From: an uncultured Planctomycetales bacterium
GTDB lineage: Bacteria > Omnitrophota > Gorgyraeia > Gygaellales > Profunditerraquicolaceae
Direction of reading: 5' to 3'
DNA length: 51,093 nucleotides
Assembly: GCA_964399915.1 (NCBI GenBank)
Contig: CAYNRN010000001.1
Location: 57,646 to 108,738 of the forward strand
Of the stretch, positions 1 through 51,093 are shown piece by piece. The notes beneath the pieces are model-generated. The model saw only the letters and a list, made by a program, of their open reading frames with translations. It was not told the DNA's origin and did no database searches. Position numbers and translations under genes: made by a program. How positions within the stretch are numbered: the first letter of the stretch is position 1; each line of letters begins with the position of its first letter.

Positions 1-501
1 TCTTCCCGGGCGATCCTGGATACGGTCTGCATCAGCGGCTGCCAGGATTATGCCCTGGAAACCGCGCGGGCAATAAAAGAAAAATATAAGGTTGAGGTAA
101 AACTAATCAGCCCCGATTGCGATACAGCTGTTCAGGCCGGGGAAAATATAGAGATAATCAAAGGCAGGATGCAGGAGCTTATCGGAGAGGGCCAGGTGCA
201 GGCGGTGAAATTGGAATCCGGAAAGGTGATTGCGGCTTCATCGGTGATTTTTATGGATGAGCGGCAGCCGGAAACGGATTTCCTCAGGAATACGCAACTA
301 GCTTTAGAAAACGGCTTTGTTAAAGTAGACGAAAATATGCGCGCAAATATAGATTCGGTATTCGCCTGCGGCGCGGTTTGTATTTCAGGGGCTGCCTGCG
401 CAGGGCCTAAGAATTGGGATGAGGCACTAAATGAAGGCCGGATTTTAACCGATAATCTTATTAAAGCCATGAGAGGAGAGCCATGTCAGAGGTCTTGGTA
501 A
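1..501 (+). CDS. FAD/NAD(P)-dependent pyridine nucleotide-disulfide oxidoreductase, C-terminal part (5' end lies outside the window)
   Basis: Frame 1 is open from nt 1 through the listed 169..501 ORF. The C-terminal ...DSVFACGAV... segment resembles the second FAD-binding motif of thioredoxin-reductase-like flavoproteins. The gene overlaps the acsB start. Confidence 0.55.
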   Translation, partial: SSRAILDTVCISGCQDYALETARAIKEKYKVEVKLISPDCDTAVQAGENIEIIKGRMQELIGEGQVQAVKLESGKVIAASSVIFMDERQPETDFLRNTQLALENGFVKVDENMRANIDSVFACGAVCISGAACAGPKNWDEALNEGRILTDNLIKAMRGEPCQRSW

Positions 502-2663
502 AATTAGGCGTAAGCGGAGCGGATGCAGTATTGAAATTAACCCGGCAATCTTTAGAGAGAGCAGCTATTGATAGAGGCAGGAATGCGCAGATCGGGTTTC
601 CTGAAACGAATTATTATTTGCCTCTAATCAATGCCCTCCTTAATATAGAAGTTAAGTCCATAGGGGATTGTTTTACCGCCCTAAACGAAGCCGAAAAACT
701 CAGCAATAACATGCCGGTGAAAAGCGGATTAAATATTTCCGCTTTGGCAGGCATACTTAATAAAGGAGTGGCTACCCTGCTCTGCGAAGAAATTTTAGCG
801 GCGCTTGCGGTGTTAAATAAAGAGCATCCCAAGGCAGGCCTGGGTTTTGTCCCCGATAAGATACTGCGTTCTCTGGGGTTGCAGCTGGTTGACGGAAGGA
901 TCGCCGGTATTGCCGTGATCCTTGGCCCGGCAAAGGATGAAGAGGCGGCAGCTGCATTAATCCGTGAATTTCAGTCTAAGAGCATAGTTGCTTTGACTGT
1001 CGGCAGTAAGGACGGCCTGACCTTAGCTGCCCAACTTGAAAAGAAGAACATTGAAATCGGGCTGGATAATTATATCGTCCCTCTCGGAGAAGACTATCTT
1101 TCGGTGATCTACGCGGTTAATTTCGCTGTCAGGGCGCCTCTGATTTACGGGGGTTTCAAGCCCGGGCAGTGGCAGGGGATAGCCGATTATATCCGTAACC
1201 GCGTACCGGCATTTGTTTTACTGCTTGGCCACGTTGATGAAGTGATAGTGGCAACCGGGTTAGGGGCCCTGGCTTTTGGTTTGCCTATTATCACCGATTT
1301 GGAAGTGCCGCAGTTAGGTAAAATTGAGACTACGCTTTTTGAGGCGCTGATTACCGAAAAAGATTATAAAAAGCTTGCCTCCAGATGCATACTGGCAAGG
1401 GGAATAAAAGTGAAGATGTCCAGCGTCGCTATCCCGCTTCCCTATGCCGCTGCTTTTGAAGGCGAGCGGGTGAGAAGAGAGCAGCTTTATTGCGAATTCG
1501 GAGGTAAGGCCGGTGACGCTTTTGAATATTTAACCCGCGCCGGCGAAGAAGAGATAGATGACGGAAAAATCGATTTAACCGGCCCGGATATTGACCAGCT
1601 TCCTGAGGGTAAAAAGTCCCTGCCTCTGGCGATTATTGTCAAGGTTTTCGGCCGTAAGATGCAGAAAGATTTTGAGCCGATTCTGGAGCGGCAGATCCAT
1701 CGTTTCGTAAATTACGCCATGGGCCTGATGCATGTCGGCCAGCGGGATATGAACTGGATCAGGATATCCAATGATGCCTTCAGCAAAGGCTTTCGGCTCA
1801 AGCATATCGGCGTGATCCTCCACGCTATGCTGCATCAGGAATATAGCGCTATAGTCGATAAGGTGCAGGTTGAGCTGTATACCCGGGAGGCAGACCTGAA
1901 AAAATTATTGCCGCAAGCCACCAAGGCATATGAGGAAAGGGATGAGCGCCTAAGCGGCATGACCGATGAAAGCGTGGATACTTTTTATTCCTGCCTCTTG
2001 TGCCAGTCGTTTGCCCCTAACCACGTTTGTATCATTACCCCCGAGCGCCTGGGGTTATGCGGGGCATATTCCTGGTTGGATGGAAAGGCCTCTTATGAAA
2101 TAACCCCCACCGGTCCCAATCAACCTATATTAAAGGGTAAACTCGTCAATCCTAAGCTCGGCCAGTGGGAGGCGATCAATGAATTCGTAAAGGTAAAATC
2201 TAATAGAACCATAGATAAGGTAAGCATGTACTCTCTGATGGATTCGCCTCAATCATCCTGCGGATGCTTTGAGTGTATCTTAGCGATCATCCCGGAGGTG
2301 AACGGAGTGATGGTCGTCCACCGGGATTATTCCGGGATGACCCCCTGCGGCATGACTTTTACCAGCCTGGCCGGCTCTGTAGGCGGAGGAGTACAGACGC
2401 CGGGATTCCTGGGAGTGGGCAAACTTTATCTCTTAAGCAGAAAATTTATCTTCGCCGAAGGCGGGCTTAAGCGGCTGGTCTGGATGCCAAAAGAGCTTAA
2501 AGAGCTCTTGGGGGCCAAACTTACGAAAAGGGCGCAGGAGATCGGGATGCCGGATTTGCCGAAAAGAATAGCCGATGAGAGCGTTGCTACTTCTTCGGAA
2601 GAACTTACTAAATTCCTGGAAAAAGTAAAACATCCGGCGCTTGAAATGGAGCCGCTGATATAA
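483..2663 (+). CDS. acsB: CO-methylating acetyl-CoA synthase (A-cluster subunit of CODH/ACS)
   Basis: 726 aa. It carries the A-cluster cysteine motifs CLLCQSFAPNHVCIITPERLGLCGA and SSCGCFEC, is full length compared with Moorella-type AcsB, and has an AGGAG-like RBS before ATG 483. Confidence 0.9.
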   Translation: MSEVLVKLGVSGADAVLKLTRQSLERAAIDRGRNAQIGFPETNYYLPLINALLNIEVKSIGDCFTALNEAEKLSNNMPVKSGLNISALAGILNKGVATLLCEEILAALAVLNKEHPKAGLGFVPDKILRSLGLQLVDGRIAGIAVILGPAKDEEAAAALIREFQSKSIVALTVGSKDGLTLAAQLEKKNIEIGLDNYIVPLGEDYLSVIYAVNFAVRAPLIYGGFKPGQWQGIADYIRNRVPAFVLLLGHVDEVIVATGLGALAFGLPIITDLEVPQLGKIETTLFEALITEKDYKKLASRCILARGIKVKMSSVAIPLPYAAAFEGERVRREQLYCEFGGKAGDAFEYLTRAGEEEIDDGKIDLTGPDIDQLPEGKKSLPLAIIVKVFGRKMQKDFEPILERQIHRFVNYAMGLMHVGQRDMNWIRISNDAFSKGFRLKHIGVILHAMLHQEYSAIVDKVQVELYTREADLKKLLPQATKAYEERDERLSGMTDESVDTFYSCLLCQSFAPNHVCIITPERLGLCGAYSWLDGKASYEITPTGPNQPILKGKLVNPKLGQWEAINEFVKVKSNRTIDKVSMYSLMDSPQSSCGCFECILAIIPEVNGVMVVHRDYSGMTPCGMTFTSLAGSVGGGVQTPGFLGVGKLYLLSRKFIFAEGGLKRLVWMPKELKELLGAKLTKRAQEIGMPDLPKRIADESVATSSEELTKFLEKVKHPALEMEPLI

Positions 2664-2671
2664 TATTTTTC

Positions 2672-2699
2672 TTGACGATAAGCCCGATGTATGTATAAT
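2672..2699 (+). promoter_or_regulatory. sigma70-like promoter (TTGACG-16 nt-TATAAT) upstream of the TPR gene
   Basis: TTGACG at 2672-2677 and TATAAT at 2694-2699. The first ATG of the ORF (2691) lies inside the promoter, so ATG 2715 may be the true start. Confidence 0.4.
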
Positions 2700-3566
2700 A
2701 AGAGCATCCAAACAATGCAGATTTATTCCTGCCTTAAAAAATTGAAGTACATTATCCCAATTATATTATTGGTAGCCGGTGTTTTCTCTTACGGATTCTG
2801 CCAGGATGCTGCAGTCGCCGGTAACCGGGGAGTCATAGAAGGCCGCGATTTGCCTGAGGCCCAGAAGTTTAGTGAGAAGTCGCGGGAAGATTCTAAGGTA
2901 GCCCCTCTTTCTAACCTGGAAGAAAGGAAGCTTACCGATAAGCAGAAGATTGCCAGGGATTACCGCACCGAAGGCGTTTCCTGGCAGAATATGGGAAACC
3001 TTAATTCGGCCTTAAGCTTCTATCAGAAAGCCGCCGAACTTGACCCGGCTTACGCGGTCGTCTATAACGACCTCGGAGTGATATACGAGGCCATGGGCGA
3101 TAGCCAGCGCGCCGAAGAGAGTTATCTCAAGGCCGTAAAGATTGACCCTGGATTCCTCAGCCCCTATACAAACTTGGCTTTGATCTGCGAAGGGAGGCGT
3201 GATCTTAAGGGCGCTGAAGTTTACTGGAAGAAGCGCGCGGAATTAGGCTCCAGCGATGACCCCTGGACGGAAAAAGCCCGCCAGAGGTATAATGATATCG
3301 TCATGGTGGAAGAGGGCAAGCCTGCTGACCTGCGCGAGCAGGAGGTCATCGGCCTTACCCAGGAAGTGGCGAGCACAAAGGAGTTGAGCAAGTCGGATAA
3401 TAAGGAGTTGGCAAAGATGCACTTTGCCAAGGCAAAGGAATATTACCGCAAGAATGACGAGGTAACCGCATTAAGGGAAGCCCTTGATGCGCAGGTACTG
3501 GACCCTTCCAATAGGGAAATTCAGGAATTTGTCGCAAAGGTCCAACGCAGACTGTTATCAAGATAG
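2691..3566 (+). CDS. TPR repeat protein with N-terminal hydrophobic signal/anchor
   Basis: Hydrophobic N-terminus IIPIILLVAGVF followed by TPR-like repeats (AELDPAYAVVYNDLGVIYEAMGD, AVKIDPGFLSPYTNLA). An alternative in-frame start exists at 2715. Confidence 0.7.
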   Translation: MYNKSIQTMQIYSCLKKLKYIIPIILLVAGVFSYGFCQDAAVAGNRGVIEGRDLPEAQKFSEKSREDSKVAPLSNLEERKLTDKQKIARDYRTEGVSWQNMGNLNSALSFYQKAAELDPAYAVVYNDLGVIYEAMGDSQRAEESYLKAVKIDPGFLSPYTNLALICEGRRDLKGAEVYWKKRAELGSSDDPWTEKARQRYNDIVMVEEGKPADLREQEVIGLTQEVASTKELSKSDNKELAKMHFAKAKEYYRKNDEVTALREALDAQVLDPSNREIQEFVAKVQRRLLSR

Positions 3567-3675
3567 GCAGCAACCACTTATTAAGAGTTTCCTGCCAATT
3601 ATATAGACTTCGACTTAGCTGATAAAAAGCGGCTGATATGCATAAGTCTGAGTCATTATCCCTCTAAGTTAATCA

Positions 3676-6216
3676 ATGGTTGAGAAAAAAATGTGCCTGG
3701 TCGACGCAACCGCTTTCTGCTACAGGGCATTTTATGCCCTGCGCAATCTTTCGACATCATACGGCCAGCCTACTAACGCCGTGTTCGGGTTCGTGAAAAT
3801 GATAAAAAAAATCATAGACGAATACCGGCCCGATTATATCGCAGTTTGTTTTGATGTCTCCCGGGATACCTTCAGGTCAAAAAAGTTTGCGGAGTATAAG
3901 ATGCAGAGGCCTTCCATGCCGGATAGCCTGGTGAGCCAGATACCTCTGATTAAGGAAGTTGTTTCGGCATTCGGCCTTAAGCTGGTAGAGAAAGAAGGTT
4001 TTGAAGCCGATGACCTGATTGCTACGCTGGCAAGAAAAGCTGCCTCCGAGAAATTTTCCGTGACTATTATCAGTTCAGATAAGGATATATTGCAGCTTGT
4101 CGACGGCAATATAAAGGTGTTCAGCCCATACAAGGACGAAGGGGTAACTTATGACACGGATAAAGTAAAGGAGAGGTTTGGGGTTGATCCTGCGCTGGTG
4201 CCGGATGTAATCGCTTTAATGGGGGATGAATCCGATAATATTCCGGGTGTCGCAGGTATAGGCGAAAAAACTGCTTCCCGGCTGATCAACGAATTCGGTA
4301 CGCTGGATAACCTGATCGAAAACCGTCAGAATATAGATAAAGAAAAGCTAAGGAAAACTATCGCGGAGAACTTAGAGAAGATAGAGCTTAACCGGCAGCT
4401 TGTCCGGTTAAAGGATGACGTTGCGCTGGATTTTGATTTAGCAGACCTTGCGCCGGGAGAGGCCGATGCGCAGGAACTGGTACGGATTTTTAAGAAACTG
4501 GAATTCAGGTCGCTGCTTAAGGAATTAGGAAGCGGGTTTGACAAGGAAACCCAGAAGGCAGAGACGGAAGAGTTGGGAGATTCCGGCCTCAAAGATTTAT
4601 TATATGCGGCAGAGGAGATGGCTATTTCTGCAGAGGTTGAGTCGGAAATGGTGATTTCGGCAAAGGGGAGGTTGTTGCGTGTCGTGCAGGTAGAAGCAGG
4701 TTTGCGTCAAGCCTTAGCTGATCCCCGGATCAGGAAGATAGGCCACGATTTGAAGAAAGCCGTTCATCTGCTTAAGAAAAAAGGTATTACTCTCAGGGGC
4801 TTAAGTTTCGATACCATGATCGCCGCTTACCTGTTGAATAGCGCGGGTTCTACTTTTGCCCTGCCGGATTTAGCGCTTAATTATTTAGGCAAGATGGTCA
4901 GGGAGCCTCTGGCAGGCGCCGAGAGGGCAGGATTGATCTTGGAATTGAAGCCGGTCTTAGAGGGCAGGCTGGAAGAAAATTCGCTCTTTAGTCTTTTTAA
5001 AGATATCGAGATGCCTTTGACGGAGGTATTGTCCGATATCGAAGACGCCGGTATCGCGCTGGATGTAAAGGTCCTCTCAGGGCTTTCCGCGGATATCGAG
5101 AAGCGGCTGATAAAGTTAATCGAGGAGATTTATGATTTAAGCGGTGTCCAGTTTAACATAAATTCCCCCAAACAGCTTCGAGAAATACTCTTTGAAAGAT
5201 TGAAACTGCCGGTGGTCAAGAGAAGTAAAACCGGGCCTTCTACCGACGAAGAGGTTTTACGCAAACTCGCGGACAAACACGAGCTGCCTAAGCTTTTGCT
5301 TGAGTACCGGCAGCTGATGAAGCTTAAAACCACTTATATAGATGTCCTGCCTCAGCTGATTGATAAAGATAGCGGCAGGCTCCATACTTCCTTTAATCAG
5401 ACAGGGACGGAGACCGGCAGGCTTAGTTCTCAAAACCCCAATCTGCAGAATGTACCGGTGAGGACCGATATCGGCAGGCAGATTAGGAGGGCAATCATAG
5501 CCGGAGAGAAAGATAGCTGCCTGATTTCCTGTGACTATTCACAGATAGAATTGAGGGTCTTGGCGCATCTCTCCAAAGATGAGGCTTTAATTGACGCCTT
5601 TAAAAGAGGCGCGGATATACACCGGGCTACCGCGGCTTTGATCTACGGTACGGACGAAGGCAGCATCACGGATGAGATACGCGAGACGGCAAAGCGGGTC
5701 AATTTCGGCATTGTTTACGGATTGACCGCTTACGGCTTAAGCCGCGATCTGAATATCCCTGTTGATCAGGCGCAGGCCTTTATTGACGCGTATTTCCAGA
5801 GGTATCCGCGGGTAAAGGAATATATCGAAACCCAGATAAAGTCAGCGGAGAAAAACGGATTTGTCGCTACGATAATGGGGCGCAGGCGTTATATCCCGCA
5901 GATCAACGACAGGAATCAGGCAGCCAGGCAGTTTGCCCAGCGCCAGGCCGTCAATACGCCTATCCAGGGTTCTGCTTCCGACTTGATCAAAATGGCGATG
6001 ATAAACATACACCGCCAGTTAAAATCATCGGGTTTGGAAACTCGGATGGTGCTGCAGATACATGATGAACTTCTTTTTGAAGGCCCCCAACGGGAAGTCA
6101 AGCAGGTGCTCGTATCGGTAAAAGACAAGATGGAGAACGTTATGCAGCTGGAAGTGCCCGTCAGGATAGACATAAAAAAAGGAATGAATTGGCTTGAGAT
6201 GGAGCCGGTAAGATGA
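3676..6216 (+). CDS. polA: DNA polymerase I
   Basis: 846 aa with an N-terminal 5' nuclease domain and family A polymerase motifs DYSQIELR, RETAKRVNFGIVYG and QIHDELLFE. Confidence 0.95.
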   Translation: MVEKKMCLVDATAFCYRAFYALRNLSTSYGQPTNAVFGFVKMIKKIIDEYRPDYIAVCFDVSRDTFRSKKFAEYKMQRPSMPDSLVSQIPLIKEVVSAFGLKLVEKEGFEADDLIATLARKAASEKFSVTIISSDKDILQLVDGNIKVFSPYKDEGVTYDTDKVKERFGVDPALVPDVIALMGDESDNIPGVAGIGEKTASRLINEFGTLDNLIENRQNIDKEKLRKTIAENLEKIELNRQLVRLKDDVALDFDLADLAPGEADAQELVRIFKKLEFRSLLKELGSGFDKETQKAETEELGDSGLKDLLYAAEEMAISAEVESEMVISAKGRLLRVVQVEAGLRQALADPRIRKIGHDLKKAVHLLKKKGITLRGLSFDTMIAAYLLNSAGSTFALPDLALNYLGKMVREPLAGAERAGLILELKPVLEGRLEENSLFSLFKDIEMPLTEVLSDIEDAGIALDVKVLSGLSADIEKRLIKLIEEIYDLSGVQFNINSPKQLREILFERLKLPVVKRSKTGPSTDEEVLRKLADKHELPKLLLEYRQLMKLKTTYIDVLPQLIDKDSGRLHTSFNQTGTETGRLSSQNPNLQNVPVRTDIGRQIRRAIIAGEKDSCLISCDYSQIELRVLAHLSKDEALIDAFKRGADIHRATAALIYGTDEGSITDEIRETAKRVNFGIVYGLTAYGLSRDLNIPVDQAQAFIDAYFQRYPRVKEYIETQIKSAEKNGFVATIMGRRRYIPQINDRNQAARQFAQRQAVNTPIQGSASDLIKMAMINIHRQLKSSGLETRMVLQIHDELLFEGPQREVKQVLVSVKDKMENVMQLEVPVRIDIKKGMNWLEMEPVR

Positions 6217-7601
6217 AAATAGCACTCTGTTCATCGGAGGTCGTACCTTTTGCTAAGACCGGAGGCCTGGCGGATGTCGCCTCTGCTTTATCCGTGGCGT
6301 TGGATGCGCAAAACGCAGAAGTAGCGCTGATCACCCCGTTTTATAAAAAAACCAAGGATAACGGAGGATGGAAGCGGAATGAAAAGGGGATTCCCTATTC
6401 GCTGATCGGAAAAAAGATAAAAGTCTATTTTGCGGAGAACGACGCCTATTTTAACCGAAACGGCCTTTATGGCGACAGAAAAGGCGATTATCCCGACAAT
6501 CTAGAGCGTTTCTCTTTCTATTGCCTGCGCACCGCAGAGATATTGAAAGAAGCCGCTTTTAAGCCCGATATTATACACTGCCATGATTGGCAATCGGCCT
6601 TGCTTGCCGTTTATCTTAAGGCGCGTTTAGGCGACGATGATTTTTTCGGTCGCACAAAGTCGCTTTTGACTATACATAATATCGGATATCAGGGGATATT
6701 CGAGGCCGGGGAGTTCCCGAAACTCGGCTTAAACCGCAAGCTCAGCGAAATGCCTGAGTTTGAGTTCTACGGTAAAGTAAACCTCCTTAAAGCCGGCATT
6801 ATCTACAGTGACGGTATAAGTACTGTAAGCCCCGGCTATCGCAATGAGATATTGACCAAAGAATTCGGGTTCGGGCTGGAGGGTGTTTTAAGCCAAAGGC
6901 GGGATTCTTTATCCGGCATACTTAACGGGCTTGATTACTCGATATGGAATCCGGCAACAGACAGTTACATCTCTAAGAATTATGATTCCGGCACCCTTAA
7001 ATCCAAATCTGAGAATAAGGCGTTCTTGCGTAAACTGTGCGGTTTTAAGAATAGCCCTGAGTTTCCCCTGATCGGGATAGTATCGCGGCTTGCTGGGCAA
7101 AAAGGTTTTGATATCCTCGCCGAAAGCCTGAAAGAGATATTCAAGATGGGCATCGAGATGGTAATACTGGGGACCGGAGAAGAGAGGTACCGCAAGATAT
7201 TGAAACGCATAGCCGCAAGATACCCTAAAGTCATGCATCTGGCTTTAAATTTTGACGAAGGATTGGCGCACCAGATTTATGCCGGCGCGGATATTTTCCT
7301 TATGCCTTCAAGTTATGAACCCTGCGGCCTGGGGCAGATGATCAGTCTTAAGTATGCGACAATCCCGCTGGTTTTTAAAACCGGCGGGTTGGCTGATACC
7401 GTCAATAAAAATAACGGTTTTCTTTTTGAGGAATATTCAGCTTCGGAGCTTATCGGAGCCGTGGCCCGCGCCGTCGAAACTTTCCGGAATAAGGAAAAGT
7501 GGCAGGTTTTGATGAAAAATGCGGCAGCCTGCGATTTTTCCTGGGAATCAGCGGCCAAAGAGTATATTTCGCTTTATGAAAAAATCAGCCGGAAAGCATA
7601 A
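6213..7601 (+). CDS. glgA: glycogen/starch synthase (ADP-glucose type)
   Basis: N-terminal KTGGLADV motif and a GT5/GT1 fold length of 462 aa. ATGA start/stop overlap with polA. Confidence 0.9.
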   Translation: MKIALCSSEVVPFAKTGGLADVASALSVALDAQNAEVALITPFYKKTKDNGGWKRNEKGIPYSLIGKKIKVYFAENDAYFNRNGLYGDRKGDYPDNLERFSFYCLRTAEILKEAAFKPDIIHCHDWQSALLAVYLKARLGDDDFFGRTKSLLTIHNIGYQGIFEAGEFPKLGLNRKLSEMPEFEFYGKVNLLKAGIIYSDGISTVSPGYRNEILTKEFGFGLEGVLSQRRDSLSGILNGLDYSIWNPATDSYISKNYDSGTLKSKSENKAFLRKLCGFKNSPEFPLIGIVSRLAGQKGFDILAESLKEIFKMGIEMVILGTGEERYRKILKRIAARYPKVMHLALNFDEGLAHQIYAGADIFLMPSSYEPCGLGQMISLKYATIPLVFKTGGLADTVNKNNGFLFEEYSASELIGAVARAVETFRNKEKWQVLMKNAAACDFSWESAAKEYISLYEKISRKA

Positions 7602-8235
7602 AAAGTTTATCTTGGCAGTAACCGGCGTACCGGCAAGCGGTAAGACTACCGTTGCTAGGATGTTTGCCGTTTACAATGCGCGCTTAATTGACGCCGACAG
7701 GGCCGGCCATGATCTGCTTAAGAAGACCAGCCCGGTTTATCGCAGGGTAATCGCTGCTTTTGGAGCAGAAATTTCAGGAGACAGAGGCGGCATATCCAGG
7801 GCCAAACTCGCACGGGTCGTTTTCGAAGATAGGAAATTACTGCGCCGGCTAAATTCACTGGTGCACCCTTATATCATAAAGGAGATCAAAAGGAAGATCC
7901 GCTCCTCTAGGTCAGGATTTATCGTTTTGGATGCGCCTTTGCTTTTTGAGGCAAGAGTCGCTGATCTTGCGGATGCGATAGTTGTAGTTGGTACCGATAG
8001 GCATAGGCGCCTCAACCGGGCTTCCAGAAGAGCAAGTTTTGATAAACAAGTTTTCTTTAAAAAAACAAAAGCTCAATTGACGCAGGGCGAGAAATCGCGC
8101 CGGGCGGATTTTATCATAGATAATAACGGCTCACTGAAGGAGACCAGAAAACAAGTTGAGCAAATTTACAGGCAGCTGATTTGCTGTTTAAAGTTTAACC
8201 AAGGAGGATCTTGTGGAAAAACTAGACATCAGTAA
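7576..8235 (+). CDS. coaE: dephospho-CoA kinase
   Basis: P-loop GVPASGKTT immediately after the [17 protein letters not shown] start, with CoaE-like length. I chose the internal ATG 7576 rather than 7519 because 7519 would add a non-conserved leader overlapping glgA. Confidence 0.8.
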
Positions 8236-9469
8236 ATTAAAAGACATGAAAATAACCGAGCTCAATAAGCAGGCTAAGGCCCTGGGGGTTAACGGGATCT
8301 CCGGGATCAGAAAGCAGGACCTGATCTTTAAAATATTGCAGGCACAGGCCGAAAAAGAAGGTTTGATGTTCGGGGAGGGCGTGCTTGAGATACTCACCGA
8401 AGGATTCGGATTCCTGCGTTCGACAAATTATAATTACCTTCCCTGCCCGGATGATATTTACGTCTCACCCTCGCAGATAAGGAAGTTTGACTTAAGGACC
8501 GGGGATACCGTAAGCGGCCAGATCCGCCCTCCCAAGGAAGGGGAGAAATACTTTGCCCTGCTGAAGGTAGAAGCGGTTAATTTTGAAAACCCCGAGGATT
8601 CCAAAGAGAAGGTCCTTTTTGACAACCTTACGCCGGTATACCCTTTCCAGAGGTTTGACCTGGAGGATAAGCCGGATAATATATCGATGCGGGTGATGAA
8701 TCTGCTTACTCCCATCGGTAAGGGGCAGCGCGGTTTGATTGTCGCCCAGCCTTATAGCGGAAAGACGGTCCTCTTGCAGAAGATAGCCAATTCCATAGTG
8801 ACTAATAACCCCGATGTAATCCTGATCGTGCTCTTAATCGACGAAAGGCCGGAAGAGGTCACGGATATGCAGCGGCACGTCAGAGGAGAGGTGATTTCTT
8901 CAACTTTTGACGAGCCGCCGGAGAGGCACGTGCAGGTAGCCGAGATAGTATTGGAGAAGGCAAAGCGCCTGGTAGAGCATAAAAGGGACGTGGTTGTGCT
9001 CTTAGACAGCGTTACGCGCCTTGCGCGGGCATATAATGCGGTGGTGCCGCATAGCGGTAAGGTGCTTTCCGGAGGCATTGATTCCAACGCCCTGCAGAAG
9101 CCAAAAAGATTCTTCGGTGCGGCGCGCGCTATTGAAGAAGGGGGAAGCCTGACGATTATTGCCACAGCCTTAGTCGATACCGGCAGCCGCATGGACGAAG
9201 TCATCTTCGAAGAGTTTAAAGGTACGGGCAACATGGAACTGCAGCTTGACAGGAACCTATTCCAGAGGCGGATTTACCCGGCTATTGATATCAAGCGCTC
9301 CAACACCAGGCACGAGGAACTCTTGCTTAAGGCCGAACATCTGCAAAAAGTCTGGATTTTACGCAAGGTATTGAATGAGCTTAATAACGTCGAGGCAATG
9401 GAGCTATTAATCGAAAAATTGTCCAAGACCAAGAACAACGAAGAGTTTTTAAACAGCATGAACCAATAA
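8213..9469 (+). CDS. rho: transcription termination factor Rho
   Basis: 418 aa with an N-terminal Rho_N-like [19 protein letters not shown] and Walker [19 protein letters not shown] start at 8213 with AAGGAGG at 8201-8207. Confidence 0.95.
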
Positions 9470-9479
9470 GGAGGCAAGA

Positions 9480-9692
9480 ATGAAAGACAAGATCCATCCC
9501 AATTACAAAGAGAGTACGATCATCTGCGCTTGCGGCGAAACGATACGCACGCGCTCAACCAAGCCCAGTATCCGCGTGGATATCTGCTCAAAATGCCATC
9601 CTTTCTTTACCGGCAAGCAAAAATTCGTGGATTCCGCCGGGAGAGTGGATAAGTTCATTAAAAAATATGCAAAGGGACTTAAAAAAGAATGA
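9480..9692 (+). CDS. rpmE: 50S ribosomal protein L31
   Basis: 70 aa. The sequence MKDKIHPNY...CACG...[10 protein letters not shown] is typical of zinc-binding L31. Confidence 0.95.
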
Positions 9693-10753
9693 ATGAACGG
9701 CTGGAAAAACTGGAAAAGCGCTACGAGGAGATAGAGCAGCTGTTGGCTTCTCCTGAAGTGTTCTCTGACAAGGACAGATACAGCAGGCTGGTCAGAGAAC
9801 TGTCCTCGCTTAAGGAGAGCGTTTCGCTGTTCAGGGAATATAAAAAAATCGAGCGGGAGATCAAAGAGCTGGAAATCTCCCTGCAGGAGAAACACGAACG
9901 CGAGTTCCTCGATCTAGCCAGGACAGAGCTGACCGAGCTTAGAGCAAAGAAAGAAGGGTTGCTAACTAAGCTTAAAAGCAGCCTGGTCGGCGAAGATAAG
10001 GACCTTGGCAAAGATGTAATAGTGGAAATACGCCAGGGTACAGGAGGCGGAGAAGCGGCGCTTTTTGCCGCTGATCTTTATCGTATGTATTCTCAGTACG
10101 CCGCGAATAAAGGCTGGGTGGTTGAGCAGATGTCTGCTAATGCCACTGAATTAGGAGGCTTTAAAGAAGTTGTCTTCAGCGTCCGGGGCAGGGATGCATA
10201 TAAACGGCTTAAGTTCGAAAGCGGCGTGCACAGGGTACAGAGGGTGCCTGCTACAGAAGCTCAGGGCAGGATACATACCTCTACAGCTACTGTAGCGGTA
10301 TTAGTTGAGCCGCAGGAAGTAGAGATGGTTATAGAACCGAAAGACTTGAAGATTGAGACTTACCGTTCTTCCGGTCCCGGGGGCCAACATATGCAAAAGA
10401 CCGATTCGGCGGTAAGGATTACGCATCTGCCGTCAGGGCTGGCAGTTGCCTGTCAGGATGAAAGGTCGCAGGGAAAGAACAAAACTAAGGCGATGAGGAT
10501 CCTCTCGGCAAGGCTTCTGGACGCAAAAGAGCAGGAAGAGGCAAAAAAGATGTCCCACGAAAGGAAAGTCCAGGTAGGTACCGGAGACCGGAGCGAAAAA
10601 ATCAGGACTTATAATTTTCCTGACCGCAGGGTAACCGATCACAGGATTAATCTCACCCTGCATAAATTAGAGGCGATTTTAAACGGGGAACTGGAAGAAC
10701 TTTCCGATTGTTTGATAAAAGCAGAAGAGGAAAAGAAGCATGAACGAACCTGA
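9689..10753 (+). CDS. prfA: peptide chain release factor 1
   Basis: GGQ motif ([19 protein letters not shown]) and the RF1-type PAT tripeptide ([10 protein letters not shown]). Confidence 0.95.
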
Positions 10754-11531
10754 ACTTTTATTCAGCCAGACCCTGGGTTGCGATCTGTTTACCCTGCGCC
10801 TTAATAAAGACAGGCGCCTGGCAAGAAAAGAGTCTTCTTTCATCGCCTCGGCTTTAAAGAGGAGGATAAAGGGCGAGCCTCTGCAGTATATCTTGGGAGA
10901 AACGGAGTTTATGGGGTTAAGATTCAAATTAGATAAGCGCGTGCTGATTCCGCGGCCTGAGACGGAGTTAATTGTAGAAAAGGCAATAAGATTGGTTAGA
11001 AGTTATGGGTTAGAGGTTAGGGATTTGGATGTCCTGGATCTGGGAACGGGTTCCGGCTGCATTGCAGTATCTTTAGCAAAGTTTTTACCGGAAGTAAAAA
11101 TTACCGCGACGGATATTTCAAAAGAAGCGTTAGATGTAGCCAGGGAAAATGCAAAGTTAAACAATGTAAGCATAAATTTTCTTCAAGCCGATTTCTTTTC
11201 TATCTATAACCTACAACCTATGACCTACAACCTAATAATAAGCAATCCCCCTTATATCGCGGAAGCTGAAATCGATAGTCTGCAGCCGGAAATACGATAT
11301 GAGCCGCGTATCGCCCTAAACGGCGGGGCGGACGGGCTTGACTTTTACCGCCGCCTGGCAGTAGAGATACCCTGCCATATGAAAGAAAAGGGCTTACTGG
11401 TATTAGAGATGGGGTTCGGGCAGTCCGGCGCGGTAAAATCAATATTTAAGATGAGCGGAAAACTTATCGAAAAAGAGTCAATCAGGGATTATAATAATAT
11501 AGAACGGGTATTAGTCTTAGAAAGGGCATAG
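10740..11531 (+). CDS. prmC: release factor glutamine N5-methyltransferase
   Basis: SAM-binding motif [11 protein letters not shown] and the NPPY motif (IISNPPYI). It is adjacent to and overlaps prfA. Confidence 0.9.
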
Positions 11532-11535
11532 CTAG

Positions 11536-12798
11536 ATGGAGAAGCTGATTATTGAGGGTGGGGCGAGATTAAAGGGAGAAGTTTCTGTCTCGGGTTCTAA
11601 GAATGCGGTGCTGCCGATTATGGCAGCAACTTTACTTACCGATTATCCCTGCATAATCAAGGGGGCCCCGGCGCTTCGCGATGTCAATACAATGATTAAA
11701 ATACTGCGTTCTCTGGGAAAGACGGTTGAGTTTGATAACGGGGTAATTACCGTAACTGCCGGCAAGCGGGAAGGATTTACCGCCGATTATAAACTGGTTT
11801 CCACGATGCGCGCCTCATTTTGCGTATTGGGGCCGTTATTAGGCAGATTAAAGAAAGCAAAGGTCTCCCTCCCCGGAGGCTGTATTATCGGCATCAGGCC
11901 GGTGGATCTGCATCTTAAAGGCATCAAAGCCCTAGGCGCTGAAGTAAGCACTGATTCCGGATATGTCGTAGCAAAAGCACCCCGGCTAAAAGGCGGGCAT
12001 ATCTACTTAGGAGGGGTTTACGGTTCATCGGTATTGGCTACGGATAATGTGATGATGGCAGCGGTAATGGCAAAGGGTAAAACAATAATCGAGTCTGCTG
12101 CCTGTGAGCCTGAAGTCGTAGACTTGGCGGATTTCCTGATTAAAATGGGAGCTAAGATCAAAGGGCACGGCAGCCACACCATAGAAATAGAAGGGGTATC
12201 TTATCTGCGCGGAGCAGAGCAGGTGATAATCCCCGACAGAATTGAGGCAGGGACATTGATGATTGCGGCGATGATTACCAGGGGCGATATTATCATCCGG
12301 AATGCGGTCTATCAGCATTTGGGCGCTCTGATTGATAAGCTTGAGGAGGTAGGAGCGCAGATTACCAAGAATGACGGCGCTATCCATATCCGCTCCAAAG
12401 CAAGATTATCTCCGGTTAATGTCACCACTCTTCCTTATCCGGGTTTCCCTACTGATATGCAGGCTCAGGCGATGAGCCTGATGACAGTGACCCCGGGTAT
12501 CAGCGTAATTACCGAGAAGATCTATCCTGACAGGTTCATGCATGTGGCTGAGCTTAACCGTATGGGCGCGCATATACAGAGAGAGGGGCCCCATGCCATA
12601 GTCGAGGGAATAAAGTGTCTTTCTGCCGCTCCGGTCATGGCATCTGACCTGCGCGCTTCCGCAAGCCTTGTTTTAGCGGCCCTGGTAGCAAAGGGAAAGA
12701 GCTCGGTTTCCAGGATCTATCACCTTGACCGCGGATATGAAAATCTCGAACTAAAGCTGGAAAAGCTGGGGGCGAGGATCTGGAGGGAGAAGGAATAG
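11536..12798 (+). CDS. murA: UDP-N-acetylglucosamine 1-carboxyvinyltransferase
   Basis: 420 aa with the active-site loop LPGGCIIGIRPVDLH and an N-terminal SGSKNAVLPIMAA. Confidence 0.95.
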   Translation: MEKLIIEGGARLKGEVSVSGSKNAVLPIMAATLLTDYPCIIKGAPALRDVNTMIKILRSLGKTVEFDNGVITVTAGKREGFTADYKLVSTMRASFCVLGPLLGRLKKAKVSLPGGCIIGIRPVDLHLKGIKALGAEVSTDSGYVVAKAPRLKGGHIYLGGVYGSSVLATDNVMMAAVMAKGKTIIESAACEPEVVDLADFLIKMGAKIKGHGSHTIEIEGVSYLRGAEQVIIPDRIEAGTLMIAAMITRGDIIIRNAVYQHLGALIDKLEEVGAQITKNDGAIHIRSKARLSPVNVTTLPYPGFPTDMQAQAMSLMTVTPGISVITEKIYPDRFMHVAELNRMGAHIQREGPHAIVEGIKCLSAAPVMASDLRASASLVLAALVAKGKSSVSRIYHLDRGYENLELKLEKLGARIWREKE

Positions 12799-13362
12799 AT
12801 GTTATTAATGATAGATAATTACGACTCTTTTACCTATAACCTGGTGCAGTACCTCGGTGCGCTGGGCGCCCGGGTAAAAGTATTCAGGAATGATAAGATA
12901 TCCGTTGACGGGATAAAGAAATTAAGGCCGCGAAAAATAGTGATTTCTCCGGGCCCCGGCAGGCCGGAAGATGCCGGCATATCCTGTAAGCTGATAAAAG
13001 AGCTGGGAGGTAAAATTCCTATATTAGGCGTATGCCTCGGTCATCAGTGCATCGGCTATGTTTACGGCGGGCGCATTGTAGGGGCGAAACGGTTGATGCA
13101 CGGAAAAACGTCGTTAATCTATCACAACCGTAAAGATATATTCAAAGGCATCCCCAATCCTTTCGAAGCAACGCGTTATCACTCCCTGATCATAGAAAAG
13201 AAGAGCTTTCCTTCTCAGCTGGAAATAACCGCCTGGACTAAAGAGGGCGAGATTATGGCTTTAGCGCATAAGCAGTATCCTATCCGGGGTGTACAGTTTC
13301 ATCCGGAATCCGTATTGACTAAGCCCGGGAAAAATATTCTGGATAATTTTCTCAAGCTATGA
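12799..13362 (+). CDS. trpG: anthranilate synthase component II / glutamine amidotransferase
   Basis: 187 aa class I GATase with GVCLGHQ and the HPES triad region. It sits directly upstream of trpD, and its start abuts the murA stop. Confidence 0.85.
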   Translation: MLLMIDNYDSFTYNLVQYLGALGARVKVFRNDKISVDGIKKLRPRKIVISPGPGRPEDAGISCKLIKELGGKIPILGVCLGHQCIGYVYGGRIVGAKRLMHGKTSLIYHNRKDIFKGIPNPFEATRYHSLIIEKKSFPSQLEITAWTKEGEIMALAHKQYPIRGVQFHPESVLTKPGKNILDNFLKL

Positions 13363-14381
13363 TAAGGGGCATAATAAAAAAACTGGCAGAGAAGAAAGAT
13401 TTAAGCCCTCAGGAATTGCGCGCGGCATTAGAGGAGATATTCAGCGGCAGCGTAGCAACCGCGGATATCGTAGAGTTTTTAGCATCCCTTAACGATAAAG
13501 GCGAGACAGTCGAAGAGCTTACAGCGGCGGTTGAGGTAATGCTTAAATATGTCGAACCGATTGTCGTCAATAAACCGAATATCCTGGATACCTGCGGCAC
13601 GGGTGGAGACAGGAAAGATACTTTCAATATATCTACGATCAGCGCTTTTGTGGCTTCCGGCGCAGGGATCACTGTTGCCAAGCACGGTAACCGCAGCGTT
13701 TCGAGCAAATGCGGTAGCGCTGATGTCCTGGAGGCGCTGGGGGTTAATATCAATATGGACAGGCCGCTAATAAAAAAGTGCCTGGAGGAGATAGGCATAG
13801 CCTTTCTTTTTGCCCCCAACCTGCATCCGGTGATGAAACACGTGATGCCGGCAAGAAAGCAGGCAGGCAGGAAGACGATGTTTAATATACTTGGGCCGCT
13901 GATTAATCCGGCACGGGCGACTAATCAGCTGATCGGGGTCTATGGCGGGCATTGGACAAAGATCCTGGCGCGGGTGCTTTTTAATTTAGGCAGCGAGCAT
14001 GTGCTGGTGGTGCACGGCGAAGACGGACTGGATGAGGTGACGACTACCGGAAAAACTCTCATATCCGAGGTTGATAAAGGCGAATTTAAGGACTATGAAA
14101 TTTCTCCCGGAGATTTCGGGATTAAGCGGGCAGGACTGAAGGATCTCTCAGGCGCAGATCCGGAAAAGAATAAGCGCATAGTAAGGGAAGTTTTAAGCGG
14201 TGAGCCCGGAGCGCACAGGGATATTGTGCTTTTGAATGCCGCTTGCGCGATATATGCGGCAAACAAGGCCGCTTCGATTAAAGAGGGCCTTAAACTGGCA
14301 GCCGGGTCAATTGATTCCGGAAGCGCCATGAAAAAATTGGAGTTACTTATTGAATATTCCGAAGGCAGGCATGGCAGATAA
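13359..14381 (+). CDS. trpD: anthranilate phosphoribosyltransferase
   Basis: Motifs DTCGTGGD and KHGNRSVSSKCGSADVLEALG. Confidence 0.95.
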   Translation: MIRGIIKKLAEKKDLSPQELRAALEEIFSGSVATADIVEFLASLNDKGETVEELTAAVEVMLKYVEPIVVNKPNILDTCGTGGDRKDTFNISTISAFVASGAGITVAKHGNRSVSSKCGSADVLEALGVNINMDRPLIKKCLEEIGIAFLFAPNLHPVMKHVMPARKQAGRKTMFNILGPLINPARATNQLIGVYGGHWTKILARVLFNLGSEHVLVVHGEDGLDEVTTTGKTLISEVDKGEFKDYEISPGDFGIKRAGLKDLSGADPEKNKRIVREVLSGEPGAHRDIVLLNAACAIYAANKAASIKEGLKLAAGSIDSGSAMKKLELLIEYSEGRHGR

Positions 14382-15159
14382 AGATGTATTAAAAGAGATC
14401 ATCGCCAGGAAAAAAGAGAAGATTGCACTGGCAAAACAGGCGCTCAGCGAGGAAGAGTTAAAGGCGGGAATTTCTTCTGCCGGTCCGGTTAGGCCGTTTA
14501 TCGCCTCAATCCATAAGCCGCGTACCATCTCTTTGATTGCCGAGATAAAAAAAGCTTCTCCTTCTAAAGGAGTAATCCGGCAGGATTTTAACCTCCAGGA
14601 GGTAGCCAAAGGCTATCAGGAGGCCGGTGTCCAGGCAATTTCGGTGCTTACGGAAGAAGATTATTTTTCAGGCAGCATCTCTTATCTTAAAGAGGTAAAA
14701 AACTTAGTCAACGTACCTGTGCTCAGAAAAGATTTTATAATCGATCCTTATCAGGTTTACGAATCCCGTTATTACGGAGCCGATGCCATGCTTTTAATCG
14801 CCGATATCCTTTCTAAGGATATGATCGTGCAATTGACAGGGATTGCCTCTTCAATCGGGCTTGAGTGTTTGATTGAAGTACACGATGAAAAGGAACTTAA
14901 AAAAGTCCTCAATCTTAAAGTCCCTGCAGTCGGAATCAATAACCGCGATCTGCATACCCTGAAAGTTGATTTTTCCACGACCGAGAAGCTCTTTACCCTG
15001 ATTCCTAAAGATAAAATCGTTGTGGTAGAAAGCGGGATAAAGAGCTATCAGGATGTTTTATTTTTAAAGATCCTCGGAGTCAGCGCAATCTTAGTCGGAG
15101 AGGCGTTTATGGAGGCCGCTGATATACGCGCTAAAGTTGTAGATCTAATGGGATGGTAA
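14371..15159 (+). CDS. trpC: indole-3-glycerol phosphate synthase
   Basis: IAEIKKASPSKG motif. ATG 14371 is preceded by GAAGG, whereas the listed 14350 start is a TTG without an RBS. Confidence 0.9.
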   Translation: MADKDVLKEIIARKKEKIALAKQALSEEELKAGISSAGPVRPFIASIHKPRTISLIAEIKKASPSKGVIRQDFNLQEVAKGYQEAGVQAISVLTEEDYFSGSISYLKEVKNLVNVPVLRKDFIIDPYQVYESRYYGADAMLLIADILSKDMIVQLTGIASSIGLECLIEVHDEKELKKVLNLKVPAVGINNRDLHTLKVDFSTTEKLFTLIPKDKIVVVESGIKSYQDVLFLKILGVSAILVGEAFMEAADIRAKVVDLMGW

Positions 15160-15767
15160 AGGTAAAGATATGCGGGATAACAAACCTGGAAGATGCCCGC
15201 TCGGCAATTCAGGCAGGATGCGATGCCTTGGGATTCGTATTTTACCACAAAAGCCCGCGCTATATCACTCCGGAGAAAGCGGCAGTGATTACCGGGCAAT
15301 TGCCCAAGTCAATCAAGAAAGTCGGGGTATTTGTCAATGCAAGCGAAAAATGCGTTAGGGCGATAGCCAGAAAATGCCGGCTTGATTGGCTGCAGTTTCA
15401 TGCGGAGGAAACGCCGGAATTCTGCCGCAGGTTTAAGGGCTACAGGGTAATTAAGGCCTTTAGGGTAAAGGATGATATAGATTTAGAGGAGATAAAAAAA
15501 TATAAGGCCTGTGTTTATCTGTTTGATGCTTTCAATAAGAGAAAATTCGGCGGCACCGGCAGGGTTTTTGATATCAGGCTGCTTAAAGGCTTAAAGGGGA
15601 TAAAGAGGCCTGTATTTTTGTCCGGCGGTTTGACTTGTGCCAACGTAAAAAAAGCAATTGCTGTTTGTTCGCCTCAATGGGTGGATGTTTCCAGCTCGGT
15701 AGAGATAAGGCCGGGCAAGAAGGACAGAAATAAGATTATCAGGTTCATCAAGGCGTCAAAAGGTTAA
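15153..15767 (+). CDS. trpF: phosphoribosylanthranilate isomerase
   Basis: [11 protein letters not shown]-terminus, about 200 aa, located between trpC and trpB. Confidence 0.9.
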
Positions 15768-15768
15768 G

Positions 15769-16134
15769 ATGAAAAAGTGCCCTTATTGCGCGGAAGAGAT
15801 TCAGGAGGATGCCTTAAAGTGCAGGTATTGCGGGGAGTTTTTCGAGAAGAAGCCCCTGCGTAATAACTGTTTTTTCGGATGCCTGCTCAGCTTTGTCCTC
15901 GGGGTGGTTGTTTTTCTCCTGTTGATTAATTTAGGGTTCGCATTACTGAAATTTTTCCTTCAGCGGGCTTTTTTCGGCATGCCGGATAGCGGCAGCGGAT
16001 ATTACTTTTATTATCCTTTTCCCGGAGCATCGGGGATAACAGAATTTTTCAGGAATTTTTCCGATTTTCTGACGCGTTACTGGGATAAATTCCTTAATTT
16101 ATTTCACGGCGGATTGATGTATTATAACGTATAG
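15769..16134 (+). CDS. zinc-ribbon membrane protein of unknown function, embedded in the trp operon
   Basis: N-terminal CPYC-x13-CRYC zinc ribbon followed by a hydrophobic span ([27 protein letters not shown]). It starts 1 nt after the trpF stop and ends 10 nt before trpB. Confidence 0.6.
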
Positions 16135-16144
16135 GAGTGATGCC

Positions 16145-17308
16145 ATGTTACCGGATAAAACAGGACATTTTGACGGTTTCGGAGGCAGGTATGTGCCGGA
16201 GACGCTGATTTGCGCTCTGGATGAATTAGAGCGCCAATACCAGCGGTCTAAACACGATAAGAAATTTGCGCAGGAACTGCAGTATTACCTTAAAGAATAC
16301 GCCGGCAGGCCCACGCCTTTATACCTTGCCGCTAATTTAAGCAGGTATTTAGGCAGGATGAAGGTATATCTTAAAAGGGAGGATCTTTTGCATACCGGGG
16401 CGCATAAGATAAATAATACTTTAGGCCAGGTATTGCTGGCGCGTAGGATGAAAAAGAAACGGATTATCGCTGAAACCGGCGCCGGCCAGCACGGAGTGGC
16501 AACCGCTACCGTTGCGGCGATGTTCGGTTTAGAGTGCGATGTATATATGGGGGAGGAGGATATCCGCAGGCAGAGGCTGAATGTCTTGAGGATGGGCCTC
16601 TTAGGCGCTAGAGTGATTCCGGTAAAGAGCGGCTCAAAGACGCTCAAAGACGCAATGACCGAAGCTATCCGCGACTGGGTCACAAACGTACGCACGACTT
16701 ATTATATTATCGGCAGCGTTGCTGGGCCGCATCCGTATCCGGCAATGGTAAGGGATTTTCAGTCGGTTATCGGTAAAGAGGCAAAACAACAGATATTAAA
16801 AAAAGAAAAGAGGCTCCCTGATTATCTGGTTGCATGCGTCGGAGGAGGGAGCAATGCTATGGGCCTCTTCCATAATTTTTTCGGCGACAGGCAGGTTAAA
16901 TTTATCGGTGTAGAAGCCGCTGGCCTAGGAATATCTACGGGTAAACACGCCGCTACCTTAGTCGACGGCAAGACCGGGATTCTGCACGGATCGAAATCAG
17001 GGCTTTTGGAAGACAGGTTCGGGCAGGTAAAAATAGCCCATTCTATCGCAGCTGGCCTTGATTATCCGGGGGTCGGGCCTGAGCATGCCTATTATAAGAA
17101 GATCGGGCGCGCTAAATATGTGGCAGTCGGTGATAAACAGGCGCTGGAAGGTTTTCGTTTGTTATCCCGGAATGAGGGCATAATCCCCGCGCTTGAACCG
17201 TCGCACGCGATATATTACCTCAAAATTTTAAATAGAAAAGTAAGGAAGGGTTCATTGGTTATCCTTTGCCTTTCAGGCAGAGGCGACAAGGATATGGAGG
17301 CGGTTTAA
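16145..17308 (+). CDS. trpB: tryptophan synthase beta chain
   Basis: PLP-lysine motif HTGAHKINN and the GGGSNAMG loop. Confidence 0.95.
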
Positions 17309-17311
17309 AAG

Positions 17312-18100
17312 ATGAACAGGATAGAGAAAAAATTCAGGCAGTTAAAATTAAGCAATAAAAAGGCCTTTATCGCCTTTATCACCGCAGGCTACCCGTCGCT
17401 TGCTGCGACAAAGAACCTTGTCTTCGGGCTTGAGCGCGCAGGGGCGGATATTATTGAGTTGGGGGTTCCTTTTTCTGATCCTATGGCAGACGGGCCGGTA
17501 ATTCAGGAAGCCAGCCAGGCAGCTTTAAAAAAAGGCGTCCATCTTCAGGATATTTTAGAAACCGTCAAAGAGCTGCGCAAGTCTACGCAAATCCCGATTT
17601 GCCTGATGACCTATTATAATCCTATCTTCTGTTTCGGAAGAGAACGTTTTGCTTCGCAGGCAGCCCGTTGCGGCATGGACGGCCTAATTATCCCCGATTT
17701 GCCTCCGGAAGAAGACAGGGAGTTTATCAAGATTACCAAGCGCAGCGGTATTGACCTGATCTGTTTTATTTCTCCGACTACTTCTCTCAAGAGGGCGAAA
17801 ATTATCTCAAAGGTATCCAGGGGTTTTATCTATTATGTTTCCCTCACCGGCGTTACCGGAGCGCGTAAGGGCCTTGTCGAAGGACTAATCCGCCACCTGC
17901 GTTTAATAAAGAAAATCACCGATAAGCCGGTTTGTGTGGGATTCGGAGTAAGCCGCAGAGAGCAGATCAGGCAGTTATATGGCGTAGCCGATGGTGTTAT
18001 TGTGGGCAGCGCGATTATAGAAAAGATAAAGCATAACATTAACAGGAAAGACATGCCCGAGAGAGTATCTGTTTTTGTTAAAGGATTAAAAAGTGTATAA
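17312..18100 (+). CDS. trpA: tryptophan synthase alpha chain
   Basis: Motif ELGVPFSDPMADGPVIQ, 262 aa. Confidence 0.95.
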   Translation: MNRIEKKFRQLKLSNKKAFIAFITAGYPSLAATKNLVFGLERAGADIIELGVPFSDPMADGPVIQEASQAALKKGVHLQDILETVKELRKSTQIPICLMTYYNPIFCFGRERFASQAARCGMDGLIIPDLPPEEDREFIKITKRSGIDLICFISPTTSLKRAKIISKVSRGFIYYVSLTGVTGARKGLVEGLIRHLRLIKKITDKPVCVGFGVSRREQIRQLYGVADGVIVGSAIIEKIKHNINRKDMPERVSVFVKGLKSV

Positions 18101-19361
18101 GAAGACAACCCTTTCCAACGGTTTAAGAATTGTAAGCTGCCGTATCGCACAGATGCAATCCGTATCTCTGGGGATATGGGTGAAGACAGGCGGCCGCTAT
18201 GAAAACGAAAAAGATAAAGGGGTCAGCCACTACCTGGAGCACCTTTTGTTCAAGGGGTCGAAAAAATACAGCTGCCGTAAAATTAAGGAGACAATTGAGG
18301 GGCTGGGCGGTTCTTTGAATGGTTTCACCTCCGAGGAGCTCAGCTGTTTTCTGGTGAAAATCCCGGGGCGCTTCCTTAATACGGCTTTGGATATCCTCTC
18401 CGACATGGTGATAAATCCTCTGCTTACTCAGGAGGATATCGATAAAGAGAGAAGCGTAATACTGGAAGAGATTAAGATGTATAAGGACCAGCCGCGCGCT
18501 TATGTGCATGATCTTCTCGATGGGCTTTTATGGCCGAACCAGCCGCTGGGGATGCCGATCATCGGCTTCGAGGACACCGTCAACAATATGAGCAGAAGCC
18601 AGATCTGCGGTTTTAAAGAAGATAATTATTCTGCAGCTAATATAGTGGTTAGCGCCGCGGGGATACTTGACCACCAGCGGCTCAGCGATAAAGTAAAAGC
18701 ATTAGCCGCTAAGGTTAAACCGGCAAAAGAAAACCGGTTCCTGCCCGTAAAAGAAAAGCAGAGAGAGCCGCAATTAAAAATTTTGCATAAGGATACCGAG
18801 CAGAGCCATCTGGCGATGGGGTTCCACAGTTTTAAAAGAGAGCACCCCCTAAAGTACGCGCTGAGTTTGCTGCATGTAATCTTGGGTGCAAATATGTCTA
18901 GCCGGCTTTTTAATGAAGTAAGGGAAAAGCGCGGCCTGGCTTATGAGATCGGGACACAGGTAAAACGCCTGGATGATACCGGTTCTTTCCTGGTGCATGC
19001 CGGAGTCGACAACGCTAAGGTCGAGGAGGCATTGGAATTGATTTTAAGGGAATTGGCAAGGATGAAATCGCATCCGGTGCCTGCGGCAGAACTAAAGCGC
19101 GCCAAAGACTTTTCTATCGGGCAGCTGGTGCTTGCATTGGAAGATACGCTTGAGCATATGCTTTGGATCGGCGAGTATACCGCAAGCCTCAACAGGATAG
19201 AAAGCCCTGACGAGGTCATTGCGCAGCTGAATAAAGTTGAAGCCACGGGAATCATGAGGGCAGCGCGCGAGATATTTGATAACAAAAAACTCAATCTTGC
19301 TGCCATCGGCCCGCTGGCGGGCAGGGAAGATTCAATTCGCGCTAAATTAGCAATAGATTAA
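18093..19361 (+). CDS. M16 family zinc metallopeptidase (insulinase-like)
   Basis: Inverted zinc motif HYLEHLLFKG (HxxEH) near the N-terminus, 422 aa. GTG start overlapping the trpA stop. Confidence 0.85.
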   Translation: MYKKTTLSNGLRIVSCRIAQMQSVSLGIWVKTGGRYENEKDKGVSHYLEHLLFKGSKKYSCRKIKETIEGLGGSLNGFTSEELSCFLVKIPGRFLNTALDILSDMVINPLLTQEDIDKERSVILEEIKMYKDQPRAYVHDLLDGLLWPNQPLGMPIIGFEDTVNNMSRSQICGFKEDNYSAANIVVSAAGILDHQRLSDKVKALAAKVKPAKENRFLPVKEKQREPQLKILHKDTEQSHLAMGFHSFKREHPLKYALSLLHVILGANMSSRLFNEVREKRGLAYEIGTQVKRLDDTGSFLVHAGVDNAKVEEALELILRELARMKSHPVPAAELKRAKDFSIGQLVLALEDTLEHMLWIGEYTASLNRIESPDEVIAQLNKVEATGIMRAAREIFDNKKLNLAAIGPLAGREDSIRAKLAID

Positions 19362-19364
19362 AGC

Positions 19365-20384
19365 ATGACAAGTACACTAAATCCCCTCCTTCTAATATTA
19401 TTTCTGTTTTTTCTGGCGCTTTTTTCTTTCCTTTTTTCGGCTTCGGAAATGGCGGTCATCGCTTTAAGCAAAATACGCCTGCGCAATATGATTGCTAAGG
19501 GCGTACGGAGAGCCCAGAGTATCCAGCGCTTAACGAATAAGCTTGATAAGTTTATCGCCGCTATACTCATCGGCAATGATTTCGTCAATATCGCCATATC
19601 GGCTATTATTACCGCAATCTTCGTGCACTTTGCGGGATATCGCGTAGGGGTGGTCGTAGCGACTTTCGTCTCATCTTTCTTCGTGCTGATCTTCTGCGAA
19701 ATTACCCCTAAAATCCTCGCTACAAAACACACTGAAGAAGTAGCTTTATTTACCGCCCCGATTATGGAATTTTTCATCAGGGTTTTCCATCCTATAATTA
19801 TCGTCTTTACCGGTATCAGTAACCTTATTTTAAGGGCTCTGGGTGTTCATCCAAAGAAGGTATCTCCCCTGATCACCGAAGAGGAGATAAGGATGATGAT
19901 CGAAATCGGCAGGGACGAGGGGGTATTAAGCGACAAGGAAAGGAAGATGTTGCACAGGATCTTTGAATTCGGCGACACAAAAGTAAGCGAAGTAATGGTT
20001 CCGCCGGAGAGAATCAGCGCGGTAAACGTAAATTTCACTTTTGATGAGCTATTGAACGTGTTTGTCGAACACGGCTATGCGCGTCTTCCGGTATTTTCCG
20101 GGACAATTGATAATATTATCGGTATTATTCACGCGCGCGATATCCTGTATTTAGTGCGCGATAAGGGGCTATTCCTGCTGCAGGACTTGCTTCACGAGCC
20201 GTATTTTGTCGCTCCCACGATGCGGGTGACCGAGCTTTTAGAGAAGTTCCAGTCTGAAAAGATCCAGATGGCGGTAGTGTCCCAGGAGAGGAAGAAAACC
20301 CTCGGGCTGGTCACCCTGGAAGACCTGGTTGAGGAGATAGTCGGAGAGATAGAAGAGGAACATAAAGCCCGTCTCGGGAAATAA
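19365..20384 (+). CDS. CNNM/DUF21 membrane domain plus CBS-pair protein (hemolysin/CorC-like), lacking the usual C-terminal CorC_HlyC domain
   Basis: N-terminal transmembrane helices followed by ...ERKMLHRIFEFGDTKVSEVMVP... and two CBS-like repeats. The protein ends shortly after LEDLVEEIVGEIEEE. Confidence 0.75.
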   Translation: MTSTLNPLLLILFLFFLALFSFLFSASEMAVIALSKIRLRNMIAKGVRRAQSIQRLTNKLDKFIAAILIGNDFVNIAISAIITAIFVHFAGYRVGVVVATFVSSFFVLIFCEITPKILATKHTEEVALFTAPIMEFFIRVFHPIIIVFTGISNLILRALGVHPKKVSPLITEEEIRMMIEIGRDEGVLSDKERKMLHRIFEFGDTKVSEVMVPPERISAVNVNFTFDELLNVFVEHGYARLPVFSGTIDNIIGIIHARDILYLVRDKGLFLLQDLLHEPYFVAPTMRVTELLEKFQSEKIQMAVVSQERKKTLGLVTLEDLVEEIVGEIEEEHKARLGK

Positions 20385-20387
20385 GCA

Positions 20388-20465
20388 TTGACCGGCTCAA
20401 GCCAAGTTGTATAATATTTGAGCTTGAGTTTGCCGCTTGACTGGCAGTTATAGGTGTGGTAATAT
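20388..20465 (+). promoter_or_regulatory. two tandem sigma70-like promoters upstream of the small zinc-ribbon gene
   Basis: P1 is TTGACC (20388-93), 16 nt, TATAAT (20410-15). P2 is TTGACT (20437-42), 17 nt, TAATAT (20460-65). Confidence 0.5.
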
Positions 20466-20496
20466 TTACAAACAAGCCAACCAAAGGAGGAAGCAA

Positions 20497-20646
20497 ATGG
20501 CAGAAAAAGGATATTGTGTAAAGTGCAAAAAACCCAGAGAAATGAAAGACGAGCAGAAGGTTACGATGAAGAACGGCCGCGCGGCGATGAAAGGGAAATG
20601 CCCTGAATGCGGCACAGGCATGTATAAGATCTTGGGAAAAAAATAG
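20497..20646 (+). CDS. small CxxC...CxxC zinc-ribbon protein (recalled as DUF5679-like)
   Basis: MAEKGYCVKCKKPREMKDEQKVTMKNGRAAMKGKCPECGTGMYKILGKK. AAAGGAGG lies 7 nt upstream of ATG 20497. The listed start 20437 falls inside the promoter. Confidence 0.7.
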   Translation: MAEKGYCVKCKKPREMKDEQKVTMKNGRAAMKGKCPECGTGMYKILGKK

Positions 20647-20996
20647 TGCTTCAGTTAGCCCGGCGTATTGCGGCTGTCGCAAAATCCAAGAAAGCCCTTA
20701 AAACAGTAATCCTGGATATGCGAAAGCTTACCTACTTCTGCGATTATTTTGTAATCACCGGCGCCAATTCCCACAGGCAGGTTAATGCAATTGCCGGCGC
20801 CATTCAGGAAGATTTAAGCAAGCAAGGAATAAAATCTCTCTCAGAGGTGCCATCTGCGGATGAGTCGGGATGGATAGTATTAGATTACGGCTCTGTAGTA
20901 GCCCATGTCTTTTATAAACCGATGAGAGAGTTTTATTCTTTAGAGCGCCTCTGGTCGGATGCAAGGAAGGTGGCTTTGAGCCGGAAAACGCGTTAA
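20646..20996 (+). CDS. rsfS: ribosome silencing factor RsfS (iojap-like)
   Basis: 116 aa. The sequences ...VILDMRKLTYFCDYFVITGANSHRQVNAIA... and ...GWIVLDYGSVVAHVF... are typical of RsfS. GTG start overlaps the previous stop by 1 nt. Confidence 0.85.
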   Translation: MLQLARRIAAVAKSKKALKTVILDMRKLTYFCDYFVITGANSHRQVNAIAGAIQEDLSKQGIKSLSEVPSADESGWIVLDYGSVVAHVFYKPMREFYSLERLWSDARKVALSRKTR

Positions 20997-21037
20997 AATC
21001 CTCTTTTTCGCACAACCCGCCTTAAAAGGTACCTTAA

Positions 21038-22678
21038 ATGAAGAAAAATATCAGCGATTCCCTGCTTTCGGTAATCTGCGCCGCTATTAAAGATTCAGGC
21101 GCGGACGATTCTTTAAAAGATGAGCTTTATCTTGAAGTTCCCCCTGCGGGCAGATTCGGAGATCTAAGCTCTAACGTTGCTTTGCGCTTGGCCAGCGCCA
21201 TGCGAAAGCCTCCGGTTGAAATCGCAGGGCAACTGGCGGAAAAAATAAAACTGATTCTGAAAGATGACCCGGTTGCCCGTTTTGTCTCCGAGGTCAAAGC
21301 AGAAGGCGCGGGATTTATAAATTTCTATTTATCCCGGGAATATTTTTTACTTGAGCTGGCAGGTATCCTTAAAACACCAGCCGCGGCACTTGCGCCGCAA
21401 GCAAAGCAGCGCCTGAAAGTATTAATAGAATTTGTCAGCGCTAACCCCACCGGATCGCTTTCGGTTGCGCATGCAAGGCAGGCGGTTGTCGGTGATGTCC
21501 TGGCGAATATTTTTAATTTCTGCCGGCACAAGGTAAAAAGGGAATATTACCTTAATGACGAAGGAAACCAAATAGAGATTCTGGGTAATTCGGTAGGTTT
21601 AAGGATCAGGGAACTCTCAGGAGAAAAAATAGAGTTTCCGGAAAATTATTATCAGGGCGAATATATTTACGATATCGCAAAAGAAGCCCGTAGATTAAAC
21701 GTTAATAGCGAGAAGCTGGGAGAATTTGCCTGCGAGTACATCCTTAATCAGATTAAAAATGAATTAGCTGATTTCGGGGTTAAATTTGACTATTGGACGA
21801 GCCAAAAGGCATTAAGAAAAAGCGGCAGGATCGGGAAGGCTTTGGATTTCCTCAAAAAACGCGAGTTACTTTACGAACAGGAAGGCGCGCTTTGGTTTAA
21901 GTCGACCCAGTTTGGAGACGATAAAGACAGGGTGGTGATTAAAAGCGACTCAAGCTATACGTATCTGGCTCCGGATATTGCCTATCACCGGGAAAAATAC
22001 CGGAGGGGGTTTACGCTTTTAATCAATCTCTGGGGCCCTGACCACCACGGTTATATTAACAGGCTTAAGGCCGCTGTTGAGGCCCTGGGGCAGGCAAAAG
22101 AATCTCTTTCTATAATCATTGTCCAGCTGGCGACTATCTTCAGGGAGGGTAAACCGGTACAGATGTCCACGCGCAGGGGCCAATACATCACTTTGAGGGA
22201 AGTCCTTGATGAGGTTGGCTCTGACGCCTCAAGGTTCTTCTTTTTGATGCGCCGGACCTCAAGCCACCTTGATTTTGACCTTGATATCGCCAAAAAACAC
22301 ACCTCGGAGAACCCAGTTTACTACGTACAGTATGCACACGCCAGGATCTGCAGTATCCTGCGCAACAGCCCCGGCAGAGCTGCCGGCAGCAGGCAGGCAT
22401 TAGAGTTATTGAAAGAAGAAGAGGAACTAAGGCTGATTAAAAAAATAATCCAGTTTCCTTATATTATAGACGTCTGTGTCAAAACGCAGGATCCTTATAT
22501 GCTGACCGTATACCTGCAGGAGTTAGCAGAGAGCTTCCATAAATTCTACGATAGACACCGCGTACTGGGGGAAGACCAGGAATTAAGCCGGGCGCGGCTT
22601 GCCCTGATTCAGGCGGCGAAACTTGTCCTGGCGCAAGGTTTAAAATTGCTGGGCATCAGCCGCCCCGAAGAAATGTAA
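21038..22678 (+). CDS. argS: arginine--tRNA ligase
   Basis: 546 aa class I aaRS with a HIGH-like SANPTGSLSVAHAR, a KMSK-like QMSTRRG, and a C-terminal DALR anticodon-binding region. Confidence 0.95.
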   Translation: MKKNISDSLLSVICAAIKDSGADDSLKDELYLEVPPAGRFGDLSSNVALRLASAMRKPPVEIAGQLAEKIKLILKDDPVARFVSEVKAEGAGFINFYLSREYFLLELAGILKTPAAALAPQAKQRLKVLIEFVSANPTGSLSVAHARQAVVGDVLANIFNFCRHKVKREYYLNDEGNQIEILGNSVGLRIRELSGEKIEFPENYYQGEYIYDIAKEARRLNVNSEKLGEFACEYILNQIKNELADFGVKFDYWTSQKALRKSGRIGKALDFLKKRELLYEQEGALWFKSTQFGDDKDRVVIKSDSSYTYLAPDIAYHREKYRRGFTLLINLWGPDHHGYINRLKAAVEALGQAKESLSIIIVQLATIFREGKPVQMSTRRGQYITLREVLDEVGSDASRFFFLMRRTSSHLDFDLDIAKKHTSENPVYYVQYAHARICSILRNSPGRAAGSRQALELLKEEEELRLIKKIIQFPYIIDVCVKTQDPYMLTVYLQELAESFHKFYDRHRVLGEDQELSRARLALIQAAKLVLAQGLKLLGISRPEEM

Positions 22679-22682
22679 GTGA

Positions 22683-22814
22683 GGACATGACTTATGGAGC
22701 GCGAAGCGCGACATAAGTCATATGTCCGAACTTACCCCGCAATCGGGAGAACCACTTCAGGTGCGGGGTTAAATTCGCCCGAATAACTTACGTTCACTTC
22801 GTTCCGTAAGTTAT
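22683..22814 (+). other. three consecutive stem-loops in the argS-recJ spacer that share an ACTTAYG/CRTAAGT motif
   Basis: H1 (22683-22727) is GGACAT-GACTTATG-GA-GCGC-GAA-GCGC-GA-CATAAGTC-AT-ATGTCC. H2 pairs CCCCGC (22735-40) with GCGGGG (22763-68). H3 pairs ATAACTTACG (22783-92) with CGTAAGTTAT (22805-14). None is followed by a U-tract. Confidence 0.6.
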
Positions 22815-22825
22815 GGGCTCATTCA

Positions 22826-24520
22826 ATGCACAGCCATAAAATACTTAATATCGCCTCAGCCGATATCACTTTACAGCAGAGGCTGTCGCGGGAGTTGGGG
22901 ATTTCGCCGCTTCTGGCACAGCTGCTTCTAAACCGCGGGATTAGTTCTGCCGAAGAGGGTCAAAAGTTTCTTAATCCGAGGCTGGAAGACCTTTGTGACC
23001 CCTATGATTTTAAACAGATGCCTCAGGCAGTAGAGCGGGTGCGGCAGGCTGTACGCGATAAAGAGAGAGTTTTAATCCACGGCGATTACGATGTAGACGG
23101 TATAACCGCCCTGGCGCTGGTAAAAAACACCCTGCAGGGCCTGGGGATTTCTGCCGGCCATCACCTGCCGCATCGGGTTAAAGAAGGTTACGGATTGAGC
23201 GATGAGATTATCAATAAAGCCAAGCAACAGCGGGCGAGCCTATTAATTACAGTTGATTGCGGGATAAATAACCGCCGGCAGATAAGCGAACTTAAGCGCA
23301 ATAATATTGATGTTGTTGTAACTGACCACCATGAACCGGCAGCCGGCCTTCTGGTTGATGCCTATGCAGTGATTAATCCTAAGGTTAAGGGGTGCGGATA
23401 CGCTTTCAGGGACCTAGCGGGGGTAGCGGTAGCTTATCGGTTCTGCCAGGCGCTTGCCAAAGAAACCCTGCAGGAAGATCTTGATTTAGTCTGCCTGGGT
23501 ACGATTGCCGATGTTGTTCCTTTGGTCGGAGAAAACAGGGTTATCGCCAAAGAGGGGTTAAAAAAGATTTCTCAGTCTAAGCGGCCGGGGCTCAAGGCCC
23601 TGATAGAAAGAAGCGGTATAAAAGGCAGAAGCATTGATTCTACTTTTGTAAACTTTATTATTGCCCCTAGGCTTAATGCCAGCGGCCGGATGGACAGCGC
23701 TGAAATGTCGCTGGATCTTTTAATGAGCAGGCAATTTGATGAGGCTTCGAAGTTGGCAGAAGCGGTAGAGGTGCAAAACCGCCAGCGCCAGAAGGTTGAG
23801 GGGCGTATCCTGCAGGAGGCGCAGGAGATAATCGACAGGGACATCAATTTCAAGGAGCACAGGATAATCGTACTTTCAAAGAAAGATTGGCATCCCGGGG
23901 TCTTAGGGATAGTCGCTTCCAAAATCTCCGACCGTTTTTACCGGCCGACTATCGTGATCTCCGTTTCCGACCGCCTCTGTAAAGGTTCAGGCCGTTCAAT
24001 AAAGAATTTCCATCTATTCGACGCGCTCTCTCAGTGCGGACATCTTCTGGAAGATTTTGGCGGCCATGCCCATGCCGCCGGCTTGGTAATTTCCAAAGAC
24101 AGCATTGAAGAATTTAAAAAGAGTATCAACGCCTTGGCAAAGAAAACGATCAGGCTGGAGGATCTTCTTCCCAGGTTAGATATAGATATGGAGATTGCCT
24201 TGGGGCAGTTCAATGAGAAGATCATCCTTGAATTGCAGAGGCTCGAGCCTTTTGGCGCGGGCAACCCCGAGCCTTTATTTTACAGCCGCAGCCTCAAATT
24301 AAAAGGCCAGCCGCAGATTTTAGCAAGGAATACGATTAAATTCCGGGTAAGCGACGGGGACGCGGTCTTTCAGGCAATCGGCTTTGGCATGAGCGCTTTG
24401 GAGGGAAATTTCCAGCAAAGCAGTTGTTTTGATATGGTCTATACGCCCCGCATGGATAACTGGCAGGGGGAAAGCAGCATTATTCTGGAAGCCAAAGAAT
24501 TGTTTTTCAGGCAGGTTTAA
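22826..24520 (+). CDS. recJ: single-stranded-DNA-specific exonuclease RecJ
   Basis: DHH-family motifs HGDYDVDGITA, TVDCG and VVTDHHEP, plus a DHHA1 GGHAHAAG motif. Confidence 0.95.
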   Translation: MHSHKILNIASADITLQQRLSRELGISPLLAQLLLNRGISSAEEGQKFLNPRLEDLCDPYDFKQMPQAVERVRQAVRDKERVLIHGDYDVDGITALALVKNTLQGLGISAGHHLPHRVKEGYGLSDEIINKAKQQRASLLITVDCGINNRRQISELKRNNIDVVVTDHHEPAAGLLVDAYAVINPKVKGCGYAFRDLAGVAVAYRFCQALAKETLQEDLDLVCLGTIADVVPLVGENRVIAKEGLKKISQSKRPGLKALIERSGIKGRSIDSTFVNFIIAPRLNASGRMDSAEMSLDLLMSRQFDEASKLAEAVEVQNRQRQKVEGRILQEAQEIIDRDINFKEHRIIVLSKKDWHPGVLGIVASKISDRFYRPTIVISVSDRLCKGSGRSIKNFHLFDALSQCGHLLEDFGGHAHAAGLVISKDSIEEFKKSINALAKKTIRLEDLLPRLDIDMEIALGQFNEKIILELQRLEPFGAGNPEPLFYSRSLKLKGQPQILARNTIKFRVSDGDAVFQAIGFGMSALEGNFQQSSCFDMVYTPRMDNWQGESSIILEAKELFFRQV

Positions 24521-24744
24521 GCTCTGCGGAGTTCGCCCTTTTTGATACACCTGGCGCAGACATATACCCGCATGATGCGGCCGTTGATGACCAGGCGCAT
24601 CTTCTGCAGGTTAGGGTAGAATTTCCTCTTTGTCCAGCGGGCGATTTTGCTTCCCGTTCCCCCCTTTGCCTTATACTGGCCTTTACGGGTGACTAACTTG
24701 CCGGTAAGCTCGCCTTTCTTGCATAACGCGCAGATTTTAAGCAT
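24517..24744 (-). CDS. rpmB: 50S ribosomal protein L28
   Basis: 75 aa. The CALCKKG...KFYPNLQKMRL... pattern is typical of L28. This is the only confident minus-strand gene, and its stop overlaps the recJ stop (TTAA). Confidence 0.85.
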   Translation of the reverse strand: MLKICALCKKGELTGKLVTRKGQYKAKGGTGSKIARWTKRKFYPNLQKMRLVINGRIMRVYVCARCIKKGELRRA

Positions 24745-24771
24745 TTTTATCCACCTTTTTTTGAAAGTATA

Positions 24772-24799
24772 AGTATACCCGAAAATAGCCCCTTGTCAA
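24772..24799 (-). promoter_or_regulatory. sigma70-like promoter for rpmB (TTGACA-16 nt-TATACT on the minus strand)
   Basis: The reverse complement of 24794-24799 is TTGACA and that of 24772-24777 is TATACT. An AAGGTGG RBS precedes the rpmB ATG. Confidence 0.55.
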
Positions 24800-24852
24800 G
24801 CCAATAAATCAGGCTAAACTGCCGATTTTTGAGTTCTTTACTTAAGAATTAG

Positions 24853-24861
24853 TGCTATAAT
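24853..24861 (+). promoter_or_regulatory. extended -10 promoter (TGcTATAAT) placing the transcription start on the ATG of the ECF sigma gene (leaderless mRNA)
   Basis: TG at 24853-54 and TATAAT at 24856-61. The ATG at 24868 is exactly 7 nt after the -10 element, and no SD sequence lies in between. Confidence 0.5.
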
Positions 24862-24867
24862 ATATCC

Positions 24868-25470
24868 ATGAACGACCTGGAGTTTGTCCGCAAATGCTGT
24901 CAGGGGGACAAACAAACCTGGGATAGTTTTGTCGAAAAATACTCCCGCCTTATATACAATTACATCCATAGCGCCGCCAGGTTCAGCGGCTTATCTCTTA
25001 GGCAGGAAGATATCGATGATATCTTCCAGGATACTTTCGCAGCTTTAAGTAAAGACAATTTCCGTAAATTGAAGAGCTTTCAGGCAAAGAATGGCTGTTC
25101 ATTTGCTACTTGGCTGAGGCAGGTAACGGTTAATCTTACCTTTGATTTCCTGCGTGGCCTTAAAAAGACAGTTTCTCTGGAAGAAGGCGATGAGGGCTCT
25201 ACGCTGAAGGAGATCCTGGCTGATAGTTCGCCGCAGATTGGCGAGCTTCTGCAGCAGGACGAATTACTAAAAGGGCTTAAGGAGTGTATTGAGGTTTTAG
25301 GGGCGGATGATAAATTTTTTGTTGAGTTGCATATAAACCGGGGAATCGCCCTCGAGGTGCTCAAGGGTTATTTCAGGATTTCCCGGGGCGCGATTGATAT
25401 GAAGAAGGCAAGGATTATTGAGCGGCTCAGAGATTGCTTTCGCAGCAAAGGATTTTTTAAGTTAGATTAG
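24868..25470 (+). CDS. ECF-type RNA polymerase sigma-70 family factor
   Basis: 200 aa with region 2 (IYNYIHS...DIDDIFQDTFAAL...FATWLRQVTVNLTFDFLR) and region 4 (a helix-turn-helix near ISRGAIDMKKARIIERLRDCF). Confidence 0.85.
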   Translation: MNDLEFVRKCCQGDKQTWDSFVEKYSRLIYNYIHSAARFSGLSLRQEDIDDIFQDTFAALSKDNFRKLKSFQAKNGCSFATWLRQVTVNLTFDFLRGLKKTVSLEEGDEGSTLKEILADSSPQIGELLQQDELLKGLKECIEVLGADDKFFVELHINRGIALEVLKGYFRISRGAIDMKKARIIERLRDCFRSKGFFKLD

Positions 25471-25490
25471 GCGGTTTCTTACGTCTATTA
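25461..25490 (+). promoter_or_regulatory. candidate ECF-dependent promoter, copy 1 (GTTAGATT-N13-CGTCTATTA), upstream of the anti-sigma/CHAT genes
   Basis: The bipartite motif is identical to copy 2 at 28571-28600, with the same 13-nt spacer length. The CGTC-type -10 is characteristic of ECF promoters. Confidence 0.55.
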
Positions 25491-25611
25491 CAAGTGAGGC
25501 ATCCCGCCATAGTATTAATTGGCAAATCGCGGGATTAGCCCGAATTTATCCCGAGCCATGATATGAAGCGCGAGATAATGGGGAGGGATTTCCGAGCCCG
25601 AAAGGGGACTT

Positions 25612-26316
25612 ATGAATCAGAAGGATATGGATAAGCTGATCCGCGCTGCCTTTGGGGCATGGAAGGCAGACAGCAGCCAGCCGCAGGAGCACCCCAGCGA
25701 AGAGCTGCTAGCTTCCCTGGCAGAGGATAAGCTTGCCGCGGATGAAGCAGGTATGGTTAAGAGCCACATCGTAGGCTGCCGGCGTTGCGCGGAAGCTTTT
25801 GCCGCGCAGATAAGCCTCTCCGATGAGCAGCCTCAGCAGGTGCCTGATGCGCTGGTTGAAAAGGCAAAGGGTTTAGTCTGCCCGGCTGCTTCGGGGATAC
25901 TGGCGGAAATATTCTTACGGCTTAGAGACAGGACGATAGAAATCATCAATACCAGCGCCGACGTGCTGGTAGGCCAGGAACTGGTACCGGCGCCGGTACT
26001 GCGCAGCCGCAAGCTTAAGGATTTTAAAGATGAAGTTACGTTTTTAAGGGATTTCCAGGATATCAGGGTACAGGTAAAAATCGAAAATAAGTCCGGCGGC
26101 ACCTGTTCTGTATCGGTATCCATTCATGATAAGGCCACCCTTAAAGCGGTTAGGGATTTAAGGATTACGCTGATAAAGGATGATACGGAATTAGAATCAT
26201 ACCTTACCCAGTCCGGCAGGGCAGTTTTTGAAAGCGTTCTTTTGGGAAGATATACAGTCGAGATATCTTCCCCCGAGAGAAGAGCAGCTTCGATATTGCT
26301 GGAGATAAAGGCTTAA
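25612..26316 (+). CDS. putative zinc-finger (HxxxCxxC, ZAS-like) anti-sigma factor, soluble, with a C-terminal beta-rich domain
   Basis: SHIVGCRRCAEAF motif about 50 aa from the N-terminus. There is no hydrophobic transmembrane span. It sits directly downstream of the ECF sigma gene. Confidence 0.6.
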   Translation: MNQKDMDKLIRAAFGAWKADSSQPQEHPSEELLASLAEDKLAADEAGMVKSHIVGCRRCAEAFAAQISLSDEQPQQVPDALVEKAKGLVCPAASGILAEIFLRLRDRTIEIINTSADVLVGQELVPAPVLRSRKLKDFKDEVTFLRDFQDIRVQVKIENKSGGTCSVSVSIHDKATLKAVRDLRITLIKDDTELESYLTQSGRAVFESVLLGRYTVEISSPERRAASILLEIKA

Positions 26317-26325
26317 GCGGCTTAA

Positions 26326-28551
26326 ATGTCTGATTTACCTGAAGCTTTAGTCCTTGAAATCACTAAAAAAACGGATGCCCTGTTGATGGGCGTTTTTGAA
26401 CGCAGGCAGGCCGCCTCTACTTTAAGGCATTATAGCCAGATTAAGGTTTCGTTTCCAGAGATAGAAAAGTTTTGCGCTGAGATAAACCTTTTATTAAATA
26501 AAGCGGATAAAAAAGGCAATTTAGAATTCGCATCGGTCGAAGGCCTTAAGAAAACCGGCCAACTCCTCTGGGACCACCTCTTTAGCCGCCAAGTTAAAGA
26601 AAAATTAACCCGTTCATCTTCCTGCGACCTGGTTCTCTCCATAGACGAAGAATTAGTGGATATCCCCTGGGAGTTACTCTATTCGGGGAGCGATTTCCTC
26701 TGCCTGAAATTCAGTTTGGGCAGGATCATCCGTACCCAGGATAATCCTCAGCCCGCCCAATACAGGAGCATGCCCTCTACCCCGAGGATGTTGATTCTGG
26801 CTAATCCGACAAAAGACCTTAAGTCCGCCTACCTTGAAGGCTTATTTATCAGAAACCAGCTTGACCGCAGGCGCCGGGATATCAGCGTTGATTTTAAATC
26901 CACCTATATAGACACGCTATACGTCAAGAAGAACCTGCGCGATTACGACATTGTTCATTTCTCCGGGCATTGCGAATATGACCAGCAGGAACGGGAAAAC
27001 AACGGCTGGATTTTAAGCGACGGCAGGCTTACCGCGCGCGATATCTGTACGCTGGGAGAGGCTACGGTGATGCCCAGCCTGATTTTTTCGCACGCCTGCT
27101 CAAGCGCTAAATTTTCGCAAGATTTCGTTTCCCGGCAATGCGGGGAGAAGGCTTATAGCATTGCCTGGGCTTTTCTGTCCTCAGGCGTGCGTCATTATAT
27201 CGGAGCGATACGCAAGATAGAAGATTCGTTAAGCCTAACTTTTACTCAGGAATTTTACAACCGGATGATTTCCGGCAAACCGGTGGGAGAAAGCCTGCGG
27301 CAGGGAAGATTAAAGCTGGTAAAGGAATACGGGATTTCTTCGGTTTCCTGGATGAGCTACCTGCTTTATGGAGACCCGGATTTTGTCCTTTTTAACCGCA
27401 ATGCCGCTCCTGCTTACAGGCAGCGCGTTAATATAAAGACCCATAAGAAAAAAATCCTTGCCGGCCTGGCAGCGATAACGGTAATCGCCGTAAGCTTCTG
27501 GTTCTATGGCTGGATTGCATCTTTAAACCCGGCTGCCCAGGCGCTTTACTTTAAAGCTAAAAGTTCATTTAATAACGGAAATAATCAGGAGGCGATAAGG
27601 CTTTCCCGGCAGATCATTGAGAAGGACCCTTTGTTCCTCGCGGTTTACCCGTTGCTGGCAGAAACTTACCAGCGGGCAGGGGACAGGGAGACGGCGCTTA
27701 AGTATTATTTTGATTATGCCATTGCCGCGGAGAAACGCAATGATAAGAATAGCCTGGCTGCGGCTTTTACCTGGATCGGCTGGACTTATCATCTGCGCGG
27801 GGAATACCCAAAGGCTTTTGAGTTTTATCAGCAAGCAATAGATTTGAGCCGGCGCAATAGAGACAGCTTAAACGAATCAAGGGCAATGGAGAGGCTGGCG
27901 GTATGGCATATTGATAAAGAGGAGTACGACAATGCGCTTGAGCTTCTGATGAAAAGTTCGGAGATTAACCGGCAGAGGCAGCATATCCGCCAGTACAGGC
28001 ATAATCTGGCCTGTGATTATTTTGATATCGGGCTTGTATTTGTGAATAAAAATGATTATCAGGCCGCGCGCGAATTCTATGAAAAGAGCCGTATTATTTT
28101 TGAAAAGATGAAGCTGAGGCATGAATTAAGCGATTGCTATTTTAATCTCGGCGAGATATATCTTTACGAAAAGGAATATCAGAAAGCGCTGGCGTATTAT
28201 TACAAAGGCCTGGCCCTGGATGAGGAACTGGGGGCGCAGGCAAATATCGCCTCAGATTACAATATGATCGGTGAGCTTTATGTTGAAATAGATAACCTAA
28301 GGGATGCCGAGAAATTCTTTGGTCAGGCAGCTGCGCTTGGCCTTAAGATCGGCGCCAAACCGGAATTAGCCGAGGCATATTATAATCTGGCGCAGGTATA
28401 TAAAAGAAGGAATATCAGGCATAGAGCCAGGGACTATTTCCGTCAAGCCCAGGAGATTTATGTAGGCATAGATACCCCCAGATATGAAAAAATCAAGCAG
28501 GAATTCCTCGCGCTTTACTCTACAGCCTCCGATACGCACGCCCCCGATTAA
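26326..28551 (+). CDS. CHAT-domain (caspase-like) protease with a single transmembrane helix and C-terminal TPR repeats
   Basis: The N-terminal half has the CHAT His/Cys dyad context (DIVHFSGHCEY ... SLIFSHACSSA). A TM helix (ILAGLAAITVIAVSFWFYGWIA) lies near aa 380 and is followed by more than 6 TPR-like repeats. Confidence 0.8.
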   Translation: MSDLPEALVLEITKKTDALLMGVFERRQAASTLRHYSQIKVSFPEIEKFCAEINLLLNKADKKGNLEFASVEGLKKTGQLLWDHLFSRQVKEKLTRSSSCDLVLSIDEELVDIPWELLYSGSDFLCLKFSLGRIIRTQDNPQPAQYRSMPSTPRMLILANPTKDLKSAYLEGLFIRNQLDRRRRDISVDFKSTYIDTLYVKKNLRDYDIVHFSGHCEYDQQERENNGWILSDGRLTARDICTLGEATVMPSLIFSHACSSAKFSQDFVSRQCGEKAYSIAWAFLSSGVRHYIGAIRKIEDSLSLTFTQEFYNRMISGKPVGESLRQGRLKLVKEYGISSVSWMSYLLYGDPDFVLFNRNAAPAYRQRVNIKTHKKKILAGLAAITVIAVSFWFYGWIASLNPAAQALYFKAKSSFNNGNNQEAIRLSRQIIEKDPLFLAVYPLLAETYQRAGDRETALKYYFDYAIAAEKRNDKNSLAAAFTWIGWTYHLRGEYPKAFEFYQQAIDLSRRNRDSLNESRAMERLAVWHIDKEEYDNALELLMKSSEINRQRQHIRQYRHNLACDYFDIGLVFVNKNDYQAAREFYEKSRIIFEKMKLRHELSDCYFNLGEIYLYEKEYQKALAYYYKGLALDEELGAQANIASDYNMIGELYVEIDNLRDAEKFFGQAAALGLKIGAKPELAEAYYNLAQVYKRRNIRHRARDYFRQAQEIYVGIDTPRYEKIKQEFLALYSTASDTHAPD

Positions 28552-28570
28552 ATAATTTAAAAAAATTCGC

Positions 28571-28600
28571 GTTAGATTTCACCGCCTTTTGCGTCTATTA
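28571..28600 (+). promoter_or_regulatory. candidate ECF-dependent promoter, copy 2 (GTTAGATT-N13-CGTCTATTA), upstream of the BNR-propeller gene
   Basis: Same motif and spacing as copy 1. It is followed by a GGAGGTGG RBS and ATG 28617. Confidence 0.55.
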
Positions 28601-28616
28601 AAGCGGAGGTGGCACG

Positions 28617-30176
28617 ATGAAGAATATTATTTTGGGGCTAATCGTATTTGTAGCGGCGGTAGATATTTCTTTGGCAGCGGACTTTCAATGGCAGGATATC
28701 AGTTTGGGCAACAGAGAGGTGACCGCGGTATTGGCGAGTGATTCGGCAGGCAGCATTATTATCGGCTCGGCAGGCAGGATTTTAAGGTATGTTGACGATG
28801 CCGGGGATTGGCGTTTGCTTTTGTCGGTAAGAGGCGATATCAGGGATATTAATCGCCTGGCGGCAGATCCTTCCGATAAAAGACGGCTGTACGCTGCCAC
28901 GGGCAACGGTTTATATATCAGCGTAGATAACGGCAACAGCTGGAAAAAATCCCTTAAAGGGAAAAATCAAAATGAGCAGGCGTGTACAGGCGTGGCGGTT
29001 TGCGAAGGCGTGGTTTACCTCGGAACAAAAGGAGGGCTTTTTATCTCCGTAGATAATGGCAGGCTTTGGCATAAGGCAAACGGCACCTTAGGCAAGACAG
29101 AGATTATGAACATTGATTCTGCTTTTGGCAGTGTATACGTTGCTTCTGCGGATGGTGTATATCTTAAGGAAGAAGATTCTTTTGAATGGAGTAAGATTTA
29201 TTCCGCTCAAGGGAGGGAGGTTTTTATTTATGAAGAAGGGGCAGCTGAAAGCCGGGAGGAGGACAGGAGTTCGCTGGTCAATTATATTTGCGCTGATTCC
29301 CTCCGCCAAGGGCACCTCTACCTGGCTACGGCAATCGGTATATACGAAAGCCAGGATAACGGGCTGAATTGGCGATCATTTGACGATTATGGGCTTTTAA
29401 GCAAAGACGTACGTCTACTTTCATTACTGCCGACAGGCGAATTATTCGCAGCGACTCAAAAAGGAATTTTCAGGTATGACGACGGCAGGTGGCAGGAGCT
29501 TTTCTTTGGCGCTAACTGTGACTATGTGCGTTGTTTAAGCGCTGATATAGAGGGGGTACTCTATGCTGGTTGTAATAACGGTTTATTCAAGGCAACCCAG
29601 GTAGCTGCCGATGCCACATATAGCAATGATCCGGATTATTCCAGAGAGCCGTCTATACAGAAGGTTCAGCAGGCAGCGATAAAATATGCTGAGGTTGAGC
29701 CGGAGAAGATAATCCGCTGGAGGAAACAAGCGGCGAAAAAAGCTTTACTGCCTAAAGTCACTCTCTCTATGGATCAGGATTTAAACCGGACAAATTCAAG
29801 CAATATCTGGGGCACCTATAGCTCAAACGGGACTCCGGGCAGGCACTATGCAGGCCCGGATGACGTCACTAAATATAACAATAAGAGCTGGGGGGTGTCG
29901 TTAAGCTGGGAGTTAAGCGATTTAGTCTTTAGCGATGACCAGACTAATATTGATGTCCGTTCCCGCCTGATGGTGGAATTGCGCGATGATATACTGGATG
30001 AGGTGAATAAAACTTACTATGAACGCTTAAGGGTCAAAATGGAGTTAGACGAGCTCTCTCTCCTGGATAAAAAGAAGCGCAGGGAAAAGGAGCTGCGGAT
30101 ACAGGAATTAAGCGCTTCGCTAGATTCTTTGACCGGCGGCTATTTCTCCCGGCAGATTCAAAATAACAAGGGTTAA
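28617..30176 (+). CDS. secreted BNR/Asp-box repeat beta-propeller protein (Ycf48/sialidase-like) with a C-terminal coiled-coil region
   Basis: Signal peptide MKNIILGLIVFVAAVDISLA. Repeated SxDxGxxW boxes (SVDNGNSWKK, SVDNGRLWHK, SQDNGLNWRS). The C-terminal 150 aa are charged and coiled-coil-like. Confidence 0.7.
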   Translation: MKNIILGLIVFVAAVDISLAADFQWQDISLGNREVTAVLASDSAGSIIIGSAGRILRYVDDAGDWRLLLSVRGDIRDINRLAADPSDKRRLYAATGNGLYISVDNGNSWKKSLKGKNQNEQACTGVAVCEGVVYLGTKGGLFISVDNGRLWHKANGTLGKTEIMNIDSAFGSVYVASADGVYLKEEDSFEWSKIYSAQGREVFIYEEGAAESREEDRSSLVNYICADSLRQGHLYLATAIGIYESQDNGLNWRSFDDYGLLSKDVRLLSLLPTGELFAATQKGIFRYDDGRWQELFFGANCDYVRCLSADIEGVLYAGCNNGLFKATQVAADATYSNDPDYSREPSIQKVQQAAIKYAEVEPEKIIRWRKQAAKKALLPKVTLSMDQDLNRTNSSNIWGTYSSNGTPGRHYAGPDDVTKYNNKSWGVSLSWELSDLVFSDDQTNIDVRSRLMVELRDDILDEVNKTYYERLRVKMELDELSLLDKKKRREKELRIQELSASLDSLTGGYFSRQIQNNKG

Positions 30177-30310
30177 TTATGGGTGGCTAAACAGCAAGTA
30201 AACTAAGCTAACAGCTAATTTTCATAAACCGCTTGCAATTCTTTCCTGTTTGTGATATTTTATACTTCCCTGCCGATAAAATATTAACCTTTTTTAAGAG
30301 GATGCCAGCC

Positions 30311-30631
30311 ATGAGTACTTTGCATTTTAGCGATATGAACTTCAAGAAGGAAGTTCTTGAAGACAAGGGTACGGTTTTAGTTGATTTTTGGGCTGCCTGG
30401 TGCGGCCCCTGCAAGATGATTGCTCCTGCGCTGGAGGAACTGGCAAAAGAGTATACCGGAAAACTTAAGGTCGGAAAGGTAAACGTGGATGAAAATCCCA
30501 AAGTTGCCACGGAATTCGCGGTGATGTCCATTCCTACCCTGGTCTTTTTCAAGGCCGGTAAAGTAATGGACCAGGTAGTCGGCGCGCTCAGTAAAGCTGA
30601 TTTAAGAAAAAGAATAGAAGAGAACCTCTAA
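30311..30631 (+). CDS. trxA: thioredoxin
   Basis: WCGPC active site, about 106 aa from ATG 30311, with an AAGAGG RBS. The longer listed ORF (30233) adds a non-conserved leader. Confidence 0.9.
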   Translation: MSTLHFSDMNFKKEVLEDKGTVLVDFWAAWCGPCKMIAPALEELAKEYTGKLKVGKVNVDENPKVATEFAVMSIPTLVFFKAGKVMDQVVGALSKADLRKRIEENL

Positions 30632-30635
30632 CCCG

Positions 30636-30676
30636 GCCCTTACTCGGGCCAGGGTTATATAGTCAGGAGTAAGGGC
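30636..30676 (+). promoter_or_regulatory. stem-loop whose 3' arm contains the SD of the next gene
   Basis: GCCCTTACTC (30636-45) pairs with GAGTAAGGGC (30667-76). The AGGAG SD for GTG 30681 lies inside the 3' arm. A competing short hairpin GGCCC/GGGCC lies at 30635-30650. Confidence 0.35.
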
Positions 30677-30680
30677 TCAG

Positions 30681-31769
30681 GTGAAAAGGGTATTTATCGC
30701 CGCTACCAAGCAGAATGATGGCAAGACTACCGTTTCACTGGGGTTAATTCGTAACTTTCAGGAAAAATTCAAGAAGGTCGCCTTTATAAAACCTATCGGC
30801 CAGCGCTACCTTGAGGAAGAAGGTTTAAAGATTGACGAAGATTCGCTCTTGATAGAAGAGGTCTGCGGAATCAAATGCGGGCTTAAAGACATGAGCCCGA
30901 TAGCGGTTGAGAAGGGTTTTACCGAGGAATATATCGCCCACCCTGATAAGAAAGCGATTACCAAGCAGATCAAGAAATCATTCCACAGGGTTTCGAAAAA
31001 ACAGGATCTGGTGGTAATCGAGGGCACCGGCCATGCCGGAGTAGGTTCTGTTTTTGACCATTCAAATGCCGCGGTAGCAAAACTCCTCAATTCCAAGGTG
31101 ATCATTCTCTCCTCGGGCGGCATCGGCAGGCCGATCGATGAGATTATCCTGAATAAAGCGCTTTTTGAGCGCGTGGGAGTTAAACTTCTCGGGGTTATCG
31201 TAAATAAGGTATTGCCTGAGAAGTTTGATAAGATCAATCGCCTGGTGAGGAAAGGATTGGAGCATAACGGCATTAAGGTGCTGGGGGTAATCCCTTATAT
31301 GCCGATGCTCTCTTACCCGACGTTGGGGCAGATCGTGGATGAGACAGGTTATGAGATTGTCTGCGGCAAGGAATATCTTGAGAATTCCATTTCGCGGATT
31401 ATTATCGGGGCAATGGAGCCCCGCGACGCAATCAACTATATCGTTGAAGATAGCCTTTTGATTACCCCCGGAGACAGGGAGGATTTGATTGTGGCATGCC
31501 TGGGGTGTTTCAGGGATACGCCGGATAAGCGCACTAAGATTTCCGGGATGGTCCTGACCGGAGGGATAATGCCGGACCCGCCGATTATAAGCATCTTAAG
31601 CAAGTCGGGTTTTCCGGTATTGATGGCAAAAGAAGATACCTATCTGGTATCGTCGCTTATTCACGACCTTACCGTCAAAATCAGGCCGCGCGATAAGGAA
31701 AAGATAAATACCGCAGTAGAATTAATCAGGAAAAACGTCGATTTAGAAGCGATATTGTCCCGCATGTAA
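30681..31769 (+). CDS. stand-alone BioD-like P-loop plus DRTGG domain protein, homologous to the N-terminal half of long (type II) phosphotransacetylases
   Basis: N-terminus VFIAATKQNDGKTTVSLGL (BioD/CobQ-like P-loop), 362 aa, with a DRTGG-like LITPGDRED motif. It is directly upstream of the pta catalytic gene. GTG start. Confidence 0.7.
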   Translation: MKRVFIAATKQNDGKTTVSLGLIRNFQEKFKKVAFIKPIGQRYLEEEGLKIDEDSLLIEEVCGIKCGLKDMSPIAVEKGFTEEYIAHPDKKAITKQIKKSFHRVSKKQDLVVIEGTGHAGVGSVFDHSNAAVAKLLNSKVIILSSGGIGRPIDEIILNKALFERVGVKLLGVIVNKVLPEKFDKINRLVRKGLEHNGIKVLGVIPYMPMLSYPTLGQIVDETGYEIVCGKEYLENSISRIIIGAMEPRDAINYIVEDSLLITPGDREDLIVACLGCFRDTPDKRTKISGMVLTGGIMPDPPIISILSKSGFPVLMAKEDTYLVSSLIHDLTVKIRPRDKEKINTAVELIRKNVDLEAILSRM

Positions 31770-31778
31770 ATTTAGGCT

Positions 31779-31798
31779 TCGGGCGGGATCCCGCCCGA
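31779..31798. repeat. GC-rich perfect palindrome TCGGGCGGGATCCCGCCCGA (copy 1 of 2)
   Basis: 20-nt perfect palindrome in the spacer before pta. Its 17-mer TCGGGCGGGATCCCGCC is repeated exactly at 34771-34787. Confidence 0.7.
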
Positions 31799-31831
31799 GA
31801 GCTGGCTGGTGGCGGGGAAAGGAATATAAAG

Positions 31832-32761
31832 ATGGATACGATCAACAGGATCAGGGATAAAGCAAGGTCTAATCCCAAAAGAATCGTCCTGCCTGAAAAT
31901 AATGACCGGCGAGTCGTAGAAGCAGCCAAAATAATAGAGAAGGAAAAAATCGCCGAAGTCCTACTCTTGACGCCGGATAAAATCAATTCCGGGAAGAGGG
32001 AAAACTACATCAAGCAGTATTACCAGCTGCATAAAGTAAAAGGCATCAGTTTAAACGAAGTAAGGAAGCTCTTTGATAGCCCTCTTTATTACGGGGCAAT
32101 GATGGCCAGGATGGGCGATGCCGACGGTTTTGTGGCAGGCGCCAGCCATACCACCCCGGATGTAGCAAGAAGCGCCATACGCTGCCTGGGGGTAAGCGAA
32201 CGCATTACTATTGCTACCGGTGCGTTTATTATGGTAACTCCGGATTGCCCTTACGGGGAAAACGGGACTTTTGTCTTCGCCGATTGCGGCATTGTCCCGG
32301 ACCCCAACGCCAGGCAGCTTGCCTGTATTGCGGTTGCTGCCGCGGAATTAGCCGCCAAGACGCTTGATATCCCCGCGCGCGTAGCGCTTCTAAGTTATTC
32401 GACCAAAGGCTCGGCTAAGGGCAGGTCAATCGATAAAATCACCGAAGCGCTCGCTTTGATTAAGGGGATGTCCCCCGGCCTTTTAGTTGACGGGGAATTA
32501 CAGGTTGATGCGGCGATCGTACCGGAAGTAACGAAAATAAAATTTCCCGATTCACCGATTGCCGGACAGGCAAACGTTTTAATTTTTCCAAACCTCGAAG
32601 CAGGGAATATCGGTTATAAACTTGTGCAGAGGTTGGCTGATGCCCGGGCAGTCGGCCCGCTGATTCTTGGGCTAAATAAGCCCTGCAGCGACTTATCGCG
32701 CGGCTGTTCCGTGGAAGATATTGTCGATTGTGTAGCGGCAATTGCCATCATGGCTCAGTAA
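31832..32761 (+). CDS. pta: phosphate acetyltransferase (catalytic PTA_PTB domain only)
   Basis: 309 aa with GASHTTPDV and the C-terminal ...SRGCSVEDIVDCVAIAI... typical of Pta. Adjacent to ackA. Confidence 0.9.
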   Translation: MDTINRIRDKARSNPKRIVLPENNDRRVVEAAKIIEKEKIAEVLLLTPDKINSGKRENYIKQYYQLHKVKGISLNEVRKLFDSPLYYGAMMARMGDADGFVAGASHTTPDVARSAIRCLGVSERITIATGAFIMVTPDCPYGENGTFVFADCGIVPDPNARQLACIAVAAAELAAKTLDIPARVALLSYSTKGSAKGRSIDKITEALALIKGMSPGLLVDGELQVDAAIVPEVTKIKFPDSPIAGQANVLIFPNLEAGNIGYKLVQRLADARAVGPLILGLNKPCSDLSRGCSVEDIVDCVAAIAIMAQ

Positions 32762-32811
32762 CCTATGGATTGTAGCCTATGGGCTATGAGCCATCAGCTA
32801 TGGGCTAAACT

Positions 32812-33882
32812 ATGAGAATACTTGTCATTAACAGCGGCAGTTCCTCGATCAAATATAAACTCTATACTATGCCCGGAAATCGCCTGCTGGTCCGCGGCAG
32901 TATAGACCGTATCGGAGAAAAGAACTCTCCGGTAAAGGACCACCACAGCGGATTAAAGAAGATTCTGCAAAAGATTGACGGAGTTTCTGCGGTCGGCCAT
33001 CGCGTAGTGCACGGCGCAGAGAGGTTTAAAAAGCCGGTAATCATTACTGCTTCGGTAATCAGAGAGATCCGGCTTTGCTGTTCGATAGCGCCTCTGCATA
33101 ACCCGGCGAACCTCGAAGGTATCCTTGCCTGTAAAAAGCTTCTGCCGGGTGTCAAACAGGTCGCAGTCTTTGATACGGCTTTTCATCAATCGTTGCCGGA
33201 GCACGCATATATATACGGCCTGCCTTACCGTTATTACCGTAAATACGGCATCAGGAAATACGGTTTTCACGGCACAAGCCATGAGTATGTCGCGCAGAGG
33301 GCCGCGGAAAAGTTAAAAAAACCGCTGAAGAAATTGAAGTTGATTACCTGCCATCTGGGCAATGGCTGCAGTATTACTGCTGTTGACAGGGGGCGTTCCG
33401 TAGACACCAGCATGGGTTTTACTCCGCTGGAAGGGCTGGTGATGGGTACCCGCTGCGGAGATATCGATCCGGCGCTGGTAACTTTTATTATGAAGAAAGA
33501 GGGCCTTGATGCCGGCGGGATAGATAAGACAATGAATGAAGCAAGCGGCCTTAAGGGTATCTCCGGTATCGGTAATGATATGCGGATTATCGAGCGTAAG
33601 AGAAATGCCGGTAACCGGCTGGCGCGCCTGGCATGGGATATCTTCTCTTACCGGATAAAAAAATATATCGGTGCTTATGCTGCGATAATGGGCGGAGTTA
33701 ATGCTATAGTCTTTACCGCCGGCATAGGAGAACATCAGCGCAGTATCAGGCAGGAAATCTGCCGGGGTATATTCGCTCACTTTAAAAATAAGCCTAAGAT
33801 CTTGGTAATCCCCACTGATGAAGAGCTGATGATTGCCCAGAGCACATTTAAGCTGGTAAAAAAAAGTTTTAAACGGAGGTAG
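32812..33882 (+). CDS. ackA: acetate kinase (compact, 356 aa)
   Basis: Motifs ILVINSGSSSIKY, GHRVVHG, APLHNPANL, GFHGTSH, GTRCGDIDP and VIPTDEELMIA are all present. It is about 40 aa shorter than typical AckA. Confidence 0.9.
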   Translation: MRILVINSGSSSIKYKLYTMPGNRLLVRGSIDRIGEKNSPVKDHHSGLKKILQKIDGVSAVGHRVVHGAERFKKPVIITASVIREIRLCCSIAPLHNPANLEGILACKKLLPGVKQVAVFDTAFHQSLPEHAYIYGLPYRYYRKYGIRKYGFHGTSHEYVAQRAAEKLKKPLKKLKLITCHLGNGCSITAVDRGRSVDTSMGFTPLEGLVMGTRCGDIDPALVTFIMKKEGLDAGGIDKTMNEASGLKGISGIGNDMRIIERKRNAGNRLARLAWDIFSYRIKKYIGAYAAIMGGVNAIVFTAGIGEHQRSIRQEICRGIFAHFKNKPKILVIPTDEELMIAQSTFKLVKKSFKRR

Positions 33883-33890
33883 CATTAGAG

Positions 33891-34262
33891 ATGTACAGGA
33901 CAATATTAAAATCAAAGATACACGGGGCGCGCGTAAGCGAAGCGAACCTCGCTTACGAAGGCAGTATTACTATTGATGAAATTTTAATGCGTGAGGCTGA
34001 TCTTCTGCCCGGTGAAAAAGTAGAGGTTTTTAACCTTAATAACGCCGAGCGTTTTGAGACTTATGTAATTAAGGGCAGGAAAGGCTCAGGTGCTATCTGC
34101 CTTAACGGGCCGGCAGCGCACTTAGGTTCCGTGGGGGATAAGTTGATTATTGTAGCTTACATGATAGTTGAAGATAGGAAGGCATCTGGAGTTAAGCCCA
34201 GGATAGTATTTGTCGGCGAAGGAAACCGGATTAACCCCGCCCTTTCCAAAAGAAAGAAATAA
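33891..34262 (+). CDS. panD: aspartate 1-decarboxylase
   Basis: MYRTILKSKIHGARV...YEGSITID contains the self-cleavage G-S site. 123 aa. Confidence 0.95.
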   Translation: MYRTILKSKIHGARVSEANLAYEGSITIDEILMREADLLPGEKVEVFNLNNAERFETYVIKGRKGSGAICLNGPAAHLGSVGDKLIIVAYMIVEDRKASGVKPRIVFVGEGNRINPALSKRKK

Positions 34263-34263
34263 T

Positions 34264-34878
34264 ATGGAAGAAGGAACCGGGTTAAGGATTAAACTTTTCG
34301 GCGATCCTGTCTTAAGGAAGAAGGCGCTGGCGGTTAAAAAGATTACCCCCCGCCATAAACAGATCCTAAGCAGTATGGCCCGACTGATGTACGAAGGGGG
34401 AGGCATCGGATTGGCTGCTCCGCAGGCAGGCATCCTGGAAACGATGATTACCGTGGATATCGGCAGCGGCCTTTATAAGCTGATCAACCCGAAAGTAGTC
34501 AAAAGAGAAGGTAGGCAGGCGCTGGAAGAGGGCTGCCTGAGCGTGCCGGGAGTCTGCGTTAAAGTAAGACGGGCAAAAAAAATCACCGTCCATGCGCAGG
34601 ATGAAGAGGGCAAGCCGTTGAGCATAGAAGCAGAGGATCTTCTGGCATGCGTTTTAGAGCATGAGATAGACCATTTAAGAGGCAGGCTGATCGTAGATTA
34701 TGCCTCATTCATTGAGAGGATGAGGATAAAGAAGAAATTAGAAAAATTATCCCGCCAAGCAATCGAGGAATCGGGCGGGATCCCGCCAGAGTATCAGATA
34801 GGCTCAGCGGGAAAAAAGAGGTTTCAGGATGAAATCCTGCCCGAATCAGAAACAAAATCTTGCAAACTGCAACTGTAG
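34264..34878 (+). CDS. def: peptide deformylase with an unusual C-terminal extension of about 30 aa
   Basis: Motifs [16 protein letters not shown] and HEIDHLRG. I chose start ATG 34264 ([18 protein letters not shown]). The tail overlaps the next ORF and contains the palindromic repeat. Confidence 0.9.
34771..34787. repeat. second copy of the GC-rich palindromic repeat (TCGGGCGGGATCCCGCC), inside the def 3' extension
   Basis: Exact 17-mer match to 31779-31795. Confidence 0.7.
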
Positions 34879-35026
34879 TTATGAGCCATGCGGCAGAAAA
34901 GGAATTTGCTGCGAATGTATCGCCTATCACCGTAAAAGCAGGCAGTTACCCGCCTGTTACTTTCCCCCGGAAGCGGAAAAGGGTTTTGACCGTTCAATAG
35001 ATAACTTTCTCCGCCTTAATAAATGA
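34829..35026 (+). CDS. small cysteine-rich protein (recalled as DUF6485-like)
   Basis: [43 protein letters not shown] matches my memory of a conserved small Cys-rich family. AAGAGG RBS. It overlaps the def tail by 50 nt and lipA by 4 nt. Confidence 0.6.
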
Positions 35027-35877
35027 AAAAGCTGCCGGATTGGTTTAAGCAAGAGATACCCCAGGCGCGGGTATTTTCCCGAATGGAAGAATTAACACGT
35101 TATCCGGTTTCCACCGTCTGCCGGGAAGCGCGCTGCCCGAATCTGAATAATTGTCTTAGCCGCGGCAGGGTGACTTTTTTGATATTGGGGAATGTCTGTA
35201 CAAGGGGATGCAGGTTTTGTTGCGTAAAGAAAAATTTTCTTAAGCTTGCTTTTGACCCGGGCGAGCCTCTAAGAGTTGCCCGGGCCGCCAGGGATATCGG
35301 GATCAAATATGCGGTAATTACCTCGGTAACGCGCGATGATTTATCCGACGGAGGGGCTGCGGTTTTTGCCGAAACCGTCAGGCGTCTCCGCGCCGAGGGC
35401 ATCGGGGCGGAATTATTGATTCCCGATTTCAAAGGCCAGGCGCAGGCTTTGCAATTAATCATTGATTCTTCTCCGCTGGTAGTGGCTCATAATCTTGAAA
35501 CAGTAAAGAGGCTCTACGCCGGATTGAGGCCGCAGGCGGATTATGCGCGGTCGCTTATGGTTTTGCGTAAAATTAAGCAGCTATCCGGCAACGTAATCAC
35601 AAAGTCTTCTCTAATGCTGGGATTTGGCGAGCGCGAAGCAGAAGTAGTTGAGGCAATGCGCGATTTAAGATATAATTACTGCGATATAGTTACTTTCGGC
35701 CAGTATCTTGCCCCTACGCCCGGCCACTACCCGGTAAAAGAGTTTATCAATCCGGCGCAATTTGACAGATACAGAGATATTGGCGAATCCTTAGGGTTTA
35801 AAAAAGTCTTATCCGCTCCGCTGGCAAGAAGTTCATTCCTGGCGGAGGAAATTTATCAGGAGCTTAGCCATGTATGA
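35023..35877 (+). CDS. lipA: lipoyl synthase
   Basis: Auxiliary-cluster motif [12 protein letters not shown] and radical SAM motif CTRGCRFC. Confidence 0.95.
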
Positions 35878-36781
35878 TTTGGCGGTAATCGGGGCCGGCC
35901 CGGCGGGCTTAACCGCTGCGCTCTATGCGGGAAGATTCCGCTTGAATACGCTGATTCTCGAAAAAGTCTCTGCCGGAGGCCAGATCATCCTTTCGTCGGA
36001 AATCGAAAATTATCCCGGTTTTCCGGGCGGCATCTCCACGTTTGAACTTATTGAGAGGTTCAAAAAGCAGATCCACGAGTTAGGCCTGACTATAGATAAT
36101 AGTGAAGTATGCCAGTTGCAGCAGAACAGCGGAAATTTTGATATTATCACTAAAGAAAATTCATACCAGGCGCAAAGCGTGATTATCGCTTCCGGCGCAA
36201 AACCGCGCAGGCTCGGCGTGCCGGGCGAAGAGCGCCTGACTGGCAGGGGCGTTTCCTACTGTGGTACCTGCGATGGGCCGCTCTTTAGAGACAAAGAGAT
36301 TATGCTTATCGGAGGTGGGGATAGGGCGGTAGAAGAGGCGATTTTCTTAAGCGGTTATGCTTCTAAAGTGTATTTGGTGCACCGCAGAAGCGAGTTCAGG
36401 GCATCGGCGATCCTAATCGAAAAAGCCAGGAATAACCCAAAAATAGAGCCGGTATTAGAGTCGGTCCTGGAGGAGATTTCCGGTGAAAGCAGGGTAGAAA
36501 AGGTAAGCCTGAAAAATACTAAAACCGGCGCTATCTCTCAGATACCGTGTTCCGGGGTATTCATCTTTGTGGGGATAGAACCGAATACCGGTTTTTTAAA
36601 AAATATCTTGGATACGGATGAAAAAGGGTTTATAATCACAGATCAGCAGATGCTGACTTCTGAAAAGGGAGTTTTTGCCTGCGGAGATTGCCGCAGTAAA
36701 ACATTATATCAGGTAATTACCGCCTGTGCCGAAGGAGCGGTTGCCGCAGATTCGGCGCATAAATACCTATTAAACCGATGA
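35870..36781 (+). CDS. trxB: thioredoxin-disulfide reductase
   Basis: FAD motif GAGPAGLTAA, redox-active CGTCDG, NADPH motif GGGDRAVEEA, 303 aa. Confidence 0.9.
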   Translation: MYDLAVIGAGPAGLTAALYAGRFRLNTLILEKVSAGGQIILSSEIENYPGFPGGISTFELIERFKKQIHELGLTIDNSEVCQLQQNSGNFDIITKENSYQAQSVIIASGAKPRRLGVPGEERLTGRGVSYCGTCDGPLFRDKEIMLIGGGDRAVEEAIFLSGYASKVYLVHRRSEFRASAILIEKARNNPKIEPVLESVLEEISGESRVEKVSLKNTKTGAISQIPCSGVFIFVGIEPNTGFLKNILDTDEKGFIITDQQMLTSEKGVFACGDCRSKTLYQVITACAEGAVAADSAHKYLLNR

Positions 36782-38571
36782 AGAGTTTTCCCGCGCGCAA
36801 TAAAAAAATTAAAAGTTGGGTAACTGCAATGGCGAAGATGTGCAACCCGGAGAAAATAGTCTGGATTGACGGCTCTGCCGAGCAGAGGACCGCTCTTGAA
36901 GAGGAAGCTACCGCTGAGGGGGAGATGATTTCCCTGAATAAAGAAAAGTTACCGCATTGTTTCCTGCACCGGACTGCTAAAGACGACGTAGCGCGCGCCG
37001 AACACCTTACTTTTATTTGCACCCGTAAGAAACGCGATGCCGGCCCCAATAATAACTGGATGGCCCCTAAAGCCGCATACGCTAAAGCGCGGGAAATCTT
37101 TAAAGATTCTATGATCGGCAGGAAGATGTATGTAATCCCTTTCTCGATGGGCCCGGTGGGTTCTCCCTTCAGTAAGATAGGGATTGAACTTACCGATTCC
37201 CGTTATGTGGTGTTGAATATGGTGATTATGACCCGCGTGGGTGAATCGGTTTTACGCCAGCTTGAAAAAGAGGATAAGTTTACCAAATGCCTGCATTCCA
37301 AGGCAAAGCTGGATATTAACAACAGGTTGATCCTGCATTTTCCCGAAGATAATGCTATCTGGAGCGTGGGCTCAGGCTACGGAGGAAATGTTTTATTAGG
37401 CAAGAAGTGCCTTTCTTTACGTATAGCGAGTTTCCTTGCCAGAAAAGAGCATTGGATGGCGGAGCATATGCTGATTATGGGTATTGAAGAGCCTGACGGC
37501 CACATTAAATATATCGCAGCGGCATTCCCCAGCGCCTGCGGCAAAACAAACCTGGCTATGCTTCTGCCTCCAGAAGGATTAAAGGCAAAGGGATACAGAA
37601 TCTGGACGGTAGGGGATGATATCGCCTGGATGCGCGTTGATTCCGACGGTTCGCTCTGGGCGATTAATCCGGAAACCGGTTTTTTCGGGGTAGCGCCGGG
37701 AACTAATTCCAAGAATAATCCTAATATGGTGGAGACCATAAAGAAAGATACGATCTATACCAACATGGTGCTTACGCCTGAGGGGACAGTCTGGTGGGAA
37801 GGAGCAGACGGTGAACCGCCGGAATCCGGTATTGACTGGCAGGGAAGGCCGTGGAAAGCGGGCATATGCGATGCTGAAGGTAAAGAGATAAAGGGGGCGC
37901 ATCCTAACAGCCGTTTTACCGTCCCGATTGTTAATTGTCCCACGGCATCATTTCGGCTTGACCAGCACCATGGAGTGCCGATATCCGCGATCGTCTTCGG
38001 CGGCCGCAGGGCGCGTCTTGCGCCTTTAGTATATGAGGCATTCAGCTGGAAACATGGAGTTTTTATAGGGGCAACTATGGGGTCAGAACTTACCGCAGCG
38101 CAGGTAGGTAAGGTTGGGCATCTGCGGCGTGATCCGATGGCAATGCTGCCCTTCTGCGGTTATAATATGGCGGATTATTTTCAGCACTGGCTGGATATGG
38201 GTGAACGCATGAAGAACCCCCCGAAAATATTCTGCGTAAACTGGTTCAGGACCGATAATCAGGGAAAGTTCCTCTGGCCGGGATTCGGAGAAAATCTGCG
38301 TATCCTGGAGTGGATACTGGCCCGATGCGATAATAAGGTTGGCTCAATAAGGAATCCGATCGGATATCTGCCAAAAATCGCGGACCTGGATTTAACCGGA
38401 CTGGATATCCCGGGTGATGTGATGGATAAGCTGTTTGAAGTAAATAAGCAGGATTGGATTGATGATCTGGCAGGGGTAAAAGACTTCTTCAAAAAATTCA
38501 AAAAGGATTTACCCGAGGAATTGAGGGATGAATACGAGGCGCTTATCCGGCGCTTAAAATCAGATGAGTGA
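36778..38571 (+). CDS. pckG: phosphoenolpyruvate carboxykinase (GTP)
   Basis: 597 aa with the kinase-1a motif FPSACGKTNLAML, WMRVD, and a GTP-PEPCK-specific C-terminal region. Confidence 0.95.
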   Translation: MKSFPARNKKIKSWVTAMAKMCNPEKIVWIDGSAEQRTALEEEATAEGEMISLNKEKLPHCFLHRTAKDDVARAEHLTFICTRKKRDAGPNNNWMAPKAAYAKAREIFKDSMIGRKMYVIPFSMGPVGSPFSKIGIELTDSRYVVLNMVIMTRVGESVLRQLEKEDKFTKCLHSKAKLDINNRLILHFPEDNAIWSVGSGYGGNVLLGKKCLSLRIASFLARKEHWMAEHMLIMGIEEPDGHIKYIAAAFPSACGKTNLAMLLPPEGLKAKGYRIWTVGDDIAWMRVDSDGSLWAINPETGFFGVAPGTNSKNNPNMVETIKKDTIYTNMVLTPEGTVWWEGADGEPPESGIDWQGRPWKAGICDAEGKEIKGAHPNSRFTVPIVNCPTASFRLDQHHGVPISAIVFGGRRARLAPLVYEAFSWKHGVFIGATMGSELTAAQVGKVGHLRRDPMAMLPFCGYNMADYFQHWLDMGERMKNPPKIFCVNWFRTDNQGKFLWPGFGENLRILEWILARCDNKVGSIRNPIGYLPKIADLDLTGLDIPGDVMDKLFEVNKQDWIDDLAGVKDFFKKFKKDLPEELRDEYEALIRRLKSDE

Positions 38572-39460
38572 ACAAGTATTATTGACAACCGAGTTTAGCG
38601 GACTAAAGCTTTTTAAACGGGGCAAGGTGCGCGATGTATATGATTTAGATGATAAGCTTCTGGTTGTTTCAACCGACAGAATATCCTGTTTTGACGTGGT
38701 GCTCCCCAGCGGTATCCCGCATAAAGGCAGGGTCTTAACCGGATTATCAATTTTTTGGTTTGATTATCTCAAGGGGATTATTCCGAATCACTTAATCACC
38801 TCCGACGTAAACGATTATCCCCAAGAAGTAAAGAAGTATAAAAAAGATCTCGCCGGGCGTTCGATGCTGGTCAAAAAAACCAAGCCCTTTGCCGTAGAAT
38901 GCGTAGTCAGGGGATATCTTTCGGGTTCGGGGTGGAAGGAGTATCAAAAGAACAGTTCGGTTTGCGGGATAAAACTTTCCGAAGGCCTCGTTGAATCTTC
39001 CAAGCTGCCCCAGGCATTATTCACTCCTTCTACTAAAGCCGATGCCGGCCACGACCAGAATGTGGAAGAGGGTTATGTTGAGGGGCTTTTAGGGGGTAGC
39101 GTCGCGCAGAAGCTTAAAGACACAAGCGTTGCAATTTACAGCAAGGCCGCAGATTACGCGCTGGAGAAAGGCATAATTATCGCAGATACCAAGTTTGAAT
39201 TTGGTGCCTATAATGAAGAGGTTATTCTGATTGACGAAGTACTCACGCCCGATTCTTCGCGCTTTTGGCCCAGGGATAAATATAGGCCCGGGGCAGCGCA
39301 GCCGAGCTTTGATAAGCAGTTCGTCAGGGATTACCTGGAAACCTTAGAGTGGGATAAGACTCCTCCGGCGCCAAAGCTTCCCGCGGAGATCATTAAAAAG
39401 ACTTCTCAAAAATATCTCCAGGCCTACAGGGAGTTAACCGGTAAAGAGCTGAAAATTTAA
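38564..39460 (+). CDS. purC: phosphoribosylaminoimidazole-succinocarboxamide synthase
   Basis: 298 aa long-form SAICAR synthetase with GKVRDVY, STDRISCFD and IIADTKFEFG. Confidence 0.9.
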   Translation: MSEQVLLTTEFSGLKLFKRGKVRDVYDLDDKLLVVSTDRISCFDVVLPSGIPHKGRVLTGLSIFWFDYLKGIIPNHLITSDVNDYPQEVKKYKKDLAGRSMLVKKTKPFAVECVVRGYLSGSGWKEYQKNSSVCGIKLSEGLVESSKLPQALFTPSTKADAGHDQNVEEGYVEGLLGGSVAQKLKDTSVAIYSKAADYALEKGIIIADTKFEFGAYNEEVILIDEVLTPDSSRFWPRDKYRPGAAQPSFDKQFVRDYLETLEWDKTPPAPKLPAEIIKKTSQKYLQAYRELTGKELKI

Positions 39461-39469
39461 GAGGGCAGA

Positions 39470-40468
39470 TTGAAAAAGTTTTTTTCCGTATTTTTAAGGA
39501 TAGCCATAAGCATCGTCCTTCTGGTTCTGCTTTTCTTCCAGGTAGACCGCAAGAGCCTCTTTGAAACCATCAGGACAGCAAACAAAGGATTCCTTTTCCT
39601 TGCCTTCAGCATCTTCGCCCTGAATTATATATTCTGTATCCTGCGCTGGGAGATGCTGCTTAAGGCGGTAAAGATCCACCTTTCTATGCGCAGGGTGATA
39701 ATTTCTTACGCCGGAGGGCTTTTCTTTAATCTTTTTCTTCCCTCCGCCATAGGGGGGGATTTTGTTCGCAGTATAGACCTGGCAACGCATACCAAAAGGC
39801 CGCGCGAAGTAATTGCTACGGTACTCCTGGACAGATTGAGCGGTTATACCGGGCTTGTGCTTTTGGCGCTATTGGCGGTATTATTCGGCTGGAAGTTGGT
39901 TCAGATTAAAAGCGTGCTGATAGCTATAGCGGCTATTACCGGTATACTGGTGTGCATCCTGCTGGTTTTATTCAATTCTTTTTTCTACCGCCTGGTAAAC
40001 CGCATGCTGCATTCTCCAAAAGCCGGAAAAGTAAGGGAATCGATTAAAAACCTCCATAACGAGATCCACTTTTTTAAGCATCATAAAAAGGTAATCGTCA
40101 ATAACCTGATTTTTTCCCTGATCATCCAGGCTGTGGTCCCGCTTAGTTTCTATGTAACTGCTCTGGCATTCGGGCTTAAGACTAACCTGCTTTACTTCTT
40201 TATTTTTATCCCGGTTATCGGAGCGATTACGCTTTTACCAATTTCAATTGGCGGTTTAGGATTAAGAGACGCCAGCACTATATTTTTCTTCGCTCAGGTG
40301 GGGATCAGCAAGGATTTTGCTTTTGCGATGTCGCTGATGAATTTCTTTTTCCTGATAGTTTTCGGCGCTTTAGGAGGCCTGATTTATGTCCTTACAATAC
40401 GTCATCGACGGATACAACATTATCAACCACCCCAGGTTCACCCGGCGCATTACCACCCCGGATATTAA
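39470..40468 (+). CDS. flippase-like membrane protein (LPG-synthase transmembrane-domain family)
   Basis: About 8 predicted TM helices and a PSAIGGDFVRSIDL motif. TTG start. The non-hydrophobic tail overlaps the next gene by 83 nt. Confidence 0.6.
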   Translation: MKKFFSVFLRIAISIVLLVLLFFQVDRKSLFETIRTANKGFLFLAFSIFALNYIFCILRWEMLLKAVKIHLSMRRVIISYAGGLFFNLFLPSAIGGDFVRSIDLATHTKRPREVIATVLLDRLSGYTGLVLLALLAVLFGWKLVQIKSVLIAIAAITGILVCILLVLFNSFFYRLVNRMLHSPKAGKVRESIKNLHNEIHFFKHHKKVIVNNLIFSLIIQAVVPLSFYVTALAFGLKTNLLYFFIFIPVIGAITLLPISIGGLGLRDASTIFFFAQVGISKDFAFAMSLMNFFFLIVFGALGGLIYVLTIRHRRIQHYQPPQVHPAHYHPGY

Positions 40469-40865
40469 AGACTGCCGGCTTGCTTTGATTCAATTCATAA
40501 TTTCAGATAAAATTTTCAGAAACCCGCGCAACAGCGTAACGGTTATTTTTGACGGATATTGCCATGATCAGCGGCAATACGGCGATTACGGCGTAAAAGT
40601 GATTTTCTCCGGCGATATCAGCGCTGACGATAAGATAAGGCAGGTTATTGAATCTTCGGCTAACCGCAAGAATATGGTGGCGGTTTCCGATGACAAAGAG
40701 ATACGCCTCTTTGCCAGGGCTTTCAAGGTGAAGGCAATGGCAGTAGATGAATTTATCCCTGAGCCGGTAAAAGCTAACGCGGATGATTCTGTTGCAAAAA
40801 CTGACCTTACTTACACGCAGATAGAGAAAATTAACAAGGAATTAAGAAAACTTTGGCTGGAATAG
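40386..40865 (+). CDS. NYN-domain protein (YacP/Rae1-like predicted RNase)
   Basis: YVIDGYNIINH...VTVIFDG...VIFSGDISADDKI...VSDDKEI pattern. GGAGG RBS lies 8 nt upstream. Confidence 0.7.
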   Translation: MSLQYVIDGYNIINHPRFTRRITTPDIKDCRLALIQFIISDKIFRNPRNSVTVIFDGYCHDQRQYGDYGVKVIFSGDISADDKIRQVIESSANRKNMVAVSDDKEIRLFARAFKVKAMAVDEFIPEPVKANADDSVAKTDLTYTQIEKINKELRKLWLE

Positions 40866-40872
40866 AAAACTC

Positions 40873-40901
40873 TTGACATAACCGCATATCCGTGATAAAG
40901 T
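40873..40901 (+). promoter_or_regulatory. sigma70-like promoter TTGACA-17 nt-TAAAGT
   Basis: TTGACA at 40873-78 and TAAAGT at 40896-901, with an upstream TG. AAAGGAGG RBS precedes ATG 40947. Confidence 0.5.
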
Positions 40902-40946
40902 TACAGAAATACCAGTAAGTAGAACTTAACCAAAGGAGGTGGTTAG

Positions 40947-41627
40947 ATGAGTAGTTGGACCGAAGTTCTAATGGACCCCGCCAAGACCGTACTTTCGCAG
41001 GTTGGGCAGTTCATCGTGAACGTGCTGTTAGTGTTGGTAATCCTTATTATCGGTTGGATAATCTCCAAACTCATCAAGACGCTGGTGGAAAGGGCTTTGA
41101 AAGCGCTCAAGGTCGACACCTTTGCTGACCGTATTGAATTAACGGATGTGATGGCAAAGGGCGGCATCAGGTACGCGCTTTCAGAACTGGTTGCGGTAAT
41201 CTGTTATTGGGTAGCTATCCTGGTTACCTTTGTAGTCGCTATCAATGCCGTAGGGTTGACCGTTACAGCAGATCTGCTTAACCGGGTAATCCTTTACGTG
41301 CCGAATATCATCGCTGCGATATTTATCCTGATTCTAGGTATTTTTGTGGCCACGGTTTTAAGCACAATCACCCAGACAGCAGCCAATAACGCAGGAGTTT
41401 CTCAGAGCAAGCTCTTGGGTAAGATCGTGGAAATAGTGGTGGTAGTTTTTGCGGTAGCCATCGCTCTAGAGCAGCTTGGCATCGGAGCAAAGACCCTGCA
41501 GTTGTTGATTACGCTGATTCTCGGTTCGTTCGGTTTAGCCACAGCTATCGCGTTTGGTTTAGGCTGCCGGGATATCGCTGAGAAGTTTGTTTCTGATTTA
41601 ATCGACAAGGTAAAAAGCAAGAAATAG
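40947..41627 (+). CDS. conserved TM-helix repeat membrane protein (mechanosensitive-channel-related)
   Basis: 226 aa with repeated long hydrophobic helices separated by short amphipathic linkers. The N-terminus resembles the TM_helix repeat family. Confidence 0.55.
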   Translation: MSSWTEVLMDPAKTVLSQVGQFIVNVLLVLVILIIGWIISKLIKTLVERALKALKVDTFADRIELTDVMAKGGIRYALSELVAVICYWVAILVTFVVAINAVGLTVTADLLNRVILYVPNIIAAIFILILGIFVATVLSTITQTAANNAGVSQSKLLGKIVEIVVVVFAVAIALEQLGIGAKTLQLLITLILGSFGLATAIAFGLGCRDIAEKFVSDLIDKVKSKK

Positions 41628-41657
41628 AAGCTGATTCAGCAGAGTAGCTTCAACTAG

Positions 41658-41696
41658 CCCCGCGCTTTTCCGTAGATGGAAAGCGCGGGGTTTTTA
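41658..41696 (+). terminator. rho-independent terminator
   Basis: CCCCGCGCTTTTCC - GTAGAT - GGAAAGCGCGGGG, a 13-bp stem with one bulge, followed by TTTTT. Confidence 0.85.
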
Positions 41697-41724
41697 TCTT
41701 TAGCCTGTAATTTAATAGCTGTTT

Positions 41725-41733
41725 TGCTATAAT
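41725..41733 (+). promoter_or_regulatory. extended -10 promoter TGcTATAAT upstream of the permease gene
   Basis: TG at 41725-26 and TATAAT at 41728-33. AGGAGG at 41745-50 precedes the TTG start at 41756. Confidence 0.5.
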
Positions 41734-41755
41734 ATTTAAGAAATAGGAGGCCTGG

Positions 41756-42715
41756 TTGTATCGTTTAACCGAGTGGTTTGTATTTGATTTGCTGAATATA
41801 TCCCGCCAAGCTCATTTCGGGGAGGCCCTGCAATTTTTTCTTTACGATTCGATAAAGATAATCCTGCTTTTGTTTGCAATGATCAGCGTAGTCGGTTTTA
41901 CCCGCTCCTTTCTGTCTGCCAGCAGGATCAAAAGGTGGCTTACTAGGCGCGGGATAATCGGAAACCTCCTGGCGTCATTGTTCGGCGCGGTTACGCCGTT
42001 TTGCTCATGTTCCTCCATACCTATATTCTTAGGTTGTATTGAGGCCGGTATTCCGCTTGGAGTAGCTTTTTCTTTTTTAATCACCTCTCCGATTATAAAC
42101 GAATATCTGGCAGTTCTGATGCTGGGATTCTTCGGGTGGAAGATAGCCCTTGCCTACGTTTCAAGCGGCATTCTCATCGGCGTGGCCTGCGGGTTAATCC
42201 TGGGTAAAATGCGCCTGGAGCGTTACTTAGCCGAGGATATGCTGCTGCTTTATTCGCAGTCCCTTTCAGTAGATGTAGAATACAGAGGAATTAAACAGAG
42301 GATTATATTCGGTTTAAGAGAGGCGATTGGGATAGTAAAAAGCATCTGGTTATGGATATTAGTCGGTGTCGGCATAGGCGCGCTGATTCATAATTATGTC
42401 CCGCAGGAAGCAGTGCAGAAAATAGTCAGCAGGGGGGGTGCTTTTTCCGTGCCGGTTGCGGTTTTACTGGGTGTGCCGATATACGGAAGTTGCGCTGCGA
42501 TTGTGCCGATAGCAGTGGCCTTGTTCCAGAAAGGGTTCCCTCTGGGGACAGCGCTTGCTTTTATGATGGCGGTTGCGGCATTGAGCCTTCCTGAGGCAAT
42601 AATGCTCAAGCGGGCGATGAAGCTTAAACTGCTGGCGATATTCTTCAGCATCACCGCTTTAGGGATAGTTATTACCGGGTATATCTTCAATATCCTGCAA
42701 AAGGTTTTAATATAG
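41756..42715 (+). CDS. predicted permease (ArsP/DUF318-like)
   Basis: Polytopic membrane protein with the signature TPFCSCSSIPIF. 319 aa. Confidence 0.7.
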   Translation: MYRLTEWFVFDLLNISRQAHFGEALQFFLYDSIKIILLLFAMISVVGFTRSFLSASRIKRWLTRRGIIGNLLASLFGAVTPFCSCSSIPIFLGCIEAGIPLGVAFSFLITSPIINEYLAVLMLGFFGWKIALAYVSSGILIGVACGLILGKMRLERYLAEDMLLLYSQSLSVDVEYRGIKQRIIFGLREAIGIVKSIWLWILVGVGIGALIHNYVPQEAVQKIVSRGGAFSVPVAVLLGVPIYGSCAAIVPIAVALFQKGFPLGTALAFMMAVAALSLPEAIMLKRAMKLKLLAIFFSITALGIVITGYIFNILQKVLI

Positions 42716-42716
42716 G

Positions 42717-42791
42717 ATGGGAAAAAATTTTATATTCGTACCTCCGGATGACAAATGGGTACGGTGGCGCAGGATGATTTTAGAGGGCTAA
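42717..42791 (+). repeat. intergenic repeat family, copy A (contains a 24-codon ORF, MGKNFIFVPPDDKWVRWRRMILEG)
   Basis: Roughly 75% nucleotide identity to copy B by hand alignment, and clear similarity to C and D. The core is ACCTCCGGATGACAAATGGGTACGGTGGCGCAGGATGATTTTAGAGGG. Confidence 0.7.
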
Positions 42792-42800
42792 AGAAACTAT

Positions 42801-44033
42801 ATGATTGAAAATAATAGAGTTGCAGATATGAAGAGGAGGGCCTTAGGGCTTATTATTTTATTTGGGCTGGTGAGCCTTTTCGGAGATATTGTTTATGAAG
42901 GCGCGCGCAGTATTAACGGGCCTTATTTAAAACTTCTTGCGGTTAATGCGACTACTTTGGGATTAATAACGGGGTTGGGGGAGTTCTTGGGGTATGCGCT
43001 GCGTTTAATCTCCGGATACGTTTCAGACAGAACAAAGGCTTATTGGTTTTTTACTTTTTTAGGATATGGATTGTTGATTAGCGTACCCTTGCTTTCTCTG
43101 GCAGGTGTCTGGCAGGTTGCCGCCTTGTTCATTATATTGGAACGGGTCGGTAAGGCTGTCCGTAGTCCTGCTAGGGATACAATACTTTCGCAGGCAAGCA
43201 AGCAGATTGGCACAGGTTTTGGTTTTGGGCTGCATGAGGCGATGGATCAGATAGGAGCGGTTGCTGGTCCATTAATATTCGCATCGCTGTTTATGGTTAC
43301 AGGCAAACAGATAAGTATTGCCGATTATCAAAAAGGATATGCATTCTTATGGGTTCCATTTTTCTTGGTTATCTTTTGCCTTTTTGTATCATACCGTAGA
43401 GTTCCCGGGCCCGAAGTCTTAGAAGCGGAGCAGAAAGATGATATTCCGGACAAGCTTTCAAAAATTTTCTGGTTGTATACTTTATTTATCTTTATAACGA
43501 CCTTAGGTTTTTCTAGTTTCATTTTAATAGCTTTTCATTTTAAATCTTCAGGCATCTTATCAGACGTTCAGATACCGTTATTTTATGCTATTGCAATGGG
43601 TATTGATGCACTAGCTGCTTTGACAATCGGGAAGTTCTATGATAGCTTAAAAAAGAGGAGCGGAATGCGAAATGCAGGTTTAAATCTTTTGATAACAATC
43701 CCGCTAATTTCACTGTTGATCCCATTATTTGTATTCTCAAGGAATCTGCATTTTGTCATAATCGGAGTGCTTTGTTGGGGTATCGTAATGGGAATTCATG
43801 AGACGATTATGAGGTCTGCTATCGCCGATATAACTTCTTTAACAAAACGTGGCACAGGATACGGCATTTTTAATACCGCTTATGGGTTTGCCATGTTCCT
43901 TGGGAGCCTTATATTGGGATTTTTTTATGATAAATCGATATCCCTTGTTGTCTTTACTATTGTTGTCACGGAACTATTTGCTTTTATCCCATTTTTTCTG
44001 ATTAAGAAGGAGATTGACATTAAGCCGAGATGA
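42801..44033 (+). CDS. MFS-type transporter
   Basis: 410 aa with about 12 hydrophobic helices in a 6+6 arrangement and a central charged loop (RRVPGPEVLEAEQKDDIPDK). Confidence 0.75.
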   Translation: MIENNRVADMKRRALGLIILFGLVSLFGDIVYEGARSINGPYLKLLAVNATTLGLITGLGEFLGYALRLISGYVSDRTKAYWFFTFLGYGLLISVPLLSLAGVWQVAALFIILERVGKAVRSPARDTILSQASKQIGTGFGFGLHEAMDQIGAVAGPLIFASLFMVTGKQISIADYQKGYAFLWVPFFLVIFCLFVSYRRVPGPEVLEAEQKDDIPDKLSKIFWLYTLFIFITTLGFSSFILIAFHFKSSGILSDVQIPLFYAIAMGIDALAALTIGKFYDSLKKRSGMRNAGLNLLITIPLISLLIPLFVFSRNLHFVIIGVLCWGIVMGIHETIMRSAIADITSLTKRGTGYGIFNTAYGFAMFLGSLILGFFYDKSISLVVFTIVVTELFAFIPFFLIKKEIDIKPR

Positions 44034-44132
44034 TTAAAAAATCAGTTTATATTCGCACTCTGGGCTGGCCGATGGTTACGGTGGCTCGGGATGGCTCTGG
44101 AGGTTTTACGAAGGATAAGTGCTTTGGAATAA
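44034..44132 (+). repeat. intergenic repeat family, copy B
   Basis: Core ACTCTGGGCTGGCCGATGGTTACGGTGGCTCGGGATGGCTCTGGAGG. The conserved reading frame (LKNQFIFALWAGRWLRWLGMALEVLRRISALE) has no start codon and is in frame with the MFS gene after its TGA. Confidence 0.7.
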
Positions 44133-44193
44133 AGGAGTTATAGAATTTCTGTTGTTAATGTGTAATCCTTTGAAATGTGGCATAATGTTGTAT

Positions 44194-44226
44194 AAAGTTG
44201 ACATCTATTTGGTAAATGTCAACTTT
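44194..44226. terminator. perfect 11-bp hairpin (AAAGTTGACAT - 11 nt - ATGTCAACTTT), flanked by A and T runs and possibly a bidirectional terminator
   Basis: Perfect inverted repeat followed by TTTTGATTT. It lies between the MFS module and the promoter of the next module. Confidence 0.45.
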
Positions 44227-44233
44227 TGATTTA

Positions 44234-44331
44234 TTACCCAACAGGATATGTAATATTAATATTTGTTGGGTAATTATTTTCTTGACATCTGTTACCCAAC
44301 AAGTTATATTGTAATGTGGTTTGTTAGGTAA
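44234..44331 (+). promoter_or_regulatory. two tandem 40-bp palindromic operators (TTACCCAACA-N20-TGTTGGGTAA) overlapping a TTGACA-17-TATATT promoter
   Basis: Operator 1 is 44234-43 / 44264-73. Operator 2 is 44292-301 / 44322-31 (TGTTAGGTAA). The -35 TTGACA is at 44282-87 and the -10 TATATT at 44305-10. AGGAGG at 44333-38 precedes ATG 44343. Confidence 0.65.
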
Positions 44332-44342
44332 TAGGAGGGAAT

Positions 44343-44663
44343 ATGAGAGGCGTGATAAAAGGTGCGTTAGCAGAAGAGCTTGAAAATTCTCTTCGGATGA
44401 GGAAAGAGTATGTGGAGGCATTGCGTAGATTGCCTAAAGGCTGCCTTGCGGTAAGAAGGATACGAGGCCATGAATATTATTATCTGGTAAAAAGGATAGG
44501 TAAGAAAGTAAAATATTTATACAAGGGAAAAATATCCGAAGAAGAGAAAAAGAAGTATAACGAAGCTAAGGATCTGCGGGCAAAATACAAAAAACTACTG
44601 GCCCAGGTCAAAAAGCAGATAAGATTTTTAAGGAGTTCGTTACGTGGAAAAGAAGCAGTCTGA
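44343..44663 (+). CDS. small basic protein of unknown function, a candidate antitoxin or regulator partner of the downstream nucleotidyltransferase
   Basis: 106 aa, lysine/arginine-rich, with a RGHEYYYLVKRIGKKVKYLYKG beta-hairpin-like motif and a C-terminal helix. Strong RBS. It overlaps the next gene by 20 nt. Confidence 0.55.
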   Translation: MRGVIKGALAEELENSLRMRKEYVEALRRLPKGCLAVRRIRGHEYYYLVKRIGKKVKYLYKGKISEEEKKKYNEAKDLRAKYKKLLAQVKKQIRFLRSSLRGKEAV

Positions 44664-45342
44664 TCTATGTCTTGAAATTTTAAGAAGGTTTCATAAAGAG
44701 GGCATCCTAGACGATTTAATTCTGATAGGCAGCTGGTGTATATATTTCTATAAAGAATATTTCAATAACGTTCCGTATATAGATCAAGCCGCCATACGAA
44801 CCAGAGACATTGATTTCTTAATAGATAGACCCGCCAGAATAAAACATACCGTTAATATTCCCGAGATTCTAAAAGATTTAGGTTTTGTCACAATTTTAAA
44901 AGGACGTGAAGGATATGTCAAGCTCGACCACCCTGATTTATTACTTGAGTTTTTAGTCCCAGAGAAAGGGAAGGGCACAGATAAACCGGTTCCACTCACA
45001 AAACTAGGCATGAACGCAGTTGCGCTGCGATTTTTGAATCTGCTTACCGATAATATAATTAAAATAAAAATCGAAGATTTTGATATTTCAATGCCCCATC
45101 CTGCCAACTTTGCTCTCCACAAGCTTATTATTTTCCAGCGCAGATTCAAGGAAGAAAAGGCTATTAAGGATAGGAGTACTGCTGTTGATATTCTGAAGGC
45201 TTTGATAAAGAAAGGCGAAGGAGCATATGTCAAACACATCTTTAATACCATGATTCCAAAATGGCAGAAGAAGGTTATCAAAGGGCTGGAAGAGGCAAAG
45301 GAAAAAGATATTTTAAATCTGCTGACTATTAAAACTGGGTGA
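44644..45342 (+). CDS. pol-beta-superfamily nucleotidyltransferase-fold protein (recalled as GSU2403-like)
   Basis: Minimal NTase signature LIGS-x27-RDIDFLI (hG[GS]...DxD), 232 aa. GTG start with AAGGAG 8 nt upstream. Confidence 0.6.
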   Translation: MEKKQSDLCLEILRRFHKEGILDDLILIGSWCIYFYKEYFNNVPYIDQAAIRTRDIDFLIDRPARIKHTVNIPEILKDLGFVTILKGREGYVKLDHPDLLLEFLVPEKGKGTDKPVPLTKLGMNAVALRFLNLLTDNIIKIKIEDFDISMPHPANFALHKLIIFQRRFKEEKAIKDRSTAVDILKALIKKGEGAYVKHIFNTMIPKWQKKVIKGLEEAKEKDILNLLTIKTG

Positions 45343-45348
45343 TAGGAA

Positions 45349-46089
45349 ATGGACTATAAATTCCAAAGAAGACGAGTAGATAAGATATCGAGGGAAAAGA
45401 TTATTGATGAACTCAAGATGGTTGCAAAGCATTTTGGATATAAAGATTATAAGCGCAGGGATTTTGATAAGATTTCAACCATAAGCGGGAATACGGTTAT
45501 TCGTGAGTTTGGCACATGGGAAAAAGCATTAGAATTTCTTAGAAACCTCCTTCAATCGCAGGGGATTGAACTTAAATCAAGCAATAGAAGGAGCAGAAAA
45601 CAATTTACTGAACAGAAACTTTTCGATGAGATGGAAAGAATTTGGCAATCTCTAGGACACAGGCCATCAACAGGAGAGTGGAAGCTTTTGAAACCCAAAA
45701 TTAGTAGTAATACCTATATGCGTTATTTTGAAGGATGGCAGAATGCTTGTCTAAAGTTTATCGAATACAAAATGGGCAATCAAATTCTTACTGATGAAGA
45801 AATATCTAATTCTAATGAGATAACAGCCAATAATGTAAACGGAAAAACAACGAAAAGTGAAAAAGGGTCCAGAACAATCGGCGCAGGTCTGCGATTGAAA
45901 ATCTTAGATAGAGACAATTTTCGTTGCATTCTTTGTGGAAGGAGCCCTGCAACCGAGATAGGAGTTAGACTCCATATTGATCACAAGGTTCCATTTTCTC
46001 AAGGCGGTCAGAGCACTATTGATAATTTGCAGACGCTATGTCAAGACTGTAACTGGGGAAAAAGCGATACTTTGTTGACGAACCGATGA
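45349..46089 (+). CDS. HNH endonuclease with two N-terminal HNH-associated repeats
   Basis: C-terminal CILCGRS...HIDHKVPFSQGGQSTIDNLQTLCQDCNWGKS (beta-beta-alpha-Me with a zinc CxxC pair). Two repeats of about 55 aa end in FGTWEKALEFL and FEGWQNACLKF. Confidence 0.8.
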   Translation: MDYKFQRRRVDKISREKIIDELKMVAKHFGYKDYKRRDFDKISTISGNTVIREFGTWEKALEFLRNLLQSQGIELKSSNRRSRKQFTEQKLFDEMERIWQSLGHRPSTGEWKLLKPKISSNTYMRYFEGWQNACLKFIEYKMGNQILTDEEISNSNEITANNVNGKTTKSEKGSRTIGAGLRLKILDRDNFRCILCGRSPATEIGVRLHIDHKVPFSQGGQSTIDNLQTLCQDCNWGKSDTLLTNR

Positions 46090-46199
46090 ACGTGCGAGAT
46101 GTTTTTAGTCCTTTGAAATTTTTGAGATTTTCTACAACATCTTCGTTATGAACAAGTTACAAAATGACCGACTCAAATAATCACAAAGCAGGCAAGCGT

Positions 46200-46287
46200 C
46201 TCTACATTGTTACCTACGGATGACCGATGGAAACGTTGCTACAAACCGATTTTACAATTCTTGGAAGGGTTGCATAATAAGAGTTAA
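46200..46287 (+). repeat. intergenic repeat family, copy C
   Basis: Core ACCTACGGATGACCGATGGAAACGTTGCTACAAACCGATTTTACAATTCTTGGAAGGG. The conserved frame reads LLPTDDRWKRCYKPILQFLEGLHNKS. Confidence 0.65.
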
Positions 46288-46348
46288 CCCATTGATTTAT
46301 ATAGCGTTATGAAATAAAACGAAGAAAGAACCGAACGTAAGTGGAAAG

Positions 46349-47149
46349 ATGCCCACAGTCAAGTTAAATGACGTTGTGCTTTATTATGAGATTTACGGTA
46401 ATGGCAGGCCTCTTTTGTTGATTTGTGGTCTGGGCTCTGACTGCTCAAGCTGGTCAGGCGTTGTTAAGGAATTATCGTCATATTTTCAGACGATTATTTT
46501 TGACAACCGCGGCAGCGGACGCAGTAGCATTGGATACGACATATGTACCATCAGCAAAATGGCAGAGGATACAATAGCCCTGATGGATTTCCTAAAGATA
46601 GAAAAAGCCCACATATTGGGCCATTCAATGGGCGGCTATATTGCTTTGGAACTTGCCATAAATTATCCCAGCCGTGTCGATAAGCTCATTTTAGCAAGCA
46701 CTGCATCCGTTTCTTCTAAAAGAAATAATATTCTTTTTGAAAAGATGTACAGTCAGCTTGTAAAAGAAGGGCCTTCTGAGGAGTGGTTTAAAAGATGGAC
46801 TTTTTGGTTGTTTTCTCCCGAAACTTTAAATAACAGCCAGTTTATCGAAACATTCATTAAAAATTCGGTGAAATACCCCTATCTTCAAACCGCTGAAGGT
46901 TTTAAAAGTCAGATAGACGCAATTAAGCTGTTTGATGTGCGTGACAAGTTAGGCGTTATCAAGGCCAAAACCCTAATTCTTGAAGGAAAGGATGATGCCC
47001 TGATTACCCCGGAAGAATCCGGAATATTAGCTAAAAATTTACCCGGAAACACCTTTCGGGTATTAGATGGAGTAGCACATTCTATACATATAGAAAACCC
47101 CAGGTTATTTACAGAGGCTATGATGGGATTCCTTAATTTTGGAAATTAG
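46349..47149 (+). CDS. alpha/beta-fold hydrolase
   Basis: 266 aa with the nucleophile elbow GHSMGG, an oxyanion-region LICGLG, and a C-terminal His in VAHSIHIE. Confidence 0.85.
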   Translation: MPTVKLNDVVLYYEIYGNGRPLLLICGLGSDCSSWSGVVKELSSYFQTIIFDNRGSGRSSIGYDICTISKMAEDTIALMDFLKIEKAHILGHSMGGYIALELAINYPSRVDKLILASTASVSSKRNNILFEKMYSQLVKEGPSEEWFKRWTFWLFSPETLNNSQFIETFIKNSVKYPYLQTAEGFKSQIDAIKLFDVRDKLGVIKAKTLILEGKDDALITPEESGILAKNLPGNTFRVLDGVAHSIHIENPRLFTEAMMGFLNFGN

Positions 47150-47161
47150 GAGGGATATATT

Positions 47162-49225
47162 ATGAAGAAATTACTTTATCTTGCGTATATTTTAGCGCTA
47201 GTATTTTTAAGTCCGCGGACAACTTGTGAGGCCGCTGGGAAGGTAGCCCCAAAAATCTCACAACCGATTTATGAATTCAGTATCCGCAGAGAAAAGCTTT
47301 GCATGCCTGATGGTGTCAAGCTTGCCGTGACATATTTCATACCTGTTGCGAAGAGCAAAGGCGAAAAGTTCCCAGTCCTTCTTAAGATGGACCCTTACCG
47401 TAAGGACGATTTTTTTTACAAGTCGGATTATACAAGGTCCGCTTATTTTGCAAGGCGCGGCTATGTTACGGCGAGAGTGGACGTGAGGGGCACCGGAGGC
47501 AGCGAAGGGATGCTTCCTTCCCGCGAATATTCGGATATCGAACTCGATGATGCGGTAGAGATAATTAATCAACTTTCGAAAAAGCCGTGGTCTAACGGCA
47601 ATGTTGGGATGTACGGAATGTCTTGGAGCGCTTTTAACTCCATAATGACGGCAATGCGCAAACCACCGGCGCTCAAGGCAATCATTGCGATGCATGGTTC
47701 AGAGGATCTTTACTACAACGATATACACTATATAGATGGCGTTATGCATATGGATTATTATGATCAGCAGGTTGATACTGACAATGCCCTTCCGCAAACC
47801 CCGCAATATGCCTTAACAAAAGAGTTTTTTCAGAGCAGATTTGATAGGGAACCTTGGATAATTCAGGAGATTAAACAGCAGAGAGACAGTGAATTCTGGC
47901 GTTCAAAATCGCTTTGTTTTAACAAACCCCTTGAAGTTCCGGCTTATGTAATCGCAGGCCTCCTTGATGGCTACAGGGATTTCGCGCCGTATATTTTTGA
48001 GACATCAAAAGCTCCGGTAAGAATGGAAATAGGGCCGTACAACCATTCTTACCCGAACAAATCAGAAATAGGCCCAAGATACGAATGGAGAGAGACTGCT
48101 GTGCGCTGGTGGGATTATTGGTTGAAAGGGATTGATAATGGTATTTTAGATGAGCCGCGTGTGGTGCTTTTTGTAAGGGCAGGCCATGAACCAATGACAA
48201 TTCTTGATAACACTCCGGGAAGCTGGCGCGCTGAAAATTCTTGGCCCATTGCGGGCACCAAGATTTTGAGATTCTATCCGAATGAGGCGCGCGGCCTAGA
48301 AGAAAAACTCCCGACAGACGCTGAACATTCGCTGATGTATTCTCCTGGTGCAGGAATGGCCGCGGGTGGCTGGTGGGGTGAACTTACCGGTGATATGTCC
48401 GAAGATGATGCCAAAAGCCTTGTCTATGATTCCGGAGAACTTAAAGAAGACATCCAAATAATCGGATGTCCGAAAATCAACTTGAATGTAATCTCTGACG
48501 CGCCTCTTTATCAATGGAGCGTGCGGCTTGAAGATGTTAGGCCGGACGGCAAAGTCTCTTTAGTAAGCGGCGTTCTTATCAATCCGTCGCAACGCAATAG
48601 CCGGTTCAACCCGGAGACGCTCGTTTCCGGCAAAGTTACCAGCCTTTCTGCGCAGATTCATTTTACGACATGGACATTCAAGGCCGGACACAAAATCCGG
48701 CTTGCTATTTCAAATGCGCAGTTCCCCATGGCTTGGCCAACGCCGAAAAAAGGAAGCACAAAGCTTATAATCGGCCCCGGCACGTGGCTTGAAATGCCAA
48801 TTCCGCCTCTGCCGTCGCTTCCTGAACCGGATATGCCAGAGCCAACCGAAGATGAAAATCCGCCGGATTATAAGGATATCTATTCTTTCGGTCCGGTTTT
48901 CTCCGCAACGCGCGACGAGATCTGCGGAATTTCCAGATATACGACGGCCTCTGATTGCGCCTGGTCAATCAAAGATAAAGATTTTGCCAGCAGCGAATTT
49001 TATACTTGGGAAGTCAAGGACAACGAACCTGAGAAGGCATCATATTCCGGAATGAGAAGGAATGTTTTTCAATTACATAATTCAAGCATTGTCCTCTACG
49101 CTGTTTTTGATATCTCCTCGGATGCGGAAAACTTCAAGGTCTCGGTTTCGCGGAGCATCTTTAAGAACGGCAAGCTTATCAGGAGAAAGGAATGGAATGA
49201 GAACATTCCTAGATATTTTCAGTAA
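47162..49225 (+). CDS. secreted CocE/NonD-family (S15, X-Pro dipeptidyl-peptidase-like) hydrolase
   Basis: Signal peptide MKKLLYLAYILALVFLSP. Also DPYRKDD, VDVRGTGGSEG and the nucleophile context GMYGMSWSAF, plus a C-terminal beta-sandwich region. Confidence 0.8.
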   Translation: MKKLLYLAYILALVFLSPRTTCEAAGKVAPKISQPIYEFSIRREKLCMPDGVKLAVTYFIPVAKSKGEKFPVLLKMDPYRKDDFFYKSDYTRSAYFARRGYVTARVDVRGTGGSEGMLPSREYSDIELDDAVEIINQLSKKPWSNGNVGMYGMSWSAFNSIMTAMRKPPALKAIIAMHGSEDLYYNDIHYIDGVMHMDYYDQQVDTDNALPQTPQYALTKEFFQSRFDREPWIIQEIKQQRDSEFWRSKSLCFNKPLEVPAYVIAGLLDGYRDFAPYIFETSKAPVRMEIGPYNHSYPNKSEIGPRYEWRETAVRWWDYWLKGIDNGILDEPRVVLFVRAGHEPMTILDNTPGSWRAENSWPIAGTKILRFYPNEARGLEEKLPTDAEHSLMYSPGAGMAAGGWWGELTGDMSEDDAKSLVYDSGELKEDIQIIGCPKINLNVISDAPLYQWSVRLEDVRPDGKVSLVSGVLINPSQRNSRFNPETLVSGKVTSLSAQIHFTTWTFKAGHKIRLAISNAQFPMAWPTPKKGSTKLIIGPGTWLEMPIPPLPSLPEPDMPEPTEDENPPDYKDIYSFGPVFSATRDEICGISRYTTASDCAWSIKDKDFASSEFYTWEVKDNEPEKASYSGMRRNVFQLHNSSIVLYAVFDISSDAENFKVSVSRSIFKNGKLIRRKEWNENIPRYFQ

Positions 49226-49253
49226 AAAATTTTAATATAGCACAGGGGTAGTA

Positions 49254-50489
49254 ATGAAGTTGCGTTGCTATTTTTGTAAGAAACTTTTTCTTTTAATTTG
49301 CGGGATTTTAATTTGGCTGTATCCTTTCTTATGTTTCGCTGAGGGATTGAGCCCGCTTGAGATATCCGAAGAACGAAGAGAGGATATTGCGCAGGAACCC
49401 AAAGACAGCTGGGTAAAACAGTTCAATTTAATGCGCGATGAATTTGAGAAAAAATACGGCACAGGATTCGCTTTTTTAACCAACTATTGTCAGCAGTTGG
49501 TGCTTCACAATGAAGACCGTGAAGGTAGAAGCTACTATTTATGGTATTCATGGCTTGAGATATATCAAAGGCTCTGGAAAGGCAGCCGGTTATTTTTGCA
49601 ATTGGAGGGTGGGAATAAAAAAGGTATTGATGGATTTATCTCTACCTATTCGAAATTTAACAGTAATTCGGGAGATTACGCACATCCCTATGTCCCCGCG
49701 CTTTATTTTGAGCAGAAACTTTTTGGAGACATAGTTACAATAGAGGCCGGAAAGCTTGATTTGAGCAACTGGTTTGATAATAATAAAGTGGCGAATTCAG
49801 CGGACACGCAATTTCTTTCCACGGCTTTGGTTAATAATTATGTGATCCCCTTTCCTCAGAAAGGAATTGGCGGGATGGTTAAATTTTCGCCTTATGAACA
49901 GGTCTACTTTCAGAGTGGAGCGGGGACAGCAGATGCTCATTCCACCAAAATAGGAATAAGTGATGCGTTCAACAGCACTTTATTCCTTAACGAGTTGGGT
50001 TTTTCTCCTAAAATAGGAAATCAACAAGGGAATTATCGTTTTTTATTGTTTATTCTGCGCAAAAATGCCGCCTTGATAAGCGATGCCTTTCGCAGCAAGA
50101 AAAATCAGCTTGGGTTTGCTATAAGCTTCGACCAGGAAGTTTCCGAAAGAATTACTTTATTCGCGCGTTTCGGCTACGATGATCCTAAGATTAACGAAAT
50201 CGAATACGCGTGGTCTTCCGGTGTAGAGTGTAGAGAGCCGATAGGCGGCCGTAAGAATGATTATTGCGCTTTTGGCGTGGCGCAAAATATATTGGGCCGG
50301 GATTACCGCCGTTACAGCGGGTTAAGCAATATCGCTTCACGAGAGACAATATTGGAAGGATATTATAGTTTCTATATAAATGAATTTCTGAGCGTCACAT
50401 TAGATATGCAGACAGTTTTGGAGCCACTTGCAGATAAAGGGGCTGACAATCCGTTAGCCGCAAGCGCGAGGTTTTTAGTTGTATTTTGA
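49254..50489 (+). CDS. outer-membrane beta-barrel porin (OprB/carbohydrate-porin-like)
   Basis: Signal peptide, alternating beta-strand pattern, aromatic-rich composition and a terminal ...ARFLVVF with C-terminal Phe. Confidence 0.6.
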   Translation: MKLRCYFCKKLFLLICGILIWLYPFLCFAEGLSPLEISEERREDIAQEPKDSWVKQFNLMRDEFEKKYGTGFAFLTNYCQQLVLHNEDREGRSYYLWYSWLEIYQRLWKGSRLFLQLEGGNKKGIDGFISTYSKFNSNSGDYAHPYVPALYFEQKLFGDIVTIEAGKLDLSNWFDNNKVANSADTQFLSTALVNNYVIPFPQKGIGGMVKFSPYEQVYFQSGAGTADAHSTKIGISDAFNSTLFLNELGFSPKIGNQQGNYRFLLFILRKNAALISDAFRSKKNQLGFAISFDQEVSERITLFARFGYDDPKINEIEYAWSSGVECREPIGGRKNDYCAFGVAQNILGRDYRRYSGLSNIASRETILEGYYSFYINEFLSVTLDMQTVLEPLADKGADNPLAASARFLVVF

Positions 50490-50567
50490 TGAACAATAAA
50501 TGGTGATGCTTCAGATGGGTACATGTTAGCAGGGCACAATCTCTGCGATATAATGACTAAAAATAGC

Positions 50568-50652
50568 GTATATGTAAAAACTTTTGGATGGCCGTTGGTG
50601 TCAGTACCGCGATATAATTTTAGGCATTCTAAAGGGGTTAAGTGATTTGTAA
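50568..50652 (+). repeat. intergenic repeat family, copy D (most diverged)
   Basis: Core ACTTTTGGATGGCCGTTGGTGTCAGTACCGCGATATAATTTTAGGCATTCTAAAGGGG. The conserved frame reads KLLDGRWCQYRDIILGILKGLSDL. Confidence 0.55.
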
Positions 50653-50681
50653 TAAGATAGTTATGGCAATTAATACCAAAT

Positions 50682-50709
50682 TTGCAAGTTGATGGCGATG
50701 TACTATAAT
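50682..50709 (+). promoter_or_regulatory. sigma70-like promoter TTGCAA-16 nt-TATAAT upstream of the excisionase-like gene
   Basis: TTGCAA at 50682-87 and TATAAT at 50704-09. Confidence 0.5.
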
Positions 50710-50742
50710 AGGAAGCAATAGGAAACAACGGAAGTCATTAAA

Positions 50743-50923
50743 ATGGCAAAAATTGATACTTATTTAACGGTTCGGGACGTTTCTAAACAGATTGGCCTCA
50801 CTGAACGCAGGGTCAGTATAAGAGCTTATTCGCGAGAAACAGATTAGAGCCACGAAAATTAAACAGTGGCGATTTTTGCCCCGGGATTTGGATCAATTTA
50901 TTAAAAAAAGAACCAACCAATAA
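50743..50923 (+). pseudogene. excisionase/AlpA-type helix-turn-helix gene interrupted by a +1 frameshift
   Basis: Frame 1 reads MAKIDTYLTVRDVSKQIGLTERRVSI and then stops at 50845. The next frame, from 50822, reads ELIREKQIRATKIKQWRFLPRDLDQFIKKRTNQ. Joined, they give a canonical excisionase-family HTH (...LT..RV..LI..G.I.A.KI...WRF...DL..FI). Confidence 0.65.
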
Positions 50924-51019
50924 GATGACACTCGAAACTACAAAATTTACATACCGTTCCTCACTAATCTTCAGGGAAAGTGACTCCAAATATTTTTAAG
51001 TTGTTTTTATTTTAGCATG

Positions 51020-51028
51020 TGGTATAAT
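51020..51028 (+). promoter_or_regulatory. extended -10 element TGgTATAAT near the window end
   Basis: TGGTATAAT at 51020-28, followed by the hairpin AAGGCGA-TGAGGT-TCGCCTT (51037-56). The downstream target lies outside the window. Confidence 0.3.
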
Positions 51029-51093
51029 CAAAATTTAAGGCGATGAGGTTCGCCTTATAACCGCCTAAGAAAGGTTGATAACCTCTACTGGCA

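Follow-up and report, generated by a model that had tools for sequence, protein, structure and literature searches.

The 51-kb stretch of DNA analysed here, referred to as the window, carries on its + strand four genes that encode an ECF sigma factor, a ZAS-type anti-sigma-like protein (ZAS), a CHAT-TM-TPR protein, and a secreted seven-bladed propeller, all of which had been called correctly in the original prediction (Table 1). The sigma factor scores 60.8 bits against the TIGR02937 sigma70-ECF model (cutoff 42.9) over residues 18-190, its sequence matches to RpoE/SigE in the PDB are weak, and its orthologs share 46-60% identity at all loci. Hallmarks of the ECF family at this locus are the ZAS gene directly downstream of the sigma gene and a promoter with a CGTC-containing -10 element at two sites.

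Table 1. Positions of genes, domains, residues, and promoters in the window
Feature	Position	Strand	Basis or remark
Extended -10 housekeeping-type promoter TGCTATAAT	24853..24861	+	6 nt upstream of sigma ATG
ECF (group IV) sigma, 200 aa	24868..25470	+	Sigma70_r2 E=2e-8; TIGR02937
ECF-type promoter P1 (-35 GTTAGATT, 13-nt spacer, -10 CGTCTATTA)	25461..25490	+	Upstream of ZAS-CHAT operon; exact match
121-nt leader between P1 and ZAS start	25491..25611	+	Unusually long
ZAS-type anti-sigma-like protein, soluble, two-domain, 234 aa	25612..26316	+	Zinc ligands, fold, alignment
ZAS linker, residues 106-148 (...ADVLVGQELVPAPVLRSRKLKDFKDE...)	25927..26055	+	Hyper-conserved, low-confidence model
Arg131 codon, within ZAS linker	26002-26004	+	
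CHAT-TM-TPR protein, 741 aa	26326..28551	+	Profile matches, TM prediction
CHAT domain, residues 76-350	within 26326..28551	+	PF12770 96 bits, cutoff 24, E=3e-27
H211/H215	26956-26970	+	Putative catalytic His, invariant
C258	27097-27099	+	Putative catalytic Cys, invariant
TM helix, residues 377-399	27454-27522	+	KD 1.99
TPRs, residues 400-741	27523-28548	+	Predicted extracytoplasmic
ECF-type promoter P2, bipartite motif as P1	28571..28600	+	Upstream of propeller gene; exact match
Secreted propeller, 519 aa	28617..30176	+	Signal peptide, AlphaFold2 fold

The hallmark of class I ZAS proteins is an H-x3-C-x2-C motif together with a further ligand, His or Cys, some 25 residues upstream. The 234-aa protein displays this pattern: the HxxxCxxC motif predicted for it is present as H52-x3-C56-x2-C59, and the putative zinc ligands H27, H52, C56, and C59 are invariant in the aligned Omnitrophota orthologs, with H52, C56, and C59 also invariant in the wider family, where position 27 is either His or, in divergent relatives, Cys. 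Against Pfam zf-HC2 the window protein reached 16.5 bits (gathering cutoff 22.2) and one ortholog 27 bits. The protein consists of a helical anti-sigma domain (residues ~1-112), a conserved linker, and a C-terminal beta-sandwich (140-234); AlphaFold2 places helices at residues 3-69 with a pLDDT of 63-85, and the top Foldseek match is a weak one to ChrR (E=3e-3). As anticipated, it lacks a TM segment (maximum 19-residue Kyte-Doolittle score 1.26), and none was detected in 76 orthologs by the same scale (mean 1.06, max 1.7). The family comprises 460 representatives at E<=1e-10 with a length of ~234 aa, and no fused members were observed among the best 150 of these, which are stand-alone throughout.

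The linker holds the top information content of the whole protein (3.1-3.5 bits), and its identity amounts to 62.8% vs 31% for the anti-sigma domain. Its pLDDT of 34-47, which could partly come from the shallow alignment (32 sequences), stands against 85-92 for the adjacent beta-sandwich in the same alignment, and the linker is probably flexible, as judged from this model. In a family at 17-30% identity, no residue other than Arg131 is invariant apart from those of the zinc finger and the beta-sandwich. Peptidases of clan CD are strict about the P1 residue, which is often Arg, as for separase and metacaspases, and we consider the linker a candidate site for CHAT docking and cleavage, with Arg131 as a plausible P1 residue for a protease of this clan.

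An alignment of 21 orthologs shows H211, H215, and C258 of the CHAT-TM-TPR protein to be invariant, and His and Cys motifs were found in all variants. The juxtamembrane stretch is rich in K/R, with 7.4 of these residues before the TM helix vs 2.7 after it. This topology signal is consistent in 80 of 80 orthologs, and the positive-inside rule thereby supports the predicted orientation with the CHAT domain in the cytoplasm and the TPRs, a region that is 54% conserved among orthologs, outside. The fourth gene had been described as encoding a BNR propeller, of which the fold and the signal peptide were corroborated, the former by a confident AlphaFold2 model with seven blades, whereas the BNR and Sortilin matches stayed under the cutoff. 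The protein is divided into a signal peptide (1-21, present in 43 of 43 orthologs), the Asp-box propeller (22-329), and a C-terminal module (340-519). Fold comparison matched the propeller best to those serving as periplasmic sensors in hybrid two-component systems of Bacteroides (4.5e-13). The C-terminal 180-aa module, overlooked before, is conserved and follows a helix-strand-loop-strand-coiled-helix order. A weak OEP hint was also seen in this protein.

Promoters of the locus

The original prediction assigned a common bipartite promoter motif to the ZAS-CHAT and propeller genes and a regulon of its own to the sigma factor. The motif, GTTAGATT-N13-CGTCTATTA, is exact at both P1 and P2, with the -35 element of P1 overlapping the final sigma codons. 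Even with 3 mismatches allowed, the window holds no match besides these two (chance expectation 0.12), and at least two matches were obtained in 0 of 100 shuffles. The motif precedes ZAS in 76 loci with constant spacing, and the propeller gene in 45 of 47, also where this gene sits kilobases away, so that the ZAS-CHAT operon and the propeller gene keep their place in the proposed regulon. P1 and P2 of one genome have core -10 variants in common: the CGTC core is altered in only two genomes (TGTC and TATC), in both of which the two promoters are changed alike (permutation p=0.006, a covariation seen in these two genomes only).

The sigma gene itself lies outside this regulon, as the ECF motif was found upstream of it in 0 of 74 orthologous loci. 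In 66 of the 74, the sigma ATG is instead preceded at 5-9 nt by a TAnAAT box, and the extended TG is present in 55. The corresponding box in the window is located so close to the ATG as to suggest a leaderless sigma mRNA that is transcribed from a housekeeping-type promoter and not in an ECF-dependent manner. Positive autoregulation of the sigma gene is typical of the ECF family but does not define it.

Leaders between P1 and ZAS measure at most 60 nt in 109 of 121 cases, while the remaining 12 contain inserts of 91-295 nt, most of which have 5' sequence in common. The fold of the leader RNA in the window was not significant (z=0.35), an Rfam search of the leader returned no match, and it is probably a degenerate MITE-like insert.

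Conservation of the sigma-ZAS-CHAT module

A survey of gene neighbourhoods, proposed beforehand as a check on co-occurrence, showed that the sigma, ZAS, and CHAT genes adjoin one another in collinear order in every Omnitrophota locus for which sufficient sequence exists, that is, in about 77 of 80 species loci, and are collinear as well in 6 of 6 divergent contexts; 160 species have a relative. The surroundings vary, with an H+-PPase gene or recJ/rpmB upstream and the propeller gene and trxA or Rrf2-metY-cysK downstream. The propeller gene is not found within 6 kb in about 25 loci. A lack of co-occurrence among relatives had been named in advance as grounds for rejecting the idea, which passed this check, and sigma-ZAS-CHAT is confirmed as a conserved three-gene module in Omnitrophota.

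ZAS and CHAT genes are separated by gaps of 0-13 nt or overlap in all of these loci (~77 of 77, and 6 of 6 divergent contexts), the gap between the ZAS stop and the CHAT start in the window being 9 nt. In the six divergent contexts, whose GC content ranges from 37 to 62%, the gene after ZAS invariably encodes a CHAT protein in which the His and Cys motifs are present, and the parts joined to CHAT include a TM with two discoidin domains, a TM with an unknown region, a TM with TPRs (873 aa), and an N-terminal cyclase. Signalling receptors typically show such an exchange of domains about a core that stays constant.

A possible protease-gated release of the sigma factor

In the model that we propose, an envelope signal prompts the membrane-tethered CHAT protease to cleave soluble ZAS, which frees the sigma factor. 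The ECF sigma would be produced constitutively from its housekeeping-type leaderless promoter and kept inactive by bound ZAS, which would be co-transcribed with a single-pass membrane protein exposing its caspase-like CHAT domain to the cytoplasm and its TPR domain to the periplasm. Sensing of an extracytoplasmic event by the TPR domain would switch on CHAT; a protein partner is a likely candidate for this signal, and the sigma-induced secreted propeller may be one possibility, although the loose linkage of its gene makes a role as co-sensor, and any contact with the TPRs, speculative. CHAT would then cut ZAS in the conserved linker, most likely after Arg131, parting the sigma-binding domain from the beta-sandwich, and the released sigma would transcribe the promoters of the P1/P2 type, supplying more ZAS and CHAT as a negative-feedback reset, plus the propeller. 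Protease gating of ECF anti-sigmas has precedents in DdvA/DdvS, Csx29/Csx30/CASP-sigma, and CalpL/T/S, and was therefore counted for the cleavage model. Taken as a whole, we hold this explanation to be evenly poised between right and wrong.

Alternatively, the CHAT-TPR protein and the propeller may act as envelope effectors, for example by processing other substrates, while the sigma/ZAS pair senses a cytoplasmic cue such as thiol oxidation via the zinc site. CHAT, as a regulon member behind an ECF promoter, could equally be an output, and the conservation of the TPR region is compatible with a housekeeping role in the envelope. The HHCC site of ZAS, invariant in Omnitrophota apart from the His/Cys alternation at position 27 in the wider family, would fit direct sensing; its best, albeit weak, fold match ChrR is itself a soluble two-domain ZAS anti-sigma, and both RsrA and ChrR answer redox or singlet-oxygen cues directly without a dedicated protease. 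Nevertheless, we consider it unlikely that CHAT is an effector only, as the adjacency of ZAS and CHAT is fixed while the propeller gene drifts off, and as the strongest constraint in ZAS falls on the linker and not on the zinc finger or the sigma-binding helices. Moreover, retention of a cytoplasmic protease domain alongside exchange of the outside domains would be unexpected for a pure effector.

It is also conceivable that the beta-sandwich and linker of ZAS merely dock on CHAT, so that the ZAS-sigma complex is recruited or released uncut, like the securin pseudo-substrate on separase. The conserved linker and the Ig-like beta-sandwich do resemble a binding module, and DdvA dyad mutants retained a wild-type phenotype under the conditions tested, whereas the invariance of the His/His/Cys residues across all orthologs and variants speaks for catalysis and renders uncut release improbable.

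Still less probable, in our estimation, is an anti-phage or abortive-infection module like DdvA/DdvS or Craspase that would respond to phage components, even though all CHAT-ECF links characterised so far are defence-associated and CHAT, TPR, and ECF proteins occur together in predicted conflict systems. The module resides in a conserved housekeeping neighbourhood (argS, recJ, trxA, pta, ackA, panD, def), the part of the regulon visible locally is a secreted propeller instead of defence genes, and the sensor domain is conserved, not diversifying. In line with the expected absence of cas genes and CRISPR arrays, no tandem-repeat or CRISPR-like array was found in the window and no cas-like families among the flanking housekeeping genes. 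PADLOC defence models gave only generic TPR matches, with none for the sigma factor or the propeller, and the sigma factor failed the NF041236 CAS_III-E_sigma model (36 bits, cutoff 100).

Inherited synteny of the triad without a functional link is effectively refuted: downstream housekeeping genes are likewise syntenic in many loci, but the triad stays constant where its flanks change and recurs in distant lineages among unrelated neighbours, and its genes have one promoter in common and are translationally close.

Known systems and wider meaning

The original prediction regarded Craspase as the one CHAT-to-sigma connection, which is incomplete, since DdvA/DdvS, CalpL/T/S, and predicted caspase-ECF neighbourhoods are precedents as well. 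DdvA/DdvS of M. xanthus, a characterised ZAS-TM-TPR-CHAT anti-sigma system (PMC11506125, PMC6061681), is built from the same elements as our module, namely an ECF sigma, a zinc-binding anti-sigma domain at the N-terminus, one TM, and TPRs together with a CHAT domain that carries the His-Cys dyad, and CHAT is proposed to gate sigma release there as well. However, DdvA is one polypeptide in the order ZAS-TM-TPR-CHAT, whereas a separate gene encodes the soluble ZAS here and the protease follows the order CHAT-TM-TPR. The CHAT domain of DdvA is periplasmic, and its self-cleavage has been proposed as the site-1 step that comes before RseP, while the predicted topology in the window, with cytoplasmic CHAT, TPRs outside, and soluble ZAS, would need no intramembrane step. 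In addition, DdvA governs a CBASS/CRISPR defence island and is restricted to Myxococcota plus one Comamonas, and no sequence-level match was found.

In the type III-E Craspase, Cas7-11/Csx29 (TPR-CHAT) cleaves Csx30, the inhibitor of an ECF-like CASP-sigma (PMC10028731). A cytoplasmic CHAT that cuts a soluble inhibitor and thus relieves an ECF-type sigma, and a sigma factor with local target promoters, are common to Craspase and the proposed module. Craspase, however, is activated by crRNA-guided binding of target RNA, has no TM, and its inhibitor Csx30 does not belong to the ZAS proteins. A III-E locus combines cas7-11, csx29, csx30, and csx31 with a CRISPR array, whereas cas7-11 and a repeat array are absent here and the neighbours are housekeeping genes. 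CalpL-CalpT-CalpS likewise combines a dedicated protease, a soluble anti-sigma, and an ECF sigma, but CalpL is a soluble SAVED-Lon protein of the Lon family that is activated by cA4 and associated with type III CRISPR. Neighbourhoods of EACC2-caspase, ECF sigma, and TPR (DUF1822) were predicted by Kaur et al. (2021; PMC8195603), with the EACC2 adaptor and variable effector domains in a conflict-system context; neither a ZAS partner nor a CHAT-TM-sensor topology is described there.

ChrR-sigmaE (Rhodobacter) and RsrA-SigR include soluble anti-sigmas that, like the ZAS protein, carry an HxxxCxxC zinc site, and ChrR shares with it a second, C-terminal beta domain. These systems sense singlet oxygen or thiol stress without a dedicated adjacent protease; they end in a cupin instead of an Ig-like sandwich and lack the conserved Arg-bearing linker. 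RseA/DegS/RseP and FecIRA follow the proposed logic of envelope signal, anti-sigma proteolysis, and ECF activity, and the sigma target in the window is, like that of FecIRA, an envelope protein with possible feedback on the sensor; in both known systems, though, a TM anti-sigma is cut stepwise by site-1 and site-2 proteases, whereas here the protease is predicted to span the membrane and ZAS is not an RseA-like single-pass TM anti-sigma. The predicted novelty of the signalling route hence holds in a narrower sense: the layout of TM protease plus soluble ZAS as a transmembrane route is not described in this form, while CHAT-ECF coupling is already known.

ECF sigma factors constitute the third major mode of signal transduction in bacteria, and membrane signalling to them is thought to proceed almost always via a TM anti-sigma cut by site-1 and site-2 proteases. 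If the proposed mechanism is true, the usual layout would be inverted, with a single enzyme serving as the route across the membrane in place of the two-protease RIP cascade. The poorly understood bacterial CHAT proteases would gain a physiological substrate together with a candidate cut site, and the CHAT-sigma link of Craspase and DdvA would become part of a broader theme that is not bound to defence. With three genes and a 30-bp promoter, the module is compact enough for easy testing and possible reuse as an orthogonal protease-gated switch.

More tentatively, and with greater doubt than confidence, we speculate that there are widespread, undescribed caspase receptors in which swappable outside domains (TPR, discoidin, and others) would allosterically activate a cytoplasmic CHAT, and a single cut after the invariant Arg in a dedicated soluble ZAS would free a constitutive ECF sigma, forming a phylum-wide core circuit of Omnitrophota with the secreted propeller as a possible co-receptor. 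Few recognisable regulatory circuits are conserved across the uncultured Omnitrophota, a phylum of ultra-small bacteria, and the module is one of them.

The sigma-ZAS-CHAT unit and its surroundings

All four plus-strand ORFs named in the original prediction are present, and its observation as a whole is borne out by their positions, their domains and the promoter pair in the window. The 200-aa sigma is an ECF sigma factor (TIGR02937, 60.8 bits against a cutoff of 42.9; Sigma70_r2, 2e-8), for which a PDB sequence search returned just generic RpoE/SigE matches at ~1e-3. ZAS, the 234-aa zinc-finger anti-sigma-like protein, carries an H52-x3-C56-x2-C59 motif with H27 upstream, has no hydrophobic segment, and scores 16.5 bits with the zf-HC2 model, under the gathering cutoff of 22.2. 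PDB sequence searches with ZAS and with the CHAT domain produced no meaningful match; a sequence relation to DdvA, Csx29 or Csx30 is therefore not detectable. As predicted, a CRISPR context is missing, since no repeat array occurs in the window and the adjoining genes are housekeeping genes, with CODH/ACS, polA, glgA, rho, prfA, murA, argS and recJ upstream and trxA, pta, ackA, panD, def, pckG and purC downstream; PADLOC returned no defence-system match for the module.

The best 120 homologs of the 741-aa CHAT-TM-TPR protein are all full-length (54-80% identity), and all source-named ones among them are labelled Candidatus Omnitrophota or Omnitrophica. In a one-genome-per-species collection, relatives are encoded in 160 species, the best 80 of which are Omnitrophota MAGs, bar a few records labelled Planctomycetales or Margulisiibacteriota. 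The gene-neighbourhood survey proposed in the original prediction found sigma, ZAS and CHAT side by side, in a constant order and all on one strand, in every one of the ~77 loci with enough upstream sequence, ZAS and CHAT being separated by a few nucleotides or overlapping. Upstream of this triad lies an H+-pyrophosphatase gene in ~50 loci and recJ/rpmB in the window. The propeller gene directly follows the triad in some loci, in others lies 0.1-4.5 kb away behind inserted genes, is inverted in one, and is not found within 6 kb in ~25, where Rrf2-metY-cysK-type genes stand instead. Because the flanks and the propeller position vary while the triad is constant, the unit that is conserved is the triad, to which the propeller gene is a loosely linked satellite. 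Comparative genomics gives strong support to a functional link between sigma, ZAS and CHAT.

The propeller protein (519 aa) was predicted to be secreted, in agreement with its signal peptide. AlphaFold2 confidently models a 7-bladed propeller (residues 22-329, pLDDT ~90), whose best structural matches are the periplasmic ligand-binding propellers of hybrid two-component sensors from Bacteroides (4.5e-13); GH74 enzymes and Ycf48 come next. It also has a C-terminal module of ~180 aa that the original prediction did not mention, built of two helices, a strand, a disordered loop, a strand and long coiled helices, and more conserved than the propeller (58% vs 38%). Pfam OEP matches this module weakly, in 5 of 15 members (E=0.018-0.05), a PDB profile search with it found no match, and its identity as a TolC/OEP-like repeat is only weakly supported. 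The propeller protein could conceivably feed back on the TPR sensor.

Several other features were observed in passing. The sole minus-strand gene noticed near the module is a short rpmB-like (ribosomal protein L28) ORF, identified by eye from the sequence, which stands in place of the H+-pyrophosphatase gene that most other Omnitrophota have upstream of the module. Further downstream, GC falls from ~0.47-0.49 to 0.37-0.43 over a stretch that may be an acquired segment, and three ORFs there have no NCBIfam match. Riboswitch matches were seen at the window end and, in one Omnitrophota locus (L056), ~300 nt downstream of the CHAT-TPR gene.

Positions of features in the window and, where a locus handle (L0xx, a related genome or contig) is given, in that locus
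Feature	Position	Strand	Remark
rpmB-like ORF	24521-24745	-	
Sigma start region, apparently leaderless	24853-24870		TGCTATAAT ends 6 nt upstream of sigma ATG
Sigma	24868-25470	+	
ECF-type motif, ZAS	25461-25490		
Leader insert, ZAS	25491-25611		121 nt, degenerate-looking
Leader inserts, other loci			L011 (upstream of ZAS and of propeller gene), L013, L015, L023, L037, L041, L056, L060
ZAS	25612-26316	+	
CHAT protein	26326-28551	+	
CHAT domain	residues 76-350		E=3e-27
Single TM helix	residues 377-399		
TPRs	after TM helix to C-terminus		
ECF-type motif, propeller	28571-28600		
Propeller gene	28617-30176	+	
C-terminal module	29634-30173		residues 340-519
Low-GC stretch	~42000-48000		
ORFs in low-GC stretch	42801-44033, 44644-45342, 45349-46089		
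Fluoride riboswitch (crcB motif; RF01734)	51030-51093		40.3 bits, gathering score 34; cut by window end
Y1 transposase genes	L006, L012, L023, L024, L039	-	between H+-PPase gene and sigma
Y1 transposase gene	L043		between CHAT and propeller genes, inside propeller promoter-gene interval
Y1_Tnp gene	L004/L005 11834-12538		after propeller gene
c-di-GMP-I-GGC riboswitch (RF03167)	L056 5312-5408		61.3 bits, gathering score 59

Promoters and leaders

The same bipartite motif was said to precede ZAS-CHAT and the propeller gene, and exact copies of GTTAGATT-N13-CGTCTATTA do lie at both places; these are the only two in the window, where no further match with up to three mismatches was found (0.12 expected). 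Across loci, 76 have the motif upstream of ZAS and 45 have it upstream of the propeller gene. The spacer is invariant, and the motif stays with the propeller gene even after the latter has been displaced from the triad. Variation consists mostly of single-base changes 3' of the CGTC core. The core itself is changed in two genomes only, to TGTC (L010) and TATC (L054), each altered identically at both promoters (permutation p=0.006, from just two events), as would be expected if a single co-evolving sigma reads both sites.

Upstream of the sigma gene the ECF motif is found in none of 74 loci; instead, a TATAAT box lies 5-9 nt from the ATG in 66 of the 74, with an extended TG in 55, and in the window TGCTATAAT leaves no room for a Shine-Dalgarno sequence. 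This spacing implies that the sigma transcript, which appears to be leaderless, is made from a housekeeping-type promoter. Generic scans of the region for sigma-70 promoters and terminators performed no better than on shuffles. The promoter pattern argues for a circuit in which the sigma would be constitutive, and the inhibitor (ZAS), the protease (CHAT) and the propeller sigma-dependent. Positive autoregulation is the usual circuit design; judged by its promoters, the present circuit would be one of negative feedback.

Inserts of 91-295 nt occur in 12 of 121 leaders (ECF-type promoter to start codon), directly 3' of the -10 and ending at the Shine-Dalgarno sequence. Most have a common 5' sequence with hairpin potential, AAGTGAGGnCAyAAsTTATGGAG ... 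CATAAsTTrTATGCCCGAACTTAyCCC. No insert has an Rfam match, and they could be a MITE targeting the site or a leader RNA element. The window copy was considered as a riboswitch and rejected, its fold being no better than shuffles (z=0.35) and Rfam giving no match. In six loci, IS200/IS605-type Y1 transposase genes lie directly behind a promoter-like motif, TTAGAA/T-N14-CGTCTATTA, which was not detected at the Y1_Tnp gene of L004/L005. Either Y1 elements target the -10 region for insertion, or the transposase gene was captured by the regulon.

Topology, the ZAS linker and divergent relatives

Residues H211, H215 and C258 are invariant in CHAT protein orthologs. The topology put forward originally, with CHAT inside and the TPRs outside, is upheld by the charge distribution, as the 20 residues before the TM helix hold a mean of 7.4 K/R vs 2.7 in those after it, with the excess on the same side in 80 of 80 orthologs; the predicted topology thus places CHAT in the cytoplasm. 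Identity is 54% in the TPR region and 59% in the CHAT domain, and such TPR conservation would suit a conserved endogenous ligand more than a target in an arms race.

AlphaFold2 models ZAS as a helical N-terminal domain (residues 3-69, pLDDT 63-85) and an Ig-like beta-sandwich (residues 140-234, pLDDT 85-92), joined by a segment (72-138) with pLDDT < 50 in an alignment of only 32 sequences, from which the beta-sandwich was nevertheless modelled confidently. The most conserved block of ZAS falls within this low-confidence segment (residues 111-150, with 3.1-3.5 bits at each position); identity is 62.8% over residues 106-148 and 31% over the sigma-binding region. That so conserved a stretch is predicted to have so little order suggests a motif that folds only upon binding a partner. 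In a wide family alignment (17-30% identity) just eight positions are invariant, namely H52, C56, C59, four beta-sandwich residues, and R131 in the linker. Clan-CD peptidases have strict P1 specificity, frequently for Arg (separase, metacaspases). Given this preference and its invariance, R131 is a natural candidate cut site for CHAT.

Searching 1.8 billion representatives with a profile yielded 460 members of the ZAS family at E<=1e-10, the best 150 of which are all stand-alone proteins of ~234 aa or fragments thereof, with no fusion proteins among them. Six divergent members, on contigs with GC from 37% to 62%, were taken for context look-up. A CHAT-domain gene immediately follows ZAS in 6/6, and an ECF-type sigma gene precedes it in all four with a complete upstream gene (L086, L087, L088/L089 and L092/L093); in L090 the ZAS gene begins at the contig end, and in L091 it is preceded by just a truncated, unannotated ORF. 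In these CHAT proteins the H[FY]AGH and F[SA]N[AS]C motifs are retained, as is, in the complete ones, the TM helix right behind the CHAT domain. The accessory parts differ: L087 has two F5/8-type-C (discoidin) domains, L090 an unannotated region with a TNYHVV-like motif at its end, L092 (873 aa) a longer TPR array, and L088 a nucleotide cyclase domain at the N-terminus. A constant cytoplasmic core on which accessory domains are exchanged, in three cases ones predicted to face outside, is the pattern of a receptor family.

Proposed mechanism and relation to known switches

The best-supported reading, to which we give an even chance, is that the membrane-tethered CHAT domain cleaves ZAS in a signal-dependent manner: the outer part of the CHAT protein would act as the sensor, and upon a signal the CHAT domain would cut soluble ZAS, probably at R131. 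Its main rival, in which ZAS senses a cytoplasmic stress and CHAT-TPR is an effector of the response, seems to us unlikely, at roughly half that weight.

The original prediction took Craspase as the one CHAT-sigma link, which is incomplete in view of the Myxococcus xanthus precedent DdvA. In this characterised anti-sigma, a zinc-bound anti-sigma domain in the cytoplasm is joined by one TM helix to a TPR-CHAT part in the periplasm, which was proposed to serve as the protein's own site-1 protease, acting before RseP; the partner of DdvA is the ECF sigma DdvS (PMC11506125, PMC6061681). Caspase-ECF-TPR neighbourhoods have also been predicted by Kaur et al. (PMC8195603). In Craspase, cleavage of Csx30 by Csx29 relieves inhibition of CASP-sigma (PMC10028731), and CalpL/CalpT/CalpS is a Lon-type analogue. 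The present module has the same parts as DdvA, but divided between two proteins and turned round, with CHAT inside, the sensor outside and the anti-sigma soluble; its surroundings are housekeeping genes, and no CRISPR or defence genes were found. It lacks the defining features of the DdvA type, of a Craspase locus and of RseA-type RIP. No description of this arrangement was found in the literature searched. On ECF classification, CHAT, caspase, TPR and Omnitrophota are all absent from the main text of Casas-Pastor 2021, though CHAT may be listed in the genomic context of an ECF Hub group.

The module is conserved across the sampled Omnitrophota species, with modified forms in more distant lineages. 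It would belong, as a variant, among the protease-gated ECF/anti-sigma switches, which are already known as a kind.
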